DNA of 64,000 nt from NCBI GenBank assembly GCA_964577055.1, contig CAZNWC010000008.1, forward strand, positions 32,673-96,672. Direction: 5' to 3'. The translations under genes and the position numbers were made by a program. Shown one piece after another: positions 1 to 64,000 of the stretch. The stretch comes from an uncultured Chitinophaga sp. (GTDB lineage: Bacteria > Bacteroidota > Bacteroidia > UBA7662). Position 1 is the stretch's first letter, and the number at the start of each line of letters is the position of its first letter. Under the pieces are notes generated by a model, which saw only the letters and a program-made list of their open reading frames with translations, was not told where the DNA came from and searched no databases.

Positions 1-615
1 GTAACGGTTACTGTGGGTACACTTAACATCGATGATATTGGTATCACGCAAATGTTAACACCTCAAAGTGTTCCAGCGCTGAACCAGCCATATGCTATCA
101 AGGTAGTTATTACCAACTTCGGTAATACGCCGGCAACTGGTTTCGACGTTGCCTACAGCATTGGCGGTGTAGAATTGAATGCCAATGCCATTAGCCGTAC
201 TGTTGCGCCTGGTGATACCATTCACCACATCTTTACACAGGCTTGGACACCAACAACGGGTGGTACCATTAAATGCTGCGTATACTCAAAATGGTCAAGC
301 GACGTCGACTTGAACAACGATACTACTTGCGCCACTTTCTTGAATGTAAGCGTTGAAGAGCAAGTTGGATTGGTTAGCCGGGTTTATCCGAATCCAGCTG
401 ACGGAATTGTGAACTTCGATTTTGGTGCAGCAGAAGGTGTTGGAACCTTGCAAATCAGAGACCAATTGGGTCGAGTAGTATACGCTACGACTGTAGATTT
501 GAGTCAAGGATCCTTGCATGAAGTGAAGACCCGCGAATTGGCAGCAGGAGTTTACAACTATCAGTTTATTCTTGAAGGCAAAGTGCAGCAAGGTCAGATC
601 ATGATTAGACGCTAA
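1..615 (+). CDS. T9SS type A sorting domain protein with CARDB/Ig-like domain (5'-truncated by window edge)
   Basis: Frame is open from base 1; CARDB-like 'ITNFGNTPA...DVDLNNDT'; C-terminal 'VYPNPADG...IRDQLGRVV...LAAGVYNY' type A CTD. Confidence 0.85.
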   Translation, partial: VTVTVGTLNIDDIGITQMLTPQSVPALNQPYAIKVVITNFGNTPATGFDVAYSIGGVELNANAISRTVAPGDTIHHIFTQAWTPTTGGTIKCCVYSKWSSDVDLNNDTTCATFLNVSVEEQVGLVSRVYPNPADGIVNFDFGAAEGVGTLQIRDQLGRVVYATTVDLSQGSLHEVKTRELAAGVYNYQFILEGKVQQGQIMIRR

Positions 616-632
616 TCAGATAGTATTTTTGT

Positions 633-669
633 AAATGAACGCCGGCCATGCGCCGGCGTTCGTATTTTT
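633..669 (+). terminator. Rho-independent terminator
   Basis: GAACGCCGGC-CATGC-GCCGGCGTTC stem followed by GTATTTTT just after the stop at 615. Confidence 0.8.
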
Positions 670-688
670 ATACCATTACAATTTGGAC

Positions 689-1252
689 ATGCGAGAATGG
701 CGGATTACACAATGGCTGATTAAACACCGAAAAAAGGTGTTATTGTTTGCTTTGCCATTTGTCTTGGCGATTGGTTTGGTGTTGGTTTGGCCAAATCAAA
801 CTTGCAATGATGCGACAGCAGATATGCAAGCACTGCTGCATGATCCATTTTTGGACGATTTACGACTCGTTTTAGACACAGTTGCGCTCGAGTCGCATTG
901 TGATTCATTCAGTGTAATTTTTGAGAAAAAGCTTTGGGTGTACAGCAATTGTAAACGGCAGAAGGCACCCTTAAAAGCTTCATTCAACGCAGCGGTCGAT
1001 GAAGGAATTGTTGAAGCTTGGATGAAAGCAAAAGGGATAGGAGCAGTGCATTACCACTTTCCTGGGTTGAGCATTGAATTTCAAACAAGCCTTTCAAGCC
1101 CATATGTATACCGAATGGTTTACAGTCGCGACAAGATAGGAAACCAACCCACTTTGCATTGGGTGCAATGCGATCAACTGTCTGAGACGAATCCTTCCCG
1201 CTTTTTTATTCGACTGGCCGATCATTGGTATCTGTCGGCAATAGCGCGCTAG
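689..1252 (+). CDS. hypothetical membrane-anchored protein
   Basis: ORF 635..1252; ATG 689 preferred because 635 lies inside the terminator; one N-terminal hydrophobic helix after a basic stretch. Confidence 0.6.
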   Translation: MREWRITQWLIKHRKKVLLFALPFVLAIGLVLVWPNQTCNDATADMQALLHDPFLDDLRLVLDTVALESHCDSFSVIFEKKLWVYSNCKRQKAPLKASFNAAVDEGIVEAWMKAKGIGAVHYHFPGLSIEFQTSLSSPYVYRMVYSRDKIGNQPTLHWVQCDQLSETNPSRFFIRLADHWYLSAIAR

Positions 1253-1253
1253 C

Positions 1254-3404
1254 TCAGTCGCAATTGGTTGCGATGCTCATGTTTTCGGGTGCTTCGAAAG
1301 GACGAGGACGCAGGTTTAAGTTTTTATCGGCATAAATCCGTTTAAAGAATTCGCCCCATATAGGCAATGCCGAATTAGCACCTCCACCCAAAGCAGTAGT
1401 TCTAAAGCGCACGGCACGGTCGTCGGCACCAACCCAGCAACCCGCGGCGAGGTCGGGTGTAATGCCGATAAACCAACCATCAGAGTTGTTTTGGGTAGTA
1501 CCGGTCTTACCGCCAATTTCATTGGTTAAATTGTACCTAAAACGCAAGCGTCTAGCGGTACCTTTATCAACAACGCCTTGGAGCAATTTGACCATGGCAT
1601 AGGCGGTTTCTTCGCTGAGGGCTTCTCTGGTCTCGGGATAAAACTCGGCAAGCACATTGCCGTTTTTATCTTCAATGCGTGTGAGAAATAGTGGTTGCGA
1701 CCATACTCCTTTGTTAGCAAATGTGGCATAAGCACCTACCATTTCATAAACGCTCATGTCGAACGCTCCTAAACATAAGCTCGGGAATGGTTCCATATCA
1801 CTGGTAATGCCCATGTTTCTGCTGAGCTGAATCACTGCTTCAGGACCTACTTGTTTCATGAGGTAGGCAACGATATTGTTGATTGAGCCGGCCAGGCCTT
1901 GAAACATATTCAATGCGCCACCATTTTTACCATCGTAGTTTTTCGGTGTCCAGTTTTGGAATTGCTCGAATGTGACGGGTTGATTGGGTATTTTCAAACA
2001 AGGATCAAAACCATTGTCGATGGCGAGGGTGTATACCATCGGTTTAAAAGTGGAGCCTGCTTGGCGTTTGGCCGTAGGATTCACGTGGTCGTATTGGGCG
2101 AAATCGATATCGATGCCCCCAACCCAAGCTTTGATTTGACCGCTATGGGGTTCCATGGCCATGAATCCTGTATGTAGGAACTTTTTCGCATACCGAATGC
2201 TGTCCATTGGGCTGATGAGCGTATCAATCCAGCCGTTCCAACTGAACAGCCTGGTTTCAACCGGGATATCAAACATCTGTTCTATCTCTTCGGTGGAATA
2301 GCCTTCTGCTTTAAGTGCACGGTAGCGATCGCTGCGCTTCATGCCCATGGTCAATATTTCTTCGTGCTCGCCCCAAGGTTCACGCCCTTTCCAATGATTG
2401 AAAAATGTTTCCTGCAAGTCCTTCATGTGTGCTTTTACCGCTTCTTCAGCATGTAATTGCATCCGCGAATCGAGTGTAGTGTACACCTTTAAACCGTCTT
2501 TGTACAAATTGTATTTTGATCCATCAGGTTTTCGGTTTTCTTCAATCCATTTATTCAATTCGATTCGAAGGTATTCCCTAAAGTAAGTGGCCAATCCAGC
2601 CGAGTGGGATTGGGGCCGTAAATCGAGTTTGATGGGCAATGATTTGATGCTATCGGCTTGCACATCGGGCAAATAGCCATACTTCACCATTTGGTTGATG
2701 ACGGTATTTCTGCGCAACAGCGATCGTTCAGGGTTACGTACTGGCGAGTACAAAGTAATGCCTTTCAGAATGCCAACCAAAACAGCAGCTTCTTGAACGT
2801 TTAGTTTTTTGACGTCTTTGTTGAAATAGGTTTTCGCTGCCGATTTGATGCCAAAACTGTTGTAGCCAAAGTCAACGGTATTGAGGTACATGGCCAATAT
2901 TTCAGGCTTTGTATACCTGCTTTCAAGCTGGATGGCAATGACCCACTCCTTGAATTTTTGCATGATACGTTCAGGGGTAGAGCTCGCTCTTTGTCCACTG
3001 AAAAGATTTAAAGCAAGCTGTTGGGTGATGGTACTAGCCCCTCCTTTGCTACCCAAGAAGACAATTGCCCGCATCAATCCGCGAATATCAATACCGCTGT
3101 GGCGCTCAAAACGCGCATCTTCAGTGGCAATCAAGGCTTGAATGAGGTAGGGCGATAGCTCTTCGTACTTCGTAAATGAACGGTTCTGGATGTAGTATTT
3201 CCCCAGAACAACACCATCCGCAGAAATCACCTCGGTGGCCAGTGAGCTTTTTGGATTTTCGAGGTCCTCAAATGTGGGCAATTCACCGAAAAAACCTGCA
3301 CTGATGCCATAGAAAAATACAACGACCAGAAGGATTCCGGCTCCAAATATCAACCAGAAACGGAGGATATACTTCATATATCCAGATGCTTGTTTGGCAG
3401 CCAT
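1254..3404 (-). CDS. mrcA: penicillin-binding protein 1A (transglycosylase/transpeptidase)
   Basis: GT51 motifs 'ATEDARFERHSGID' and 'GASTITQQLA'; transpeptidase SxxK 'GSTFK', 'SIN', 'KTGT'. Confidence 0.93.
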   Translation of the reverse strand: MAAKQASGYMKYILRFWLIFGAGILLVVVFFYGISAGFFGELPTFEDLENPKSSLATEVISADGVVLGKYYIQNRSFTKYEELSPYLIQALIATEDARFERHSGIDIRGLMRAIVFLGSKGGASTITQQLALNLFSGQRASSTPERIMQKFKEWVIAIQLESRYTKPEILAMYLNTVDFGYNSFGIKSAAKTYFNKDVKKLNVQEAAVLVGILKGITLYSPVRNPERSLLRRNTVINQMVKYGYLPDVQADSIKSLPIKLDLRPQSHSAGLATYFREYLRIELNKWIEENRKPDGSKYNLYKDGLKVYTTLDSRMQLHAEEAVKAHMKDLQETFFNHWKGREPWGEHEEILTMGMKRSDRYRALKAEGYSTEEIEQMFDIPVETRLFSWNGWIDTLISPMDSIRYAKKFLHTGFMAMEPHSGQIKAWVGGIDIDFAQYDHVNPTAKRQAGSTFKPMVYTLAIDNGFDPCLKIPNQPVTFEQFQNWTPKNYDGKNGGALNMFQGLAGSINNIVAYLMKQVGPEAVIQLSRNMGITSDMEPFPSLCLGAFDMSVYEMVGAYATFANKGVWSQPLFLTRIEDKNGNVLAEFYPETREALSEETAYAMVKLLQGVVDKGTARRLRFRYNLTNEIGGKTGTTQNNSDGWFIGITPDLAAGCWVGADDRAVRFRTTALGGGANSALPIWGEFFKRIYADKNLNLRPRPFEAPENMSIATNCD

Positions 3405-3409
3405 AATGC

Positions 3410-5995
3410 TTAATTGTTGGGATATTGCTTTTGGTAAAAGGCCATATAGTCCTTCAAAGCGTTGTTCTTATACAAGTCATTGAAGTTTTCTTTGGCTGCA
3501 ATAAAGGTAAGGTATTTCCCTGCTGGCAAGTCTTTGAGCAAATCTTTGTTTTCTTTGGCCACGACGGCATATTCCAAGGCTTTGCGTTCATTCGGCAGCT
3601 CTCTTACCACCAAAAGCTGGTATTCTTTGCCATAAAGCATGGTTGTAATGCGCAACCGGTTGTTCCTGAAATTGCTGTCATTGAAGTTGGCCAGTTTCAA
3701 TTGAATTTCTTTGTGCTGACTGTACGTCCGCAAATCAATGGCCAAAATGTAATAATGGGATTCTTCTGGGCGCTTTTTGAATTTGTCGGCTTCTCCTGCT
3801 CCCAGGAGGGCTGCTTTTTTCGCAGGATCGAGGTAAGAAATTACTTCCAATGCCAAGGCACTTACCTCGTGGTTGGGATAACGACTTACCAAGGTTAGGA
3901 GCGCTTTGCGCATTTGGCTGGTGTCGCTGATGGCCCCTTCACACATTGCATTTAAAAATTCGAAATTGGGTATAAGTGGGTGTCCCGCATATTTCGCACT
4001 TGCCTCCGTTGACATTTGTCTGACTTCTTTGTATTTACGCTGCTCATACATTTTGTAAGTACGTTCATACAGCAATTCACAAGCAGCATCATTGCTCGCC
4101 TGTGGTTTGGGAGTTACAGTTTCGGGCGAGGTGAGCAAAAGGGCAAAAGGCGATTGGGGATAGGTGCTGATGAGGGTTTGGTGCCGAGCCTCCTTTAAGT
4201 CAGCTTTATTGGTGAGTTCATATACCAGTCCTAAGCGGTACAAGGCTTCGTCTTCTTTTTTACTGCCTGGATGCTCTTTGAGCAATTGCTCGTAGTAACC
4301 AATGGATTTGCCATAATCGTCGAGCTTTTCGCGGTAAAGGCCGCCCAAAGCAAACAGGGCTTCTTGGATTTGCTCTGCGGCTCGTTTTCTCGCTTCTTCG
4401 GTACGCGGAATGCGGGCCAGGTATTTCGACCGGGGATCAGCGGCATCTAGCGTTTCGTCTAAGTTTACATTTTGACTACCGTCACCAGTATTATCGCCGC
4501 CGTCTTGATTAACCTTGTCTTTTTTACTGCGCCTCCAGTCATCGGCCAATTCGCGGGTTCCCCACTTTTGTAAAAACTGGCTGTAGCCCAATGATGCCGT
4601 TTGCTGATTGTAGAAATACCATTCACTGCTGCCACCAGCTCCCATATTTCCACCAGGAATGGGTTGTTTGCCAGGTAATGACGGGTTATTGTTCACGGGA
4701 TTTTCTTTCTCAAATCTTTCCTGATCTTTTCTTTTTCGCTCCTCTTTGATTTGTTTGTCGATGATTTTGTTCAGCTGGTTTTCGGGCATTTTTGCCAGCT
4801 TCAGCAAGCTGTCTTGTTCAGCAATAATGTTTAAATTTTTCACCAGCTCACCCAAATACGCTTTTTTGCCTTGGACCTCTTTGTACTTGGGATGCTCTTT
4901 GGCCAAAATGGTGGCGGTACTGTCGTAATACAATTGCGACTGCGGGTAGTCTTGGGCTTTGAAAAAGTGTTCAGCCAAAGTGAGGTAACTTTTGCTTTTT
5001 TGTTGTGTGTTTTTGGTGCTGCTCGCCACCGACAAACGCAACATGGCAACGCCCTCTTCCGCTGCCTTGTCTTTGAAGGCCAGCATGGCCAATTCATAAT
5101 AGATCTCGTCGAAGTAATCTTTGTTTTTTTCGTCTTTGAGCAGCTGCCGCAATTGTTTGCGTGCTTGCTTGGCCGTTACACTTTTGCCATCATACAAACG
5201 GGCAATATTCATTCTGGCCTGGAATTGCATTTCATAAACCGGCTTCTTCTTCAATGTGGTTTTGAATTGCTCACCGGCCAAACGCGGATTGTTCAAGGCA
5301 TATATTTGCCCCAGAATAAAATGAGCCCTTGCTTCTTGGCCCCTGCTTGTGCCTGTTTCAAGGAGTTGTTGCAGTGGCTGAACTGCTTGGTCGTACCTTT
5401 TTTGTTGCAAATAGAACGATGCACGGATGCTGTGAAACTCACTCCGGTATTCCTTTGGGAAATTTTTGTTGTTGATGATGATGTCGATTCCGCCTTGTGC
5501 CTTGGCAAACTGACCACTGGCAATGTAGGCCCTAATGAGCCAAAGCAGCGCTTCATTGGCAATAGGATCGCGTTTCCAACGGGTGTAAACGTATTGAAAG
5601 CTCTCAATGGCCTCAAAATACTCTCGCTTCATGAAATAGGCCTTGCCGATCAATAAAAAACTGTTGTCAACCCATTTGCTGATGTCGTGGTTTTGGATGA
5701 CGTTTGAGCTTTTTTTGATCACCTCATCGAATTGAGGATAAAAATTGGCTGCCGCCGCTTGCGAACCGTAAACCTCAAGTGGAATAATTTCAACATAGTC
5801 GTCTTTGTGTGCTTTTCGTATATCCTTGAGCGCCTCGTCGTACTTCGTTTTAGCGTTGTAGTACCCATTGAAGCGTGCTGTAGTGTTGTGGTAAAATCGT
5901 TTGAAGGAACTGTCACGTCCACAACCTGCGAATAAGGTTAGCAGCAGCAAGGCCAATAGAAGTCTGCGGGGAAATACCACTTTTTGTAAAAACAT
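3410..5995 (-). CDS. sprE: T9SS/gliding TPR lipoprotein SprE/PorW family
   Basis: Lipobox FAGC; 'FYHNTTARFNGYYNA' N-terminus; many TPRs; 'WYFYN...F..KWG.R.L.DDWRRS' motif. Confidence 0.85.
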   Translation of the reverse strand: MFLQKVVFPRRLLLALLLLTLFAGCGRDSSFKRFYHNTTARFNGYYNAKTKYDEALKDIRKAHKDDYVEIIPLEVYGSQAAAANFYPQFDEVIKKSSNVIQNHDISKWVDNSFLLIGKAYFMKREYFEAIESFQYVYTRWKRDPIANEALLWLIRAYIASGQFAKAQGGIDIIINNKNFPKEYRSEFHSIRASFYLQQKRYDQAVQPLQQLLETGTSRGQEARAHFILGQIYALNNPRLAGEQFKTTLKKKPVYEMQFQARMNIARLYDGKSVTAKQARKQLRQLLKDEKNKDYFDEIYYELAMLAFKDKAAEEGVAMLRLSVASSTKNTQQKSKSYLTLAEHFFKAQDYPQSQLYYDSTATILAKEHPKYKEVQGKKAYLGELVKNLNIIAEQDSLLKLAKMPENQLNKIIDKQIKEERKRKDQERFEKENPVNNNPSLPGKQPIPGGNMGAGGSSEWYFYNQQTASLGYSQFLQKWGTRELADDWRRSKKDKVNQDGGDNTGDGSQNVNLDETLDAADPRSKYLARIPRTEEARKRAAEQIQEALFALGGLYREKLDDYGKSIGYYEQLLKEHPGSKKEDEALYRLGLVYELTNKADLKEARHQTLISTYPQSPFALLLTSPETVTPKPQASNDAACELLYERTYKMYEQRKYKEVRQMSTEASAKYAGHPLIPNFEFLNAMCEGAISDTSQMRKALLTLVSRYPNHEVSALALEVISYLDPAKKAALLGAGEADKFKKRPEESHYYILAIDLRTYSQHKEIQLKLANFNDSNFRNNRLRITTMLYGKEYQLLVVRELPNERKALEYAVVAKENKDLLKDLPAGKYLTFIAAKENFNDLYKNNALKDYMAFYQKQYPNN

Positions 5996-6018
5996 GCCTC
6001 TTTAGAACAGCACGGTTG

Positions 6019-6026
6019 CAAAAATA
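6019..6026 (-). promoter_or_regulatory. Bacteroidota housekeeping -7 element (TATTTTTG) for sprE
   Basis: Matches TAnnTTTG on the minus strand 23 nt before the start. Confidence 0.55.
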
Positions 6027-6068
6027 TTTTATTTCACCCGTAAAGCCTCCATGCAAATCAATTAAGTA

Positions 6069-9000
6069 TCAGAAGCTGCCCTTCCAAGACTCAGGGAGCC
6101 AAGGTATACGTCGGAGGAGCCGGTCCTGGATGAATCGTGTGGGCTTTTCGAGCAATTCGGCTGTCGTGTTGTAGTTTTCTGTATAGCTCACACCAACACC
6201 CTGCCTGTAATTCGATTCCCTGTTTACGATGATGCGGTCATCGATTTTATTGAAAGCCTTCACCCTGAAGTTTCCATCGGGCGTGATCAGGTATTCCACG
6301 ATTACTTCTCCCGCCAGGTTTTGCGCACTGGTATTTCCTGTCGTACCGGGCTGTAAGGTATTGCCTACATTGCCATCAATACGTACGCGATCATTGAACA
6401 GGGTGGTATTCAAAGCTACTGTAATATCGTTCCGGGTAACGTCAGTTACTGTTCCCAAATTGCTGCTTCGGTAGTTGATGCCAATGTTCACGTTGTCGAA
6501 CATTTGCGACAGCACCGCATTCAGTTGATTACTGAGTACTTCGGTGAGCGAATTAGCGCCAGTACTTCCAATAAAGGTGGTTGCCTGGGGAGCATTGTCG
6601 GTAGGAATGAACTGACCGGCTACCAACAGTCCCAAAACTTGGTTGTTTAATTCTTGCTCGTTGTTGTTGATGTTCTGAATGCGCGCAACCAGAACATCAC
6701 TGGCATCATTTTCATTCACCGTAGGCAATTTGATTTCAAAATTGATGTTAGGGCGCAACAAGGAGCCGGTAAGCTTCAGATAGGTGTCTACGTTCATGTA
6801 CGTGCGCGATCTGCCGCTGCTACGGTCAACGAGTATGCGTTGTGCATCGGTGAGCAGTGGGAGTACATTGGCGCGTTGACGGTAAACGGCGTTGAGGTTG
6901 ATGGTGGCATCGTAGGGATCACCTGTCCATTGAATGGTACTGCCCTCAGATATGCGAAAGCGCTTGCTGGGAATATTGGCCAAGGTGAAAGAATAATCAC
7001 CACCGCTGAAGGTGTAGTTGCCAAACATCTGTATCTCGCCTTGCGGATTCATCTGAAATTCAATGGCACCAGCACCCCGTCCGCGAATGATGTCACCTGC
7101 AACTCGATCGAAGATGATTGAAAATTCTGCATCGGGCGTGGCTGTGACATTCATGCCGAAATTGACACCGCTGACTTCAAATCCCTTTTCTTCTACAACT
7201 TCTTGAATAGTGTCGGCCTTGTTGATAAAAGTGATAAAATCAAGATTGGCGCGATTGGTTTCAGCATCCAACGGAATGGCGAATCGTGTACCTCTTTCCG
7301 TAGCAGCCCTGATTTGAATGTCCACCAAATCAATTGGGCCTGTAAAAGTGGCGAGCCCACTCAACCTGCCTGTGCCAAAATAGGCGTCTGTAAAATTGGG
7401 TTCGGTGTTGAGTACCAGAAGGTCTTCTGCACGCAATTGTAAGTCGAGGCGGGTACGACGAAATGATTGGTGGGTGATGCGTCCACTGAGGCTCCCTTTA
7501 CCGCCGCTGTCATCCGTAATGGCAGCTTCATCGAATTCAATGCTGCTGGGGGTGAATTTTACCCGCTTGTTGATGTTGTAGTATTGGTTCAGAAAGTCAA
7601 CACGGGTCCGCGCATTTTCCAATTCCGCTTCGCCAGTCAAGGCAAGTTGGTTCCAATTGCCTTTTAAATACAGCAAAGCAGTGGCCCTGCCACTCACATC
7701 GCTAAAGGTAGGCGCCAGCAGCTGCTCAAGCGGATGGATGGGAGAGTGGTTGAGTCTGGCTTGCAAATCTACCCGATTGACGTCCTGGGGACTGCCAAGC
7801 GTTCCTGAGATCAAAGCCAAGGTATCGTTTTCGGTAAGCAATTGTGCATACAAATCGGCTTGCTGACGGTCAACGTCATAGGTTGAGGTAATTCCCAAAT
7901 CGCCCAAGGGTTGCCCATCTACCACCAATTCGCTGATATCGACTTTTCCATAAACAGCGGTTTGTCCCAATACCGATTGGGCCTGCAAGGCCACATTGGC
8001 ATATCCTTCTGCCGAGGTTTTGTAAACCGCAAGCAGCGGGTTGAGTTGTTGCAAGTCTACGTTTTGCATGCCCAACAACAGGGTGTCGTACTGCGACTTG
8101 CCAATTCGGCCTTGCAATTGCACGTGTTGAATGCCTTGCTGAAATTGTAAATCAGGGATGAGCATTCCGGTCTTGTTGAAGACGATATGCCCATTTTGCT
8201 GCAATTCCCACGCATTGTCATACACCGAAATGGATGAAGGGGCAAATTGTAGGCTTGGATTGGCCGTGGTAAAATCAATTTGACCATCGAGCTGTAAGTC
8301 ATTATACGCTTCTTCACCCATGGCACGCACCTGAAAATCGAGGGTATCGTTGCGCAGTGCTTGTTCGAGGCTGATTTGCTGCGCCAATAGGGTATTGTCA
8401 TACCAAAGTGTATCGGCGTATACATCAATGAATAGGCGATCGTTGTTTGAGCTACCGAGCAACTGGAGGTTTTGTATGCGCCAATTGTTTTGGCGCAGTA
8501 CGGGGGCCTCTAAAACCAAATCCATTTCGTTGTTAGCGGCACGGAATAACGCATGCCCCTTCAAGGCGCCTATGCTGTATTTATCAGGCGCCAGCCAATC
8601 GGCCAGTTTTTGTGCTTCCCAAATATCTGCATGGGCTTCAAAGTATTGTGATGAATCGGTAAGTGGCGGCTGCTCTGCTTTTCTCACATAATGCATCACG
8701 TAGTGCTCCATCAAGGTGGGGAAAGTAGTCCAACCAAAATGACCCCTGATTTCCGCTTCACCAATCGGACTCCGCAGGCTTAATACACGGGGATCGCGGG
8801 CATCTGACGAGGCCAGCAAATTGATTTCATCAAGTTCTATGATGCGCTTGTTGAGTCCAAGTCGCATCAGCCGAAAGTTCAGTTCTCCCAAAAGATTGTC
8901 AATGCTGTTGCCTTCACCACACAGTTCAGCATAGCCACTCAACCCCAAAGTATCTTTTGTCCATCCCAGCGCTTGAAATTGAATGGTATCAATTTCAGCA

Positions 9001-10559
9001 GTAAAGTTGAACGAAGGGCGCTCGCCTCTTAAATCGGCCATGCCAAAGAAGCGGAGTTGCGCATTGCTATCGGCTATGCTCAAACTTCCGCTGTAGGATT
9101 GCCGGTTGAGATAGCCATTCAACTGCAGCTGCTGATACCGGTAGCCTGCATAATCAACATAATCTACATGTCCTTCGAGTTGTCCTTCAAAGACTTCCCA
9201 GTTATTGCCCTTGCCGGCTAGATTGGTTTCAAGCGAAATCCATCCCAGACTGCTATCTCCGGTGAGCTCGGCCAGGTGAAAGTCGCGAAGCACCAACAAG
9301 CCTTTGTAGCTCGACGACACGGGGTGGAGTTTGACGTTCAGGTCACTCCGTATTTCGCCTAAATTGGTTTCAAATGTGCCTTGGGCAACAAAATCGCTGG
9401 GGTAGCCAAATGCATTTCCACGCATCGACAAATACCGCAACCCCTGCAGCTGAGGGGGCAATGAGTCGATACGCAAGGCAGTAGTTATTTCAGGCCAGTC
9501 AAAAAAGGCTTCATCGAATTGTAAATCGTACAAAGCCTCACGGTATTCGGGTAGACCGGTAATACTCAAATCGCCTTTGATAAAGGTGTGTTGTCCAAAA
9601 CGCAAGGTCAAACGCTTGGTTTTTAGCCGTGAAAGTTTACCCGTAATGGCACCTTCGGCGTACAATGAAGCATTAGGGGCTTGGCTGCCGAGTAGCCAAC
9701 GCAAATCGGAGGTCCCGAGCGACATTTTACGGATGCGTGCATCGATGCGCACGCGGTTGAAAAAGTCATCGAGGTCATCGATGTTTCCGTAGTGAAATTT
9801 GATGCTGGCTTGGGCAGAACTGTTTGTTGATTTGAACTGCAATGCATCGAATCGCATGCCATCGGGCAAAATGGCCAATCGGGTGGTGATTTCCTGCACT
9901 GCCAATCCGCTGCTTTCGATGAAAGCCAAATTTTGGAGATGCATCGATAAGCTATCGGCCGATGAATTGATGCTGTCGATGGCCAGGTGGATGTTTTCGA
10001 CTTGCCAATGGGCCGGGTCAAAACCATCGATTTTGCGCGAATGTGTATCGTCTTGCCACAGCAGTGCACCATCATGCACAACCAAGCCATCGAGCTTGAA
10101 GCGCAAAGGGGCGGCCGTATCTGAAGTGTCTGATTGATCGGCACTCAAAAAGCGCAGCAAAAAATCATAATTGAAAGTAGCTTCATACGCTTTCCGTCGA
10201 ATTCGTGCATCGATCTTGCCAATTTCCAGCTTGCGTATATCAAGGACATTGGAGAAAAATGGGAGTCCTGCAAAGCCAAGTCGCAGTGAATCAGCCAAAA
10301 TCAAGGTATCGCCATAGTGGTCTTCGATGTACAATTGACCTATTTCAATGCGGCGCATGGGCTTAAACCGGAAGCCTTCAATGCGCACTTGCGTTTTGAG
10401 CGCACTCCCCAGGCCCTTCGCAATTTGCTCGCCGGTAAATTCTTGCAAAGTGGCATTGAGCAACAGCAGGAACAATGCAAAACAGCCTGTGAACATTGCT
10501 GCCAGTAACCTGAACTGGAAGCGCAATAAGGTGGCGATATAATGCGTGTATTTGTTCAA
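6069..10559 (-). CDS. tamB: translocation/assembly module TamB domain protein
   Basis: 1496 aa, N-terminal anchor, beta-rich, C-terminal DUF490-like 'WTGDPYDATINLNAVY...LFNDRVRIDGNVG...YRQGVGVSY'; divergent from tsaD; start uncertain. Confidence 0.85.
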   Translation of the reverse strand: MNKYTHYIATLLRFQFRLLAAMFTGCFALFLLLLNATLQEFTGEQIAKGLGSALKTQVRIEGFRFKPMRRIEIGQLYIEDHYGDTLILADSLRLGFAGLPFFSNVLDIRKLEIGKIDARIRRKAYEATFNYDFLLRFLSADQSDTSDTAAPLRFKLDGLVVHDGALLWQDDTHSRKIDGFDPAHWQVENIHLAIDSINSSADSLSMHLQNLAFIESSGLAVQEITTRLAILPDGMRFDALQFKSTNSSAQASIKFHYGNIDDLDDFFNRVRIDARIRKMSLGTSDLRWLLGSQAPNASLYAEGAITGKLSRLKTKRLTLRFGQHTFIKGDLSITGLPEYREALYDLQFDEAFFDWPEITTALRIDSLPPQLQGLRYLSMRGNAFGYPSDFVAQGTFETNLGEIRSDLNVKLHPVSSSYKGLLVLRDFHLAELTGDSSLGWISLETNLAGKGNNWEVFEGQLEGHVDYVDYAGYRYQQLQLNGYLNRQSYSGSLSIADSNAQLRFFGMADLRGERPSFNFTAEIDTIQFQALGWTKDTLGLSGYAELCGEGNSIDNLLGELNFRLMRLGLNKRIIELDEINLLASSDARDPRVLSLRSPIGEAEIRGHFGWTTFPTLMEHYVMHYVRKAEQPPLTDSSQYFEAHADIWEAQKLADWLAPDKYSIGALKGHALFRAANNEMDLVLEAPVLRQNNWRIQNLQLLGSSNNDRLFIDVYADTLWYDNTLLAQQISLEQALRNDTLDFQVRAMGEEAYNDLQLDGQIDFTTANPSLQFAPSSISVYDNAWELQQNGHIVFNKTGMLIPDLQFQQGIQHVQLQGRIGKSQYDTLLLGMQNVDLQQLNPLLAVYKTSAEGYANVALQAQSVLGQTAVYGKVDISELVVDGQPLGDLGITSTYDVDRQQADLYAQLLTENDTLALISGTLGSPQDVNRVDLQARLNHSPIHPLEQLLAPTFSDVSGRATALLYLKGNWNQLALTGEAELENARTRVDFLNQYYNINKRVKFTPSSIEFDEAAITDDSGGKGSLSGRITHQSFRRTRLDLQLRAEDLLVLNTEPNFTDAYFGTGRLSGLATFTGPIDLVDIQIRAATERGTRFAIPLDAETNRANLDFITFINKADTIQEVVEEKGFEVSGVNFGMNVTATPDAEFSIIFDRVAGDIIRGRGAGAIEFQMNPQGEIQMFGNYTFSGGDYSFTLANIPSKRFRISEGSTIQWTGDPYDATINLNAVYRQRANVLPLLTDAQRILVDRSSGRSRTYMNVDTYLKLTGSLLRPNINFEIKLPTVNENDASDVLVARIQNINNNEQELNNQVLGLLVAGQFIPTDNAPQATTFIGSTGANSLTEVLSNQLNAVLSQMFDNVNIGINYRSSNLGTVTDVTRNDITVALNTTLFNDRVRIDGNVGNTLQPGTTGNTSAQNLAGEVIVEYLITPDGNFRVKAFNKIDDRIIVNRESNYRQGVGVSYTENYNTTAELLEKPTRFIQDRLLRRIPWLPESWKGSF

Positions 10560-10631
10560 AGAAGATTGATTCGCTGCTATTTTGCTGCAAAATAGCGACC
10601 TTTGCTGCTAATTACGTAATTAAACTCATGC

Positions 10632-11663
10632 ATGGCTGCTATACTTGCCATTGAATCGAGCTGCGATGATACTTCAGCAGCCGTTATCATCAACGGAAAG
10701 TTGATGAGCAATCGTGTAGCGTCGCAGCAAATTCACGAGCAATACGGGGGTGTGGTGCCCGAATTGGCAAGCAGGGCCCACCACGAAAACCTTATTCCAG
10801 TGGTCAATGCAGCCTTGGAAGAGGCTGGAATTCCTATTGAAAAGGTGGATGCATTTGCTGTTACTTCCGGGCCCGGCCTCATGGGCTCGTTGTTGGTTGG
10901 CACTTCTTTCGTGAAAGGAATGGCCCTTTCGCTGCACAAACCTTTGCTGGCGGTGAATCACATGCACGCCCATATTTTGGCCCATTTCATCGAAGATCCG
11001 AAACCTGGTTTTCCATTTTTGTGCCTCACAGTTTCAGGAGGCCATACCCAACTGGTGTTGATGCGTGACTATTTCGATTTTGATATTTTGGGGCAAACAA
11101 TCGATGATGCAGCTGGTGAGGCCTTTGACAAAGCAGCGAAAATGCTCGGACTTCCTTATCCGGGTGGCCCGCTCATCGATCAATATGCAGCCCAGGGAAA
11201 CCCATTGGCTTTCAAATTCCCAATGCCCCAAATGCCTGATTATGATTTTAGCTTCAGTGGCTTGAAGACGGGCATCCTCTATTTTCTGCAACGACAACAA
11301 CAACAGCAGCCCAATTTTATCGTTGAAAATCTTGCAGATTTGTGCGCATCCATTCAACATACCATCATCCAGATATTGCTCCAAAAAGTGTTGGCGGTCA
11401 TGAAAGATCAGTCTTTGTCACGTTTGGCTATCGCCGGAGGAGTATCCGCGAACAAGGGATTACGTGCTGCCTTGCAAACGCTGGCACAAGAAAAGGGCTG
11501 GGAGTTGTTTGTGCCTGATTTACAGTATTGTACTGATAATGCGGGCATGGTTGCCATGGCTGCGCACTTGCAATTTGAACGTGCCATGTTTGACGATCAA
11601 ACTTTGGTGCCCGATCCCCGCTTATCACTCGTTCCCGCCGCCACGAAAAATATGCAGGCATGA
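10632..11663 (+). CDS. tsaD: tRNA N6-adenosine threonylcarbamoyltransferase
   Basis: 'LAIESSCDDT', 'GGVVPELASRAH', 'VSGGHT', 'DDAAGEAFDK', 'CTDNAGM'. Confidence 0.97.
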   Translation: MAAILAIESSCDDTSAAVIINGKLMSNRVASQQIHEQYGGVVPELASRAHHENLIPVVNAALEEAGIPIEKVDAFAVTSGPGLMGSLLVGTSFVKGMALSLHKPLLAVNHMHAHILAHFIEDPKPGFPFLCLTVSGGHTQLVLMRDYFDFDILGQTIDDAAGEAFDKAAKMLGLPYPGGPLIDQYAAQGNPLAFKFPMPQMPDYDFSFSGLKTGILYFLQRQQQQQPNFIVENLADLCASIQHTIIQILLQKVLAVMKDQSLSRLAIAGGVSANKGLRAALQTLAQEKGWELFVPDLQYCTDNAGMVAMAAHLQFERAMFDDQTLVPDPRLSLVPAATKNMQA

Positions 11664-13045
11664 AACAACTCTGTTTGATTGGGTTGTTTTGGCTGGGTAT
11701 ACAATCGGTTTATGCGCAACAAGCCAAATCAGTGCCTCCGGCCGAAGAACCAGTACTTACCACCCGTATTCTTTTTGTACTCGATGCATCCGGGAGTATG
11801 TCGGCAGCTTGGCAAGAAAACAGCAGATGGGAAGTCGCGATCCGCTTGTTGTCGAACATCATGGACAGTCTCGAACGCAGGCAAGGGGTGGAGGTGGCTT
11901 TGCGGGTTTACGGGCATCAAACCAGCAAGGATGGTGGCGACTGCAAGGATACCAGGCTCGAAGTGCCTTTTGGTCCCGAAAGTCAACAGCGTATCAAACA
12001 ACGTTTGAAAAGCATCAAGCCATTGGGCAATACCCCCATTGCATTTAGTCTTGCCCAGTCATCGAATGATTTTCCGACAGACCCTTTCAGCCGAAATGTT
12101 TTGATTTTGATTACCGATGGCTTGGAGAACTGCGGGGGGGATCCTTGCCAGGTATCCTATCAATTGCAGAAGCAGCACATTTTTTTAAAGCCATTTGTCA
12201 TTGGATTGGGACTTGACGCCACCATGAAAGATGCTTTTAACTGTGTGGGCACCTATTATGATGCCGAGCAAGAAGCTGCTTTCAACAAAGCGTTGACCAT
12301 GGTGGTGGCACAGGCACTCAACAGCACAACGGTGCAAGTAGATTTGTTGGACCAATTTTTATTGCCAACCGAAACCAATGTGGCTATGACCTTTTACGAC
12401 AGCGAATTGGGCATTGATCGTTATAATTTTTTGCATACGCTCAACAGCAAACGCCTGTCAGATACCCTTTTGCTCGACCCTGCTAACAAATACGATTTGG
12501 TCATCCACACCAATCCGGAAATTGTAAAACGCAATATCCGCTTGGATGCCGGTAAACATAATATCATCAAGGTAAACACACCTCAGGGTGCGCTCGACCT
12601 CGTGGTGACCGGTGTATCAGGTTACCGAAATTTGCGGGCCACGGTGCGAGATTCGCGCAGCGGTGTACTCATTGGCATGCATGAATTCAATACAACCAAG
12701 CGCTATTTGACGGGGACATACGACGTTGAGGTGCTTACCACACCCATCATGCGTTTCAATGAGGTGCAAATTGAGCAAGGCAAAACCTCGCGTATTCAAA
12801 TTCCACAACCCGGTATGGTGAATCTGGTCAGTAATACGGAAGGCTATGGTGCAATTTTCAGCACTGCGGCTGCCCGGCTGGAAAAAGTGCATGATCTGAA
12901 CCCAACGATGTCGACGGAAACCGTGGTGCTTCAACCTGGAAATTACAAGGTGGTATACCGCTCAAAAAACAGTAGCAGGGCTTTGTTTACCATCGAAAAA
13001 GAGTTTACAGTGACCAGCGGTGGTATCGTAACTGTTCGTTTTTAA
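11660..13045 (+). CDS. secreted von Willebrand factor A domain protein
   Basis: Signal peptide; MIDAS 'LDASGSM', 'TP', 'LITDG'; ATGA overlap with tsaD. Confidence 0.85.
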   Translation: MKQLCLIGLFWLGIQSVYAQQAKSVPPAEEPVLTTRILFVLDASGSMSAAWQENSRWEVAIRLLSNIMDSLERRQGVEVALRVYGHQTSKDGGDCKDTRLEVPFGPESQQRIKQRLKSIKPLGNTPIAFSLAQSSNDFPTDPFSRNVLILITDGLENCGGDPCQVSYQLQKQHIFLKPFVIGLGLDATMKDAFNCVGTYYDAEQEAAFNKALTMVVAQALNSTTVQVDLLDQFLLPTETNVAMTFYDSELGIDRYNFLHTLNSKRLSDTLLLDPANKYDLVIHTNPEIVKRNIRLDAGKHNIIKVNTPQGALDLVVTGVSGYRNLRATVRDSRSGVLIGMHEFNTTKRYLTGTYDVEVLTTPIMRFNEVQIEQGKTSRIQIPQPGMVNLVSNTEGYGAIFSTAAARLEKVHDLNPTMSTETVVLQPGNYKVVYRSKNSSRALFTIEKEFTVTSGGIVTVRF

Positions 13046-13061
13046 AAAAATCAGCTGGGCT

Positions 13062-13088
13062 TAAACGTCGGCTGGTATTTTAGGTCAT
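13062..13088 (+). promoter_or_regulatory. putative autoregulatory ECF promoter TAAAC-N17-GTCA
   Basis: TAAAC at 13062 and GTCA at 13084, upstream of the ECF gene; the same motif and spacing recur at 13673. Confidence 0.55.
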
Positions 13089-13099
13089 AGAGCTGTTTT

Positions 13100-13675
13100 A
13101 TGGAAGCCCAACACGAACCCCGACATGGAATTGAGGTGGACCGCGAGATTCTGACGCTTTTTGCCGATGAAGCTACGCGTGAACGGGCGTTTCGTTTGCT
13201 GATGAAGCACTACCAAAAACGGCTGTATTGGCATGTGCGAAAAATGGTCATTGACCACGATGAAGCTGATGATTTGGTTCAGGAAAGTTTTATCAGGGCA
13301 TGGAAAGGATTGGTGAAATTTAGGGATGAATCAGCTTTGTACACCTGGCTATATCGGATTGCTACCAATTTGTGTCTATCGCATTTGGCCAATAAGCGCA
13401 AGCGATTTTTTTTGCCCATTCATGACATTACACCCGAATTGGAAAGTCAACTGCAAGCAGCTTCAAGCATGGAATCATCTGGCCAAATCGAATACAGGTT
13501 ACAACAAGCACTTTTGAGGTTGCCCGATAAGCAACGCTTGGTTTTTAACTTGCGGTATTATGAAGAAATGCCTTATGAAGAAATGTCGCAGGTCTTGGGC
13601 ACTTCGGTTGGGGCGCTCAAGGCTTCTTACCACCATGCTTACAAAAAAGTTGAGCTTTTTTTAAGTCAACATTAA
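13100..13675 (+). CDS. ECF RNA polymerase sigma-70 factor
   Basis: Region 2 'DDLVQESFIRAW...LYTWLYRIATN'; region 4 'LPDKQRLVFNLRY...YEEMSQVLGTSVGALKASYH'. Confidence 0.95.
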   Translation: MEAQHEPRHGIEVDREILTLFADEATRERAFRLLMKHYQKRLYWHVRKMVIDHDEADDLVQESFIRAWKGLVKFRDESALYTWLYRIATNLCLSHLANKRKRFFLPIHDITPELESQLQAASSMESSGQIEYRLQQALLRLPDKQRLVFNLRYYEEMPYEEMSQVLGTSVGALKASYHHAYKKVELFLSQH

Positions 13676-13698
13676 ACCGTCACCATGAAGCGCAGTCA
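13673..13698 (+). promoter_or_regulatory. second TAAAC-N17-GTCA ECF-type promoter overlapping the sigma stop codon
   Basis: TAAAC at 13673 and GTCA at 13695. Confidence 0.5.
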
Positions 13699-14131
13699 GA
13701 AAGTCGTTGTGAATAAGCAAGAGCATTTCGGTTCTAAAGAGTTGCCATTTGAGGCTCCTTATAGCTATTTTGACCATTTGCCCAACCGGGTATGGTCGAA
13801 GTTGGAGCAAAAGCCCCAGTCAGCCTTTTGGATGCGGCCTGTTTTACGCTATAGTCTCAGCAGCTTGTTCATCGGTTTACTTGGATGGTGGTTTTGGTTG
13901 GGGTACCAACAGCCCGAAGCGGTAACGCAATCGGAATTAAACCAATTGGCAACAGCCGACATTGCCGCATATTTATTGCAGCACAGCGATCCGCAAGGCA
14001 TGATGCTGATGGCTCAGACAGAGCCTATTGCGTGGGATGAAATTTTGCCAGGTCATGTAGAATTGCAGCCTGAAGATGCCTTGCAATGGTTAGATGAATC
14101 AGAAATATTAGAAGCATGGGAGGAAATATGA
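13685..14131 (+). CDS. putative single-pass membrane anti-sigma factor
   Basis: Follows the ECF gene; 'PFEAPYSYFDHLP' N-terminal motif then a TM helix; the true start may be GTG 13709. Confidence 0.7.
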   Translation: MKRSQKVVVNKQEHFGSKELPFEAPYSYFDHLPNRVWSKLEQKPQSAFWMRPVLRYSLSSLFIGLLGWWFWLGYQQPEAVTQSELNQLATADIAAYLLQHSDPQGMMLMAQTEPIAWDEILPGHVELQPEDALQWLDESEILEAWEEI

Positions 14132-14604
14132 AAAAATGGTTACTTGCAATAGCGATGGTGCTGCCCCTTTCGGCAGTGCTTGCACAGCCAGGAGGAGGTC
14201 CGGCTGCAGCGGCCAGACAGGAGCAAGTGAAAGCCGCGAAAATCGGCTTCATTACCCGGGAACTGAACCTATCGGAGGACGAGGCACAAAAGTTTTGGCC
14301 CGTTTATAATAAGTTCGATAATGAGCGCGAAGCACATCGCCGGAAAATGATGGCACTTCGGCTTGAGGCCAATGCATCAGGAGAAAGCCTGGATGCCAAA
14401 GAGGCTGAAGCTGCTATTGAGCAATACCTGCAACTCCGACAGGAAGAGGTGGACCTCGAAAAGCGCTTTTACCAGGCAGTGAAAAAAGTACTTCCAGCCG
14501 AAAAGGTAGCCTTGTTATTCCAGGCAGAAAAGAGATTCCAGCGCGAACTGCTGCGCAACTTGCAGCAAAGACGCGATGATAGGGTGCCCATGCGCGGGCG
14601 TTAA
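14128..14604 (+). CDS. periplasmic Spy/CpxP-like helical protein (ECF-associated)
   Basis: Signal peptide MKKWLL..; 'KIGFITRELNLSEDEAQKFWPVYN'; ATGA overlap with the preceding stop. Confidence 0.75.
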   Translation: MKKWLLAIAMVLPLSAVLAQPGGGPAAAARQEQVKAAKIGFITRELNLSEDEAQKFWPVYNKFDNEREAHRRKMMALRLEANASGESLDAKEAEAAIEQYLQLRQEEVDLEKRFYQAVKKVLPAEKVALLFQAEKRFQRELLRNLQQRRDDRVPMRGR

Positions 14605-14645
14605 AGCATTCTTGGGTGCATTGCACCCAGGGTTTAGTTGGGTTG

Positions 14646-14677
14646 AGGGTTTGTTCGGGAGAACAAACCCTTTTTTT
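14646..14677 (+). terminator. Rho-independent terminator of the ECF operon
   Basis: AGGGTTTGTTC-GGGA-GAACAAACCCT followed by a T run. Confidence 0.85.
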
Positions 14678-14700
14678 ATATGCTATTTTTTATGTGGGCG

Positions 14701-14731
14701 TTGGTTGTATTGTTTTGAAATCCTATCTTTG
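14701..14731 (+). promoter_or_regulatory. housekeeping promoter of rpmH operon
   Basis: TTG at 14701, 20-nt spacer, TATCTTTG at 14724-14731. Confidence 0.7.
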
Positions 14732-14757
14732 CAATCCTGATTTAAAAAACGAGCGCA

Positions 14758-14916
14758 ATGAAAAGGACTTTCCAGCCTTCGGTACGTAAGAGAAGAAACA
14801 AGCATGGCTTCCGCAGCCGTATGGAAACTGCAAATGGTCGTGCCGTATTGGCTCGCCGCCGTGCCAAAGGCCGCAAGCGCCTGACCGTTTCCGACGAGAA
14901 GCGCCACAAGGCTTAA
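14758..14916 (+). CDS. rpmH: 50S ribosomal protein L34 (not in ORF track)
   Basis: Translates to [52 protein letters not shown]. Confidence 0.98.
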
Positions 14917-14953
14917 TGTAAGGGGCCCCGTGGTAGGTTAGCCCGGAGGAACC

Positions 14954-15346
14954 ATGAATACTTTTAGCAAAGAAGAGCGATTGTGCAGTCGAGCCTTAAT
15001 TGAAGGCTTGTTTGCCAATGGCTCTTCTTTTTTTATGTATCCGTTGGCGGTGCATTACCGAGTTGTGGAGACGGGCAACTTGCCCATGCCTGCGCAGGTG
15101 ACCTTCGCCGTATCGAAGAAACGATTCAAAAGGGCAGTTGATAGAAACCTATTGAAGCGTCGATTGAGAGAGGCCTACAGGTTAAACAAAGTCAAATTTT
15201 ACGAGGGACTAAACCAAAGCAATAAGCAAGTCGTATTTTTAGTTAGTTATTCAGCCAAGGATTTGCAGTCGTACCAGCGCTTATTGCCCAAAGTAGTGCA
15301 GGCACTGGAAAAATTGGTGGCCGAAGTAAATGCCCAAAACGCTTGA
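14954..15346 (+). CDS. rnpA: ribonuclease P protein component
   Basis: 'FSKEERL', RNR-type motif '[24 protein letters not shown]'. Confidence 0.95.
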
Positions 15347-15552
15347 AATACTTGTTTATAGCTCTTATTCGCGTGTATCAATACGGTATTTCACCGATGT
15401 TGCCCATGAGCTGCAGGTATCAGCCGAGTTGTTCGGTTTACGGGGTAGAAGCCATCCAAAAGTACGGTGCTATCAAAGGGGGATGGCTTGCCGTTAAACG
15501 TATTGCAAGTTGTCATCCTTGGGGTGGACATGGGCACGACCCTGTGCCTTAA
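15343..15552 (+). CDS. yidD: membrane protein insertion efficiency factor
   Basis: 'YQYGISP...CRYQPSCS.Y...[13 protein letters not shown]'. Confidence 0.95.
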
Positions 15553-15557
15553 AATTG

Positions 15558-15565
15558 TATATTTG
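15558..15565 (+). promoter_or_regulatory. -7 element TATATTTG, probable leaderless transcript
   Basis: Consensus match 5 nt before ATG 15571. Confidence 0.55.
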
Positions 15566-15570
15566 AACGT

Positions 15571-17238
15571 ATGAAATATTTCCGTAAGTTGCTCCAAGCG
15601 CCACGCAGATTAGCAGTGGCCTTATTTATCAGTGCAGCCTCTATTGGGTCGTTAGCCTTTGTAAATAATTATTTCGAGCTATCTAAGAACATAGAAATAT
15701 TTACTTCGCTGTATCGCGAAGTAAACACCTATTATGTTGATGAGATCGACCCTGCCAAATTCATGCGCACGGGCATCGACGCCATGCTAAAGAGCCTGGA
15801 TCCATATACAGATTACATCTCTGAGTCAGAAATAGAAGATTTTCGGTTCATGACCACCGGGCAATATGGTGGTATTGGGGCACTCATCTCGAAGAAGGAG
15901 GATGATGTCATCATTGCCGATCCGTACGAGGGTTTTCCCGCCCAAAAAGCCGATCTGAGGGCTGGCGATGTGCTTTTGGAAGTAGCAGGGGAATCAATGA
16001 AGGGCAAGAATACCGAAGACGTGAGCAAATTGCTCAAAGGGCAACCAAAGACCGAGGTGAAGGTCAAAATCAAGCGATTGGGAGAAGATAAGGTCCTCGA
16101 AAAAGTGCTCTTGCGCGAAGAAATCAAGGTAAATTCGGTTTCGTATCAAGGAATGCTTACCGACAAAGTCGGGTACATCAATTTGAGCGGATTTCGAACC
16201 AATGCTGCAAATGAAGTTCAGAAAGCCATTGTGGAATTGAAAAAGCAGGGCATGCAACAATTGGTTTTTGATTTGCGCGGTAATCTTGGCGGATCTCTCG
16301 ACGAGGCCATTCGCATTTGTGGCATGTTTGTGCCAAGGGGTAGCGTTGTTGTAGATACCAAAGGCAAGGTAAAGGAGTGGGACAAAACCTATCGTACTAC
16401 CAATGAGCCCATCGACGCGCAGATGCCCATGGTGGTATTGATAGATGGTTCATCAGCATCTGCTTCTGAAATTGTGTCGGGTGTGGTGCAAGACTATGAC
16501 CGCGGTGTGGTCATCGGTCAGAAGTCATTTGGCAAAGGCTTGGTACAAACGGTTCGCCCTTTGACCTACAATACCCAGGTGAAGATTACTACGGCCAAGT
16601 ATTACATCCCCAGTGGACGTTGTATTCAGGCCATTGATTATTCGGAAAAGGACGATCAAAACCGGCCTGTAAAAACACCGGATTCTTTGCGCACGGCATT
16701 CAAAACCCGAAATGGAAGGGTGGTATATGATGCGGGAGGAGTATCGCCCGATGTGACTACCGAGTTGCGTCAGATGAACAACATTACAGCTGTGCTTTTG
16801 GCCAAGCGTTTGATTTTCGATTATGCTACCAAATACAGAAGCGAGCACAACCAGTTGGCTGAACCTGAGAAATTTGAGGTAACTGAGGCCATCTATGCCG
16901 ATTTTTTGGCCTTTATCAAAGACAAGGACTACAGCTATACTACCGAAAGTGAAAAGGCTTTGGATGAATTTAAAGCCAAGGCTACCAAGGAAGAATATTT
17001 TGCGGGCATTGAACAAGAGTTTAATGCTTTATTAGAAAAGAAAAAGCGCGACAAAAGCCAGGATGTCATCAAGCACAAAGCCGAAATCAAGGCTATGCTC
17101 GAACAGGAAATTGCTTCGCGCTATTATTACCAGCAAGGCCGGCTTCGCGCTTCTTTTCGCGATGATGTTGAAGTGAAAGAAGCCTTGGCTCTTTTGGCCG
17201 ATGAGAACAGATATAAGTCCATTCTCAAGCTGAAATAA
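15571..17238 (+). CDS. S41 family carboxyl-terminal processing protease
   Basis: 'LDPYT', PDZ 'YGGIG', 'DLRGNLGG', 'SASASEIV', 'KSFGKGLVQ'. Confidence 0.95.
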   Translation: MKYFRKLLQAPRRLAVALFISAASIGSLAFVNNYFELSKNIEIFTSLYREVNTYYVDEIDPAKFMRTGIDAMLKSLDPYTDYISESEIEDFRFMTTGQYGGIGALISKKEDDVIIADPYEGFPAQKADLRAGDVLLEVAGESMKGKNTEDVSKLLKGQPKTEVKVKIKRLGEDKVLEKVLLREEIKVNSVSYQGMLTDKVGYINLSGFRTNAANEVQKAIVELKKQGMQQLVFDLRGNLGGSLDEAIRICGMFVPRGSVVVDTKGKVKEWDKTYRTTNEPIDAQMPMVVLIDGSSASASEIVSGVVQDYDRGVVIGQKSFGKGLVQTVRPLTYNTQVKITTAKYYIPSGRCIQAIDYSEKDDQNRPVKTPDSLRTAFKTRNGRVVYDAGGVSPDVTTELRQMNNITAVLLAKRLIFDYATKYRSEHNQLAEPEKFEVTEAIYADFLAFIKDKDYSYTTESEKALDEFKAKATKEEYFAGIEQEFNALLEKKKRDKSQDVIKHKAEIKAMLEQEIASRYYYQQGRLRASFRDDVEVKEALALLADENRYKSILKLK

Positions 17239-17239
17239 G

Positions 17240-18058
17240 TTGCCCGGATTCGAACAGCTGTTGGTTTTTGTTCTGTTCGGCATACTGAGCGGATTGATTG
17301 GAGGCTTTTTAGGCGTTGGGGGAGGCACTGTTTATGTGCCTGTGCTGAGTGCTTGGTTTGTTGCTTATTCTCATTTGGGGGTTCCTTTTGTGACCTTTAT
17401 TATCGGGAATTCGCTGTTTCTTACCCTCATTTCGGGAATAAGTGGTTCGTGGAAGCAATACCGCATGGAGAATTTCTATTGGCAAGAAGTAATGCTGGTT
17501 GGCTGTGCAGGTGCCTTTACAGCTTTGGCAACAAGCATATATCTCGAAAATGCTGTTTGGTTTGACAAAAAGACCTTCTCAACCCTGTTTACCCTCTTGC
17601 TGCTCCCGTTGGTCGTAAGAATGTTCTTCAAAAAAGAGGCAACACAAGCACCTGCACAAACTTTTGGTTGGAAACCATTGGTGCTTGTTGGACTGGCCAG
17701 TGGAATTGTTTCGGCCATGACAGGATTGGGTGGAGGGGTAGTGATGGTGCCTTTACTCGCTGATTTTCTTCGTTTTCCCCTTCGAAAAGCCTCCTCGGTA
17801 AGCTTGGGGGCGATTGTATTGATGGCCAGCACCACCGTGAGCTGGTATGCCTTTCGGTTTGAAGCACCTCAATTCAGTGAATGGCAAATAGGCATGCTTG
17901 CATTGCCAGCAGTGTTGCCCATGGGCTTGGGCGTGATGCTGGCAGCGCCATGGGGAGTACGGTTGGCTGGCTTGAGCAAGCCTATTTACACCAAGGCCTT
18001 TTTTCTGCTATTTTTTATCCTCGTAATATTGCAGATGCATTTTAATATTTTCGGTTAA
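17240..18058 (+). CDS. sulfite exporter TauE/SafE family protein
   Basis: Repeated 'GFLGVGGG..VP' / 'MTGLGGGVVMVP' motifs, about 8 TM helices. Confidence 0.9.
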   Translation: MPGFEQLLVFVLFGILSGLIGGFLGVGGGTVYVPVLSAWFVAYSHLGVPFVTFIIGNSLFLTLISGISGSWKQYRMENFYWQEVMLVGCAGAFTALATSIYLENAVWFDKKTFSTLFTLLLLPLVVRMFFKKEATQAPAQTFGWKPLVLVGLASGIVSAMTGLGGGVVMVPLLADFLRFPLRKASSVSLGAIVLMASTTVSWYAFRFEAPQFSEWQIGMLALPAVLPMGLGVMLAAPWGVRLAGLSKPIYTKAFFLLFFILVILQMHFNIFG

Positions 18059-18068
18059 TCGCTCATTT

Positions 18069-19748
18069 ATGAACATCATTCGTCTTTTGTATAGCGCACT
18101 TTTGTTGCTGAGTTGTTTGTCGCTTCAAGCCCAAATACCGGCCGAAGCCTTGGTTCCCCGCTTGCAATACCATGTTTATTACCTCGCGGATGATAGTTTG
18201 CAGGGTCGCCAAACCGGATCTGCCGGGGAGCGAAAGGCCGCCGATTATCTGATCAAGCAATTCACCGATATGGGCTTGCAGCCGGCTGGCGACAAGGGCG
18301 GCTGGCGTCAGGCCTTCAGTTTTACTGCGCGTCAGGCATATGGCAAGCAAAACGCATTGGTTTGGGGCAAATCAAAACAGAAGTGGCAAACCGACTTTTT
18401 TACCATTGCGCAAAGTGGCAATGGTGCCGTGAAAGCATCCATTGTGGATGTAGGGTTTGGCATTTCAAACCAGGCCTTGAAACATGACGACTACAGCGGT
18501 AAGACAGACCTTTCAGGCAAAATTTTTCTTATTCAGCTGAATAGTCCCGATGGTAGTAATCCACACGGTGCTTTTGGAGCGGACGCAGTTTTGGACCGTA
18601 AATTGCGTTTGGCGGCAGAAAAGGGGGCTGTTGGTGTGATATTTTACCCTGCCAGCAAGGAAGATGTACTTCCTGATAATAAGCTCGACAGAAGAACGCA
18701 GCAACAAGCACTTCCCGCCATTTGTTTGAGTTGGGAGGCCTGGGAGCGCCTGAGTGCAAAGCCGGTAAAGGAGGTTTCGCTTCAAACTGAGATTGTGCGC
18801 TACAGCGTAACTGGCAATAATGTGGTTGGCTATCTCGATAAGGGTGCCCCTTATACCTTGGTCATTGGCGCCCATTACGATCACCTTGGTCGAGCTGAAT
18901 ATGGAAGTTCGCTGCATGCTGGTGATACCGCCATTCACAATGGCGCCGATGACAATGCCAGCGGAACGGCTGGTCTGATAGAGTTGGCACGCTATTTCAG
19001 CACAAAAAAGCAATCGCAGTACAATTTTCTATTCATGGGCTTTTCGGGAGAAGAGTTGGGCCTATTGGGCTCGGCCTATTTTACCAAAAACCCCACTATT
19101 CCTTTGGATCAAGTTGCCGCCATGGTGAATATGGACATGATTGGCAGGCTTGATTCCAGCGAAAAACAATTAGGGGTACTGGGCACCGGAACATCACCTG
19201 TATGGGAGCCCTTGGTGAACAAACATGCAGCCGGTTTGCGTATCAAAGCCAGTGTGTCAGGCACAGGAGCTTCGGATCACACTTCGTTCTATTTGAAGGA
19301 TATTCCGGTGCTGCACATGTTTACAGGTACACACAGCGATTACCATAAACCTTCTGATGATGCCGATAAAATCAACTACATGGGCATGGCTGAAGTGGTG
19401 AACTTTATCATCCGCTTGCTTGAGGATATGCCAGCCAACGAAAAACCTGCATTTACAAAAACCAACGATGCCGAAAGCAGAAACGCACCAAGGTTTAAGG
19501 TTACATTGGGCATTATGCCCGACTATTTTTACGAAGGCCGTGGCATCAAAGTGGATGGCGTAACACCCGGGAGGGCTGCTGAAAAGGCAGGTGTCCAAAA
19601 AGGTGATTTGTTGCTCCAGTTGGGTGCGTATGAATTGGCAGATATGCAGTCCTACATGCAAGCATTGGCCGCATTTGGCAAGGGTGAAAAGACCAAGCTG
19701 CTCTTATTGCGGGCATCGGAAAAGATAGAGCTGGAAGTAAGCTTTTAA
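18069..19748 (+). CDS. M28 family aminopeptidase with PA and PDZ domains
   Basis: 'GAHYDHLG', 'GADDNASG', 'GEELGL', 'SDH', C-terminal PDZ 'TLGIMPDY'. Confidence 0.92.
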   Translation: MNIIRLLYSALLLLSCLSLQAQIPAEALVPRLQYHVYYLADDSLQGRQTGSAGERKAADYLIKQFTDMGLQPAGDKGGWRQAFSFTARQAYGKQNALVWGKSKQKWQTDFFTIAQSGNGAVKASIVDVGFGISNQALKHDDYSGKTDLSGKIFLIQLNSPDGSNPHGAFGADAVLDRKLRLAAEKGAVGVIFYPASKEDVLPDNKLDRRTQQQALPAICLSWEAWERLSAKPVKEVSLQTEIVRYSVTGNNVVGYLDKGAPYTLVIGAHYDHLGRAEYGSSLHAGDTAIHNGADDNASGTAGLIELARYFSTKKQSQYNFLFMGFSGEELGLLGSAYFTKNPTIPLDQVAAMVNMDMIGRLDSSEKQLGVLGTGTSPVWEPLVNKHAAGLRIKASVSGTGASDHTSFYLKDIPVLHMFTGTHSDYHKPSDDADKINYMGMAEVVNFIIRLLEDMPANEKPAFTKTNDAESRNAPRFKVTLGIMPDYFYEGRGIKVDGVTPGRAAEKAGVQKGDLLLQLGAYELADMQSYMQALAAFGKGEKTKLLLLRASEKIELEVSF

Positions 19749-19749
19749 C

Positions 19750-20421
19750 ATGGCCCGATTGCTATTCTTGGATACCGCCACTGCCAATTGCCACGTGGGT
19801 TTGGGGGATGAAAATGGAATTGTTGTCAGCAAAGTAGCTTCTGAAGCCTTCAAGCATGCCGAAGTGCTCACCAAACTCATTGATGCATGCATGCAGGAGG
19901 CAAATTGGGAATATGCCGGACTTGATGCCGTTGTCATAACAGGAGGACCAGGGTCCTACACTGGCTTAAGAATTGGTGCTTCAGTTGCCAAAGGCATTTG
20001 CTTTGCGGTGCAAGCGAAACTGATTGCATTGAACACCCTGGAAGTCATGGCCAAAGGATTTACTTTGGCTGAACCTACCTACCAAGGCTGTATTGTCCCC
20101 ATGATTGATGCCCGTAGGATGGAAGTATTTACGGCCGTTTACTTGCATTCAGGTGATTCAATTCGTCGGCCTGCCCCTTTGATTTTAGACCAATACGCGT
20201 TCGATGATTTGCCCAACTTGGATGTGGCATTTATAGGCGATGGTGCTGAAAAGTTCAAAGCACTTTATGGTAAAAGTGCACGTTTCGAAAATGCCTTTTT
20301 CTTGGGGCCTGATGCGATGTTTGCCCTGGCGCAAGACGCCTTTGCGCTTGGGAAGTTTGAATCAATTGCGTATTATCGGCCTGATTATCACAAGGATTTT
20401 TATTCAGCAATAGCAAAATAA
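19750..20421 (+). CDS. tsaB: tRNA threonylcarbamoyladenosine biosynthesis protein TsaB
   Basis: 'LDTAT', 'GPGSYTGLRIG', 'PMIDARRMEVF'. Confidence 0.95.
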   Translation: MARLLFLDTATANCHVGLGDENGIVVSKVASEAFKHAEVLTKLIDACMQEANWEYAGLDAVVITGGPGSYTGLRIGASVAKGICFAVQAKLIALNTLEVMAKGFTLAEPTYQGCIVPMIDARRMEVFTAVYLHSGDSIRRPAPLILDQYAFDDLPNLDVAFIGDGAEKFKALYGKSARFENAFFLGPDAMFALAQDAFALGKFESIAYYRPDYHKDFYSAIAK

Positions 20422-20491
20422 TCAGCCAGTTGCAAAACAAATCCAAGGGTTGGATTGATATTAATATTACTACTAACCAGAGATTTGCGTT

Positions 20492-20818
20492 ATGAATGGA
20501 AATGCCGTGATTAAACTGCAGAACAGTATGGATCAGCTTGAGATGGAAGATTTGAAATTGGCTACGAAAATATTTCGTGCTATCAATCATCCACTGCGCA
20601 TCAACATCGTGCGTTTGATAGAAGAACATGGCCGCTTGTCGGTAACACAAATTTATTTCAAGTTGCGCATAGAGCAGTCAGTGGCCTCTCAGCATTTGGC
20701 CATTCTTCGCGACTGTGATGTGCTTACTTCGCATCGTGATGGCAAGAATATTTATTATGCCATTAATCCGTCGCGCTTAAATGCCATTTTACGCAGTATT
20801 GATACCCTCAAGGCCTGA
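20492..20818 (+). CDS. ArsR/SmtB family transcriptional regulator
   Basis: 'FRAINHPLRINI', 'EQSVASQHLAILR', 'RDGKNIYY'. Confidence 0.92.
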   Translation: MNGNAVIKLQNSMDQLEMEDLKLATKIFRAINHPLRINIVRLIEEHGRLSVTQIYFKLRIEQSVASQHLAILRDCDVLTSHRDGKNIYYAINPSRLNAILRSIDTLKA

Positions 20819-23336
20819 GGTTATTCACCACGATTTGGTGCACTTCACTCCCTTTGTTTCCCAGTAAATCGAAATACGCTACGCGTAAAAAGTAGCCTCC
20901 GGTGGGCAAGAGTGTTCCGCCTAGATGCCCGTCGAAAACCATTACTACGTTTCCTTCAATGAGCTGTTGCGGCATGAACTCACCGATGTATCGTCCCTCA
21001 ACACTCCACAGTGCTACCTGAACAAGCCGTGGGATAGCACTGCTGATGGTTACCTGTGCGTACTCTAGAAGGTGAGGATGCACTATTTGCCTTGATAAAT
21101 GAACCATGCTTGTGCTTGGTGGTGCAGAGATTTCTCGCGAATTCGGTGCTCCGGGAGTTCCCCGTCGATTGCCCTGACTACTTCCCCATCTGCTATGCCA
21201 ATGGCCATTTACTTTTTCGAGTGCACGACCGCGTGTTTCATGCAACATCGGATGGTGCAAACTATCATGGTAACTGGTGCTGGCCAAAACTTCGCCTTGT
21301 GCCGTTTCCACAGTTAGCCAACCCCCACCTGTTAATATGCCCGGGTTTGATGAGAACTGGCGTCGATGTCGTAGCGGAATTTCACCGAAATCTGCACGCA
21401 GCAGGGCAGTGTCTCTACAGAAAACGATAAAACTGCCGGGAGACCACGAATCGCCTTCCTGGCCAAGCACAACGCTCTGGAGCACTTGGCCCCATTCGTT
21501 GCGTTGCGAAAGCCACAATTTATGCAAAGCCCGCGCATGTGTTCCGGGCAGATACAATTCAAGGTATGGAGTACCACCAGGCATGGGGCGGAAATATATT
21601 TCACTGAAAACCGGTTTTGCTCCAAACATGTCAGATGGTGGATGCCATGTCCATTCGGGGCCTTCAACCAGTTGACCGCGACAATCGACCACCTCTACAC
21701 ACCGAATGACCATACTGTCGCTGGAGGTTGGCAAGGCAGGTCGTCGGCATTTCCAACTTTGCGCATAGCCCTTGCCCTGGAGGCTCCAAACCGAATCATT
21801 CAACCAAATATGGCCGCCACCCACGGCCGAAGAAAATTGCAGGATGAGCGTATCGTTTTCAAGTACACGGACGCTCATCAAAACGGGAGGGGGAAGAGCA
21901 GTTGATAGGCCTGCCACACTGTTTTGGGCTGCAGGAGTGCCCCCATCGGGGTGCAAGCTGCCCTTCCAATTGCTTTCATCGGCGCAAGGGCTCTCCCATT
22001 CGACACGTTCAAGGGTGTGTCCTCCCTCCATACGTGCAGGAGTGCCCAACCACCGGTTGCTGTAGTACAAACTGTCGCTAACCCTTCCGTCGGGGCCAAC
22101 AAGCCACACCCAATCTTCTTCGTTGTTCAAAGAAGGCCAGGTGGCAAGGCCAATACAAGCGCCAAAGGAAGACCAGCTTTGCATTGAGCCCAAGGGGACC
22201 AGCAATACAAATCCTCCTGCCGGAATGACGTGCTCAGGCAATGTGCTTACAGTTTGTCCATCACGCCATGACCAGTTTTTAAGCGAAATATCAAATGGCG
22301 AGCAGTTGATGAGTTCAACCATTTCTGATTCGGGCAAACCGACGGAAGGACTTGGGTCGGCCAATAGCTCATTGATTTTGACTTGACCTGGGAAAAAACG
22401 GTGATGCAGCAGTTGCAATACCGTGTCGAGTCGATTTCCAGCGGAATCTGTCAGGTTGATTTCAAATGCCAGCCATGCAGGATGCTGAAACGGGAACAGC
22501 CATTCGAGAAAGGCGGCGGAGTCGCCTTGTGGCATGGCCCTCAAAGGTGGCCCTTGACCTTGCAATTGGTAATTGGCTAAAATGGTAGCGTTTGGGCTGC
22601 CCAAAATTTTATTGAAGCGAAGCACGAGGCCTTGGTAGCCAACCAAGTGTGCTTGTGTGATCCGGGGTGCCAGTGTATCGGGCAGCGGACTGCCTGATGC
22701 TACAAAGTCATCGAAATAGAAATGGTTGGCACGGGTGCTTGAGTATACCATGCGAAGGCCAAAATATCGGCTTGAACCATGTTGGATGTCCAACACACTT
22801 CCTTCGGTTCGGTACTGTGTGCCATTGCCCGTGGTGTCGCTTTGCAGGCTCCACCAGCCGTAGGCATTGCGCTGTACCTTCACCCGCAAAACATTGTCTG
22901 ATTTGTTCAAAATGCCATCGGCCCCATCGATGATTTTGGTGCGTATAAGCCCTTGCTGGCGGTACAAGCTTACCTCATCGGTAGTGTTGCCAATGCGCAC
23001 AAAATAGCCTGCTAAGGCACTGTCTAACTCAGGCCGATCGCTGACCAAGTACACATCTACGTAATTGGCAGAAGAAGGGTTGAAAGCCAAACGCGTCCAC
23101 CATTCCCACGACGCTTCGTAAATGGCAGCACTTTGGGTTGCAATAAACGTGCGGTTTGAAGTGCTTGGGGCTTGCAATTGGAGTTGCGACAAGGCATTGA
23201 CCTGTACATGGGAGGTGTCGCCTTGCCAAGTGGGGTTACTGGCCAATTCACCATCGGCAAAATCATCTATGAATTGGGCAATGCTTGTTTGCCCTACACA
23301 GAGGCAAAGTGTGATTAAAAGACAAAGCGTTTTCAT
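20808..23336 (-). CDS. secreted lamin-tail domain (LTD) protein, probable T9SS cargo
   Basis: Signal peptide; LTD motifs 'INELLADP..E.VELIN', 'GGTPAAQNS', 'GTPGAPNS'; degenerate CTD-like end 'LPTGGYFL'. Confidence 0.75.
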   Translation of the reverse strand: MKTLCLLITLCLCVGQTSIAQFIDDFADGELASNPTWQGDTSHVQVNALSQLQLQAPSTSNRTFIATQSAAIYEASWEWWTRLAFNPSSANYVDVYLVSDRPELDSALAGYFVRIGNTTDEVSLYRQQGLIRTKIIDGADGILNKSDNVLRVKVQRNAYGWWSLQSDTTGNGTQYRTEGSVLDIQHGSSRYFGLRMVYSSTRANHFYFDDFVASGSPLPDTLAPRITQAHLVGYQGLVLRFNKILGSPNATILANYQLQGQGPPLRAMPQGDSAAFLEWLFPFQHPAWLAFEINLTDSAGNRLDTVLQLLHHRFFPGQVKINELLADPSPSVGLPESEMVELINCSPFDISLKNWSWRDGQTVSTLPEHVIPAGGFVLLVPLGSMQSWSSFGACIGLATWPSLNNEEDWVWLVGPDGRVSDSLYYSNRWLGTPARMEGGHTLERVEWESPCADESNWKGSLHPDGGTPAAQNSVAGLSTALPPPVLMSVRVLENDTLILQFSSAVGGGHIWLNDSVWSLQGKGYAQSWKCRRPALPTSSDSMVIRCVEVVDCRGQLVEGPEWTWHPPSDMFGAKPVFSEIYFRPMPGGTPYLELYLPGTHARALHKLWLSQRNEWGQVLQSVVLGQEGDSWSPGSFIVFCRDTALLRADFGEIPLRHRRQFSSNPGILTGGGWLTVETAQGEVLASTSYHDSLHHPMLHETRGRALEKVNGHWHSRWGSSQGNRRGTPGAPNSREISAPPSTSMVHLSRQIVHPHLLEYAQVTISSAIPRLVQVALWSVEGRYIGEFMPQQLIEGNVVMVFDGHLGGTLLPTGGYFLRVAYFDLLGNKGSEVHQIVVNNLRP

Positions 23337-23403
23337 CTTTCAAATAAGGCAAGGAAAAACATTAATTTTGGCGCAACTTTTATCTCAAATTCAGCATAAT
23401 TCT

Positions 23404-24393
23404 ATGAAAGTAGCGGTTGTAGGTGCCACTGGTATGGTGGGAGAGGTGATGCGCCAGGTGTTGGCCGAGCGCTCATTCCCGGTGACAACGTTTTTGCCGG
23501 TAGCCTCAGAAAAGTCAGTTGGACAAATGATTGACTTTAATGGCAAATCATATCCTGTGATTTCATTGGAGGATGCAGTTGCGGCAAGGCCCCATATTGC
23601 TCTGTTTTCGGCAGGTGGTAGTGTTTCGCTCGAATGGGCCCCCCGTTTTGCAGCCGTTGGTACAGTGGTAATCGACAACTCGTCGGCATGGCGCATGGAT
23701 CCCAACAAGCCGTTGGTGGTGCCTGAACTGAATGCCGACATCTTAACAGCAGCAGATAAAATCATTGCCAATCCGAACTGCAGCACCATTCAGTTGGTGG
23801 TTGCCCTCAACAAATTGCATGAGGTTTTTCGGGTACGTCGTGTGGTGGTAAGTACTTACCAAAGTGTAACAGGAACGGGTGTAAAGGCAGTTGCGCAGCT
23901 GATGAATGAACGGGCAGGACAAACCGGCCCTATGGCATACCAACATCCGATTGATTTGAATTGCCTACCGCAAATCGACGTTTTTCTTGACAATGGTTTC
24001 ACCAAAGAGGAAATGAAAATGACCAACGAAACGGTAAAAATCATGCGCGACCCCGGTATCAAACTCACAGCAACAACGGTGCGTGTGCCTGTAATGGGTG
24101 GTCATAGCGAGTCGGTGAATGTTGAGTTTGAACACGAATTTGAGATACAAGAGGTTTACAGGCTGCTCGCTGCTAGTCCAGGAGTTGTAGTGGTAGATCG
24201 CCCGGAGGCTGGGGAATACCCTATGCCAATCAACAGTGCCGGACGGGATGAGGTATTTGTGGGTAGGGTAAGAAGAGACGAATCGCAACCCAAAACATTG
24301 CACATGTGGGTGGTAGCCGACAACTTGCGCAAGGGAGCAGCTACAAATGCTGTTCAAATTGCCGAATACCTGCTTGCCAAAGGTTTGGTTTGA
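23404..24393 (+). CDS. asd: aspartate-semialdehyde dehydrogenase
   Basis: 'VAVVGATGMVG', 'DNSSAWRM', 'ANPNCST', 'DNLRKGAATNA'; start ATG 23404; TAATTTTG at 23363. Confidence 0.97.
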   Translation: MKVAVVGATGMVGEVMRQVLAERSFPVTTFLPVASEKSVGQMIDFNGKSYPVISLEDAVAARPHIALFSAGGSVSLEWAPRFAAVGTVVIDNSSAWRMDPNKPLVVPELNADILTAADKIIANPNCSTIQLVVALNKLHEVFRVRRVVVSTYQSVTGTGVKAVAQLMNERAGQTGPMAYQHPIDLNCLPQIDVFLDNGFTKEEMKMTNETVKIMRDPGIKLTATTVRVPVMGGHSESVNVEFEHEFEIQEVYRLLAASPGVVVVDRPEAGEYPMPINSAGRDEVFVGRVRRDESQPKTLHMWVVADNLRKGAATNAVQIAEYLLAKGLV

Positions 24394-24485
24394 TTGGTTG
24401 ATAAAACATAATGAAAAATCAAATTTGACTCGTATTTGATTCGCGAGTTAATTGCCAGCTCATTTGTTTTAAATCCAATCAAATA

Positions 24486-26840
24486 ATGCGCTCTTTTTTC
24501 CTGAAAATTTGGTGTCTTTTACTGCTCAGCGGAGGAATCATTCCGGCCTTCAGCCAAGTAAATCCAACAAATCGACAAATTGTTTTACAGGCTTTTTGGT
24601 GGGACTATTGGAACAGCAATTATCCCAATGGATGGGCAAATTACCTGGCAGAACTGGCCCCACGATTGAAAGAAATGGGCGTTGACGCCATTTGGATTCC
24701 ACCAACCATCAAGAACCAAGGCCAAAATGGCGTGGGCTATTCACCTTTCGACCATTACGATTTGGGGGATAAGTTCCAGAAAGGCTTTTTGAAAACACGT
24801 ATTGGTGACAAAGACGAATTGTTGCGCATGGTTGCAGTGATGAAAGCCAACGGAATTGATGTCATCCAAGATATTGTTTTCAACCACGTTGATGGTGCAG
24901 GCAGTAGCAATGGAGGTGGAGGACAAGATCCGGCTGCCATGGATGACGGCAGGACATCGCGTTACAAAAACTTCCGGTATGTGAGCTGGGTGACTCCCGC
25001 GGACAATGAAACACCTGCCAATTACCTTGCACGTTCAGGCAGATTTCACAAGAACTGGCAAAATTTCTATCCGAATCCAGGCAATGCATGTTGCTCAAAC
25101 GATATCAACTCGGTATGGTGGGGTCCTGACATAAGCTATGAGTCAAATGCCTTTGGCCAAAGCAGCAATGCGACATACAATCCCCTTCAAGGCAGCAATT
25201 ACATGCGCAATGAAATGCGCCGCTGGGTGATTTGGAACAAAAAGCAAATTGGCTGGGATGGAGTGCGTCTTGACGCAGTGAAACACTTTTCAACGGTTGT
25301 CACCGAAGATTTTCTGTGGAACATGCAGTTTGGCAGTCTTTGGGCCAATGGTGGGAATGATATGTTTGCTGTGGGTGAATGGGTAGGGGGCAGTGGAGAA
25401 CTCGATGCATGGGCCAATAATGTACAGAACAGGGCCAGTACCTTTGATTTTGCTTTGCGGAATGCGCTAACAGGCATTGTCAATGGGAATGGCAATTTTG
25501 ACATGGGCTCGGTGCCAAGCTTTCAGCAACAAAACAGGCAGCGCACAGTCCCCTTTGTGAACAATCACGATACTTTCAGGCCACAATTGAGTGCCAGCGG
25601 GAATTATACTGGATGGAATACAGGCTCACAATTGGGGCCTCATATTGAGCCCAACAATGTGCGATTGAGCGTTGTCTATGCCATCGTATTGGCGGTAGAT
25701 GGCGCTCCACAAGTGTTTTTCGAAGACTTGTTTAACATCGGATATTTGGGGAATCGCTTCAGTCACCGCCCCACGGTAGACAGTACCTTGCCGGTCCGCT
25801 CAGATATCGAAAACCTCATTTGGTGTCATCAGAACCTTCGTTTTAAGGAAGGGCCGTATTTAGTGCGTTGGCAAGCAGCCGATGCGCTGGTGATCGAAAG
25901 AGGTGGAAAAGCATTGGTAGCTGTTACCGATCATTGGACGAATTGGCAAAACCTGACAGGTGTGCAAACAAGTTGGCCCGACGGCACCGTTTTGGTAGAT
26001 TACAGCGGCGCCAACACTGGCACCCGCACGGTGTACGGCGGGGGGAAAGTCGATATCAGCATTCCTCCTTGCAATGGTACAGCTTTACAGGGAAGGAGGG
26101 GTTACAGTGTTTGGGGGCCACAAGGAATTACTGCCAATTACAGCCGGCCTGCAAAACGCATCACCCAAGAATGGGAAACGGATAATGACCTGGGCGATCG
26201 CCACGTAAGTAGCTTGCAACAGGGTGGAAGAACACCCAATAACAGCCTGGAATGCCGTGTGGTAGGCAGGGTGTTTGCCAAAGCAGGTGAACCCATCGAT
26301 ATCGAAGTATATCCTGGAGATACATTAAGATCCTTGACCATGGTTGTGCTGGATGCGAATTGCGATCCCTTGGATTCTGCTGCCGGTGCGGGTACCCTCA
26401 TCCGTACTTTCGTGCCAAGTCAATCGGGATGGTATACGATTCGTTTGCGCAATACAACTGGAGCACAACCCGGCCAAAAAGCATGGGTGAAGGTAACTTA
26501 TGAGGCGCCTGCTGTGGTACAAACCAATGTAACCAAGAACAAATGTGCGTGTACCACCACTACATTGCCTACTTCGGTAGATGAGGCACAAAAAGAAAAA
26601 TACTGGGTACTCTATCCCAATCCGGCCGACGATTATTTGGTGATTGAGACAGAAACGTCTTCGGTACAATGGCAAATGGCTCGGATACGAGATATACAAG
26701 GACGTGTATTGATGGAATTGCCTACCAATGAAGAGCATGGACGTTGGTCAATGGCTGTTTCTGGCTTGGCTACCGGTATGTATACCATAGAATTGGTACA
26801 TGCCCAAGGGTCGATTGTAGAGCGATTTATCAAGCGCTAA
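24486..26840 (+). CDS. secreted GH13 alpha-amylase-family enzyme with T9SS type A CTD
   Basis: GH13 regions 'DIVFNH', 'GVRLDAVKH', 'VGEW', 'FVNNHD'; CTD 'LYPNPADD...DIQGR...GMY...FIKR'. Confidence 0.9.
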   Translation: MRSFFLKIWCLLLLSGGIIPAFSQVNPTNRQIVLQAFWWDYWNSNYPNGWANYLAELAPRLKEMGVDAIWIPPTIKNQGQNGVGYSPFDHYDLGDKFQKGFLKTRIGDKDELLRMVAVMKANGIDVIQDIVFNHVDGAGSSNGGGGQDPAAMDDGRTSRYKNFRYVSWVTPADNETPANYLARSGRFHKNWQNFYPNPGNACCSNDINSVWWGPDISYESNAFGQSSNATYNPLQGSNYMRNEMRRWVIWNKKQIGWDGVRLDAVKHFSTVVTEDFLWNMQFGSLWANGGNDMFAVGEWVGGSGELDAWANNVQNRASTFDFALRNALTGIVNGNGNFDMGSVPSFQQQNRQRTVPFVNNHDTFRPQLSASGNYTGWNTGSQLGPHIEPNNVRLSVVYAIVLAVDGAPQVFFEDLFNIGYLGNRFSHRPTVDSTLPVRSDIENLIWCHQNLRFKEGPYLVRWQAADALVIERGGKALVAVTDHWTNWQNLTGVQTSWPDGTVLVDYSGANTGTRTVYGGGKVDISIPPCNGTALQGRRGYSVWGPQGITANYSRPAKRITQEWETDNDLGDRHVSSLQQGGRTPNNSLECRVVGRVFAKAGEPIDIEVYPGDTLRSLTMVVLDANCDPLDSAAGAGTLIRTFVPSQSGWYTIRLRNTTGAQPGQKAWVKVTYEAPAVVQTNVTKNKCACTTTTLPTSVDEAQKEKYWVLYPNPADDYLVIETETSSVQWQMARIRDIQGRVLMELPTNEEHGRWSMAVSGLATGMYTIELVHAQGSIVERFIKR

Positions 26841-26846
26841 CAGGCC

Positions 26847-27410
26847 GTGCCGAAACTGTTTTTTGTTTTGTTGGGCTGCATGCCTCCGGGTCGCAAAACC
26901 GAACAGCACGATGTGTTCGCTGGCATAGGTGAACAACTTCGTGACTTGCTTCCCGAGATGATCGCTTCTTGGCCTGAGGCCCAAGGACGGCTGCATATCG
27001 ATGCTTGGCGTGAGGTTTCATGCGTAAATGGATTTAAAGTCCATTGCATAGCTGCTGATGCCACGCTTCCTGCCAATGCCGCACCTCAAAAACTATGGTT
27101 CGTGAATTTGGGTGGTTACCAGCCAGGTATGTTCGAAGAGTTGCATGAAAAGATCTTGGTTGCAGCTGAAAGCCAAAGGGAAGCCATCCGCCAGGCAAAG
27201 CAGCACCCTTTCTTTCAAAACAATCAGGCTACAGCCGGAAAAATGCCCCATGTGGATGACCAATGGGCTTTTGACGTGGACGAACTAACGCCCTTAGATG
27301 CTTTGCTTCCGTTGAAAACCGGCCAATTGTGGAAAATTGTTTTGACCGAACAGCCCCATGCGCATGAAGATCGCTTGCACATTGGTTATGTGAAATTGAC
27401 GGCTCTGTAA
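26847..27410 (+). CDS. DUF1543 domain protein
   Basis: 'KLFFVLLG..P.GRKTEQHD', 'LHIDAW', 'LWFVNLGGY...EELH'. Confidence 0.75.
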   Translation: MPKLFFVLLGCMPPGRKTEQHDVFAGIGEQLRDLLPEMIASWPEAQGRLHIDAWREVSCVNGFKVHCIAADATLPANAAPQKLWFVNLGGYQPGMFEELHEKILVAAESQREAIRQAKQHPFFQNNQATAGKMPHVDDQWAFDVDELTPLDALLPLKTGQLWKIVLTEQPHAHEDRLHIGYVKLTAL

Positions 27411-27863
27411 TCAGGCAATAAGCCCAAATTGTCTAAAATGATAGGTAGTGTGCATGGCGATAAGGTTTTGAACGGCTTCAGCATCCATTTTGCCATATAA
27501 GGGATGGCGCACGGTTCCGTGTGCCTGAGCAGCTTTTTGGATAGTTGCTGTTAGTTGTTCCTTTTCGAGTTCAAAGTCCAGCACACGATCATTTCGTTGT
27601 TTGATTTCGGGTAGCGTTTGTAAGTTTTTGGGAAAACTCCATGGATTTCTTTTGCTGAAATAGCGATACATGTATTTTCCAAATAGTTTACCGATGATGC
27701 GTGTGGCGGTGCTGGTATTTTTTTCGCCTAACGACAACCGGATGAAGGAAGTGCAGTGGCGACACATTTGCGCGGCATTCATGGTGCCCCATAAAGGAAT
27801 GGTGGTCTCATTAAGTTCCTCCAAGATGTCAGGCAAACGAGATAGGGCTGGAGTTTGATGCAT
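27411..27863 (-). CDS. DUF1569/DinB-like protein
   Basis: 'PLWGTMNAAQMCRHC', 'HPLYGKM...HTTYHFRQFG'; start ATG 27863 assumed. Confidence 0.8.
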   Translation of the reverse strand: MHQTPALSRLPDILEELNETTIPLWGTMNAAQMCRHCTSFIRLSLGEKNTSTATRIIGKLFGKYMYRYFSKRNPWSFPKNLQTLPEIKQRNDRVLDFELEKEQLTATIQKAAQAHGTVRHPLYGKMDAEAVQNLIAMHTTYHFRQFGLIA

Positions 27864-27904
27864 AAGATTCAATTGGCAATATGAATTAACCAAATAATAG
27901 TGGC

Positions 27905-27943
27905 AAAAACAAAAAGGGCCATTTCGATTGCGAAATGGCCCTT
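27905..27943 (-). terminator. Rho-independent terminator after pfkB
   Basis: 13-bp stem AAGGGCCATTTCG/CGAAATGGCCCTT with A run on the left. Confidence 0.8.
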
Positions 27944-27959
27944 CATGAAGGACTTATCT

Positions 27960-28883
27960 TTAGTCAATAGCAATGTCAAATTGAACCAGATCAACAAAGA
28001 GTTGGATTCGGTTTTCCAGCTCCTCATGGGTAAGGCTTTCGAGTCGCTCGGAGCCAAATTTTTCTACGCAAAATGAAGCCATCGCAGATCCGTAAATGAT
28101 GGCCCGTTTCATGTTGCTGAAGGAGATGTCGCGGGTTCTGGCAAGATAACCAATGAACCCACCGGCAAAAGTGTCGCCCGCGCCTGTTGGGTCAAAAACA
28201 TCTTCCAAGGGGAGTGCGGGGGCATAAAAAACCTCGTGTTCGTTGAATAACAAGGCGCCATGCTCCCCTTTTTTGATGATCAGGTACTTGGGACCCATCG
28301 CGAGTATTTTTTTCGCTGCTTTTACCAGTGAATACTCGTTTGAAAGCATGCGTGCTTCTTCATCATTGATGGTGAGCACATCCACGCGCTTGATGGTTTC
28401 TTTGAGGTCGTCGAGGGCTACGGTCATCCAAAAGTTCATGGTGTCCATCACTACCAATTTTGGACGGCTTTCCAATCGGTTCATGACCTGTTGTTGCACC
28501 ATGGGGGTAAGGTTGCCCAACAGCAAGAATTCACAGTCTTGATAGCTGTTGGGAACGGCAGGATCAAAATCAGCCAATACATTCAGCTGGGTGTCGAGTG
28601 TATCACGGGTATTCATGTCCATGTGATACTTACCTGACCAAAAGAAGGACTTTTCTCCTTTTTTGATTTGCAGGCCCGTGGTATCGATGCTGCGGCTGTG
28701 AAAGAAATCGATTTTTTCTTGTGGAAAATCGTCGCCCACAACCGAGATGATTTTCACATTTGGTGTAAAAAAGGAAGCGGCAATGCCTGCGTAAGTGGCT
28801 GCTCCTCCGACAATTCTGTCGGTTTTGCCAAACGGGGTTTCAATGGCATCAAAGGCAACCGTTCCAACAACAACTAAACTCAT
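27960..28883 (-). CDS. PfkB family carbohydrate kinase
   Basis: 'VVVGTVAFD', 'GGAATY', 'DPTGAGDTFAGG'; start ATG 28883. Confidence 0.92.
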   Translation of the reverse strand: MSLVVVGTVAFDAIETPFGKTDRIVGGAATYAGIAASFFTPNVKIISVVGDDFPQEKIDFFHSRSIDTTGLQIKKGEKSFFWSGKYHMDMNTRDTLDTQLNVLADFDPAVPNSYQDCEFLLLGNLTPMVQQQVMNRLESRPKLVVMDTMNFWMTVALDDLKETIKRVDVLTINDEEARMLSNEYSLVKAAKKILAMGPKYLIIKKGEHGALLFNEHEVFYAPALPLEDVFDPTGAGDTFAGGFIGYLARTRDISFSNMKRAIIYGSAMASFCVEKFGSERLESLTHEELENRIQLFVDLVQFDIAID

Positions 28884-28974
28884 GTGATATTTTTTTTGAT
28901 TGATAGGGTGCAAATATTGCACAATTAATTTGAACCTGCTAATATTGCAGTCCCTTAGCGAAGGCAAGGGAAAT

Positions 28975-29048
28975 TCCTCGATAGCTCAGTTGGTTAGAGC
29001 ACTTGACTGTTAATCAGGGGGTCGTTGGTTCGAGCCCAACTCGGGGAG
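28975..29048 (+). tRNA. tRNA-Asn(GTT)
   Basis: Acceptor TCCTCGA/TCGGGGA, D arm AGCTCAGTTGGTTAGAGC, anticodon loop CTGTTAA, T arm GTTGG-TTCGAGC-CCAAC; CCA not encoded. Confidence 0.97.
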
Positions 29049-29049
29049 C

Positions 29050-29078
29050 AAAAGCCGCACGTAAGTGCGGCTTTTTTT
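29050..29078 (+). terminator. tRNA terminator
   Basis: AAAAGCCGCAC-GTAA-GTGCGGCTTTTTTT. Confidence 0.9.
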
Positions 29079-29104
29079 GTTCGTACAACGCTGCCACTGG
29101 GTAC

Positions 29105-29143
29105 TTGGTTCGACCCCGATAGCTATCGGGGCAAACGGGGAGC
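29105..29143 (+). repeat. degenerate tRNA 3'-half copy interrupted by an 18-bp perfect palindrome
   Basis: TTGGTTCGA[CCCCGATAGCTATCGGGG]CAAACGGGGAGC versus tRNA TTGGTTCGAGCCCAACTCGGGGAGC; palindrome at 29114-29131. Confidence 0.75.
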
Positions 29144-29144
29144 G

Positions 29145-29173
29145 AAAGGTTATCGAAAGGCAACCTTTTTTTT
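29145..29173 (+). terminator. second terminator after the tRNA fragment
   Basis: AAAGGTT-ATCGAAAGGC-AACCTTT followed by a T run, in the same position relative to the fragment as the first terminator is to the tRNA. Confidence 0.65.
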
Positions 29174-29185
29174 GTTTTCTGGACC

Positions 29186-29278
29186 ATGCGTCACCTTTAC
29201 GTCTTATACAGCGGGCCTGCCGATAAATATTGCATTTGTTACAGCGAAGATCCTTGGGGTCAATAGGAATGGCACTGC
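29186..29278 (+). pseudogene. GIY-YIG nuclease remnant
   Basis: MRHLYVLYSGPADKYCICYSEDPWGQ*EWHC fits the small GIY-YIG pattern Y-vLYS...DKYYIGYS.D...RL..HN; single-base changes explain YCIC (YYIG) and Q* (RL). Confidence 0.7.
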
Positions 29279-29318
29279 GCCCTTGCTATCAATCATCTGA
29301 GCGCATGTCTACAGGCAC

Positions 29319-29567
29319 CTAAATTAATCGGCCAATGGCTTTGAAACGCTCAAACACGCGTTCATTGTGTGGCGCATCGGGTAATTCTTCGGTTAAATCT
29401 TGCCCTGCCCAGTGTTCGTAATGTTTGCCATTGCGCCACAACCTGCTTTTGGTCAGGTCGTATATGACACCCTGGTGAGCCACCCAGATTTCATCGCGGT
29501 CTTGTCCGTTGCGCAAAGCGAGTTGTGAGCGGGTATAGGAGGGAAGTTGGGTATTTTCTACCGACAT
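29319..29567 (-). CDS. cytochrome b5-like heme/steroid-binding protein
   Basis: 'YTRSQLALRNG...IWVA..G.IYDLT.S.LW..GKH.EHWAGQDLT...APH'. Confidence 0.9.
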   Translation of the reverse strand: MSVENTQLPSYTRSQLALRNGQDRDEIWVAHQGVIYDLTKSRLWRNGKHYEHWAGQDLTEELPDAPHNERVFERFKAIGRLI

Positions 29568-29614
29568 AAGGAACCGGAATGGCGTATTTTAGATTTGCAA
29601 AATAAAACAATTCC

Positions 29615-30223
29615 ATGAAAGCATTTTGGGACGAGCGTTATGCCGCATCCGAATACATCTATGGCGAACAACCCAATGTGTGGTTTGCCGAAAAATTACA
29701 AGCCCTGACTCCCGGCCGATTGTTGTTGCCTTGCGAAGGCGAAGGCCGGCAAGCTGTTCATGCGGCTGCCTTGGGCTGGGTAGTAGAAGCTTTCGACCAG
29801 AGCGAATTGGGGCGTGAAAAAGCCTTGGCTTTGGCAGCCAAACAGGGCCAAACCATCCACTACAGCCTGGCCGATGCCTTGGAATACCGGCATGCAGAGC
29901 CCTTCGATGCCCTGGCGTTGGTGTATGCCCATATGCCTGAAAACCTACGTGCAGCTTTTCACCAGCGGATGGCTGCGCAGCTTAAACCAGGCGGAACCCT
30001 GATCCTCGAAGGCTTTCATACCAGTCAGTTAGGTCGCTCCTCGGGTGGACCGCGTGACATGAGCATGCTTTTTACCCCCGAAATGCTAGAGGCCGATTTT
30101 GCTGGCTTCCACATCCTGCATTTGAACGTTGAAGAAGTGGTACTCAACGAAGGGGCTTACCACAACGGCGCCGCCAAGGTGGTGCGTTTGTTAGCGAGGA
30201 AGCCTCAGGAGAACACATTTTAA
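29615..30223 (+). CDS. class I SAM-dependent methyltransferase
   Basis: 'FWDERY...YG..PN', 'LPCEGEGR', 'LKPGG.LILEGF'; TAGATTTG -7 element at 29590. Confidence 0.88.
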   Translation: MKAFWDERYAASEYIYGEQPNVWFAEKLQALTPGRLLLPCEGEGRQAVHAAALGWVVEAFDQSELGREKALALAAKQGQTIHYSLADALEYRHAEPFDALALVYAHMPENLRAAFHQRMAAQLKPGGTLILEGFHTSQLGRSSGGPRDMSMLFTPEMLEADFAGFHILHLNVEEVVLNEGAYHNGAAKVVRLLARKPQENTF

Positions 30224-30236
30224 GCATCTTTGCAAG

Positions 30237-31250
30237 ATGAACATCCGTCCACGACGTAACCGCAAAAGTGCAGGTGTGCGCGACTTGGTGCGCGAAACCA
30301 CCCTCTCAACCAACGACCTGCTTTTCCCGCTTTTTTTGCTCGAAGACCGCAAAGCACGTGTGCCCGTAGCTTCCATGCCGGGCATCGACCGTTTGGGCAT
30401 GGACTTGCTTTTGCCCGAAATAGAAAGTTGTCTGAAGCTTGGCATCAAGGCATTTGATGTGTTTCCGGTGGTGCCCGAGTCATACAAAGACAAAATGGCC
30501 ACCTACAGTTATGCCGACGAAAATTTCTACAACAAGGCACTTGCCGAAATCAAGCAGCATTTCCCCGAGGCAGTCATCATGACCGATGTGGCCATGGATC
30601 CTTACAGTTCCGACGGCCACGACGGCATTGTTGAGAACGGCAGGATCCTCAACGACGAAACCCTCGAAGTGCTGGGCAAGATGGCCTTGGCCCAGGCACA
30701 AGCCGGCGCTGATATTATCGGCCCAAGCGATATGATGGACGGCAGGGTAGGGTACATTCGCACCGTGCTCGACGACCATGGCTTTACCGATGTAAGCATC
30801 ATGAGCTACACTGCCAAGTATGCCAGCGGCTTTTACGGTCCTTTCCGTGATGCATTAGACTCTGCTCCAAAGTTTGGCGATAAAAAAACCTACCAAATGG
30901 ACCCAGCCAACCGGCTCGAAGCCTTGCGCGAAGCCCTGCTCGATACTGAAGAAGGCGCCGATTTTCTGATGGTTAAGCCTGCCCTGGCATATTTAGATGT
31001 GATTCGATTGCTCAAAGACAACAGCGATTTGCCCATTGCCGCCTACAACGTCAGTGGCGAATATGCCATGATCAAGGCAGCAGCCATGCAAGGTTGGCTC
31101 GATTATGACCGGGTGATGATGGAAAGCCTGCTCAGCATCAAACGCGCCGGTGCCGACATTATCTTGACCTATTTCGCCAAAGACGCAGCCCAAATTCTCA
31201 AAAACGCCGGATATGCAACAGCCCATCCTCTTGCCTGTGGAAGGCAATAG
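30237..31250 (+). CDS. hemB: porphobilinogen synthase
   Basis: 'RPRRNR', 'DVAMDPYSSDGHDG', 'PSDMMDGR', 'YGPFRDA', 'MVKP', 'AYNVSGEY'. Confidence 0.97.
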   Translation: MNIRPRRNRKSAGVRDLVRETTLSTNDLLFPLFLLEDRKARVPVASMPGIDRLGMDLLLPEIESCLKLGIKAFDVFPVVPESYKDKMATYSYADENFYNKALAEIKQHFPEAVIMTDVAMDPYSSDGHDGIVENGRILNDETLEVLGKMALAQAQAGADIIGPSDMMDGRVGYIRTVLDDHGFTDVSIMSYTAKYASGFYGPFRDALDSAPKFGDKKTYQMDPANRLEALREALLDTEEGADFLMVKPALAYLDVIRLLKDNSDLPIAAYNVSGEYAMIKAAAMQGWLDYDRVMMESLLSIKRAGADIILTYFAKDAAQILKNAGYATAHPLACGRQ

Positions 31251-31731
31251 CCCCCAATTTGGTGAAAATTGTTTCCTGGCGCCCAACTGCACCGTGGTGG
31301 GCGATGTGGTAATGGGCGATGAGTGTACTGTATGGTTCAATGCCGTGGTACGCGGCGATGTAAACAGCATCCGCGTGGGCAAGCGCACCAACATCCAAGA
31401 TGGGGCGGTGATCCATTGTACCTACCAAAAAGCAGCAACCACCATAGGCGATGAGGTGAGCATTGGCCACAATGCCATTGTACATGGCTGTACTATCCAC
31501 AACAACGTGCTCATAGGCATGGGGGCGATTGTGATGGATGATGCCGTGGTAGAAGACAACTGCATTATTGCTGCGGGGGCAATTGTGCTAGAGCGTACCC
31601 GCTGCGAATCGGGTTGGATATATGCCGGCATTCCGGCCAAAAAAGTGAAACAAGTAAGCGCCGAACAGATCGCTGGTATGAAACGCACGGCGGGCAACTA
31701 TGTGATGTATGCGGGCTGGTTCAAGCCTTGA
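31213..31731 (+). CDS. gamma carbonic anhydrase family protein
   Basis: Hexapeptide repeats, 'RGDVN', 'NIQDG..IH', 'IGHNAIVHGC'. Confidence 0.93.
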   Translation: MQQPILLPVEGNSPQFGENCFLAPNCTVVGDVVMGDECTVWFNAVVRGDVNSIRVGKRTNIQDGAVIHCTYQKAATTIGDEVSIGHNAIVHGCTIHNNVLIGMGAIVMDDAVVEDNCIIAAGAIVLERTRCESGWIYAGIPAKKVKQVSAEQIAGMKRTAGNYVMYAGWFKP

Positions 31732-31801
31732 TTTTTATAACATTTTAATGACATATAAAAGCAGTGATGTGTTAACTTGCAACATCGCTTGAATCCTTGT
31801 T

Positions 31802-33931
31802 ATGAAATTACTTCTTCGCTTCATCTTCGGTATTTTTCTATCTGCCGCCTTTTCTGCGGAAGCTACCCACATTGCGGGTGGCCAAATCACCTATAAGTGT
31901 TTAGAACATGGCAATTTCGAATTTACCGTTAGCATCATTCGCGATTGTGGTGGCAATACAGCAGGTTTTGGTAATACCTCCATTACACTCAATGGCCCAC
32001 ATGGAACCACGAGTTTGCCATTGGTTGCTTCATTTGATTTTGGTCCAAGATGCGCCAGTGCTACCAGCATGACATGCAACCCACCCAGCACGGGTTTGGG
32101 TTCGGCTGGAGCGCAATCGAAATTCATTTTCAAGGGTATTGTTAATTTGGCAGCTCTTTCACCTGCACCAGTGAGTGTAGGTTATACTTTTTGGGTGACC
32201 TTGCCCTGTTGCAGATCCAATGTGATTTCTAATTCTTTGGCAGTAAGCGGTTCCCAAAGCTTGGTTGTCAGGATGTATCGATTCACCGACCCCCTAACTG
32301 GCAATGCCTTGAGTCCTGCGCAGCTTTGTGACGCCTCACCCGATTTTTTGCAAGACCAGGCAATGGTCTTTTTAAACAATCCGCAAGATACCATTCGTTT
32401 GCAACACAGTGGATTTGATCGCAATCTTGAAGATTCGTTGGTTTACAGGGTCATTGCACCTCTCAATGACCAGCGTATACCTTATGCTTTTACTTCTCCC
32501 TATTCACTTAGTAATCCCATCCCGGGCTTACTTGGCCCCAATGTAGTGGGAGCGGGCAACTTCCCCATTAACCCCGCAAATGGTGAAGTGGTTTTTATGC
32601 CAAGTGTTTTGGGTAGTTTTGTGATGCCAGTACAAATCCTTGCCTTTCGCAGGGGGCAATTGATCGCTGAAGTTACACGTGACCAAATCATCCGGGTCGT
32701 TCCTTATAGCACAGGTACGCCACCCACCATCCCTGGAAGCAATGTGGCCTTTATGCAACGTGCACCGCAAATTTTACCTCCGGCATCGCTGGTTTCGGGA
32801 CAAAATGGATTTGTTTGGGATTTTTATGCAGGCGATACCGTTCGTTTATTTCTGCGCGCCAACGACTATTTTCCTTCGCTTAGCGGGGATCCTTCGGTGC
32901 CTTCTACCTGGGTCCCCGTACTCAATCCGCTTCGTTTGGCACTCAATGGCCCCATGATCAGTACAGACCATGTTGCAGCAACCGGATGTGCTTTGCCGAA
33001 TTGCGCTTCTATGAGAGGTCTTTTAGACCCTTTGCCGCCGACACCTATTGCTCAACTGCCTGTGAATTTGCAACAAGGAAACGGTCTTTTGGTGGGCCAA
33101 GGATATGGTGGTGTTGTTGAAACAGGTGCACAGTTTCATTGGGCCACCTCTTGTGCGTTGATGCCCGCTATTGGAGGTATCGTACCTTTCCAATTCCGAG
33201 TTATCGCTATGGATTCGGCCTGTTTGTTGGAGGGAAGAAACGATGCAACTGTAACAGTGCGCTTGCATGATTTGCCTTTGACTACTGCTCCTCTTTTGAC
33301 AAGACTCTCCTTTGATACCGTTCACTTGGAGTATACCCTGCATTTTAGACCTAACATCGATACTGTTTCAATCGATCCATTCGATCGCGACAATTTCCCC
33401 CAGCTTTCACCCGCAGCTTTAAAGGCACGCTCGGTGGGTCGTCGATTGGCGTCTTTTGGTTCATATAGGATTTATAGAAGCAACCAAGCCCAAGGTCCTT
33501 GGCAGTGGATAGGTGAGACGACACGGCCATTCGATTCTACTTTTACAGATAGTAGTGTGTTTGCTGTTGGACATACTGTTTTCTATCAAATAAGATCGAT
33601 TTCAGGATGTGCTGCCCAAGAGGTTTCCGGCAATACCTTGTCAGCAACATTTAGTTTTACCTCTGTGCCTCAGTTGGTCGGTCGCATTTCCATCCAACTG
33701 GTGCCAAATCCCGGTCGCGATTGGTATCGTTTGCAAGGGCTTGAGGGTGCATTTTTACCTAAGGTTTGGCAACTCAGAGACATGCAGGGGCGCGTAGTAA
33801 AGCAGATTATGGTGCCCGCATCGAGTGCAACATTTGCATTCGATATGAGCGATTTGCCAGCAGGCGTATACCTATTGCAATCAGCGGAAGTTGGAACCCA
33901 TTTCCGATTGATGCATCAGCCAGGACAGTAA
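31802..33931 (+). CDS. T9SS type A cargo protein of unknown function
   Basis: Signal peptide then 'ATHIAGGQITYKC'; CTD 'LVPNPG...RDMQGRVV...LPAGVYLL'. Confidence 0.82.
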   Translation: MKLLLRFIFGIFLSAAFSAEATHIAGGQITYKCLEHGNFEFTVSIIRDCGGNTAGFGNTSITLNGPHGTTSLPLVASFDFGPRCASATSMTCNPPSTGLGSAGAQSKFIFKGIVNLAALSPAPVSVGYTFWVTLPCCRSNVISNSLAVSGSQSLVVRMYRFTDPLTGNALSPAQLCDASPDFLQDQAMVFLNNPQDTIRLQHSGFDRNLEDSLVYRVIAPLNDQRIPYAFTSPYSLSNPIPGLLGPNVVGAGNFPINPANGEVVFMPSVLGSFVMPVQILAFRRGQLIAEVTRDQIIRVVPYSTGTPPTIPGSNVAFMQRAPQILPPASLVSGQNGFVWDFYAGDTVRLFLRANDYFPSLSGDPSVPSTWVPVLNPLRLALNGPMISTDHVAATGCALPNCASMRGLLDPLPPTPIAQLPVNLQQGNGLLVGQGYGGVVETGAQFHWATSCALMPAIGGIVPFQFRVIAMDSACLLEGRNDATVTVRLHDLPLTTAPLLTRLSFDTVHLEYTLHFRPNIDTVSIDPFDRDNFPQLSPAALKARSVGRRLASFGSYRIYRSNQAQGPWQWIGETTRPFDSTFTDSSVFAVGHTVFYQIRSISGCAAQEVSGNTLSATFSFTSVPQLVGRISIQLVPNPGRDWYRLQGLEGAFLPKVWQLRDMQGRVVKQIMVPASSATFAFDMSDLPAGVYLLQSAEVGTHFRLMHQPGQ

Positions 33932-34184
33932 GCCACATTTCGCAATTTTAGCTTTGAGAAACTCGCGCAAAAGGCTAATTTAGAGTTTGGTATGTGCTGT
34001 CCTCATATGAAGAGAGCAGCAACAAGGTACCAAACCGTATGTTATGCTTAAAAAATTACGTGGTTTAACAGCTTTTTTGCTTGTTCTGCTTATTGCTCGA
34101 AGTAAAAGTGCTTCACACATTTTAGGGGGTGAAATCTCCTATTGGTTTAATGGGTTTTTAATTCGGCGCCTCTTATCTTGCCCT

Positions 34185-37100
34185 ATGGTTTTACCGAAGA
34201 TAAGTTGGACAAAGTGGCTGTTTGTTTCTTTGTTGTTTTTTACTTTTCAAACCAAGGCAACGCATATTCTCGGTGGTGAGATTTCGTACCGGTGTTTGAA
34301 TGCCAGCGGATTGTATGAATTTACCGTAACGGTTTTCAGGGATTGTGGGCCTACACCCGGAGGTTTTCCCTCTGCTGGGTTTGGCAACACCAACATCAAC
34401 CTGATGGGCCCCCATGGCACAGCCAATTTGCCTTTATTGCTTTCTGCGGATGTTTCTCCGCGTTGTGCCACAGGCTTGGCTTTTAGTTGCAATCCACCTT
34501 CTACAGGTGCTGGCGTTCAAGGGTCAATTTCGAAGTTTGTGTTTCGTGGTAATGTAAACTTGGGTGCAGTAGCAGCACCTCCTGTGGGTATTGGCCATAC
34601 CTTTTGGGTTACTTTGCCCTGTTGCAGGCCCGAAATCAACAATTCTTTGGCTTCAAATGGTTCGCAGTCATTGCAGGTGAAGATGTATCGGTATACCGAT
34701 CCTCTTACTGGCAATGCTTTAACGCCGGCACAGATGTGTGACAACTCGCCTACCTTTATTTCGGATCCGACAGCTTTGGCGATCTTAAATCCGAATGATA
34801 CCATTTTCTTCCAGAATTTTGCCCTTGATCCTGACATTCAGGACTCAACCGTTTTTGGTATTGGTGCCCCATTGAATGACACGCGCGTTCCCTACGCTTA
34901 CACTTTCCCGTACGCTTTGAACAATCCATTGCCAGGTATCTTGGGCCCGCCTACCATCACGGCTGCCAATACCCCCATCAATCCTACTTCGGGCGAGATT
35001 GTTTTTCGCCCAACAGTTACGGGTACTTTTGTGACGGTGATTAAGGTTTCTTCTTACCGTTGTGGGCAATTGATTTCTGAAGTATTCCGTGATTTTAACG
35101 TAAAGATTATTCCCAATCCCGGTGGTGCGCCACCACCTTTTAATCCAAACCCTGCATCACCGAACCATGCCTTCAGCCAACGTGCGCCTATTATCCAGCC
35201 GTACTTTTTAGATGCTACGGGTCTTGGTTTGTACAACATCACCTACTATGCGGGCGATACGGTTGACATTCCGGTATCGGCTACGGACTATTTTCCTACT
35301 CTTTCGGGCAATCCTGCCGATCCGACTACCTGGGTGCCGGTATTGAACACCTTCAGGGTGGTATTTAACGGTTCAGTGCTGAGCACGACCAACAACCCTG
35401 CGAGTGGTTGTCCGTTCCCGCCCTGCGCCACCTTGCGGGGGGTGTTGGATCCGGGTTTACCTGCTCCTCCTGTGAACGTGCCTACGGTACTGACGGGAGG
35501 CAACGGTCAAGCCATCGGCCAGGGTTATACGGCGGTAGCCGAAGGGGGTGGTCGTTTGATTTGGCGGCCTGATTGCGCGAACCTTCCGAGCAATGCCACC
35601 ACAGCCTGCGGAACATCGGTATCGAGCTATCAGGTGGCGGTTACTGCCATTGACCAGAACTGTCCGGTAGAAGGGCGCGACTCACGGGTGTATACCTTCA
35701 CTATTCGCGACTTGCCTGAGTTGAAGGCTCCCCGCTTTTATGGTGTGTCGGCTGTTGGTGCAAACAATACGGTTCGGATATACATGGAGCCGGAGCTCGA
35801 TACCTTGCTGATAGACCCGATCGACAGCTTCAACTACCAGAACCAAACCACCGCCTTTAAGCTGTTCAAGTCGGTAGACCGCCGTCGCCGCTCGTTTGAG
35901 TATTACCACGTATACCGGTCAACCTCACCCACGGGGCCGTTTACCCAGGTGGCTACCATCAACCAATTGTACACCTATGAGTGGAACGATACGGGTTTGG
36001 ACCTGGTGAACAACGATTATTATTACTATTTAACTACGGTATCTACCTGCGCATCGATAGAGTCGGCACCATCGGATACGATGAAGGTGATTCGCCTGCG
36101 CCTTAACAACAACGTAGCTGCGGGTTTGGCAGAACTAACATGGGATTCGATTGGAAGTCCGCGTTTCGACTACCTGGCAAACCACACTGGTCGTTATGTG
36201 ATAGAACGCGAGGTGCACAATGTGAGTCCCGGCGTATGGGAGCGAATAGATTCTGTTTCAGACATTTACCAGTACAGCCATCCGGTGGTGGTGTGCGACG
36301 ATTCGGTGAACTACCGGGTAGCCTTGATCGATACCAACGGCACGCCTTATTACTCACAGGTCGACGGGGATGATTTCAGGGACAATTTCCCGCCCGACAG
36401 TGTGATCATTCACCATGTGTCGGTGGATAGCATCACAGGATTGCCCTTGCTGAGCTGGTTGCCTGGTCCAAGTCCGGATGTAATTGCCTATGTGATTTAC
36501 CGGATGGACTTAACGGTGAACCCACCGGTAGCCATTCCGATTGACACGATTTACGGTTTCAACAACACCTATTGGTGGGATACCACGAGCATGCAAAATC
36601 CTTTCGACAGTTCGTTACACTACGGCATTGCGGGCTTGGATTCATGCGGCAATTTGGGCTTGATATCACGCACCCACAGCAGCATGCGCCTGGCGGGTGG
36701 CTTGGACCAGTGTATATCCTCGATTGTATTTGGCTGGAACGCCTACCGGGGCTGGGACCAGGTAGCGAACTACGAGATTTACCGTTCGGCCTCGGGTGGT
36801 CCATGGTCGCTGCTATCCACCATTGCGGGTGGTCAGCCACAGTACCAATACATCGACAATGACAATCTGATTACCGATTCGCTGTATTGCTACGTGATTC
36901 GTGCTACCCGACCGGGTGATGACACCACGGCCTTGTCGAACCCGATATGCGTAACGGCCCGTGTGATCCGCGAGCCGGAGTACACCTACATACGCAGGGT
37001 GACGGTAGACAGCACTTCAGGCTTGATCCATGTGCGTTTTGCCATCGATACGGCGGCAGATGCGGGTCGGTTTGAGTTGTACCGCTCAACGGCCTCGAGC

Positions 37101-37856
37101 GACTTTAGGTTGGTAGATGCTTTTGGTCCGGTGAACATGAACCTAAACGGCGGCTTTTTGGAGTATGAGTTCATTGACCAGGAAGCCGAGCCACACAAGG
37201 AGGTGTATTTCTACCGGGTATATGCCTACGATTTGTGCGATCAGCTGTTCGATACGTCGAATACCTCCAACAACATCTACTTGCAGGCCACGGCAGAGAT
37301 TGACTTCTTCAACAACCTGCGTTGGAACAGCTATGCCGACTGGTTGGGTGGAGTAGATGGATATGACATACTGCGATTTATTCCGGAGGAAGACTTGACC
37401 TATGTACCCTTGAACCGTTTGGGGGCGAACAGTGTGGTGTATGCCGACGATATCAAGAACTTCACCGACAACGATGGCTTGTACCGCTATTTGGTACAGG
37501 CGGTAGAAGGTGCGGGCAATCCGGCGGGCTTCAGCGATACTTCGTTGTCGAATGTGGTGGAGGTAATCCAGCAGCCGCGGGTGTTCATGCCAACGGCCTA
37601 CATGCCCTTGGGAGTAAACCGCTTGTTGTTCCCCAAAGGGGTATTTATAGAGGAGCGGGCGGGTTATTCGTTTGAGATATACAACCGTTGGGGCGAATTG
37701 GTATTTGCTACGAACGACTTCACGAAAGCTTGGGATGGTCGCGCGGCAGGTTCGGGTGAGTATGTAGACCCTGGGGTGTATGTGTTTGTGATGAACTTCA
37801 TCGGCAAAAACGGCAAGGCCTACAAACAAAATGGCACCTTTACCGTGATACGGTAA
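34185..37856 (+). CDS. large T9SS type B (gliding motility-associated CTD) cargo protein with FN3/Ig-like repeats
   Basis: Signal peptide from ATG 34185 (frame open from 34044); repeated 'YxIYRS..GP' modules; CTD 'FMPTAY.P.G.N...IYNRWGELVF...WDG...GVYV...GTFTVIR'. Confidence 0.85.
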   Translation: MVLPKISWTKWLFVSLLFFTFQTKATHILGGEISYRCLNASGLYEFTVTVFRDCGPTPGGFPSAGFGNTNINLMGPHGTANLPLLLSADVSPRCATGLAFSCNPPSTGAGVQGSISKFVFRGNVNLGAVAAPPVGIGHTFWVTLPCCRPEINNSLASNGSQSLQVKMYRYTDPLTGNALTPAQMCDNSPTFISDPTALAILNPNDTIFFQNFALDPDIQDSTVFGIGAPLNDTRVPYAYTFPYALNNPLPGILGPPTITAANTPINPTSGEIVFRPTVTGTFVTVIKVSSYRCGQLISEVFRDFNVKIIPNPGGAPPPFNPNPASPNHAFSQRAPIIQPYFLDATGLGLYNITYYAGDTVDIPVSATDYFPTLSGNPADPTTWVPVLNTFRVVFNGSVLSTTNNPASGCPFPPCATLRGVLDPGLPAPPVNVPTVLTGGNGQAIGQGYTAVAEGGGRLIWRPDCANLPSNATTACGTSVSSYQVAVTAIDQNCPVEGRDSRVYTFTIRDLPELKAPRFYGVSAVGANNTVRIYMEPELDTLLIDPIDSFNYQNQTTAFKLFKSVDRRRRSFEYYHVYRSTSPTGPFTQVATINQLYTYEWNDTGLDLVNNDYYYYLTTVSTCASIESAPSDTMKVIRLRLNNNVAAGLAELTWDSIGSPRFDYLANHTGRYVIEREVHNVSPGVWERIDSVSDIYQYSHPVVVCDDSVNYRVALIDTNGTPYYSQVDGDDFRDNFPPDSVIIHHVSVDSITGLPLLSWLPGPSPDVIAYVIYRMDLTVNPPVAIPIDTIYGFNNTYWWDTTSMQNPFDSSLHYGIAGLDSCGNLGLISRTHSSMRLAGGLDQCISSIVFGWNAYRGWDQVANYEIYRSASGGPWSLLSTIAGGQPQYQYIDNDNLITDSLYCYVIRATRPGDDTTALSNPICVTARVIREPEYTYIRRVTVDSTSGLIHVRFAIDTAADAGRFELYRSTASSDFRLVDAFGPVNMNLNGGFLEYEFIDQEAEPHKEVYFYRVYAYDLCDQLFDTSNTSNNIYLQATAEIDFFNNLRWNSYADWLGGVDGYDILRFIPEEDLTYVPLNRLGANSVVYADDIKNFTDNDGLYRYLVQAVEGAGNPAGFSDTSLSNVVEVIQQPRVFMPTAYMPLGVNRLLFPKGVFIEERAGYSFEIYNRWGELVFATNDFTKAWDGRAAGSGEYVDPGVYVFVMNFIGKNGKAYKQNGTFTVIR

Positions 37857-37877
37857 GTGATGATAGCAATTGATTTG

Positions 37878-37905
37878 AGGCCCGGTTTTCCGGGCCTTAT
37901 TTTTT
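37878..37905 (+). terminator. Rho-independent terminator
   Basis: AGGCCCGG-TTTT-CCGGGCCT followed by TATTTTTT. Confidence 0.75.
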
Positions 37906-38466
37906 GTATTGCCCCGCTATTTCATCGAGCATTTCGAACCACTCACTCCCATATTTCCGGCTGAGTGGGGCCTTGAGAAATTTGTAAACGGGCACTTTTA
38001 AATTTTCGCCACATGCGCAAGCCGGTGAACAGATGTCCCATTGATGGTAATTGAGTGCATCGTAATGTTTCAATTTTTCAATTCTGATTGGGTAAAGGTG
38101 ACAGGAAATGGGTTTTAAGAAGTCACTTTTTCCCGCCTTGTGCGCAAGTTCTATGGCGCATTGCCAAGTTCCAGAACCATCTTTCGCCGCAAAAACACAT
38201 GCACGACCATTGACCGTAGTGGTAACCAATTCACGATCGGGCGCCAATTCGTAAAAGCCCTCGGTATCCAAAACAGCCAGCCCTTCGGCAGCCATAAAAG
38301 GCCGAATGCCATCCAAATTGGCTTCAATTTGGTCTAACTCTTCCATCTCAAGCGGGGCGCCCAAATCTCCCTCTTCACAGCAAGCACCTTTGCAAGCAGC
38401 CAAATCGCACACGAAATGCTTTTCCAGCAAATCGTCGGACACCAAAACATCTTCAATCAACAACAT
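37897..38466 (-). CDS. DUF3109 family Cys-rich protein
   Basis: 'FVCDLAACKGACCEEGDLGAPL', 'KPISCHLYPIR', 'WDICSPAC'; start ATG 38466. Confidence 0.88.
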   Translation of the reverse strand: MLLIEDVLVSDDLLEKHFVCDLAACKGACCEEGDLGAPLEMEELDQIEANLDGIRPFMAAEGLAVLDTEGFYELAPDRELVTTTVNGRACVFAAKDGSGTWQCAIELAHKAGKSDFLKPISCHLYPIRIEKLKHYDALNYHQWDICSPACACGENLKVPVYKFLKAPLSRKYGSEWFEMLDEIAGQYKK

Positions 38467-38497
38467 GTACAAAATTACACACTGCACAGCAATCGCC

Positions 38498-39586
38498 CTA
38501 AAAGGCTTCGCTCAAATCGAGATAAAAAGCCCACTGCCCTTCACGCGTGCGGGCAACATCTAAGCGCAGGGCTACGCGTTCCTCGGTATTCACAAAAAGT
38601 CGTACACCTGTTCCAATGGCGTATTGCCAAGCATTTTGAAAAAGTACTGCGTTGGTTGGCGCCACTTGAAAGCCAGTACAGAAGATATTCCATGCAAATC
38701 GGCGATGCAACTGCCAACGCCACTCTTGCTCAAGGCCCATCATGCGATTGTCGCGAAATCGGCCTTCGAAATAGCCTCTTGCAAAATCACTTCCACCGGC
38801 TTGCGCCAGTTCACGAAAGGGAGCAATGCCATTTACTTGGCGATACAAGAGCCTTTTGGCCCATATCCACTTGGGTTGGAAGACATGATAATGACGCACA
38901 TCGGCTTGACCGAAGCCAAAGGCGGCCGTGCCCGGGAACCAACTGGGTTGCCAGCGCCAACCGAGTTGAATGCGCCAGCCATTGTGTGGACTTTGAACAT
39001 TGTCGCGTGTGTCGTAAAAGATTTCGGGGCCCAAGCCAATGGACGCACTACCTGAACTTCCAGCAATGGTGTTGTCTGCAAGTTGCCCGCTTTGCAAGTA
39101 GTTCAAATGGTACATTTGTTGTTGCCTGAATTGCAGGCCGGCATATAAGGAGGGTCTTATGGCCCAGAGCCAGCCTCCCCAGCTGGTCCAACTACGATAA
39201 CTGAAATCTTCTCTTTGCGATAGGGCGGTTTGTGGGCCGATGCCATAAAATCGGTCAATGTATTCTCTGTAACTAACGTATCCGTAGGTGTAATAGCGGT
39301 TGGCTGGTCCGAATATTTCTGCGCTCATGCGCGTTATCACTTGTTGCCTGAGGGTGTAAACCGCTTGCATCTGTACGTTGGATATGCTCGCTTCCTTCCC
39401 ATTGTTGAAATAGTAACCCATGCTCAGGCCAGCTGCCCATGAGGTTTCAGGACTCCGGTAAAGGATGGGTAGGGGGAGAAACCGGTGGTCTTGCTGCAGC
39501 CAATCCAAGCTGCGTTCTGCCAAGTTTTGGCCTATACTGAACTGCCATGCGCAGATGCTGCATAAAATCAATGCAAGTATTCTCAA
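38498..39586 (-). CDS. Omp85/BamA-TamA family barrel protein without POTRA domains
   Basis: 'YDTRDN...P..G', 'RGYFEGRFRD', C-terminal 'FYLDLSEAF'. Confidence 0.8.
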   Translation of the reverse strand: MRILALILCSICAWQFSIGQNLAERSLDWLQQDHRFLPLPILYRSPETSWAAGLSMGYYFNNGKEASISNVQMQAVYTLRQQVITRMSAEIFGPANRYYTYGYVSYREYIDRFYGIGPQTALSQREDFSYRSWTSWGGWLWAIRPSLYAGLQFRQQQMYHLNYLQSGQLADNTIAGSSGSASIGLGPEIFYDTRDNVQSPHNGWRIQLGWRWQPSWFPGTAAFGFGQADVRHYHVFQPKWIWAKRLLYRQVNGIAPFRELAQAGGSDFARGYFEGRFRDNRMMGLEQEWRWQLHRRFAWNIFCTGFQVAPTNAVLFQNAWQYAIGTGVRLFVNTEERVALRLDVARTREGQWAFYLDLSEAF

Positions 39587-40080
39587 AACCCAAGCTTTTT
39601 GGGGAAGAGCAATTCCTTGACACGGGTATCTGCACGGTTAATGTCCGACCAATGCGTGCAGTTTACTTCAACCACAGCCACACAACAGGTCGGGAATTTG
39701 GGGACCAAAAAATCAGCCATTTCACTCACCAGCAAGTGTAGGGCTGGATTGTGGCCGGTGAGCAGCACACATTGGGCATCATCAGGCAAGTTTTGGAGTG
39801 CCTTCCACCAATGGATTGCATCAGCCTCATACAAGGCATCATCGATATGAATATCTACCGGATGGGGGAAAGCGGCCGTCAGCCGAACGGCAGTTTGCCA
39901 TGCGCGCAAAGCAGGGCTGCTGTGCACCAAATCGGGTAGAAGGCCATTTTCACGGAGATATTTGCCCATTTGCAACGAAACACGCTCACCGCGCGCGTTC
40001 AGTGGACGCTCTTTGTCTGTAAGCAACAAGTTTTCCCAGCTCGACTTCGCATGTCGAACCAGTAAGAGGGTGCGGGTCAT
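39583..40080 (-). CDS. SixA-like histidine phosphatase
   Basis: 'LVRHAKS', 'RPLNARG', 'SSPALRA.QT', 'GHNP'. Confidence 0.9.
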   Translation of the reverse strand: MTRTLLLVRHAKSSWENLLLTDKERPLNARGERVSLQMGKYLRENGLLPDLVHSSPALRAWQTAVRLTAAFPHPVDIHIDDALYEADAIHWWKALQNLPDDAQCVLLTGHNPALHLLVSEMADFLVPKFPTCCVAVVEVNCTHWSDINRADTRVKELLFPKKLGF

Positions 40081-40108
40081 GACCTAAATGTACTGCCTTT
40101 GTGTGAAG

Positions 40109-40744
40109 CTACAACGCACCACTTTGCAAAGCTTGCCAATGTTTGAGTGCAATGCGCATTTCACTTTGTAAATCGAGGTTTTTATTGTCGGCATACCACT
40201 TGTGCAAGCGCGTACTCGCCTCTTCAAAAGGCGTTTGAATAGCCTTTAAACCCAGATACATTTGTTGGGCAGCGGCTGGCCGGGGGCCCCAACTGCCCAA
40301 AACCCGCATATTGGTGGGGTCAAAGGCAATGAGCTTGGGAATAGAGCGACCGCCATTAGTTAAAAATTGATCCATCAAAGGCAGGTTTTCGTCGCGTAAA
40401 ACCAGGCGCATCTGAAGTTGGTCACTGTGTGTCAGCATGGCTGCCAAGGCAGGCAAATTTTGAGCAGCATCACCACACCAAGCTTCAGTTATTACCAGCC
40501 AATGCATTGGCTTACTGATGTGTGTTAGGGTCTCTATGGTTTCGGGGAGCAACTGAATCGTTTTGTCGAGCCGATGCATGCGTTGGGCATTCATCTTGGT
40601 ATATGCGACCATGGCTTCTGACTGGTTAGGTCCCGTTGTTTTATTTTGTGCCAAAAGGTTTTCCATCAAGCTGCGGTAATCGGCATAACTGATTCCTTTT
40701 TTCCAGTATTGTTTATCGAGTGTGGTGTAGTGAACATTATCCAT
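40109..40744 (-). CDS. thioredoxin family protein (Thioredoxin_9-like)
   Basis: 'ITEAWCGDA', 'FLTNGGRSIPKLI', 'WGPRP'; start ATG 40744 assumed. Confidence 0.85.
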   Translation of the reverse strand: MDNVHYTTLDKQYWKKGISYADYRSLMENLLAQNKTTGPNQSEAMVAYTKMNAQRMHRLDKTIQLLPETIETLTHISKPMHWLVITEAWCGDAAQNLPALAAMLTHSDQLQMRLVLRDENLPLMDQFLTNGGRSIPKLIAFDPTNMRVLGSWGPRPAAAQQMYLGLKAIQTPFEEASTRLHKWYADNKNLDLQSEMRIALKHWQALQSGAL

Positions 40745-40779
40745 GAAAATCTTACGTTCTTTGGGCCGTTTAAGTTCCG

Positions 40780-41733
40780 ATGGAGGCATACATCAAACAT
40801 TTTCAAAGCCCGTGGTTTCTTCGTGGTGGACATGCCCAAACCATATGGCCATCGTTTTTCAGAAAGGTAATGCTGCAAGTGCAACCGCAAGCCTGGTCGG
40901 CTTCCACGCCCGATGGTGATACATTGTATGGCGATTTTTACCTTCCGCAGCATGCGCAAGGCATTGCACTGGTTTGTCATGGATTAGAGGGCCATGCACG
41001 CAGGCCTTATGTTTTGGGGATGGTGAAAGCGCTAACCGAAGCTGGACTGGCAGTGTTGGCCTGGAATTACAGATCGTGCGGAGGCGTGCTAAACGAACAA
41101 GCGCGTTTTTACCACAGCGGGGCCACCGACGATTTGGATATTGTATTGAACCAACTGCCAGGCTCGGCGTCATGGCCAGTCTATTTGGTTGGATTCAGCT
41201 TGGGCGGCAATCTGGTGCTGCGCTACTTGGCAGAGCAGGCTACGCATGGCAGTCACAGGATTCTGGGTGGCGCCGCTATTTCGGTGCCCATGTTTTTGGC
41301 AGATGGGGCCGATTACCTCAACCGGGGTATTTCGCAGATGTATACGCGCAATTTTATTCGCAGCTTAGAAGATAAGGTTAGGCGAAAGGCACCACTTTTC
41401 CCAACTGCCTATCGTACCGAAAAGCTAGGAAAATTGCGCAGTTTGCGGGCGTTTGACGAACATTTCACCGCGCCTATCCATGGCTATGCCAGTGCCGACG
41501 ATTATTATGCACGTGCGAGTGCAGGTTTCGTGTTGCATCAGATCAAGATTCCTGTCATGATTCTACAGGCGTTAAACGATCCTTTTTTGCCGCCTTCGTG
41601 TTTCAAAGTCGCTGAGAATGATTTTATCAGCACATATTTTACACCTGCAGGCGGTCACTGTGGTTTTGTGCAGCAAAACAGGGAGTTGAGCTTCGCAGAT
41701 GAGTTGGTGAGGGACTTTTGGAAAAAACTGTGA
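40780..41733 (+). CDS. YheT family alpha/beta hydrolase
   Basis: 'GHAQTI', 'HGLEG', nucleophile 'GFSLGG', 'DPF', 'GGHCGF'. Confidence 0.9.
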   Translation: MEAYIKHFQSPWFLRGGHAQTIWPSFFRKVMLQVQPQAWSASTPDGDTLYGDFYLPQHAQGIALVCHGLEGHARRPYVLGMVKALTEAGLAVLAWNYRSCGGVLNEQARFYHSGATDDLDIVLNQLPGSASWPVYLVGFSLGGNLVLRYLAEQATHGSHRILGGAAISVPMFLADGADYLNRGISQMYTRNFIRSLEDKVRRKAPLFPTAYRTEKLGKLRSLRAFDEHFTAPIHGYASADDYYARASAGFVLHQIKIPVMILQALNDPFLPPSCFKVAENDFISTYFTPAGGHCGFVQQNRELSFADELVRDFWKKL

Positions 41734-41788
41734 ATTACTTGTTCAAATCAAGAGCAATTGCCAGCGTAATTTTCAGGAAATTTGCGTT

Positions 41789-42934
41789 GTGAGATTTGCA
41801 GACATAGTAGGGCAGCAAGAGCTGAAACATAAACTGGTTCAAACGGTTAAGGAGGGAAGGGTAAGCCATGCGCAGTTGTTTTTGGGGCCCGAAGGTTCTG
41901 GAAAGTTGGCTTTGGCGGTGGCCTATGCCCAATACCTGAACTGCAAGTCGCCCGGAGAAGACGATTCGTGTGGGGTTTGCTCTTCTTGTCAGAAGTACAA
42001 CAAGCTCATCCATCCCGATTTGCATTTTTCGTTCCCTATTGTGAACAAGGGGAGTGATGCGGAGAAAAACATTTGTGCCGCCCACATGAAAGATTTCAGA
42101 GAGGCATTTCTTGCCGATCCTTACATGGGCTACAACGACTGGATGCAGGCGCATGGTGCAGAAAACAAACAAGGCAATATCAGCAAGCACGAATGCTACG
42201 ATATCATCAGCAAATTGGGCCTGGCGCCATTTGAAGCGGGGTTCAAAGTCCTCATCATGTGGTTGCCCGAGTATTTGCGCGATGCCGGCAATGTGTTGCT
42301 CAAGATCATCGAAGAGCCACCCCAAAATACCATGTTTGTGCTGGTGGCCGAAAGGCAGGAGATGCTTTTGAGCACCATCAGCTCACGCACCCAGCTGGTA
42401 AAGGTACCACGTTTGTCAACCGACGATTTGGCAGATTACCTTTCACAAGTTCATGAATTGGAGGCTGCCGCAGCACGCTCGGTGGCCATGCTTTCCGACG
42501 GCAATCTCCGGCTTGCACGCGAATTGTTGAACCACGAAACAGGCATAAATGAACAGTTGTTCATGGATTTTATGCGGATTACCTATGGCGGCAAAGGTCC
42601 CGACATTTTGACTTGGATAGAGAAGGTCGCCGATTTAGGGCGAGAAGGGCAGAAAAACCTCTTGCAATACGGATTGCATATCATCAGAGAGTGTTTTTTG
42701 ATGCGCTTTGGCTCAGCCAAACTGGCACGGCTCAAGGGTGCCGAACTCGATTTTGTGACGCGCTTTTCGGTATTCATCACAGAAGGAAATGTGGGTGAGT
42801 TCAACCGGTTGCTGAACGACGGTATTTATTACATTGAGCGAAATGCGAATGCGCGCATCGTATTTCACCATCTGGCCAATGAATCGGAACGCTTGTTGGC
42901 AGGTGCGCGTAAATTGGTAGGTGCTGGCGCGTAA
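41789..42934 (+). CDS. holB: DNA polymerase III subunit delta'
   Basis: 'HAQLFLGPEGSGK', 'CGVCSSC', 'HPDLH', 'LLKIIEEPP', 'TISSRTQ'. Confidence 0.93.
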   Translation: MRFADIVGQQELKHKLVQTVKEGRVSHAQLFLGPEGSGKLALAVAYAQYLNCKSPGEDDSCGVCSSCQKYNKLIHPDLHFSFPIVNKGSDAEKNICAAHMKDFREAFLADPYMGYNDWMQAHGAENKQGNISKHECYDIISKLGLAPFEAGFKVLIMWLPEYLRDAGNVLLKIIEEPPQNTMFVLVAERQEMLLSTISSRTQLVKVPRLSTDDLADYLSQVHELEAAAARSVAMLSDGNLRLARELLNHETGINEQLFMDFMRITYGGKGPDILTWIEKVADLGREGQKNLLQYGLHIIRECFLMRFGSAKLARLKGAELDFVTRFSVFITEGNVGEFNRLLNDGIYYIERNANARIVFHHLANESERLLAGARKLVGAGA

Positions 42935-42959
42935 GTGCTGCGTCCGCCCGATTTGTTCC

Positions 42960-42967
42960 TATATTTG
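42960..42967 (+). promoter_or_regulatory. -7 element TATATTTG for ricT-gldH
   Basis: Consensus match 21 nt before ATG 42989. Confidence 0.55.
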
Positions 42968-42988
42968 AACCATTAAACGTGATACACC

Positions 42989-44491
42989 ATGGGATGCGGA
43001 AGTTGTAGCAGTGGAGGGTGTTCACCTGCCGGATGTGGCGATAAAGGCCATTGTGCCAGTGGCGGTTGCAATCGATTGAATGTCCATGATTGGCTTTCGA
43101 ATCTGGAACTGCCTTGGGGACAAAAGCCATTTGAATATGTTGAAGTGCGGTTTAAGGAAAATCGCAAAGAATTCTTCCGAAATGTAAACCAGCTCGATTT
43201 ATACCAAAACGAGTGGGTGGTGGTTGAAGCTCAACAAGGCCACGATGTAGGTCAGGTGACCCTCAAAGGCGAATTGGTTCGCCTGCAAATGAAAAGAAGA
43301 CGGGTGTCGGAAGACGACGCTGCTATTCGGAAGATTTACCGAAAGGCTACCCCGCAGGATTTGCAAAAATTGTCGGAATTGCGCGAGCAAGAGGCCGAAG
43401 TGTCGTATAAAGCACGTGAAATCATCAAAAGCTGCAAGCTCAACATGAAGCTGACAGATGTTGAATTTCAGGCCGACCGTGCTAAAATTATATTCTACTA
43501 CACCGCTGAGGAGAGAGTTGATTTTCGCGAATTGATTCGTCTGCTGGCCGATGCTTTCAAAGCAAGGGTAGAAATGAAACAAATTGGTCCCAGGCAAGAA
43601 GCCGCACGCATTGGAGGTCTGGGTGTATGTGGCCGTGAACTCTGTTGCAGTACCTGGTTAACCGACTTCAAATCAGTGTCCACTTCGGCAGCGCGCTACC
43701 AAAATTTATCCTTAAATCCGGTAAAGCTTGCAGGTCAGTGCGGTCGTCTGAAATGTTGTTTGAACTACGAACTCGAAACCTACATGGATGCATTGCAGGC
43801 GTTTCCAAAAGATGCACGTTTGCTGCAAACCCAAAATGCAACCTATGAGTTGGTGAAAACCGATATTTTCAAAAGGCAGATGTGGTATCAGCTGCAAGGA
43901 AAGGCGGGCGAGTACACCGAAGTAAATGCCATTCCTTTGAGCATTGAGCAGGTGCTTGAAGTAAAAGCCATGAACAAAGCAGGTGAAAAGCCAGTTGCGC
44001 TCGAATCTATGGTGCCTGTGCTGGAAGCCGAGTTGATTGAAGAGCCCGACTTTGAACTGGAAGCCGAAGGTGTGTTGGATAGATTTGATGGCAATAGAAA
44101 TCGGAACCGCAAAAAGAAGAAGAAAAAACCTGGAGCCAGCGGCCAATCCGATGCCCGTACGCAACCAAACCATGCGGCGAAGCAGACAACACCCATTACC
44201 CAGGCCGATAAACCCGCTTCGGCGCCAAGACCGCAAGGGGATAACAACCGCAAGGAGGGAGACCGCAACCGCCGACCACAAGGGAGAGATGGTCAGAACC
44301 GTGATCGCCGAAACGAAAATCGGACGGAGCAACGCACTCCTCTTAAGGCGGAAGCAGGCGCTTCAGATGCGGCGACACAGCCGAACCAGCCAAACGCCCA
44401 AACTGATAGACCGCGGTCAAATAACCGTCGCCGCTTCCGGGGCCCCAAAAGAGGCGGGAATAATGCTGGAACCAATAGTCCTCAAGCATGA
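42989..44491 (+). CDS. ricT: PSP1/RicT (YaaT) family Fe-S protein
   Basis: 'RVDFRELI', 'CGRELCCSTW', 'GQCGRLKCCLNYE'. Confidence 0.88.
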   Translation: MGCGSCSSGGCSPAGCGDKGHCASGGCNRLNVHDWLSNLELPWGQKPFEYVEVRFKENRKEFFRNVNQLDLYQNEWVVVEAQQGHDVGQVTLKGELVRLQMKRRRVSEDDAAIRKIYRKATPQDLQKLSELREQEAEVSYKAREIIKSCKLNMKLTDVEFQADRAKIIFYYTAEERVDFRELIRLLADAFKARVEMKQIGPRQEAARIGGLGVCGRELCCSTWLTDFKSVSTSAARYQNLSLNPVKLAGQCGRLKCCLNYELETYMDALQAFPKDARLLQTQNATYELVKTDIFKRQMWYQLQGKAGEYTEVNAIPLSIEQVLEVKAMNKAGEKPVALESMVPVLEAELIEEPDFELEAEGVLDRFDGNRNRNRKKKKKKPGASGQSDARTQPNHAAKQTTPITQADKPASAPRPQGDNNRKEGDRNRRPQGRDGQNRDRRNENRTEQRTPLKAEAGASDAATQPNQPNAQTDRPRSNNRRRFRGPKRGGNNAGTNSPQA

Positions 44492-44964
44492 GCAAGCAGT
44501 TATTGATATCAACGGCGCTCTTGGCCGTTATGTGTTTGGGAGGTTGCGAAAGTGGTACCTTGACAGATACATTTGCACCGGTTGAAAATCAGGCATGGGA
44601 CTACAATGATTTGAAAACCATTGAAGTAGTGGTGGACGATACTACCGAGCTGTATGACATATTGGTGAACCTAAGGCATGCAGGGGATTACGAATGGCAA
44701 AATATCTATGTACGCATGCACATTCTAAGCCCGCAAGGCGATAGCACTGCTGAGCGCTTGAGTTTGATGCTGGCAGACAACAAAGGCAAGTGGCTCGGAA
44801 GTGGCTTAGGCGATATCATTACCATACAAGCACCGTACAAACAAGGTATCCAATTTCGTCAACTTGGAACCTACCGCTTTACCCTTGAACAACACATGCG
44901 GGTAAATCCTTTGAAGGGCGTGCATGAGGTAGGGCTCAAAGTACAGCCTACCGAAAGTGAATAA
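44488..44964 (+). CDS. gldH: gliding motility lipoprotein GldH
   Basis: Lipobox LGGC; 'NLRH..DY.WQNIY', 'LAD.KGKWLGSG', 'EQHMR..PL.G..EVGL'. Confidence 0.92.
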   Translation: MSKQLLISTALLAVMCLGGCESGTLTDTFAPVENQAWDYNDLKTIEVVVDDTTELYDILVNLRHAGDYEWQNIYVRMHILSPQGDSTAERLSLMLADNKGKWLGSGLGDIITIQAPYKQGIQFRQLGTYRFTLEQHMRVNPLKGVHEVGLKVQPTESE

Positions 44965-44967
44965 AAT

Positions 44968-44995
44968 AAAAAAACCGGCGCGAGCCGGTTTTTTT
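44968..44995. terminator. bidirectional terminator
   Basis: A7-CCGGC-GCGA-GCCGG-T7 between convergent genes. Confidence 0.88.
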
Positions 44996-45017
44996 GTGGT
45001 GTCAATATCTGTGTGCA

Positions 45018-45692
45018 TCAAAGCTTCACAATTTGTTTGGTAATGATGCCTTTGCCAGTATTTACCCTTACCAGATAGTGTCCTTTTGGCAACTGTCCAA
45101 TTGAAATCCTTGTTTTATTGCCGCTTAAGTGAATGTCAGCAACTTTTTTGCCAATGGCATTGAAGATTTCAGCAGTTCCATTTCCGTTTTCCAGTTGTGT
45201 TTCGAGCGTGAGGAAGTCCTGTGCAGGTACAGGATATAGTTTGAGCACTGGCTTCGTCAAAAATGATACTGATGCGGCATTTGTGCTTCCAATAAAGGTG
45301 ATGAAAAGCTGGTTAGTCGGATTGCCAACTTCATAAATCCGAACGCGCATGGTGCCGTTGCCAACTACGTTGTTGGGATAAAAGTGACCATCCACATTTC
45401 CGGTGGCACGTGCTGCCAAGGTGAAATCGGCACTATCGGTTGTGCTCGGATAACAAGCATTCACATCACAAATGGTGCTCGACCAACCCGAAACGATATT
45501 GTTGTTGAGTTTTACCCAGCGCAAGTTCACAGGGTTTTCGCCATTGTTGATGACGTTGGCATAAGCAACAATCTCAAACTCTGTGGCCGGACCACTGGTA
45601 TAAACTGTATCATTTCCTTGCAAGACTACCTGCGCATTTGTAAAGCCTGCAAGCAAGAGCAAGAAAAGAATCAATGTATTTTTTCGGAGCAT
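45018..45692 (-). CDS. small T9SS type A cargo protein (Ig-like domain plus CTD)
   Basis: Signal peptide; CTD 'LYPVPAQD...IFNAIGKKV...LPKGHYLV...KQIVKL'; TATATTTG at 45717-45710. Confidence 0.85.
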   Translation of the reverse strand: MLRKNTLILFLLLLAGFTNAQVVLQGNDTVYTSGPATEFEIVAYANVINNGENPVNLRWVKLNNNIVSGWSSTICDVNACYPSTTDSADFTLAARATGNVDGHFYPNNVVGNGTMRVRIYEVGNPTNQLFITFIGSTNAASVSFLTKPVLKLYPVPAQDFLTLETQLENGNGTAEIFNAIGKKVADIHLSGNKTRISIGQLPKGHYLVRVNTGKGIITKQIVKL

Positions 45693-45757
45693 TTTGTGAA
45701 ATTGAATGTCAAATATAAGATTATTCGCCTATTTCTACAAGTATGGCCTCGGGTAGC

Positions 45758-46483
45758 TCAAGCATGGGTAAGGCAGCTTTCATTATTGTCCCTGAAACTG
45801 AAATAAGCCTCGTTGGTAAAAATGAGATGGTCGGTCACCTCTATCTGAAACAATTGGGCTGCATGCACCAAGCTGTGGGTAAGTTTCCGATCGGCTTGGC
45901 TCGGAAACAAAGAGCCTGAAGGATGGTTGTGCATCAAAATCATGGCGCAGCACTGTGCCATAAGGGCTTCATGCATCACCCGGCGGGTATCGACTGTAGC
46001 CGAATCCAAGCCACCAACGCTAATTCTTTTGCAAACAATGGGCTTCATGGCGCGATTTAGCATTACCACATGGAACTCTTCGTGGGTCAGATCGGCAAAA
46101 ATATGCTGATATGCTTCGTAGATTTGCCGGGAGGAAAACAAAGGGGCTACCGCTTTTTGGCTGAGCTGCTTTCTTCTGCGCCCCAACTCCAGTGCTGCGG
46201 CTATACCAAGGGCTTTGGCTTCACCAATTCCTTTGATGGCAGAAATTTCAGAAATGCCCAGCTGCGCCAAGCGGTTTAAGTCGTTTCCACATGCCCCCAG
46301 CAATTGCCTTGCGAGGTCGATGGCGGATACAGCTTTGTATCCATGGCCAATGAGAATCGCAATCAACTCTGCATCGCTCAAGGATTGCCGGCCTTTTTGC
46401 ACAAATTTTTCGCGCGGACGGTCAGCGGCATCCCAGTCTTTGATGCGCCTTGGAGTAGGAAAATCGGAGATCAGGGAGTTCAT
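45758..46483 (-). CDS. radC: RadC family protein (HhH plus JAB)
   Basis: 'DRPREK', 'LSDAELIAIL', 'GIGEAKA', 'HNHPSG...S..D', 'DHLI'. Confidence 0.93.
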   Translation of the reverse strand: MNSLISDFPTPRRIKDWDAADRPREKFVQKGRQSLSDAELIAILIGHGYKAVSAIDLARQLLGACGNDLNRLAQLGISEISAIKGIGEAKALGIAAALELGRRRKQLSQKAVAPLFSSRQIYEAYQHIFADLTHEEFHVVMLNRAMKPIVCKRISVGGLDSATVDTRRVMHEALMAQCCAMILMHNHPSGSLFPSQADRKLTHSLVHAAQLFQIEVTDHLIFTNEAYFSFRDNNESCLTHA

Positions 46484-46494
46484 GCCCTGAAAAT

Positions 46495-46523
46495 AAAAAA
46501 GGCCTGCCGAGGAAGGCAGACCT
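46495..46523 (-). terminator. terminator after rpsT
   Basis: AGGCCTGCC/GGCAGACCT stem with A run on the left. Confidence 0.7.
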
Positions 46524-46552
46524 ATTGAAAAAATTGAAAGTATTTGCGGAGT

Positions 46553-46807
46553 TTAAGCAAATGCGTTCATCAAACGCGCCAACTTCGACTTTTGGTGAGC
46601 AGCCTTGTTGCGGTGAATGATGTTTTTCTTTGCCAACTTGTCGATGCGCGAAATTACATCAGGGAACATCTTGGTTGCATCTTCTTTAGAACCGGCAGCT
46701 TTCAGACGCTTGATCATGGTCTTGGTGGTCTTCAACTGGTAACGGTTACGCAGGCGCCTCACAGCGGTCTGACGGATTCTCTTAAGAGCTGATTTATGGT
46801 TTGCCAT
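46553..46807 (-). CDS. rpsT: 30S ribosomal protein S20
   Basis: 'MANHKSALKRIRQ...IIHRNKAAHQKSKL'. Confidence 0.97.
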   Translation of the reverse strand: MANHKSALKRIRQTAVRRLRNRYQLKTTKTMIKRLKAAGSKEDATKMFPDVISRIDKLAKKNIIHRNKAAHQKSKLARLMNAFA

Positions 46808-46842
46808 TTTGCTATATTTCTCTTTGCCGAAAAAACGGAGTG

Positions 46843-46850
46843 CAAATATA
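46843..46850 (-). promoter_or_regulatory. -7 element TATATTTG for rpsT
   Basis: Consensus match on the minus strand. Confidence 0.65.
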
Positions 46851-46959
46851 GCTAGTCTTTTCTATTTCACAACACTTGCGTTCTGATTTTCTGAATTTAT
46901 GCTCCTCATCCATAAATTCTCTTTGATTTTGTACTTTTGAACCATCAATTCCTTCAAAA

Positions 46960-47436
46960 ATGAAAAAAGTCCTTTTCTTCGCCATACTCGGTATGACCCT
47001 TTCTTGCACCCAAAAAGAAGCTGAACAAGCTGAAACGGTGGTTGAAAACCTCGAAATTTATGGTGATACCATCACTGCCGACGGTGCCGTTCCGGTCAAT
47101 ACCTTGGCCAGTTTGATGGGAGATGCTACCGAAAAAGACCTAAAATTAGAAGCCACTATTGAAGAGGTGTGTCAAAAGAAAGGTTGTTGGATGAAAGTTG
47201 ATTTGGGAGACGGCAAAACCATGCGTGTTACCTTTAAGGATTACGCCTTCTTCGTTCCGAAAGATGCAGCCGGTCGCAAAGTTGTACTCGATGGCGTTGC
47301 CATGGTAGAAGAAACTTCGGTTGAGTCTTTGCGCCACTTTGCCGAAGATGCTGGCAAAAGCAAAGAAGAAATCGAAGCAATTACAGAAGGCACCAAAGAG
47401 GTGGTATTTGAGGCCCGTGGCGTGATCATCCAATAA
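46960..47436 (+). CDS. DUF4920 domain lipoprotein
   Basis: Lipobox TLSC; 'VCQKKGCWM', 'VTFKDYAFFVP', 'LRHFAEDAG'; TACTTTTG at 46932. Confidence 0.85.
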   Translation: MKKVLFFAILGMTLSCTQKEAEQAETVVENLEIYGDTITADGAVPVNTLASLMGDATEKDLKLEATIEEVCQKKGCWMKVDLGDGKTMRVTFKDYAFFVPKDAAGRKVVLDGVAMVEETSVESLRHFAEDAGKSKEEIEAITEGTKEVVFEARGVIIQ

Positions 47437-47440
47437 GCAA

Positions 47441-47872
47441 GTGAAAAGAAATATTGCGCTCATTTGTTTGGCTATCGGCATTGCAGTTGCCTGCCAACCG
47501 GGTCAGGAAGCCAACAATGCTCCCGAAAGGCAAGCTTCTAAACTAGAAGATGCAAAACCCATGGCCCTGATGATGCGTGCCATTTATGACCAAAGCCGCA
47601 GTATGCGTGGAGATTTGGAAAGTGGCAAAAACCTCGACTCATCCTTGTATCGCTTCATGGAATTTCACAAACTTGAACCCACCGATAGTACAGTATTGGT
47701 AGAGGTATTTTACGAACACAACGAAAAGTTTCGCGCGGCATACGAAGACTTATTGCGTAGCTCCGATAAACCAGCTTACAATGCCATGCTCACCGCCTGT
47801 GTGAATTGCCATGCTGATTTTTGTCCTGGCCCTATCAAGCGCATCAATAAACTACGCTTCGAGGAAAGCTAG
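47441..47872 (+). CDS. lipoprotein with C-terminal CxxCH (putative class II c-type cytochrome)
   Basis: Lipobox AVAC; helical body; 'CVNCHADFCPGP'. Confidence 0.7.
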   Translation: MKRNIALICLAIGIAVACQPGQEANNAPERQASKLEDAKPMALMMRAIYDQSRSMRGDLESGKNLDSSLYRFMEFHKLEPTDSTVLVEVFYEHNEKFRAAYEDLLRSSDKPAYNAMLTACVNCHADFCPGPIKRINKLRFEES

Positions 47873-47897
47873 ACCTACAGTGTTTTATCATCGAAAG

Positions 47898-47923
47898 AAA
47901 AAGCTGCGATTGTGCAGCTTTTT
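47898..47923 (+). terminator. Rho-independent terminator
   Basis: AAAAAGCTGC-GATTGT-GCAGCTTTTT. Confidence 0.75.
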
Positions 47924-47955
47924 CTGTTTATATCCTTTGCAACTGCTCCCATTGG

Positions 47956-48945
47956 ATGCTATTTTCGGAGATGCAAAAGTTCCGGGCGTGTTTACTCTTT
48001 TTGTTTTTCGTTTGGCCGACCACTCCTGCCGGAAGTTGGGGTTTTTGGGCGCACCGTCAAATCAACAGGGTAGCGGTTTTTACCCTGCCAGAGGAAATAT
48101 TTCCATTCTTCAGGCACCATATTGAATACCTCACCGCGCATGCCACCGATCCCGACAGCAGAAGGAGTGCTGTACCGGAAGAAGCACCGCGACATTACAT
48201 TGATCTTGATTATTACGGCACTTACCCCTTCGACAGCCTTCCCCGACGTTGGTTGGATGCGGTTGCGCGTTACTCAGAAGATACCCTGCAGGCCTACGGC
48301 ATTGTTCCCTGGCATGTGCAGCGCATGTACTATCGCTTGGTGGAAGCCTATAAGGAAGGCGATAAAGAACGGATTTTAAAAACCTGTGCTGACCTCGGAC
48401 ATTATGTGGCCGACGCACATGTACCCTTGCATGCCACCTTGAACTACAACGGTCAACTCACCAACCAGCATGGCATACACAGTTTGTTGGAGTCGCGCAT
48501 ACCAGAACTTTTTCATGCGAACTTCGACTTCGTGGTAGGGCCTGCACCCTTGTTTGCCAATCCCCTCAACCGTATTTGGGAGGTTGTGCTGCAGAGTGCA
48601 GCTGCGGTAGACACGGTTTTTGCGGCTGAAATGCAGGTGAGGGCTATCATTCCCGAAGCGGAGCGGCATGTGTACGAAGAACGAAATGGTCGCCGGAACA
48701 AGGTTTACAGCCGCGATTACGCTGCATTATATCATACACAATTGAATGGATTGGTTGAACGCAGGCTCCGCCAGTCGATTTTGGCGGTAGGAAGCTTTTG
48801 GTATTCTGCCTGGGTAGATGCCGGCCAACCCGACTTGAATCCACTGCTCAAAGGCAGTCTCCCTGAAGGTGATAGCACCCAAATTGCCATTGAAATGTTG
48901 CGTTACCGGCAAGGGATGTGGCTGGGTCGTCCGGAGGCAGATTAG
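47956..48945 (+). CDS. secreted S1/P1 nuclease / zinc-dependent phospholipase C family protein
   Basis: Mature N-terminus 'WGFWAH', 'HYIDLD', 'GHYVADAHVPLH', 'GIHSLLES'. Confidence 0.85.
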   Translation: MLFSEMQKFRACLLFLFFVWPTTPAGSWGFWAHRQINRVAVFTLPEEIFPFFRHHIEYLTAHATDPDSRRSAVPEEAPRHYIDLDYYGTYPFDSLPRRWLDAVARYSEDTLQAYGIVPWHVQRMYYRLVEAYKEGDKERILKTCADLGHYVADAHVPLHATLNYNGQLTNQHGIHSLLESRIPELFHANFDFVVGPAPLFANPLNRIWEVVLQSAAAVDTVFAAEMQVRAIIPEAERHVYEERNGRRNKVYSRDYAALYHTQLNGLVERRLRQSILAVGSFWYSAWVDAGQPDLNPLLKGSLPEGDSTQIAIEMLRYRQGMWLGRPEAD

Positions 48946-49379
48946 GGTATAGGCAGGCTGTCGTCGAGCGGCTGTCCCAATACACTGCTGTCGGTAGCCA
49001 ATGGCAAATGGGCAATCACTTCGATGCTCACAACACCAAATCCTGTTCTCAAAATGCCTAAGTCGCGTGCACCGGCTTTGCTCAAATCAATGATGTGCGG
49101 CGATCGTTTCGACATACGATCGTTGATGATTACCTCTACGCATTGTCCATTTTCGCGGTTCGTAACTTTTACACGTGTTCCCAGTGGCAGCGATTTATGA
49201 GCAGCAGTATAATTTTTTTGTCGAAATACTTGTCCGTTTGCTGTTCTCCGCCCTTCAAATTTATCGGCATAGTACGAGGCGGTGCCATACAATTCGAAGG
49301 AATTGCCTGGAATGGGTTGTACCTGTGCCGGCAAAAGCAGGTGCGCGAAAAGCAAAAACAGAACGAAACAGATTCGCAT
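48942..49379 (-). CDS. rlpA: septal ring lytic transglycosylase RlpA family
   Basis: 'ASYY...GRRTANG', 'TAAHKSLP', 'INDR', 'IIDLS'. Confidence 0.9.
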   Translation of the reverse strand: MRICFVLFLLFAHLLLPAQVQPIPGNSFELYGTASYYADKFEGRRTANGQVFRQKNYTAAHKSLPLGTRVKVTNRENGQCVEVIINDRMSKRSPHIIDLSKAGARDLGILRTGFGVVSIEVIAHLPLATDSSVLGQPLDDSLPIP

Positions 49380-49417
49380 GGGCTGTGTAGCTTTGCGTGA
49401 AGTTAGTATATTTTGCC

Positions 49418-49870
49418 ATGGAGTTAATGCAAACCATCAACGAGGCCCTCAAATCGGCCATGAAAGAAAAAGACCAAGTACAATTGCGTGCGCTGCGAGC
49501 TATTAAATCGGCCTTGTTGCTGGCGCAAACAGAAAAAGCTGGTGCGGTGATTGACGCTGCCCGTGAAATCCAGGTATTGCAAAAGTTGGCCAAGCAGCGG
49601 CGCGATAGCATGGCCATCTTCGCAGAGCAGAACCGGACCGATTTGTTTTTGCGGGAGCAGGAGGAATTGCAAGTCATCGAAACCTTTTTGCCTGCATCGC
49701 TCGATGAAGCTGAAATCAAAAGGCGCATCGCCACATTAGCAGCATCGGTGGGTGCTACAGGGATGGCCGATTTAGCGAAACTCATGCCCGTTGCCATGAA
49801 AGCACTAGCCGGAGAGGCCGATAACAAGGCCATTGCCGATGCAGTGAAGCAAATACTCGGAGGCAAGTGA
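49418..49870 (+). CDS. GatB/YqeY domain protein
   Basis: 'LKSAMKEKD...LRAIKSA', 'KQRRDS', 'E...I..FLP'; TAGCTTTG at 49388. Confidence 0.9.
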   Translation: MELMQTINEALKSAMKEKDQVQLRALRAIKSALLLAQTEKAGAVIDAAREIQVLQKLAKQRRDSMAIFAEQNRTDLFLREQEELQVIETFLPASLDEAEIKRRIATLAASVGATGMADLAKLMPVAMKALAGEADNKAIADAVKQILGGK

Positions 49871-50409
49871 ACTGGCTCGATTATCTTTTGCTACTGGCGT
49901 TGGCCTGGGGGGCTTTTAGGGGAGGGATAAAGGGATTTGCTGTAACAGTGAGTTCATTGTTGGCACTCTACCTGGCAGTTATTTTGGGATTTAAAGGCAT
50001 GCATCTGGCCACAGCTTGGCTGAGCGCACAATTTGGTTGGCAAACACCCTGGCTTCCTTTCATAGGTTTTCTGAGTGCTTTTGTATTGGTTTTTGCTGGA
50101 GTGATTTTGCTCGGACGAACCTTCGATCGTTTATTCAAAGCAGCAGCCTTGGGTTGGGCCAATCGTTTGGCAGGGGCTGCATTTGGCATCTTACAATGGG
50201 TGTTGGTTGCCGGCACCTTGTTGTGGCTGATCGACCAGGTTCAACTCCTTGAGCCAGAAGTAAAACACAGCAGCAAATTGTATGGGCCCGTTTATGGGGT
50301 TGCACGCTACAGTTGGGAAATACTAGAAGGTCTTTGGCCAGCAGTTGGCAATTGGATGACCGAAATCGATCAGCAGTTCGATGCACTAACCCAAGCCGCA
50401 AAGCCATGA
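49867..50409 (+). CDS. cvpA: CvpA family membrane protein
   Basis: 'MNWLD....', 'G..KGF', 'NRLAGAAFG', 'SKLY'. Confidence 0.85.
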   Translation: MNWLDYLLLLALAWGAFRGGIKGFAVTVSSLLALYLAVILGFKGMHLATAWLSAQFGWQTPWLPFIGFLSAFVLVFAGVILLGRTFDRLFKAAALGWANRLAGAAFGILQWVLVAGTLLWLIDQVQLLEPEVKHSSKLYGPVYGVARYSWEILEGLWPAVGNWMTEIDQQFDALTQAAKP

Positions 50410-50972
50410 AGCGTGTCCTGCTGGTCGATAATTTTGATTCTTTTACCTACAATCTGGTGCACCAAATTGAAATTGCGGGTGCTCAATGTCAAGTATTGCG
50501 CAACAATGATCCGCAACTGCTGCAAGGTGAGTGGCAAGCCGATGCGGTACTGCTTTCACCGGGGCCTTGCACCCCAGCTGAAGCTGGAGTTTTGATGCCT
50601 TTTATTGCAAAACACCATCAAAACTTACCCTTTTTGGGCATTTGCCTCGGCCACCAGGCCCTTGGTATGTTTTTCGGTGCCCGCCTGACCAGAGCTCCCC
50701 GCCCCATGCATGGGAAGACTTCGGTGTTAAGGACTACCCAAGACCCATGGATTGCTGCTGCAGGCCCACAACCCGAGGTAATGCGTTATCATTCGCTGGT
50801 TTTGACCGATCTGCCTGCCATCTTATTGCCCCTCGCTTGGAGTGACGACCATTGCCTCATGGCTTTCCGGCATGCCCAGCTGCCCTTGTACGGCCTGCAA
50901 TTTCATCCTGAGTCGGTAGGAAGCAGAACAGGTCAGGAGTTGGTTACTGCATTTGTTAAGCAAATAGGCTAA
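50406..50972 (+). CDS. anthranilate/aminodeoxychorismate synthase component II (TrpG/PabA)
   Basis: 'DNFDSFTYNL', 'SPGPC', 'GICLGHQ', 'RYHSL', 'QFHPES'; ATG 50406. Confidence 0.92.
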   Translation: MKRVLLVDNFDSFTYNLVHQIEIAGAQCQVLRNNDPQLLQGEWQADAVLLSPGPCTPAEAGVLMPFIAKHHQNLPFLGICLGHQALGMFFGARLTRAPRPMHGKTSVLRTTQDPWIAAAGPQPEVMRYHSLVLTDLPAILLPLAWSDDHCLMAFRHAQLPLYGLQFHPESVGSRTGQELVTAFVKQIG

Positions 50973-51023
50973 TTTTGCAAATCGTATTGAACACATGCAA
51001 GCCGAAGCTTGTTATACTGCCTC

Positions 51024-51686
51024 ATGAACGTTAGTGAAATCCATAGCACACTGGTGCCTGTACTCAAACCCACCGACATGGCACGATTTGCCATGGACCG
51101 TATGCTTGAGTCGCGCTTGTTTGATCTGCCTGTGGTAGACGAGCAGGGTAGCTATTTGGGCTTGGTGGGATATGAAACGCTTGAAGACCTTAACGAGACT
51201 TCACCGATTGAAGCATGCCGTCCAGATTGGCAGCCGGTGAGTGTACGCGCCGAGGATGCAGTATTGCGTTTGCTCAATGGTTTTCAAAACGACCAGCTCA
51301 CTGCCATGCCGGTAGTCGATGAGCAAGGTTTGTACCTTTATGCCGTTCAAATTCACGACTTGGTGGTGTGGATGGCCGCCCAAAGCATGTTGTCGCAGCC
51401 TGGGGGACTCCTCACCCTTTTGGTCAATGCCAACAATTATTCATTGTCGGAAATCGCCAGGATTGCCGAAAGCAACAATGGCTCGATTGTTAATTTGCGC
51501 ATTTCGGAAGCAGGTGAACCCGAGCAAATGTTGGTACATCTAAAATTTAACTTGGTCGACCTTACCTATGTAATGGCTACCTTTGAGCGATTTGGTTACA
51601 ACATTGTGGCATTTCATCACCAGTCGCATCTCGATGATTTTTACACCGAGCGATATGATGCCTTGATGCGGTACCTCGACATTTAA
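51024..51686 (+). CDS. CBS domain protein
   Basis: Two 'PVVDEQG.YL' CBS repeats, C-terminal 'FERFGY...RYDALMRYLDI'; precedes NAD kinase; TAATTTTG at 50970. Confidence 0.88.
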   Translation: MNVSEIHSTLVPVLKPTDMARFAMDRMLESRLFDLPVVDEQGSYLGLVGYETLEDLNETSPIEACRPDWQPVSVRAEDAVLRLLNGFQNDQLTAMPVVDEQGLYLYAVQIHDLVVWMAAQSMLSQPGGLLTLLVNANNYSLSEIARIAESNNGSIVNLRISEAGEPEQMLVHLKFNLVDLTYVMATFERFGYNIVAFHHQSHLDDFYTERYDALMRYLDI

Positions 51687-51689
51687 TGC

Positions 51690-52574
51690 ATGCGTATTGC
51701 CATTTATGGTCGTGTTCTGCAACAAGAGCAGCACGATCACTTGATTAAATTAATCGAAGCTTTTTTAAAGGCGGGTGCTGAACTTACCCTGTACCAGCCC
51801 ATTGCCTCGGCTTTGCAAGATTCTGCCAAAATTGGTCATGTGCCTGTTTTTTCGGCACAATCGGATTTGGATCCTGGACTTGATTTTTTCGTTACCATTG
51901 GTGGAGATGGGACTTTGCTCGACGCAGTGAGTTGGGTAAGAGACCGTGGTATCCCGGTTTTGGGCATTAATTTCGGTCGTTTGGGTTTTCTTACGTCGGT
52001 GGCCCCCTCGCGCGTGAAAGAAGCAGTGGATCAGCTGATGCGGGGGCAGTATACCATCGAAAAGCGCAGCATGGTGCGTTTGCATACTTCGGCAGGTTTG
52101 TTCGGCAAGACCAATTATGCACTCAATGAATTCGCCATCCACAAAAAAGACATTGCCAGCATGATCAAAATAAAGGCCTATGTCGATGGCGAAATGATGA
52201 ACAGCTATTATGCCGATGGATTGGTTGTGGCCACTCCAACAGGTTCCACCGGATATTCCATCAGTTGCGGTGGTCCCATTATATTGCCCGAAAGCCCGGT
52301 TTTGGTCATTACGCCCGTAGCGCCACATAATTTAAATGTACGTCCAGTAGTTGTTCCCGACCATGCCCATTTGGCCTTTGAAGTGGAAGGAATGGGCGAT
52401 CAGTTTTTGGCATCGCTCGACGCTCGCACGGCCAATATTGGAAGCGACCTGCGGATGGAGATCACCCGAAATCCATTTGATTTTCTCTTGGTTAGGCTAA
52501 GCGACAGCACCCATTTGAGAACCCTTCGGAGCAAGTTGCTTTGGGGCATTGACAAGCGGAATGCTGGCAGTTAA
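51690..52574 (+). CDS. nadK: NAD kinase
   Basis: 'GGDGTLL', 'GINFGRLGFL', 'ALNE', 'ATPTGSTGY'. Confidence 0.96.
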   Translation: MRIAIYGRVLQQEQHDHLIKLIEAFLKAGAELTLYQPIASALQDSAKIGHVPVFSAQSDLDPGLDFFVTIGGDGTLLDAVSWVRDRGIPVLGINFGRLGFLTSVAPSRVKEAVDQLMRGQYTIEKRSMVRLHTSAGLFGKTNYALNEFAIHKKDIASMIKIKAYVDGEMMNSYYADGLVVATPTGSTGYSISCGGPIILPESPVLVITPVAPHNLNVRPVVVPDHAHLAFEVEGMGDQFLASLDARTANIGSDLRMEITRNPFDFLLVRLSDSTHLRTLRSKLLWGIDKRNAGS

Positions 52575-52697
52575 TGGGGTGTTTTTTTGAGTAAAAGCGC
52601 TATTATTGAGGGCAATTGAAGGAAAATCCAATTTGTTCCGCTTATATTCGTTTTTCGATTAACGATTATTCAAGCAATTAAGCACAAAATCTGCTGC

Positions 52698-53525
52698 ATG
52701 GCAAAATATCTTGCGGGGTTCATTCTCGTGTGTTTCAGTTTGTTGGAGGCTTCTGCTCAGCGGGTTGAATATGGAGTAAATGGCTTCGGGACTACCTATT
52801 TTGGAGAGTTAAACAATTCAACTACCTTTTTGAACAATCTTCGATTTGGTGGGGGAGTGCATGTAAGAAGACACCTGAATCCTTGGTGGAGCTTGCGTGG
52901 TGATGTGAACTGGGGCCGAATTGCTGGTGCTGATAACCTCGCTGGAGCGGTTACAAATCCCCGTAATCTGAGCTTTAGAAGCGATATAGTAGAATTTACA
53001 GGCATTTTGGAATACCGGTTCAGGGAAATTGGCCATCGCCGAAACGATTACAAAATGACACCTTACCTGTTTGGTGGTCTGAATTTATTTCGGTTCAATC
53101 CAAAGGCCCAATACCAAAATGAATGGTATGATTTGAAGCCATTGAGCACAGAAGGACAAGGGTTGCTCGAGTATCCCGATAACGCGCCATATGCGCTTAC
53201 CCAACTGGGCATTCCCTTGGGTGCAGGTTTGCGTTTTGCATTGAACAGATATTGGCGCTTGAGCTTTGAAGCCGGCTACCGCTATACCAATACCGATTAT
53301 CTCGACGACGTGAGTGGTTTGTATATCAATGCCGACATTTTGCGTGCAAATCGTGGTCCTTTGGCGGCGCTACTGGCCGACCGCCGTGGTGAATTGGGCC
53401 CAAATGCAACACCTGCTGTTGCAGGCACATTCAGGGGCTCACCACGCGATCTTGATGCCTTCATGTATGTTGGCTTTTCGCTCAGTTATGTGGTTTATCG
53501 TAAAACTTGTCCGCGGTGGAAATGA
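52698..53525 (+). CDS. DUF6089/PorG-like outer membrane beta-barrel protein
   Basis: 'YFGEL', 'RNLSF.S', 'TEGQG', 'IPLGAG', 'TDYLDDVS'; position upstream of uppS. Confidence 0.72.
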   Translation: MAKYLAGFILVCFSLLEASAQRVEYGVNGFGTTYFGELNNSTTFLNNLRFGGGVHVRRHLNPWWSLRGDVNWGRIAGADNLAGAVTNPRNLSFRSDIVEFTGILEYRFREIGHRRNDYKMTPYLFGGLNLFRFNPKAQYQNEWYDLKPLSTEGQGLLEYPDNAPYALTQLGIPLGAGLRFALNRYWRLSFEAGYRYTNTDYLDDVSGLYINADILRANRGPLAALLADRRGELGPNATPAVAGTFRGSPRDLDAFMYVGFSLSYVVYRKTCPRWK

Positions 53526-54346
53526 TGAAAAAGACAGCGCTGGCGCTTGTTTTCTGGCTTTTGGCCCAGGGTAGTTTATGTGCTCAAATCTATGATTACG
53601 GCATTTCTGGCGGCATAGGAGGTTATGTTGGCGATTTGCAACCTTTTGTAAGCGCCACCAATGTAAAACCAGGTTGGAGTGTGTGGTTCAAATACAACCT
53701 CAATCCACATTGGGGAGGAAGGGTAGGTTATATGACTACCGACATTGGTGCCAATGATCGCGACGGCAATACGCTTTGGCAAGTGAACCGAAATCTGAGC
53801 TTTAACACCTACGTTGCAGAATTGTATGCAACAGTAGAGTTCAACTTTTTGCGATACATCACCGGCCACAAGAAGTACAACCACACACCCTTCGTATTTG
53901 CAGGTTTGTCACGCTTTAGGTTCAATCCAACTACCACCATCAATGGTCAGCTGGTTGAATTGCAACCACTGGGTACCGAAGGGCAAGGGCTTGATCAATT
54001 TCCTGGTCGCGATTATTACAGTTTGACCAGCTTTGCCATTCCTTTGGGTATTGGCTACCGGTGGAATTTTTATAAGTTTCACAGCCTGCAGTTCGAACTT
54101 GGCGCACGATATGCCTTTACCGATTATATCGACGATGTAAGCCTCACTTATCCGGGAGCCGATTTAATGCTTTCGGAGCGTGGTCCCTTGGCCGCGAATT
54201 TGTCGGACAGATCAGGGGAATTGAACATTCCTTTGCGTGAACCATTCAGTCAGAGAGGCATCAATACCTTCAATGATACCTACTGGTATGCCGGGTTGAG
54301 TTACATTTTTACAATAAATTCGGGGAGATGTCCCCGATTTAGGTAA
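53522..54346 (+). CDS. DUF6089/PorG-like outer membrane beta-barrel protein (paralog)
   Basis: 'YVGDL', 'RNLSF', 'TEGQG', 'IPLGIG', 'TDYIDDVS'; ATGA overlap. Confidence 0.72.
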   Translation: MMKKTALALVFWLLAQGSLCAQIYDYGISGGIGGYVGDLQPFVSATNVKPGWSVWFKYNLNPHWGGRVGYMTTDIGANDRDGNTLWQVNRNLSFNTYVAELYATVEFNFLRYITGHKKYNHTPFVFAGLSRFRFNPTTTINGQLVELQPLGTEGQGLDQFPGRDYYSLTSFAIPLGIGYRWNFYKFHSLQFELGARYAFTDYIDDVSLTYPGADLMLSERGPLAANLSDRSGELNIPLREPFSQRGINTFNDTYWYAGLSYIFTINSGRCPRFR

Positions 54347-54370
54347 TTTTGCCTTTTCGCAAAAAACACA

Positions 54371-55117
54371 ATGTCTTTAGCTGAAATAATTGATCGGGAA
54401 CGACTTCCGAAGCACATTGCTGTCATCATGGATGGCAATGGCAGGTGGGCGAACAGCCAGGGACAGCACCGCATTTTTGGTCATCAAAACGGTGTTCGGG
54501 CTGTGCGGAACACCACTGAAGCCTGCGCTGAGTTGGGTGTAGAATACCTTACGCTCTATACCTTTTCCACCGAGAATTGGGCACGTCCGATCGAAGAAGT
54601 GAATGCTTTGATGGAATTGCTGGTAGCCACCATCAAGGCAGAAACCGATACACTCATGAAAAACCAAATCAAATTGGTTGCATTTGGTGAACTCGACAAA
54701 TTGCCACCGGCTTGCAGACGACAACTTGAAGAAACCATCGAAACAACCAGTCAGAACCAACATTTGCAGTTGAATTTGGCGCTGAGTTATTCTTCGCGTT
54801 GGGAATTGGTGCAAACGGTTCAGCAAATTGCAGCCGATGTCAAGTCGGGTGCGTTGGAGATCAACGATATTACCGAAGACCTAATCAGCAGAAAGCTCAT
54901 TACTGCCGATATTCCTGATCCTGAACTCTTGATCCGCACCAGTGGTGAACAACGGATTTCAAACTTTTTACTTTGGCAATTGGCGTATACGGAGCTATAT
55001 TTTACGGAGACTTTTTGGCCTGACTTCGAAAAAGATGATTTATACAAGGCTATCATAGACTATCAGGCACGTGAACGACGTTTTGGGAAAACGAGCGATC
55101 AAATTCGAATCAGTTAA
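54371..55117 (+). CDS. uppS: undecaprenyl diphosphate synthase
   Basis: 'HIAVIMDGNGRWA', 'FSTENW.RP', 'IRTSGEQRISNFLLWQ'. Confidence 0.97.
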   Translation: MSLAEIIDRERLPKHIAVIMDGNGRWANSQGQHRIFGHQNGVRAVRNTTEACAELGVEYLTLYTFSTENWARPIEEVNALMELLVATIKAETDTLMKNQIKLVAFGELDKLPPACRRQLEETIETTSQNQHLQLNLALSYSSRWELVQTVQQIAADVKSGALEINDITEDLISRKLITADIPDPELLIRTSGEQRISNFLLWQLAYTELYFTETFWPDFEKDDLYKAIIDYQARERRFGKTSDQIRIS

Positions 55118-57621
55118 TGTCGTTGAAATCTTTTCTTTTTGTTTTGGCAACCGGATTGCTCCTGTGTGGCCAGTTGTTCGCTCAAGTACGTTTGGGAGCC
55201 TATGAGGTAGACTATAAAAACCCCAAAGAATACACGATTGGTGGCATTCGTGTAGAAGGCACCCAATTTTTAGACAAGGAAGTACTCATCATGCTTTCGG
55301 GCTTGCGGGTAGGCGACAAAGTGGTTGTACCTGGCGAAAAGTTTAGCAAAGCCATTCAAAATTTGTGGAAGCAGGGCTTGTTTGGCGATGTGAGTATTGA
55401 GGTTGAGCGCGTGGAAGGCGAAACGGTGTTTTTGATTTACCAGCTCGAAGAGAAGCCACGTTTGTCACGTTTTGCTTTTAGCAGAAACCTGAAAAAGGGC
55501 CAGGTTGAGGACTTGAATGAAAAGCTGAAAATTTACAAGGGAAAGATTGTTACCGAAAATCTCAAGGTTACTTCAACGGCAATCATCCGTGATTTTTATA
55601 CTGAGAAGGGATATTGGGATGTAAAGGTGGAAATGACTGAGCAAGTCGACACCAATATGTTGAATGCGGTGGTGATGCGTGTGACGGTAACCCCCGGCAA
55701 AAAGGTGAAGGTTGGAGAAATCCGATTCCAAGGAAATCAGGCGCTTACCGACAGGAAGCTCAAAAAGCTCATGAAGGGAACCAAGGAATACCAGGCCTGG
55801 AATATTTTCAGAGGAGCCAAATTCCAGGAAGAAAAGTACGAAGAGGATAAACAAAAGATCTTGTCGAAGTACCAGGCCGAAGGATACCGGGATGCACGCA
55901 TTGTTCGCGATTCGGTTTTCCGGAATGTCGATAATCGTTTCGCCATTTATGTGCAGGTGGAAGAAGGCAAGAAATATTACTTCCGCGACATCAACTTTAC
56001 GGGCAACAGCCTCTATCCCGATTCGATTTTGTACAAGGTACTGGGTATTGAAAGGGGGGACGTGTACAACAACGAAACGCTGACCAGCAGACTGCAAATT
56101 GATCCAAATGGTCAGGATATTTCCAGCTTGTATATGGACAATGGATATCTGTTTTTCAATATCCAACCCGTAGAAGTAAAGGTGGAGGGCGATTCGATTG
56201 ACTTGGAAATACGCATCTACGAAGGCTCGCAAGCCATCATCAACAAGGTTACGGTGATTGGCAATGACAAAACGAGTGACCATGTGATTATTCGTGAATT
56301 GCGTACCCGTCCGGGACAGAAATTCAGCAGGGGCGACATCATGCGTACCACACGCGAATTAAGTCAATTGGGTTATTTCGACCCTGAGCAGTTGGGGGTA
56401 GTGCCAACGCCCAATCCAACGAATGGTACGGTGGATATCGAATACAAGGTAGTAGAACGATCAAACGACCAGGTAGAGTTGTCGGGAGGATGGGGCGCAG
56501 GTCAAGTAGTTGGCTCTCTTGGGTTGGTGCTGAATAATTTCAGTGCGCGCAAATTTTTCGATAAGAATGCCTGGCGGCCGGTACCTTCGGGCGACGGTCA
56601 ACGGGCCAGTATCCGCATTCAGTCGAATGGTCGTTTTTTCCAGTCGTACAATTTGTCGTTTACCGAACCATGGCTGGGAGGTAAGAAGCCCAATGCGCTC
56701 ACGGTAAGTGCTTATTCCTCTATTCAGTCGAATGGTGTTCCGAAAGGAGATTCTCGTCGTCAATCGACCACCATCAATGGGGTGAGTGTTAGCTTGGGCA
56801 AGCGTCTTACGGTGCCGGATGACTTTTTCACCTTGGTACACTCGGTGAACTATCAGCAGTTTGTGCTGAACAACAGTGTTGCCACTGCTTATTTGCAAAA
56901 TGGTATTTCCAACAGCTTTTTCTTCAGAGAAACGCTTTCACGCAACAGCATCGACCAACCTATTTATCCGCGGAGTGGTTCGAGTGTAACCTTGACCATG
57001 CAGTTCACTCCGCCCTACAGTTTGTTGGGTAGAAAGAGCTTTAACGAATTGCCTACCGATCAGCGTTATCGTTGGATTGAATACCACAAATGGCGCTTCG
57101 ACAGCCAATATTATCTCAAATTGGTGGGCGATTTGGTGTTGATGAGTCGCGTTCAATACGGCTTTTTGGGCAATTACGACCGCAACTACGGCAATGTGCC
57201 CTTTGGCCGCTTTTTCGTAGGTGGCGATGGTATCATGGGCTTCAACCTCGACGACCGTGAATTGATTGGCTTGCGGGGTTATCAGAATTTCTCGCTAACG
57301 CCCAACGACCCGATAACCGGTCAAACCAATGTAGGGGCAACAGCATTCCAGAAGTACACCATGGAATTGAGGTATCCGATTACCCTCAATCCAAGCGCAA
57401 CCATTTATGTAACAAGCTTCTTGGAAGCGGGCAATAGTTTTTTCAAGGTGAAAGATTTTCAACCCTTCAACAACTTTAGGGCGGCCGGTGCGGGTGTGCG
57501 GGTGTTTTTGCCCATGTTTGGTTTGTTAGGGGTGGATTGGGGTTATGGTTTTGATCCTGTGCCAGGCAGAGACGGGGCCAACAAAGGCAATATTCACATT
57601 TCAATTGGTCAGCAATTTTAA
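55117..57621 (+). CDS. bamA: outer membrane protein assembly factor BamA
   Basis: POTRA repeats, 'FTEPWLGG', 'LRGY', C-terminal 'HISIGQQF'. Confidence 0.95.
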   Translation: MSLKSFLFVLATGLLLCGQLFAQVRLGAYEVDYKNPKEYTIGGIRVEGTQFLDKEVLIMLSGLRVGDKVVVPGEKFSKAIQNLWKQGLFGDVSIEVERVEGETVFLIYQLEEKPRLSRFAFSRNLKKGQVEDLNEKLKIYKGKIVTENLKVTSTAIIRDFYTEKGYWDVKVEMTEQVDTNMLNAVVMRVTVTPGKKVKVGEIRFQGNQALTDRKLKKLMKGTKEYQAWNIFRGAKFQEEKYEEDKQKILSKYQAEGYRDARIVRDSVFRNVDNRFAIYVQVEEGKKYYFRDINFTGNSLYPDSILYKVLGIERGDVYNNETLTSRLQIDPNGQDISSLYMDNGYLFFNIQPVEVKVEGDSIDLEIRIYEGSQAIINKVTVIGNDKTSDHVIIRELRTRPGQKFSRGDIMRTTRELSQLGYFDPEQLGVVPTPNPTNGTVDIEYKVVERSNDQVELSGGWGAGQVVGSLGLVLNNFSARKFFDKNAWRPVPSGDGQRASIRIQSNGRFFQSYNLSFTEPWLGGKKPNALTVSAYSSIQSNGVPKGDSRRQSTTINGVSVSLGKRLTVPDDFFTLVHSVNYQQFVLNNSVATAYLQNGISNSFFFRETLSRNSIDQPIYPRSGSSVTLTMQFTPPYSLLGRKSFNELPTDQRYRWIEYHKWRFDSQYYLKLVGDLVLMSRVQYGFLGNYDRNYGNVPFGRFFVGGDGIMGFNLDDRELIGLRGYQNFSLTPNDPITGQTNVGATAFQKYTMELRYPITLNPSATIYVTSFLEAGNSFFKVKDFQPFNNFRAAGAGVRVFLPMFGLLGVDWGYGFDPVPGRDGANKGNIHISIGQQF

Positions 57622-57625
57622 GCCG

Positions 57626-58174
57626 ATGTGGAAGAAACTCATTTATGGCACGCTTTTTATCTTGCTGCAGGCAGCAACTGTACATGCACAGCGATTCGCG
57701 TATATTGATAGCGAGTACATCTTAAGTGAAATGCCCGAGTACAAGGCGGCACAAAACGAATTGGATGTATTGGCTGAGCAGTGGTCGAAGGAACTTGCAG
57801 AAAAAAGGAAAGAAGTAGAGCGTTTGTACCGTGCACTGAAAGCCGAGCAGGTGTTGTTAACCGAAAGCATGAAAAAAGAACGGGAGGCCGAAATCAAACA
57901 AAAAGAACAAGAAATTGACGAATTGCAGCGTAAGCGTTTTGGATTTGAAGGGGAATTGTTTCAAAAACAAAAGGAACTGATCAAGCCAATTCAAGATAAG
58001 ATTTACGATGGCGTTCAAAAATATGCCCGAGATAAGGGATATGACATTATTTTTGACCGCTCGGGTGATTTTACCATGTTGTACGCCAATAGTCGTTTGG
58101 ATAAAAGCGACGAAGTGATGGAAACCATGGGAGTTGCCCGAAAAACCACCAAACCAAGAACAGAAAGAAAATAA
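57626..58174 (+). CDS. skp: OmpH/Skp periplasmic chaperone
   Basis: 'AQRFAYIDSEYIL..MPEY', 'LIKPIQDKI', 'YDIIFD'; ATG 57626. Confidence 0.92.
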   Translation: MWKKLIYGTLFILLQAATVHAQRFAYIDSEYILSEMPEYKAAQNELDVLAEQWSKELAEKRKEVERLYRALKAEQVLLTESMKKEREAEIKQKEQEIDELQRKRFGFEGELFQKQKELIKPIQDKIYDGVQKYARDKGYDIIFDRSGDFTMLYANSRLDKSDEVMETMGVARKTTKPRTERK

Positions 58175-58182
58175 TTTAGACC

Positions 58183-58722
58183 ATGTCAGTATTTAAAAAA
58201 GCCACCTTGTTAATGGTGGCACTCTTTGCAAGCACTGCTGCTTTTGCGCAAGTAAAATTGGGTCACATCAATTCATCGGAATTGGTAGGCATGATGCCCG
58301 AAACCAAATTGGCAGACGATAGCCTGAAACGGTTCACAGAAGACCTCAACGGTCAACTGCAAACTATGCTAGGGGAACTGCAAACCAAGTATGGTGATTT
58401 TCAATCGAAGCAGGCCAGTTGGTCAGAAGCGATTCGCGAATACCGCGCCAAGGAAATTCAAGATTTGCAAACCAACATTGATAATTTTCAGCAACGTGCT
58501 CAGCAAGACATTGCAAAGCGCAAAGAAGATTTGTACGGACCCATTTTCGAAAAGGCTGAAAAAGCCATCAAGGAAGTGGCCAAAGAAGGCAAATACAGCT
58601 ATATTTTTGATGCCAGTGCCGGTGCCTTGTTGTACCAACAGGATTCTGACGACATTATGGAAGCAGTAAAAAAGAAGCTTAATTTGACCGGCGTAACGGC
58701 TCCTGCAACCGGCAAAAAGTAA
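58183..58722 (+). CDS. skp: OmpH/Skp periplasmic chaperone (second copy)
   Basis: 'KLGHINS..L...MPE', 'PI.EK...AI.EVAKE..YSYIFD'. Confidence 0.92.
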   Translation: MSVFKKATLLMVALFASTAAFAQVKLGHINSSELVGMMPETKLADDSLKRFTEDLNGQLQTMLGELQTKYGDFQSKQASWSEAIREYRAKEIQDLQTNIDNFQQRAQQDIAKRKEDLYGPIFEKAEKAIKEVAKEGKYSYIFDASAGALLYQQDSDDIMEAVKKKLNLTGVTAPATGKK

Positions 58723-58739
58723 CCTAAGCCCCAAGAGTT

Positions 58740-58778
58740 AAACCCGCAAGACGTTTCGACTTGCGGGTTTGCTATTTT
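58740..58778 (+). terminator. Rho-independent terminator
   Basis: AAACCCGCAAG/CTTGCGGGTTT stem followed by GCTATTTT. Confidence 0.7.
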
Positions 58779-58851
58779 CTGGCGGCTCGTATGTTGTCAT
58801 TTTGCATATAAATCACTTTCTTTGGTAGATATCTTTAATTCGCTAATTCGC

Positions 58852-60828
58852 ATGTTGTCAACTTTCAGAAGTATCATCCTCTTCTGCGTTCTGTTTTTGG
58901 GAATGAGCATTGTACCAGCGCGTACAAAGGCTCAACTTTCGAGCGGTGATAAGGCCTTTGCCATACAGAATTATTACCTCGCCATTGATAGTTACAAAAA
59001 GGCTATCAAGAGCAAGGAACGTAAAGCAGAAGCCACGTTTAAAATTGCTGAATGTTACCGTTTGATGAACGATAACAAATTGGCGGAAAGCTGGTATGCG
59101 CGAGCCATCAAGGCGGGTTACGAAGAAGCTGAATTGTATTTGAATTATGCGGGCGTTTTGCGTGGCATGGAAAAATATGACGACGCAATTGAACAGTACA
59201 ACACCTATTTGGGACTTAATCCTGGCGACACACGCGCCAAGTGGTTGCTCGAATCATGCAAACTGGCGAAAACCTGGATGAATACACCTTCGCGCTATGA
59301 GGTGAACAACATGAAAGTATTCAACTCACGCCAATCTGATTATGGCTTGGCTTTGTATAAGAACAACGGCGTTATCATCAGCTCTACGCGCGAAGAGGCA
59401 ACGGGCAAAAAGCTTTACGGACGTATTGGTGAAGACTTTTCAGATCTTTTTGAAAGCAACGTAGACAGACGTGGGAAATGGAGCAAATTGCAAGTGTTGC
59501 AGGGTGGTGTAAATACTTCCTTCAATGAAGGCACGGCCTCCATCAACCGCACAGGTACCATCATGTATTTTACCCGTTGCAGCAGCAAGTCGGGTGAGTG
59601 CAAAATCTATTTCGCCCGTAAAACCGGACAAAAATGGAGTGATGCAGAATTGATCGAAATTTTTGGAGATACCATCAATGTAGGTCAGCCAACTTTGTCG
59701 AAAGACCAGAAGAAGCTTTACTTTGTTGCAGACAATGCGCCTGGCGGTCAGGGTGGTAAAGATATTTGGTTTATGAACAAAGGCCGGGGCGAAAGTTGGG
59801 AAGAACCCATCAACCTGGGACCTCAAATCAATACCGAATTCGATGAGATGTTTCCGTACATCCACGAGGACGACAATACATTGTATTTTTCTTCAGACGG
59901 ACATCCAGGCATGGGTGGATTGGATGTTTTTTACAGCGATGGTTCGGGTACTGAATGGAGTCAGCCGGTGAACATGAAATTCCCCATCAACTCAGGGGCT
60001 GATGATTTTGCTTTCATTGCAAACGCACGTAAAGACAAGGGCTTTTTGAGCACGAACCGCCCCGGAGGTCGTGGCAGTGACGATATTTGGCAGTGGGTGT
60101 TAACTCCTTTGCAATTCAACCTAAGTGGTCAAGTGTATGACGACAGCACGCGCCGTGCACTGTCGGGTGCAGAGGTGAAACTCATTTTCCTGGAAGACAA
60201 GAGTTACATCGAAGCCATTACCGATAACCGGGGTATGTATACCTTCAAACTGCGCGAAGGTGTAGATTACCGCATTGAGGTGACGCGCAAGGAGTACTTT
60301 GGCGAAGATACCAGCTTAACCACCAAGGGCTTTGAAGCTTCGAATGACTTTGTGATCAATATTCCATTGAAAGCTGTACCTATTGAAGAAGTAACCTTGA
60401 ACGATATCTTGTATGACTTCAATAGCGATAAATTAACGCCTACATCTAAGGAAAACTTGAAGGTGTTGATTGACATGATGAAGAAGTCGGAGAACCTGAT
60501 CATCTCAATCAACTCACACACCGACTCACGTGGTTCTGATGAGTACAACCTCGACTTGTCGCAGCGACGTGCTCAGTCGGTGGTAAACTACCTCATTGAA
60601 AACGGCATCGACAGTGCACGTTTGCAGGCCAAGGGTTTTGGTGAGACGCAATTGTTGAATCGCTGTAAGAACGGCGTGAACTGTTCTGACGAGGAGCATC
60701 AATTGAACCGTCGTACGACCTTTAAAGTGGTTTCTACGGACTTCAAGGGGATTATCAAATACCGCCGTGTAACAGGTGATGAGGAGCAGGAGCAAGATCA
60801 AATCTTCACCGATCCGAATAAAGAATAA
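58852..60828 (+). CDS. PorE-like OmpA family protein (TPR, PD40 repeats, carboxypeptidase-regulatory-like, OmpA_C)
   Basis: TPRs, 'LYFSSDGHPGMGGLD', 'SHTDSRGSDEYNLDLSQRRA', 'NRRT'. Confidence 0.88.
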   Translation: MLSTFRSIILFCVLFLGMSIVPARTKAQLSSGDKAFAIQNYYLAIDSYKKAIKSKERKAEATFKIAECYRLMNDNKLAESWYARAIKAGYEEAELYLNYAGVLRGMEKYDDAIEQYNTYLGLNPGDTRAKWLLESCKLAKTWMNTPSRYEVNNMKVFNSRQSDYGLALYKNNGVIISSTREEATGKKLYGRIGEDFSDLFESNVDRRGKWSKLQVLQGGVNTSFNEGTASINRTGTIMYFTRCSSKSGECKIYFARKTGQKWSDAELIEIFGDTINVGQPTLSKDQKKLYFVADNAPGGQGGKDIWFMNKGRGESWEEPINLGPQINTEFDEMFPYIHEDDNTLYFSSDGHPGMGGLDVFYSDGSGTEWSQPVNMKFPINSGADDFAFIANARKDKGFLSTNRPGGRGSDDIWQWVLTPLQFNLSGQVYDDSTRRALSGAEVKLIFLEDKSYIEAITDNRGMYTFKLREGVDYRIEVTRKEYFGEDTSLTTKGFEASNDFVINIPLKAVPIEEVTLNDILYDFNSDKLTPTSKENLKVLIDMMKKSENLIISINSHTDSRGSDEYNLDLSQRRAQSVVNYLIENGIDSARLQAKGFGETQLLNRCKNGVNCSDEEHQLNRRTTFKVVSTDFKGIIKYRRVTGDEEQEQDQIFTDPNKE

Positions 60829-60842
60829 CTTTCAGCACCCAT

Positions 60843-60881
60843 AAAAAAGGGCAAAGTGAGTAACTTTGCCCTTTCTTTTTT
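60843..60881 (+). terminator. Rho-independent terminator
   Basis: AAAGGGCAAAGT-GAGTA-ACTTTGCCCTTT followed by CTTTTTT. Confidence 0.82.
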
Positions 60882-60890
60882 GAAAACAGC

Positions 60891-62063
60891 ATGGACGCAT
60901 CGAAATATCAGCAGCGTGGGGTTTCAGCCGCCAAGGAGGATGTACACAAAGCCATCAGCAAGCTCGACAAAGGGCTATTTCCAAAGGCTTTTTGCAAAAT
61001 TCTACCCGATTTCTTAGGAGGAGATCCTGATTGGTGCAATATTATCCATGCCGATGGTGCGGGTACTAAATCTTCGTTGGCCTATGCCTATTGGAAGCAA
61101 ACGGGTGATTTGAGTGTATGGAAGGGCATTGCGATTGATGCAGTGGTCATGAACCTCGACGATATGTTGTGCGTGGGGGCTACTGATAATTTTTTATTGT
61201 CTTCGACCATTGGCCGCAACAAACGTTTGGTTCCGGGTGAAGTGATTGCGGCCATCATTGCTGGAACGCAGGAATTCATCGATGAGATGGCTGTATACGG
61301 CATTCGTATCCATTTTGGAGGAGGAGAAACAGCTGACTTGGGGGATTTGGTGCGTACTGTGGTGGTTGACTCCACGGTAACGGCCCGCATGCGGCGTGAT
61401 GCTGTTATCAGCAATGACCGCATTCAGCCGGGTGATGTCATAGTGGGATTATCGTCGTACGGACAAGCTACATACGAGCAACAGTACAATGGGGGGATGG
61501 GGTCGAATGGGCTCACTTCGGCGCGCCACGATGTTTTTCATAAATCGGTAGGCCAACAGTTTCCTGAAACTTACGATGCAGGTATTGACGATGCGGTGGT
61601 GTATGTAGGCAAGCACCAATTGACAGATGCGGTGTCTGGTACACCTTTGGATGCCGGCAAGCTGGTGCTGTCGCCTACGCGCACATATGCCCCCATTCTA
61701 AAGGCTGTACTGAACGAATTACGTGGCCACATCCATGGTTTGGTGCATTGCTCAGGTGGTGCGCAAACGAAGGTGCTGCATTTCATCGACGGTTTACGTG
61801 TAATCAAAGACAACCTTTTGCCTGTTCCGCCCTTGTTTGAATTGATTCAAGCTTCTTCAGGCACCTCTTACAAAGAGATGTACCAAGTATTCAATATGGG
61901 CCATCGCATGGAAGTGTATTTGCCCGAAGCCCATGCTGCGCAGGTAATTGCCACCGCTCAAGGATTTGGTGTGGCAGCCCAAGTAATAGGCAGGGTGGAG
62001 GCCGCTCCCCAAACGCAGGTGCAGTTAGAGACCCCTTACGGTTCATTTGTATACAACAAGTGA
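60891..62063 (+). CDS. purM: phosphoribosylformylglycinamidine cyclo-ligase (AIR synthase, Bacteroidota type)
   Basis: 'RGVSAAKEDVH', 'HADGAGTK', 'GGETADLGD', 'GSNG', 'VFNMG'. Confidence 0.9.
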   Translation: MDASKYQQRGVSAAKEDVHKAISKLDKGLFPKAFCKILPDFLGGDPDWCNIIHADGAGTKSSLAYAYWKQTGDLSVWKGIAIDAVVMNLDDMLCVGATDNFLLSSTIGRNKRLVPGEVIAAIIAGTQEFIDEMAVYGIRIHFGGGETADLGDLVRTVVVDSTVTARMRRDAVISNDRIQPGDVIVGLSSYGQATYEQQYNGGMGSNGLTSARHDVFHKSVGQQFPETYDAGIDDAVVYVGKHQLTDAVSGTPLDAGKLVLSPTRTYAPILKAVLNELRGHIHGLVHCSGGAQTKVLHFIDGLRVIKDNLLPVPPLFELIQASSGTSYKEMYQVFNMGHRMEVYLPEAHAAQVIATAQGFGVAAQVIGRVEAAPQTQVQLETPYGSFVYNK

Positions 62064-62083
62064 GATTGATATTTTACAGTCAT

Positions 62084-62112
62084 AAAAAAGCCCTCGCTAA
62101 GAGGGCTTTTTT
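62084..62112. terminator. bidirectional terminator
   Basis: AAAAAAGCCCTC-GCTAA-GAGGGCTTTTTT between convergent purM and rny. Confidence 0.88.
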
Positions 62113-62130
62113 GATGAAAGACTGTTTGAC

Positions 62131-63687
62131 TTACTTGGCGTAAGCGATGGAGCGTTTTTCGCGGATGACTGTGACCTTGATTTGACCTGGGTACTGCATT
62201 TCGTTTTGAATGCGTTGTGACAGGTCAACCGACATGATTTCGGCGGCATCGTCACTCACTTTTTCGGATTCTACAATCACGCGCAATTCGCGGCCTGCTT
62301 GGATAGCGAAGGCTTTTTCTACGCCTTGGTAGCTCATGGCCATGTTCTCGAGATCTTTGAGTCGCTTGATATAGCCTTCAATTACTTCGCGGCGTGCTCC
62401 CGGACGTGCACCTGAAATGGCGTCGCAAGCTTGTACAATGGCCGAAATAGGGTCGGTCATTTCAATTTCGTCGTGGTGGGCGCCAATGGCATTGCAAATC
62501 ACAGGATTTTCTTTGCAACGTTCGGCAATTTGCATGCCCAGCAAGGCGTGGGGTACTTCGGCATTGTCGTCGGGCACTTTGCCAATGTCGTGCAAGAGGC
62601 CCGCACGCTTGGCTAATTTGGCATTCAAGCCGAGCTCAGCTGCCATGGTAGCACAGAGGTTGGCTACTTCGCGGCTGTGTTGCAGGAGGTTTTGTCCATA
62701 CGACGAGCGGTAGCGCATTTTGCCCACCAAGCGAACGAGTTCGGGGTGGAGGCCATGAATGCCCAGATCGATGCAGGTACGTTCACCAATTTCTACCACT
62801 TCTTCTTCGATCTGTTTACGGGTTTTGGCCACTACCTCTTCGATGCGGGCAGGGTGAATACGGCCGTCGGTCACGAGTCGGTGCAGTGCAACGCGTCCAA
62901 TTTCGCGGCGGAGGGGATCAAAACAAGAAAGGATGATGGCTTCGGGGGTGTCATCTACGATCAACTCAACGCCCGTGGCAGCTTCGAAGGCCCGGATGTT
63001 GCGCCCTTCACGGCCGATGATTTGGCCCTTTACATCGTCGTTTTTAATGGGGAATACCGAGATGGCATTTTCAATGGCATGTTCTGTGGCAGTGCGCTGA
63101 ATGCTCTCTATGACCACCTTTTTGGCTTCTTTGTTGGCTTGCAGCTTGGCTTCATCGATGATGTCTTTGATTTGGGCCATGGCTTGGCTTTTGGCCTCTC
63201 CTTTTAATTGTTCCACCAATTGAGCCTTTGCTTCGTCAGCAGTCAAGCTGGCGATTTTTTCGAGGCTTTTCACCGTTTGTTGGTGGGCTTTCGCCAATTC
63301 TTCTTTGCGTTGGTCAACAATCTCGATTTGGCGCGAGAGGTTTTCGCGGGTCGATTCTAATTCAGCCTCTTTGCGCGCTACTTGTTCGAGCTTTTGGTTC
63401 AGACTTTGTTCCTTTTGCTTTAAACGGTTTTCGTTTTGCAAAACAGCTTGATTCCGCTTGTTGGTTTCCTCATCGTGTTGGGCACGAAGCTGGAGAAAGC
63501 GTTCTTTGGCTTGCAGTTCTTTTTCTTTGCGGATGCCTTCTGCGCGCAGTTCCGCTTCTTTGAGGATGCGAGAAGCTTCTTTTTCAGCTTCTTCTTTTTG
63601 TTTGTCGAGCACCTTGGCCAGCATAAAGCGACCAACGGCAACGCCCGCACCGAGTGATAGAACTCCTATGAGTACGTTTATTAACAT
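62131..63687 (-). CDS. rny: ribonuclease Y
   Basis: N-terminal TM, coiled coil, KH '[10 protein letters not shown]', HD 'LLHDIGK', '[10 protein letters not shown]'. Confidence 0.97.
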
Positions 63688-63751
63688 GACAGATTGGTTT
63701 TAAGACCCATCTGCAGGTTTAGCTGTGGTAGCTGGTAAAGAAATGAAACAG

Positions 63752-64000
63752 TTATGATTGCTCAATCAATTGCCGCATACGCGCTATTTCTTGCCCGATA
63801 TCGGGAGAAAGTGCTTGCGTAGTTGCGTTGCCTGCATCGTTTGCGAGCAGTGCGTTGGCGAGGAAAAGTGCCGTCATGGCCATCACGTCGGTGCGGTCGG
63901 CAGTTGGATAGGTATTCCTATACTCCTGCAACCGCTCATTGATGAGCTTTTCCGCTTCGCGCATCCGAGGTGCATCGGTTGCCGAAACTACCAGGGGGTA
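63752..64000 (-). CDS. zapA: cell division protein ZapA (5'-truncated by window edge)
   Basis: Frame open to the edge: YPLVVSATDAPRMREAEKLINERLQEY...DVMAMTAL; located upstream of rny. Confidence 0.82.
   Translation of the reverse strand, partial: YPLVVSATDAPRMREAEKLINERLQEYRNTYPTADRTDVMAMTALFLANALLANDAGNATTQALSPDIGQEIARMRQLIEQS

Follow-up and report, generated by a model that had tools for sequence, protein, structure and literature searches.

What is a second, broken tRNA doing behind an intact tRNA-Asn gene, and does the short reading frame that follows it belong to the same unit? The question is raised by a 64,000-nucleotide stretch of DNA from an uncultured Chitinophaga sp. (contig CAZNWC010000008.1; hereafter the window, whose numbering is used throughout). 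The original prediction, made from the letters only, had proposed here the relic of an integrase-free unit composed of a stand-alone GIY-YIG nuclease, a partial tRNA and a palindrome. The intact gene, tRNA-Asn(GTT), lies on the plus strand at 28975-29049 (ARAGORN; Rfam RF00005, 65.7 bits) and is the sole tRNA-Asn that ARAGORN finds in the assembly. It is followed on the same strand by an intrinsic terminator (29050-29078) with an 11-bp stem, a 4-nt loop and a T-run (stem 29050-29075, T-run to 29078), which is called by the terminator scan and folds at -17.9 kcal/mol (z -5.45). The stem sequence of this terminator is kept behind tRNA-Asn in sister genera, and similar stems are seen in genomes G007, G010 and G013. 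A spacer of 26 nt (29079-29104, plus strand) leads to a pseudo-tRNA-Asn 3′ fragment (29105-29143, plus strand), in which the 5′ strand of the T-stem and the start of the T-loop are followed by a perfect 18-nt palindrome CCCCGATAGCTATCGGGG (29114-29131, no strand assigned) inside the T-loop, and then by the 3′ strand of the acceptor stem.

All of these parts had been described in the original prediction, and all of them are found in place and not by chance. The bipartite tRNA pattern TTGGTTCGA-N5-30-CGGGGAGC has two matches in the window, the real tRNA (29025-29049) and the second copy (29105-29143), and none in 100 shuffles. Rfam finds nothing but tRNA in this stretch at E<=10. A search for 9-mer copies within 500 nt of the genome's other 30 tRNAs revealed no comparable relic, the matches there being similarity between neighbouring tRNAs or single 9-11-mers. 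The inner 16-mer of the palindrome, CCCGATAGCTATCGGG, has a single copy in the 2.72-Mb assembly and is also present inside a pseudo-tRNA-Ala of the sister species G002. Of the second terminator that had been predicted (29144-29173, plus strand), the hairpin and the following run of eight U stand, and in a related locus, L150, the second terminator has the corresponding position; however, it was not called by the terminator scan, and its fold is weak (-7.5 kcal/mol, z -2.27), being equalled or bettered by 6 of 200 shuffles.

Twelve nucleotides past the T-run of terminator 2, an ATG opens a frame of 26 codons (29186-29266, plus strand), which clade HMM and tblastn mark as the remaining 5′ part, truncated and decayed, of a small GIY-YIG gene. 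A GIY-like motif, LYVLYS, is present and the YIG position reads CIC. The frame ends ..DPWGQ* where relatives read ..DPWRR/KRR; since this stop precedes the catalytic Arg, all downstream parts are missing, and the product, without the full set of GIY and YIG motifs and catalytic Arg, His/Tyr, Glu and Asn, is a fragment and no enzyme. Pfam (hmmscan) returns no family for the 26-aa peptide at E<=10, and a genome-wide PF01541 search (E<=1) finds only C17 and UvrC, the window ORF being absent. A profile of 47 proteins from the tRNA-Asn-linked clade, however, aligns with the peptide from its first Met (17.5 bits, E=0.014) and ranks it 2nd among the 76,149 six-frame ORFs of the genome, so that the decayed nuclease start foreseen at this place has modest backing from the clade profile and none from Pfam. 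The HMM of the tRNA-Met clade was rejected as a match for the peptide (6.9 bits, E=28), which means that the choice of clade matters. In tblastn over 301 genomes, the best foreign match (55% over 22 aa, E=2.6e-4) falls in a GIY-YIG ORF that itself follows immediately after a tRNA-Asn. The fragment fits a place in the tRNA-Asn-linked nuclease lineage.

Could all of this be ordinary intergenic DNA with a chance resemblance to such a unit? The Pfam-negative peptide and the weak second terminator would agree with that; however, the shuffles never reproduce the bipartite tRNA match, the 16-mer is common to 127 other genomes where about 0.3 occurrences would be expected in all, and the clade profile ranks the frame second in its genome. 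We find this explanation barely credible.

To the right, 52 nt (29267-29318, no strand assigned) separate the stop of the ORF from a converging gene, cytochrome-b5-like by its Pfam cyt-b5 match. In the same-genus genomes G002 and G003, the cyt-b5/methyltransferase block is inverted or apart relative to pfkB-tRNA-Asn, and on this gene order the 52 nt are likely a rearrangement breakpoint that took away the rest of the cassette. No relative aligns to the window past about 29081, and the tRNA-Asn locus, for which copy-number variation had been proposed as a check, varies between close relatives.

Duplicated tRNA 3′ ends are a classic mark of integrase target sites, and the second tRNA copy could accordingly be an attL/attR scar of a lost integrase island, next to an unrelated REP-like palindrome and an ORF arisen by chance. 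Besides the mark itself, the rearranged flank, through which an island could have been lost, and the existence of the palindrome as a dispersed repeat in its own right are in agreement with such a scar. On the other hand, a scan of 25 ORFs within about 15 kb of the locus (13.7 to 44.5 kb of the window) revealed no integrase, transposase or RAYT, in accordance with the original prediction; this region has 46 ORFs that reach 130 aa, and the 21 overlapping a longer ORF were left out. The start position and sequence of the ORF are also typical of the tRNA-Asn GIY-YIG clade, and the whole order of tRNA, terminator, pseudo-tRNA with hairpin, terminator and GIY-YIG gene is reproduced in L150 and in tRNA-Ala loci. 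We therefore regard an integrase scar as very improbable.

The answer to our question comes from the relatives, in which the proposed layout is seen again at a great many tRNA genes. Across Bacteroidota, an intact tRNA is found with a small GIY-YIG gene of a single domain (82-105 aa) immediately on its 3′ side, and this gene precedes an incomplete second copy of that tRNA, with TCCG/TCCCG...CGGA/CGGGA palindromes in place of its arms; such units often form tandem arrays. The full cassette reads intact tRNA, terminator, GIY-YIG gene, palindrome-bearing partial tRNA and again terminator, with a unit length of 0.3-0.5 kb; the 3′ end of the nuclease gene runs into the partial tRNA copy, one or two arms of which are replaced. 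One example is G007:C4, where tRNA-Met and its terminator are followed by an 82-aa GIY-YIG gene and a partial tRNA copy up to the anticodon loop, in which a 16-nt palindrome TCCGTCAGCTGACGGA replaces 10 tRNA bases before the tRNA 3′ end resumes, the unit being present in three tandem copies. The family of the window organism also has tRNA-Ala, tRNA-Asp and tRNA-Asn versions of the cassette. Arrays reach 10 units; in one of them ARAGORN calls the pseudo-tRNA debris tRNA-SeC.

An alignment of three proteins was used to search for related loci (one of five proteins offered no conserved stretch for searching). The loci of the tRNA-Met and tRNA-Asn clades were chosen by protein similarity alone. 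In the tRNA-Met clade, a same-strand tRNA or tRNA-like call lies at most 700 nt upstream in 65 of 80 loci. When only loci with enough flank are counted the figure is 64 of 72, and 63 of these 64 tRNAs are tRNA-Met; the median gap from tRNA to gene is 46 nt, and about 0.3 tRNA-adjacent loci would be expected by chance. Where a normal tRNA is present (n=64), the downstream copy matches the local tRNA in 55 loci and a palindrome is found in 43. Changes in the palindrome stem are compensatory (CC/GG, TC/GA, TT/AA, GC/GC), and the palindrome is preceded by CATA in 35/43 loci and followed by C in 41/43, both of which are also tRNA positions. The ORF is open, at 70-120 aa, in 77 of the 80 loci. Three intact relatives, L050, L053 and L149, score 55.9, 45.9 and 58.1 bits against PF01541 (cut-off 22.6), and relatives of 82-103 aa carry one such domain each. 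NCBIfam gives no family for three tRNA-linked proteins, their sequence matches in the PDB are weak (UPF0213/SLX1), and weak, partial PADLOC matches were disregarded. Three intact cassettes gave nothing but tRNA in Rfam at the gathering threshold.

The tRNA-Asn clade is closer to the window. Among its 67 metagenome loci, tRNA-Asn lies at most 400 nt upstream in 37, which is 37 of the 51 with enough flank (the other 30 comprise 16 with too little flank, 12 with no tRNA, one with tRNA-Lys and one odd case). The association of GIY-YIG genes with tRNAs that was to be checked is seen in both clades. L150 has exactly the order of the window: tRNA-Asn, terminator, hairpin-bearing pseudo-tRNA, terminator and GIY-YIG gene. 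The pseudo-tRNA architecture of the window is shared with L149, L150 and about 10 of 29 loci of this clade. In the intact relatives the constant hairpin, which falls within the last codons of the ORF, takes the place of the anticodon arm's 5′ half and not of the T-loop, a T-loop hairpin such as that of the window being a frequent second insertion. Each nuclease lineage keeps to a single tRNA isotype. The cassette class is common in Bacteroidota and is probably small, selfish DNA; our literature searches, limited in depth, returned no paper that describes small GIY-YIG genes in such a position at tRNA genes of bacteria.

Both features by which we recognise the class, an intact tRNA upstream on the same strand and a palindrome-bearing partial copy of that tRNA, are found in the window, and we consider it quite probable that 29079-29318 represents what is left, no longer functional, of two or more tandem units of this tRNA-nesting cassette. 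Similar stages of decay occur elsewhere: G013 has a unit that lacks the ORF, and pseudogenes are present in G007:C13 and in four tRNA-Ala loci. From the ORF-less tRNA-Met derivative in G013 and from alignment with the layout of L150, the 26-nt spacer is probably what remained of the first unit after loss of its ORF and of the 5′ part of its pseudo-tRNA. The first unit would then have lost its ORF, and the second would have been cut after codon 26 at the inversion breakpoint. No intact gene of the tRNA-Asn clade is left in the genome, and with the palindrome in a single copy the element would be extinct there, the tRNA and perhaps the terminators alone being still functional. For its own genome the stretch would thus be dead DNA, the trace of a past invasion and of an inversion breakpoint. 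An absence of GIY-YIG enrichment beside tRNA fragments or palindromes, an invariant locus among relatives and a peptide devoid of HMM support were the three observations named in advance as speaking against such a relic, and none of them was made.

A different view of the class is that it is a vertically inherited module serving the host, for example in Ssn-like control of incoming single-stranded DNA or in tRNA-gene amplification under stress or phage attack, so that the window would hold a decayed host gene. The gene of the tRNA-Met clade is open in nearly all of its loci (the 77/80 above) and stays at the same tRNA across orders, and small GIY-YIG matches are present in 295 of 401 genomes. 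The idea also has precedents, in that SsnA modulates transformation (Chenal et al., 2025; PMC11893778) and tRNA amplification driven by SegB benefits its own phage (Chihara et al., 2026; PMC13096335). Moreover, no phage or plasmid copies were found: the tRNA-Asn-clade protein has no match in a phage collection of 50,697 records or in a plasmid collection, which leaves it with no known vector, and all tRNA-Asn copies within the family of the window are degenerate, so that old vertical inheritance followed by decay also fits. Against a host function, distribution within the family is patchy: among the genomes with a match, only UvrC-type matches occur in 3 of 4 in genus g3 and 9 of 11 in genus g2, while genus g4 carries several small copies and G008, G012 and G019 have shorter frames. 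Pseudogenes and ORF-less units are frequent, arrays hold 3-10 units, several isotype-specific lineages share one common architecture, and the G007 protein is more similar to that of a Fluviicola record (68% identity) than to that of its congener G010 (62%). We consider a host module unlikely.

The palindrome has a wider distribution of its own, and the proposed search in relatives showed it to be a dispersed repeat. Of 401 genomes of the class, 128 contain the exact 16-mer of the window, in up to 60 copies, with 0 for a control. Small GIY-YIG matches were counted by hand in 120 of the 128 palindrome-positive and 175 of the 273 palindrome-negative genomes (Fisher p=2e-11, uncorrected for relatedness and with a GIY-YIG profile that also catches other small GIY-YIG subfamilies), and none of the 32 genomes in which the 16-mer reaches 10 copies or more lacks such a match. 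Among 30 sampled copies, 24 have no tRNA and 29 no GIY-YIG gene nearby, and therefore the link between palindrome and nuclease is only statistical. This leads to the possibility that the two are independent: hairpins, either self-propagating or host-generated, would settle wherever DNA is dispensable and prone to hairpins, spare tRNA copies included, these copies would come from unequal recombination, and the GIY-YIG gene would be a passenger. A GIY-YIG gene near only one of the 30 sampled palindromes, the eight palindrome-positive genomes without a GIY-YIG match, and the varying position of the hairpin (D-loop, anticodon arm or T-loop) all point this way. Within a nuclease clade, however, the hairpin keeps its sequence and position from host to host, and it is the tRNA parts on either side that change with the host. 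The near-constant CATA and C that border the tRNA-Met palindromes, the tRNA-Asn-clade hairpin inside the last codons of the ORF and the GIY-YIG match in every genome rich in the 16-mer also speak against independence, which we judge quite unlikely.

How would such a cassette work? We infer break-induced copying at tRNA genes as the mechanism. The nuclease, predicted to cut at tRNA T-arms, would bind or cut hairpin DNA at or near tRNA-derived sequence; the break would be repaired through homologous recombination between the tRNA repeats, and this repair would copy the unit into tandem arrays and, following DNA transfer, into empty tRNA alleles. The palindrome may mark or disable the spare tRNA copy and might shield the site from re-cleavage, and 16-18-nt palindromes would also be scattered in trans through genomes, giving the cassette a spread similar to that of REP/RAYT. 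Taken one step further, and put forward here tentatively as a reading that falls somewhat short of probable, the window would preserve the fossil of an undescribed class of selfish cassette, 0.3-0.5 kb long, that pairs a minimal GIY-YIG nuclease with its cognate palindrome, and for which the tRNA would serve as target, homology arms and safe harbour. Its tRNA would be kept by part-duplication, the spare copy plugged by a palindrome, units multiplied into arrays and palindromes seeded in trans; nuclease and palindrome would be partners as in REP/RAYT, with a nuclease of another fold, and each lineage would have specialised on one tRNA isotype. If this working is true, the cassette would amount to an autonomous mobile unit of very small size, and it would explain many orphan "GIY-YIG nuclease family" genes beside tRNAs in Bacteroidota as well as the pseudo-tRNA debris and dispersed GC-rich palindromes of this phylum.

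Several known systems share part of this organisation. Integrase islands resemble the window in that the 3′ part of an intact tRNA recurs downstream as a direct repeat; unlike them, the cassette is a unit of 0.3-0.5 kb that forms tandem arrays, its repeat is interrupted by a palindrome, and no tyrosine or serine integrase lies by the tRNA repeat among the 25 of 46 ORFs scanned. RAYTs are Y1, IS200/IS605-like transposases, and REPs are short, dispersed, hairpin-forming palindromes (see also Chenal et al., 2025; PMC11893778). Likewise, the cassettes combine a single small gene with short dispersed palindromes that can form hairpins in single-stranded DNA. The enzyme, however, has a GIY-YIG fold in place of the Y1 transposase, of which no family was detected among the 25 neighbouring ORFs; GIY-YIG enzymes are hydrolytic and are not known to carry out strand transfer. 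The cassette also has its home at a tRNA gene, and the window's genome holds one palindrome copy and not hundreds. Repeat copy number differs greatly between genomes in both systems.

Close to the cassettes in enzyme and repeat is Ssn, a group of site-specific single-stranded DNA nucleases associated with NTS/SRM hairpin repeats (Chenal et al., 2025; PMC11893778). As described there, SsnA of Neisseria meningitidis is a 94-aa single-domain GIY-YIG protein that binds its hairpin as single-stranded DNA and cuts upstream, the NTS-ssnA-NTS arrangement is likened to an insertion sequence, and Supplementary Data 4 gives cd10448 homologs in two Mucilaginibacter, Chitinophaga barathri and Fibrella aestuarina. 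Both Ssn and the cassette relatives have a single GIY-YIG domain of about 90-100 aa without a DNA-binding domain, genes bordered by GC-rich hairpin repeats whose core resembles TCCCG...CGGGA, and dispersed repeats whose presence correlates with that of the nuclease across genomes (PMC11893778). The main text on Ssn contains no mention of tRNA (PMC11893778), whereas the cassettes nest at tRNA genes, end their nuclease gene inside a partial tRNA copy and form tandem arrays. The published SRM pattern is absent on either strand from the window and from 77 Met-clade loci, with 0.1-0.2 matches in shuffles. Ssn cleaves only single-stranded DNA, a few nt upstream of its hairpin; the CATA and C that border the tRNA-Met palindromes would be consistent with this, but they coincide with tRNA positions.

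As for the tRNA side, SegB has a C-terminal DNA-binding part, unlike the single-domain proteins of 82-105 aa in the cassettes, which are chromosomal and unmatched in the 50,697 phage records; a separate DNA-binding part and a phage origin, both typical of SegB, are thus lacking in the cassette relatives. SegB itself is a free-standing GIY-YIG homing endonuclease encoded in the tRNA cluster of T-even phages, where it cuts inside tRNA genes, and the combination of nuclease and homologous recombination yields tandem copies of segB and tRNA (Chihara et al., 2026; PMC13096335). C-terminal truncation abolishes its toxicity, and palindrome-substituted tRNA copies are not known to be reported for it (PMC13096335), as opposed to what is seen in the cassettes. 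Common to both is a GIY-YIG gene beside tRNA genes, and the tRNA association is widespread (PMC13096335). If the proposed working is true, the cassettes would offer many natural nuclease-hairpin pairs for single-stranded DNA tools, and they would unite in one chromosomal element the hairpin-guided single-stranded DNA cutting of Ssn with the tRNA-locus amplification of SegB.

The tRNA-Asn(GTT) gene at 28975-29049 is intact (ARAGORN; Rfam tRNA 65.7 bits) and is the sole tRNA-Asn in the 2.72-Mb assembly (45 contigs), for which 31 tRNAs were found. It is followed by a strong terminator at 29050-29078 (terminator 1), called by the terminator scan (-17.9 kcal/mol, z -5.45), a 26-nt spacer, and a pseudo-tRNA-Asn 3′ copy at 29105-29143, in which the T-stem/T-loop start TTGGTTCGA and the acceptor 3′ strand CGGGGAGC are repeated with a perfect 18-nt palindrome, CCCCGATAGCTATCGGGG, sitting between them. 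All of these elements of the original prediction are present, and the bipartite tRNA pattern has two matches in the window, the real tRNA and the copy, versus none in 100 shuffles. The predicted second terminator stands only in part: a weak hairpin followed by U8 is there (-7.5 kcal/mol, z -2.27), but the terminator scan of the window did not call it. Twelve nucleotides past it starts a 26-codon ORF (29186-29266), and because a converging cytochrome-b5-like gene ends close behind, at 29319, a whole nuclease gene cannot fit.

This ORF had been taken for the decayed start of a GIY-YIG gene. Pfam is silent, with no family found for the peptide, and an HMM from 80 tRNA-Met-linked relatives gave 6.9 bits (E=28). 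When 301 genomes of the class were searched by tblastn, 15, among them the window's own genome, had matches at E≤0.1; outside that genome the strongest (E=2.6e-4, 55% over 22 aa) was an 83-codon frame right behind another tRNA-Asn and terminator. The claim did gain ground with an HMM of the Asn clade, the small GIY-YIG nuclease lineage tied to tRNA-Asn (47 distinct proteins gathered from metagenome contigs), which ranked the window ORF second of the genome's 76,149 six-frame ORFs (17.5 bits, E=0.014) and aligned it from its first Met to model positions 2-25. It has CIC in place of the YIG motif and ends just short of the catalytic arginine; thus the ORF is a decayed 5′ stump of a GIY-YIG gene, backed by context and a modest score, not by the score alone.

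Window DNA matches 40 of 41 related genomes (its own, G000, included) only to ~29081, the end of terminator 1, and no sequence past that point is shared. Downstream of tRNA-Asn the sequence differs in all eight loci inspected, so that the locus varies among relatives as had been predicted. In two genomes of the same genus, G002 and G003, the cytochrome-b5/methyltransferase block is reversed relative to pfkB-tRNA-Asn, and a rearrangement breakpoint therefore lies within 29267-29318, where it probably removed the remainder of the cassette. In G002:C41 and G003:C2 the counterpart of window 29267-30300, a cytochrome-b5/methyltransferase/hemB block, has been inverted or lies elsewhere with respect to pfkB-tRNA-Asn, which indicates that an inversion breakpoint adjoins the relic.

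The cassette can be followed in the related genome G007 (contig C4), where tRNA-Met and its terminator are followed 57 nt on by an 82-aa GIY-YIG gene. A partial tRNA copy ending in the anticodon loop begins 5 nt past the stop codon, a perfect palindrome, TCCGTCAGCTGACGGA, replaces ten tRNA bases, and the tRNA 3′ end and a terminator come after it. Three such units, each of ~365 nt, form a tandem array, with the middle copy frameshifted. The same theme recurs within the family at tRNA-Asp (G004), four tRNA-Ala loci (G002, G003, G004, and G010) and tRNA-Asn (G007 and G010), with hairpins that replace the anticodon arm or T-arm or sit in the D-loop; in the same-genus species G002, the D-loop of a pseudo-tRNA-Ala holds the window's exact 16-mer. 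The window's full order is reproduced in retrieved locus L150, which aligns with it, and the tRNA-Met locus of G013 has an ORF-less cassette unit of the window's kind. In this latter locus (L171, G013:C14, 2270-2600) we observed tRNA-Met, terminator, a 45-nt leftover, hairpin-bearing pseudo-tRNA and terminator, ORF-less and internally deleted, in a record with a 100-N run inside the tRNA.

For the Met clade, the lineage tied to tRNA-Met, loci were chosen from species-representative genomes by protein similarity alone (the best 80 of 315 relatives). A same-strand tRNA or tRNA-like call lies ≤700 nt upstream in 65 of the 80, namely 63 tRNA-Met(CAT), one tRNA-Asn and one array called as tRNA-SeC, with a median tRNA-to-gene gap of 46 nt; counting only loci whose flank reaches 700 nt or more, 64 of 72 have such a call, where ~0.3 would be expected by chance. 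In the 64 loci with a normal tRNA, the 160 nt past the stop codon contain ≥10 nt identical to the local tRNA in 55 and a TCCG..CGGA-type palindrome, most commonly TCCGCCAGCTGGCGGA, in 43. Its variants preserve pairing (CC/GG, TC/GA, TT/AA, GC/GC), with CATA before it in 35/43 and C after it in 41/43; the palindrome is constant, and the tRNA-derived flanks match each host's own tRNA. A Mucilaginibacter record (L070, 1-2545) bears seven ARAGORN “tRNA-SeC(tca)” calls at 373-nt spacing; these are an annotation pitfall, the called genes being pseudo-tRNAs with hairpins that belong to cassettes arrayed in tandem.

In the Asn clade (67 metagenome loci), tRNA-Asn lies ≤400 nt upstream of 37, at gaps of 33-120 nt, the remainder having too little flank (16), no tRNA (12), tRNA-Lys (1) or an odd call (1). 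In most of the 29 loci displayed, the copied D-arm of the tRNA and a TCCCGCACNTGCGGGA-type hairpin together encode the ORF end (..AQLVRVP..); the stop codon falls on or next to the TTAAT of the anticodon loop, with the remaining tRNA and a terminator downstream. Like the window, roughly 10 of these 29 loci bear a further hairpin in the T-arm.

Searched for in other Bacteroidota, the palindrome proved widespread: its inner 16-mer, CCCGATAGCTATCGGG, is present in 128/401 genomes sampled from the class (80/199 genera), a single genome having as many as 60 copies, against 0/401 for its reversed control and ~0.3 occurrences expected by chance over all 401. Thirty sampled loci are mostly 18-mers (T before, A after) with otherwise unrelated flanks; the anticipated proximity appeared for tRNAs, found within ~450 nt in six (0.4 expected), but for a GIY-YIG gene in only one. 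A profile built on five proteins of the small GIY-YIG type, which also picks up other small GIY-YIG subfamilies, matches 295/401 genomes, comprising by hand count from two tables 120/128 palindrome-positive versus 175/273 palindrome-negative genomes (Fisher p=2e-11, uncorrected for relatedness) and each of the 32 genomes that have ≥10 palindrome copies. Without G125 and G209, two genomes marked as unpublished on which none of the conclusions depends, these counts become 127/399 for the palindrome, 293/399 for the profile and 31/31 for the ≥10-copy genomes. The window's own genome also has, at C11:83700-84000, a cluster of short GC-rich GGCCTGCGGCC-like hairpin repeats including TCCCGCACGTGCGGGA, which is identical to the typical hairpin of the Asn clade; neither a tRNA nor a GIY-YIG gene adjoins this cluster.

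No intact Asn-clade gene was found in the own genome, which has a single small GIY-YIG gene, located on contig C17 and of another subfamily. That gene (C17:276-584; L001 1-900) is intact (102 aa, PF01541 68 bits, containing ..YILECADGTYYVGST..) and embedded in tandem and inverted repeats with GAGCGGAGCCGAAA, a 14-mer with 13 copies in this genome versus 0 for the reversed control; gene and repeats may be a second, live nuclease-repeat pair. Elsewhere, a YhbQ-like small GIY-YIG gene, away from any tRNA, lies between ~130-nt direct repeats (L055, G013:C6, ~1240-2040), and small GIY-YIG genes stand in tandem, ten at 457-nt spacing in G215:C9:906040-910392 and nine at ~374-nt spacing in G158:C1:489461-492510. 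In line with the original prediction, no integrase or transposase family occurs among 25 scanned ORFs in the neighbourhood of the relic, which all look like housekeeping or secretion genes. Large proteins at 24429-26837 (+) and 34011-37853 (+) carry the type-IX-secretion (T9SS) sorting domains Por_Secre_tail and CHU_C, which fit Bacteroidota.

Taken in order, tRNA-Asn, terminator 1, the 26-nt leftover, the hairpin-bearing pseudo-tRNA 3′ end, terminator 2 and the next unit's first 26 codons make up what is left of two or more units. This copy is now a fossil, and we consider it likely to be a relic of a class of tRNA-nested GIY-YIG/hairpin cassettes. By sequence, this class has a fixed architecture, isotype-specific nuclease lineages, decay products, a patchy distribution, host-like tRNA flanks, a clade-constant hairpin whose pairing is held by compensatory changes, and arrays of 3 to 10 units. 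The selfish unit originally predicted is supported in its identity, as the layout recurs at tRNA genes, while its mechanism is our inference.

Two experimentally studied systems offer precedents. SsnA is described in PMC11893778 as a 94-aa single-domain GIY-YIG protein that binds a TCCCGCG..CGCGGGA-type hairpin as ssDNA only and makes its cut a few nt upstream, and such repeats typically flank its gene; Supplementary Data 4 of that paper flags some Bacteroidota genomes for cd10448 homologs. SegB, according to PMC13096335, is a GIY-YIG homing endonuclease of a phage tRNA cluster that cuts within tRNA genes, and its nuclease activity with homologous recombination leads to tandem amplification of segB plus tRNA-Tyr. 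On these precedents we tentatively propose, at slightly under even confidence, copying by nicking or cutting and repair: the small nuclease would nick or cut at hairpin DNA that lies within or next to the tRNA-derived repeat, the unit would be copied into arrays through repair between tRNA repeats, and after DNA transfer the same repair would convert empty alleles, with the palindrome possibly serving as the nuclease's handle and/or disabling the spare tRNA copy.

In the literature we found no description of chromosomal nesting of such nuclease genes at a tRNA gene, of an ORF ending inside a hairpin-substituted tRNA copy, or of isotype-specific lineages or arrays of such cassettes. Small GIY-YIG proteins that have cognate hairpins are already known, as is the linkage of nucleases to tRNAs in phages. 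The published Ssn hairpin pattern does not match the hairpins here, and the word “tRNA” is absent from the main text of PMC11893778, whereas the cassettes described here nest at tRNA genes.
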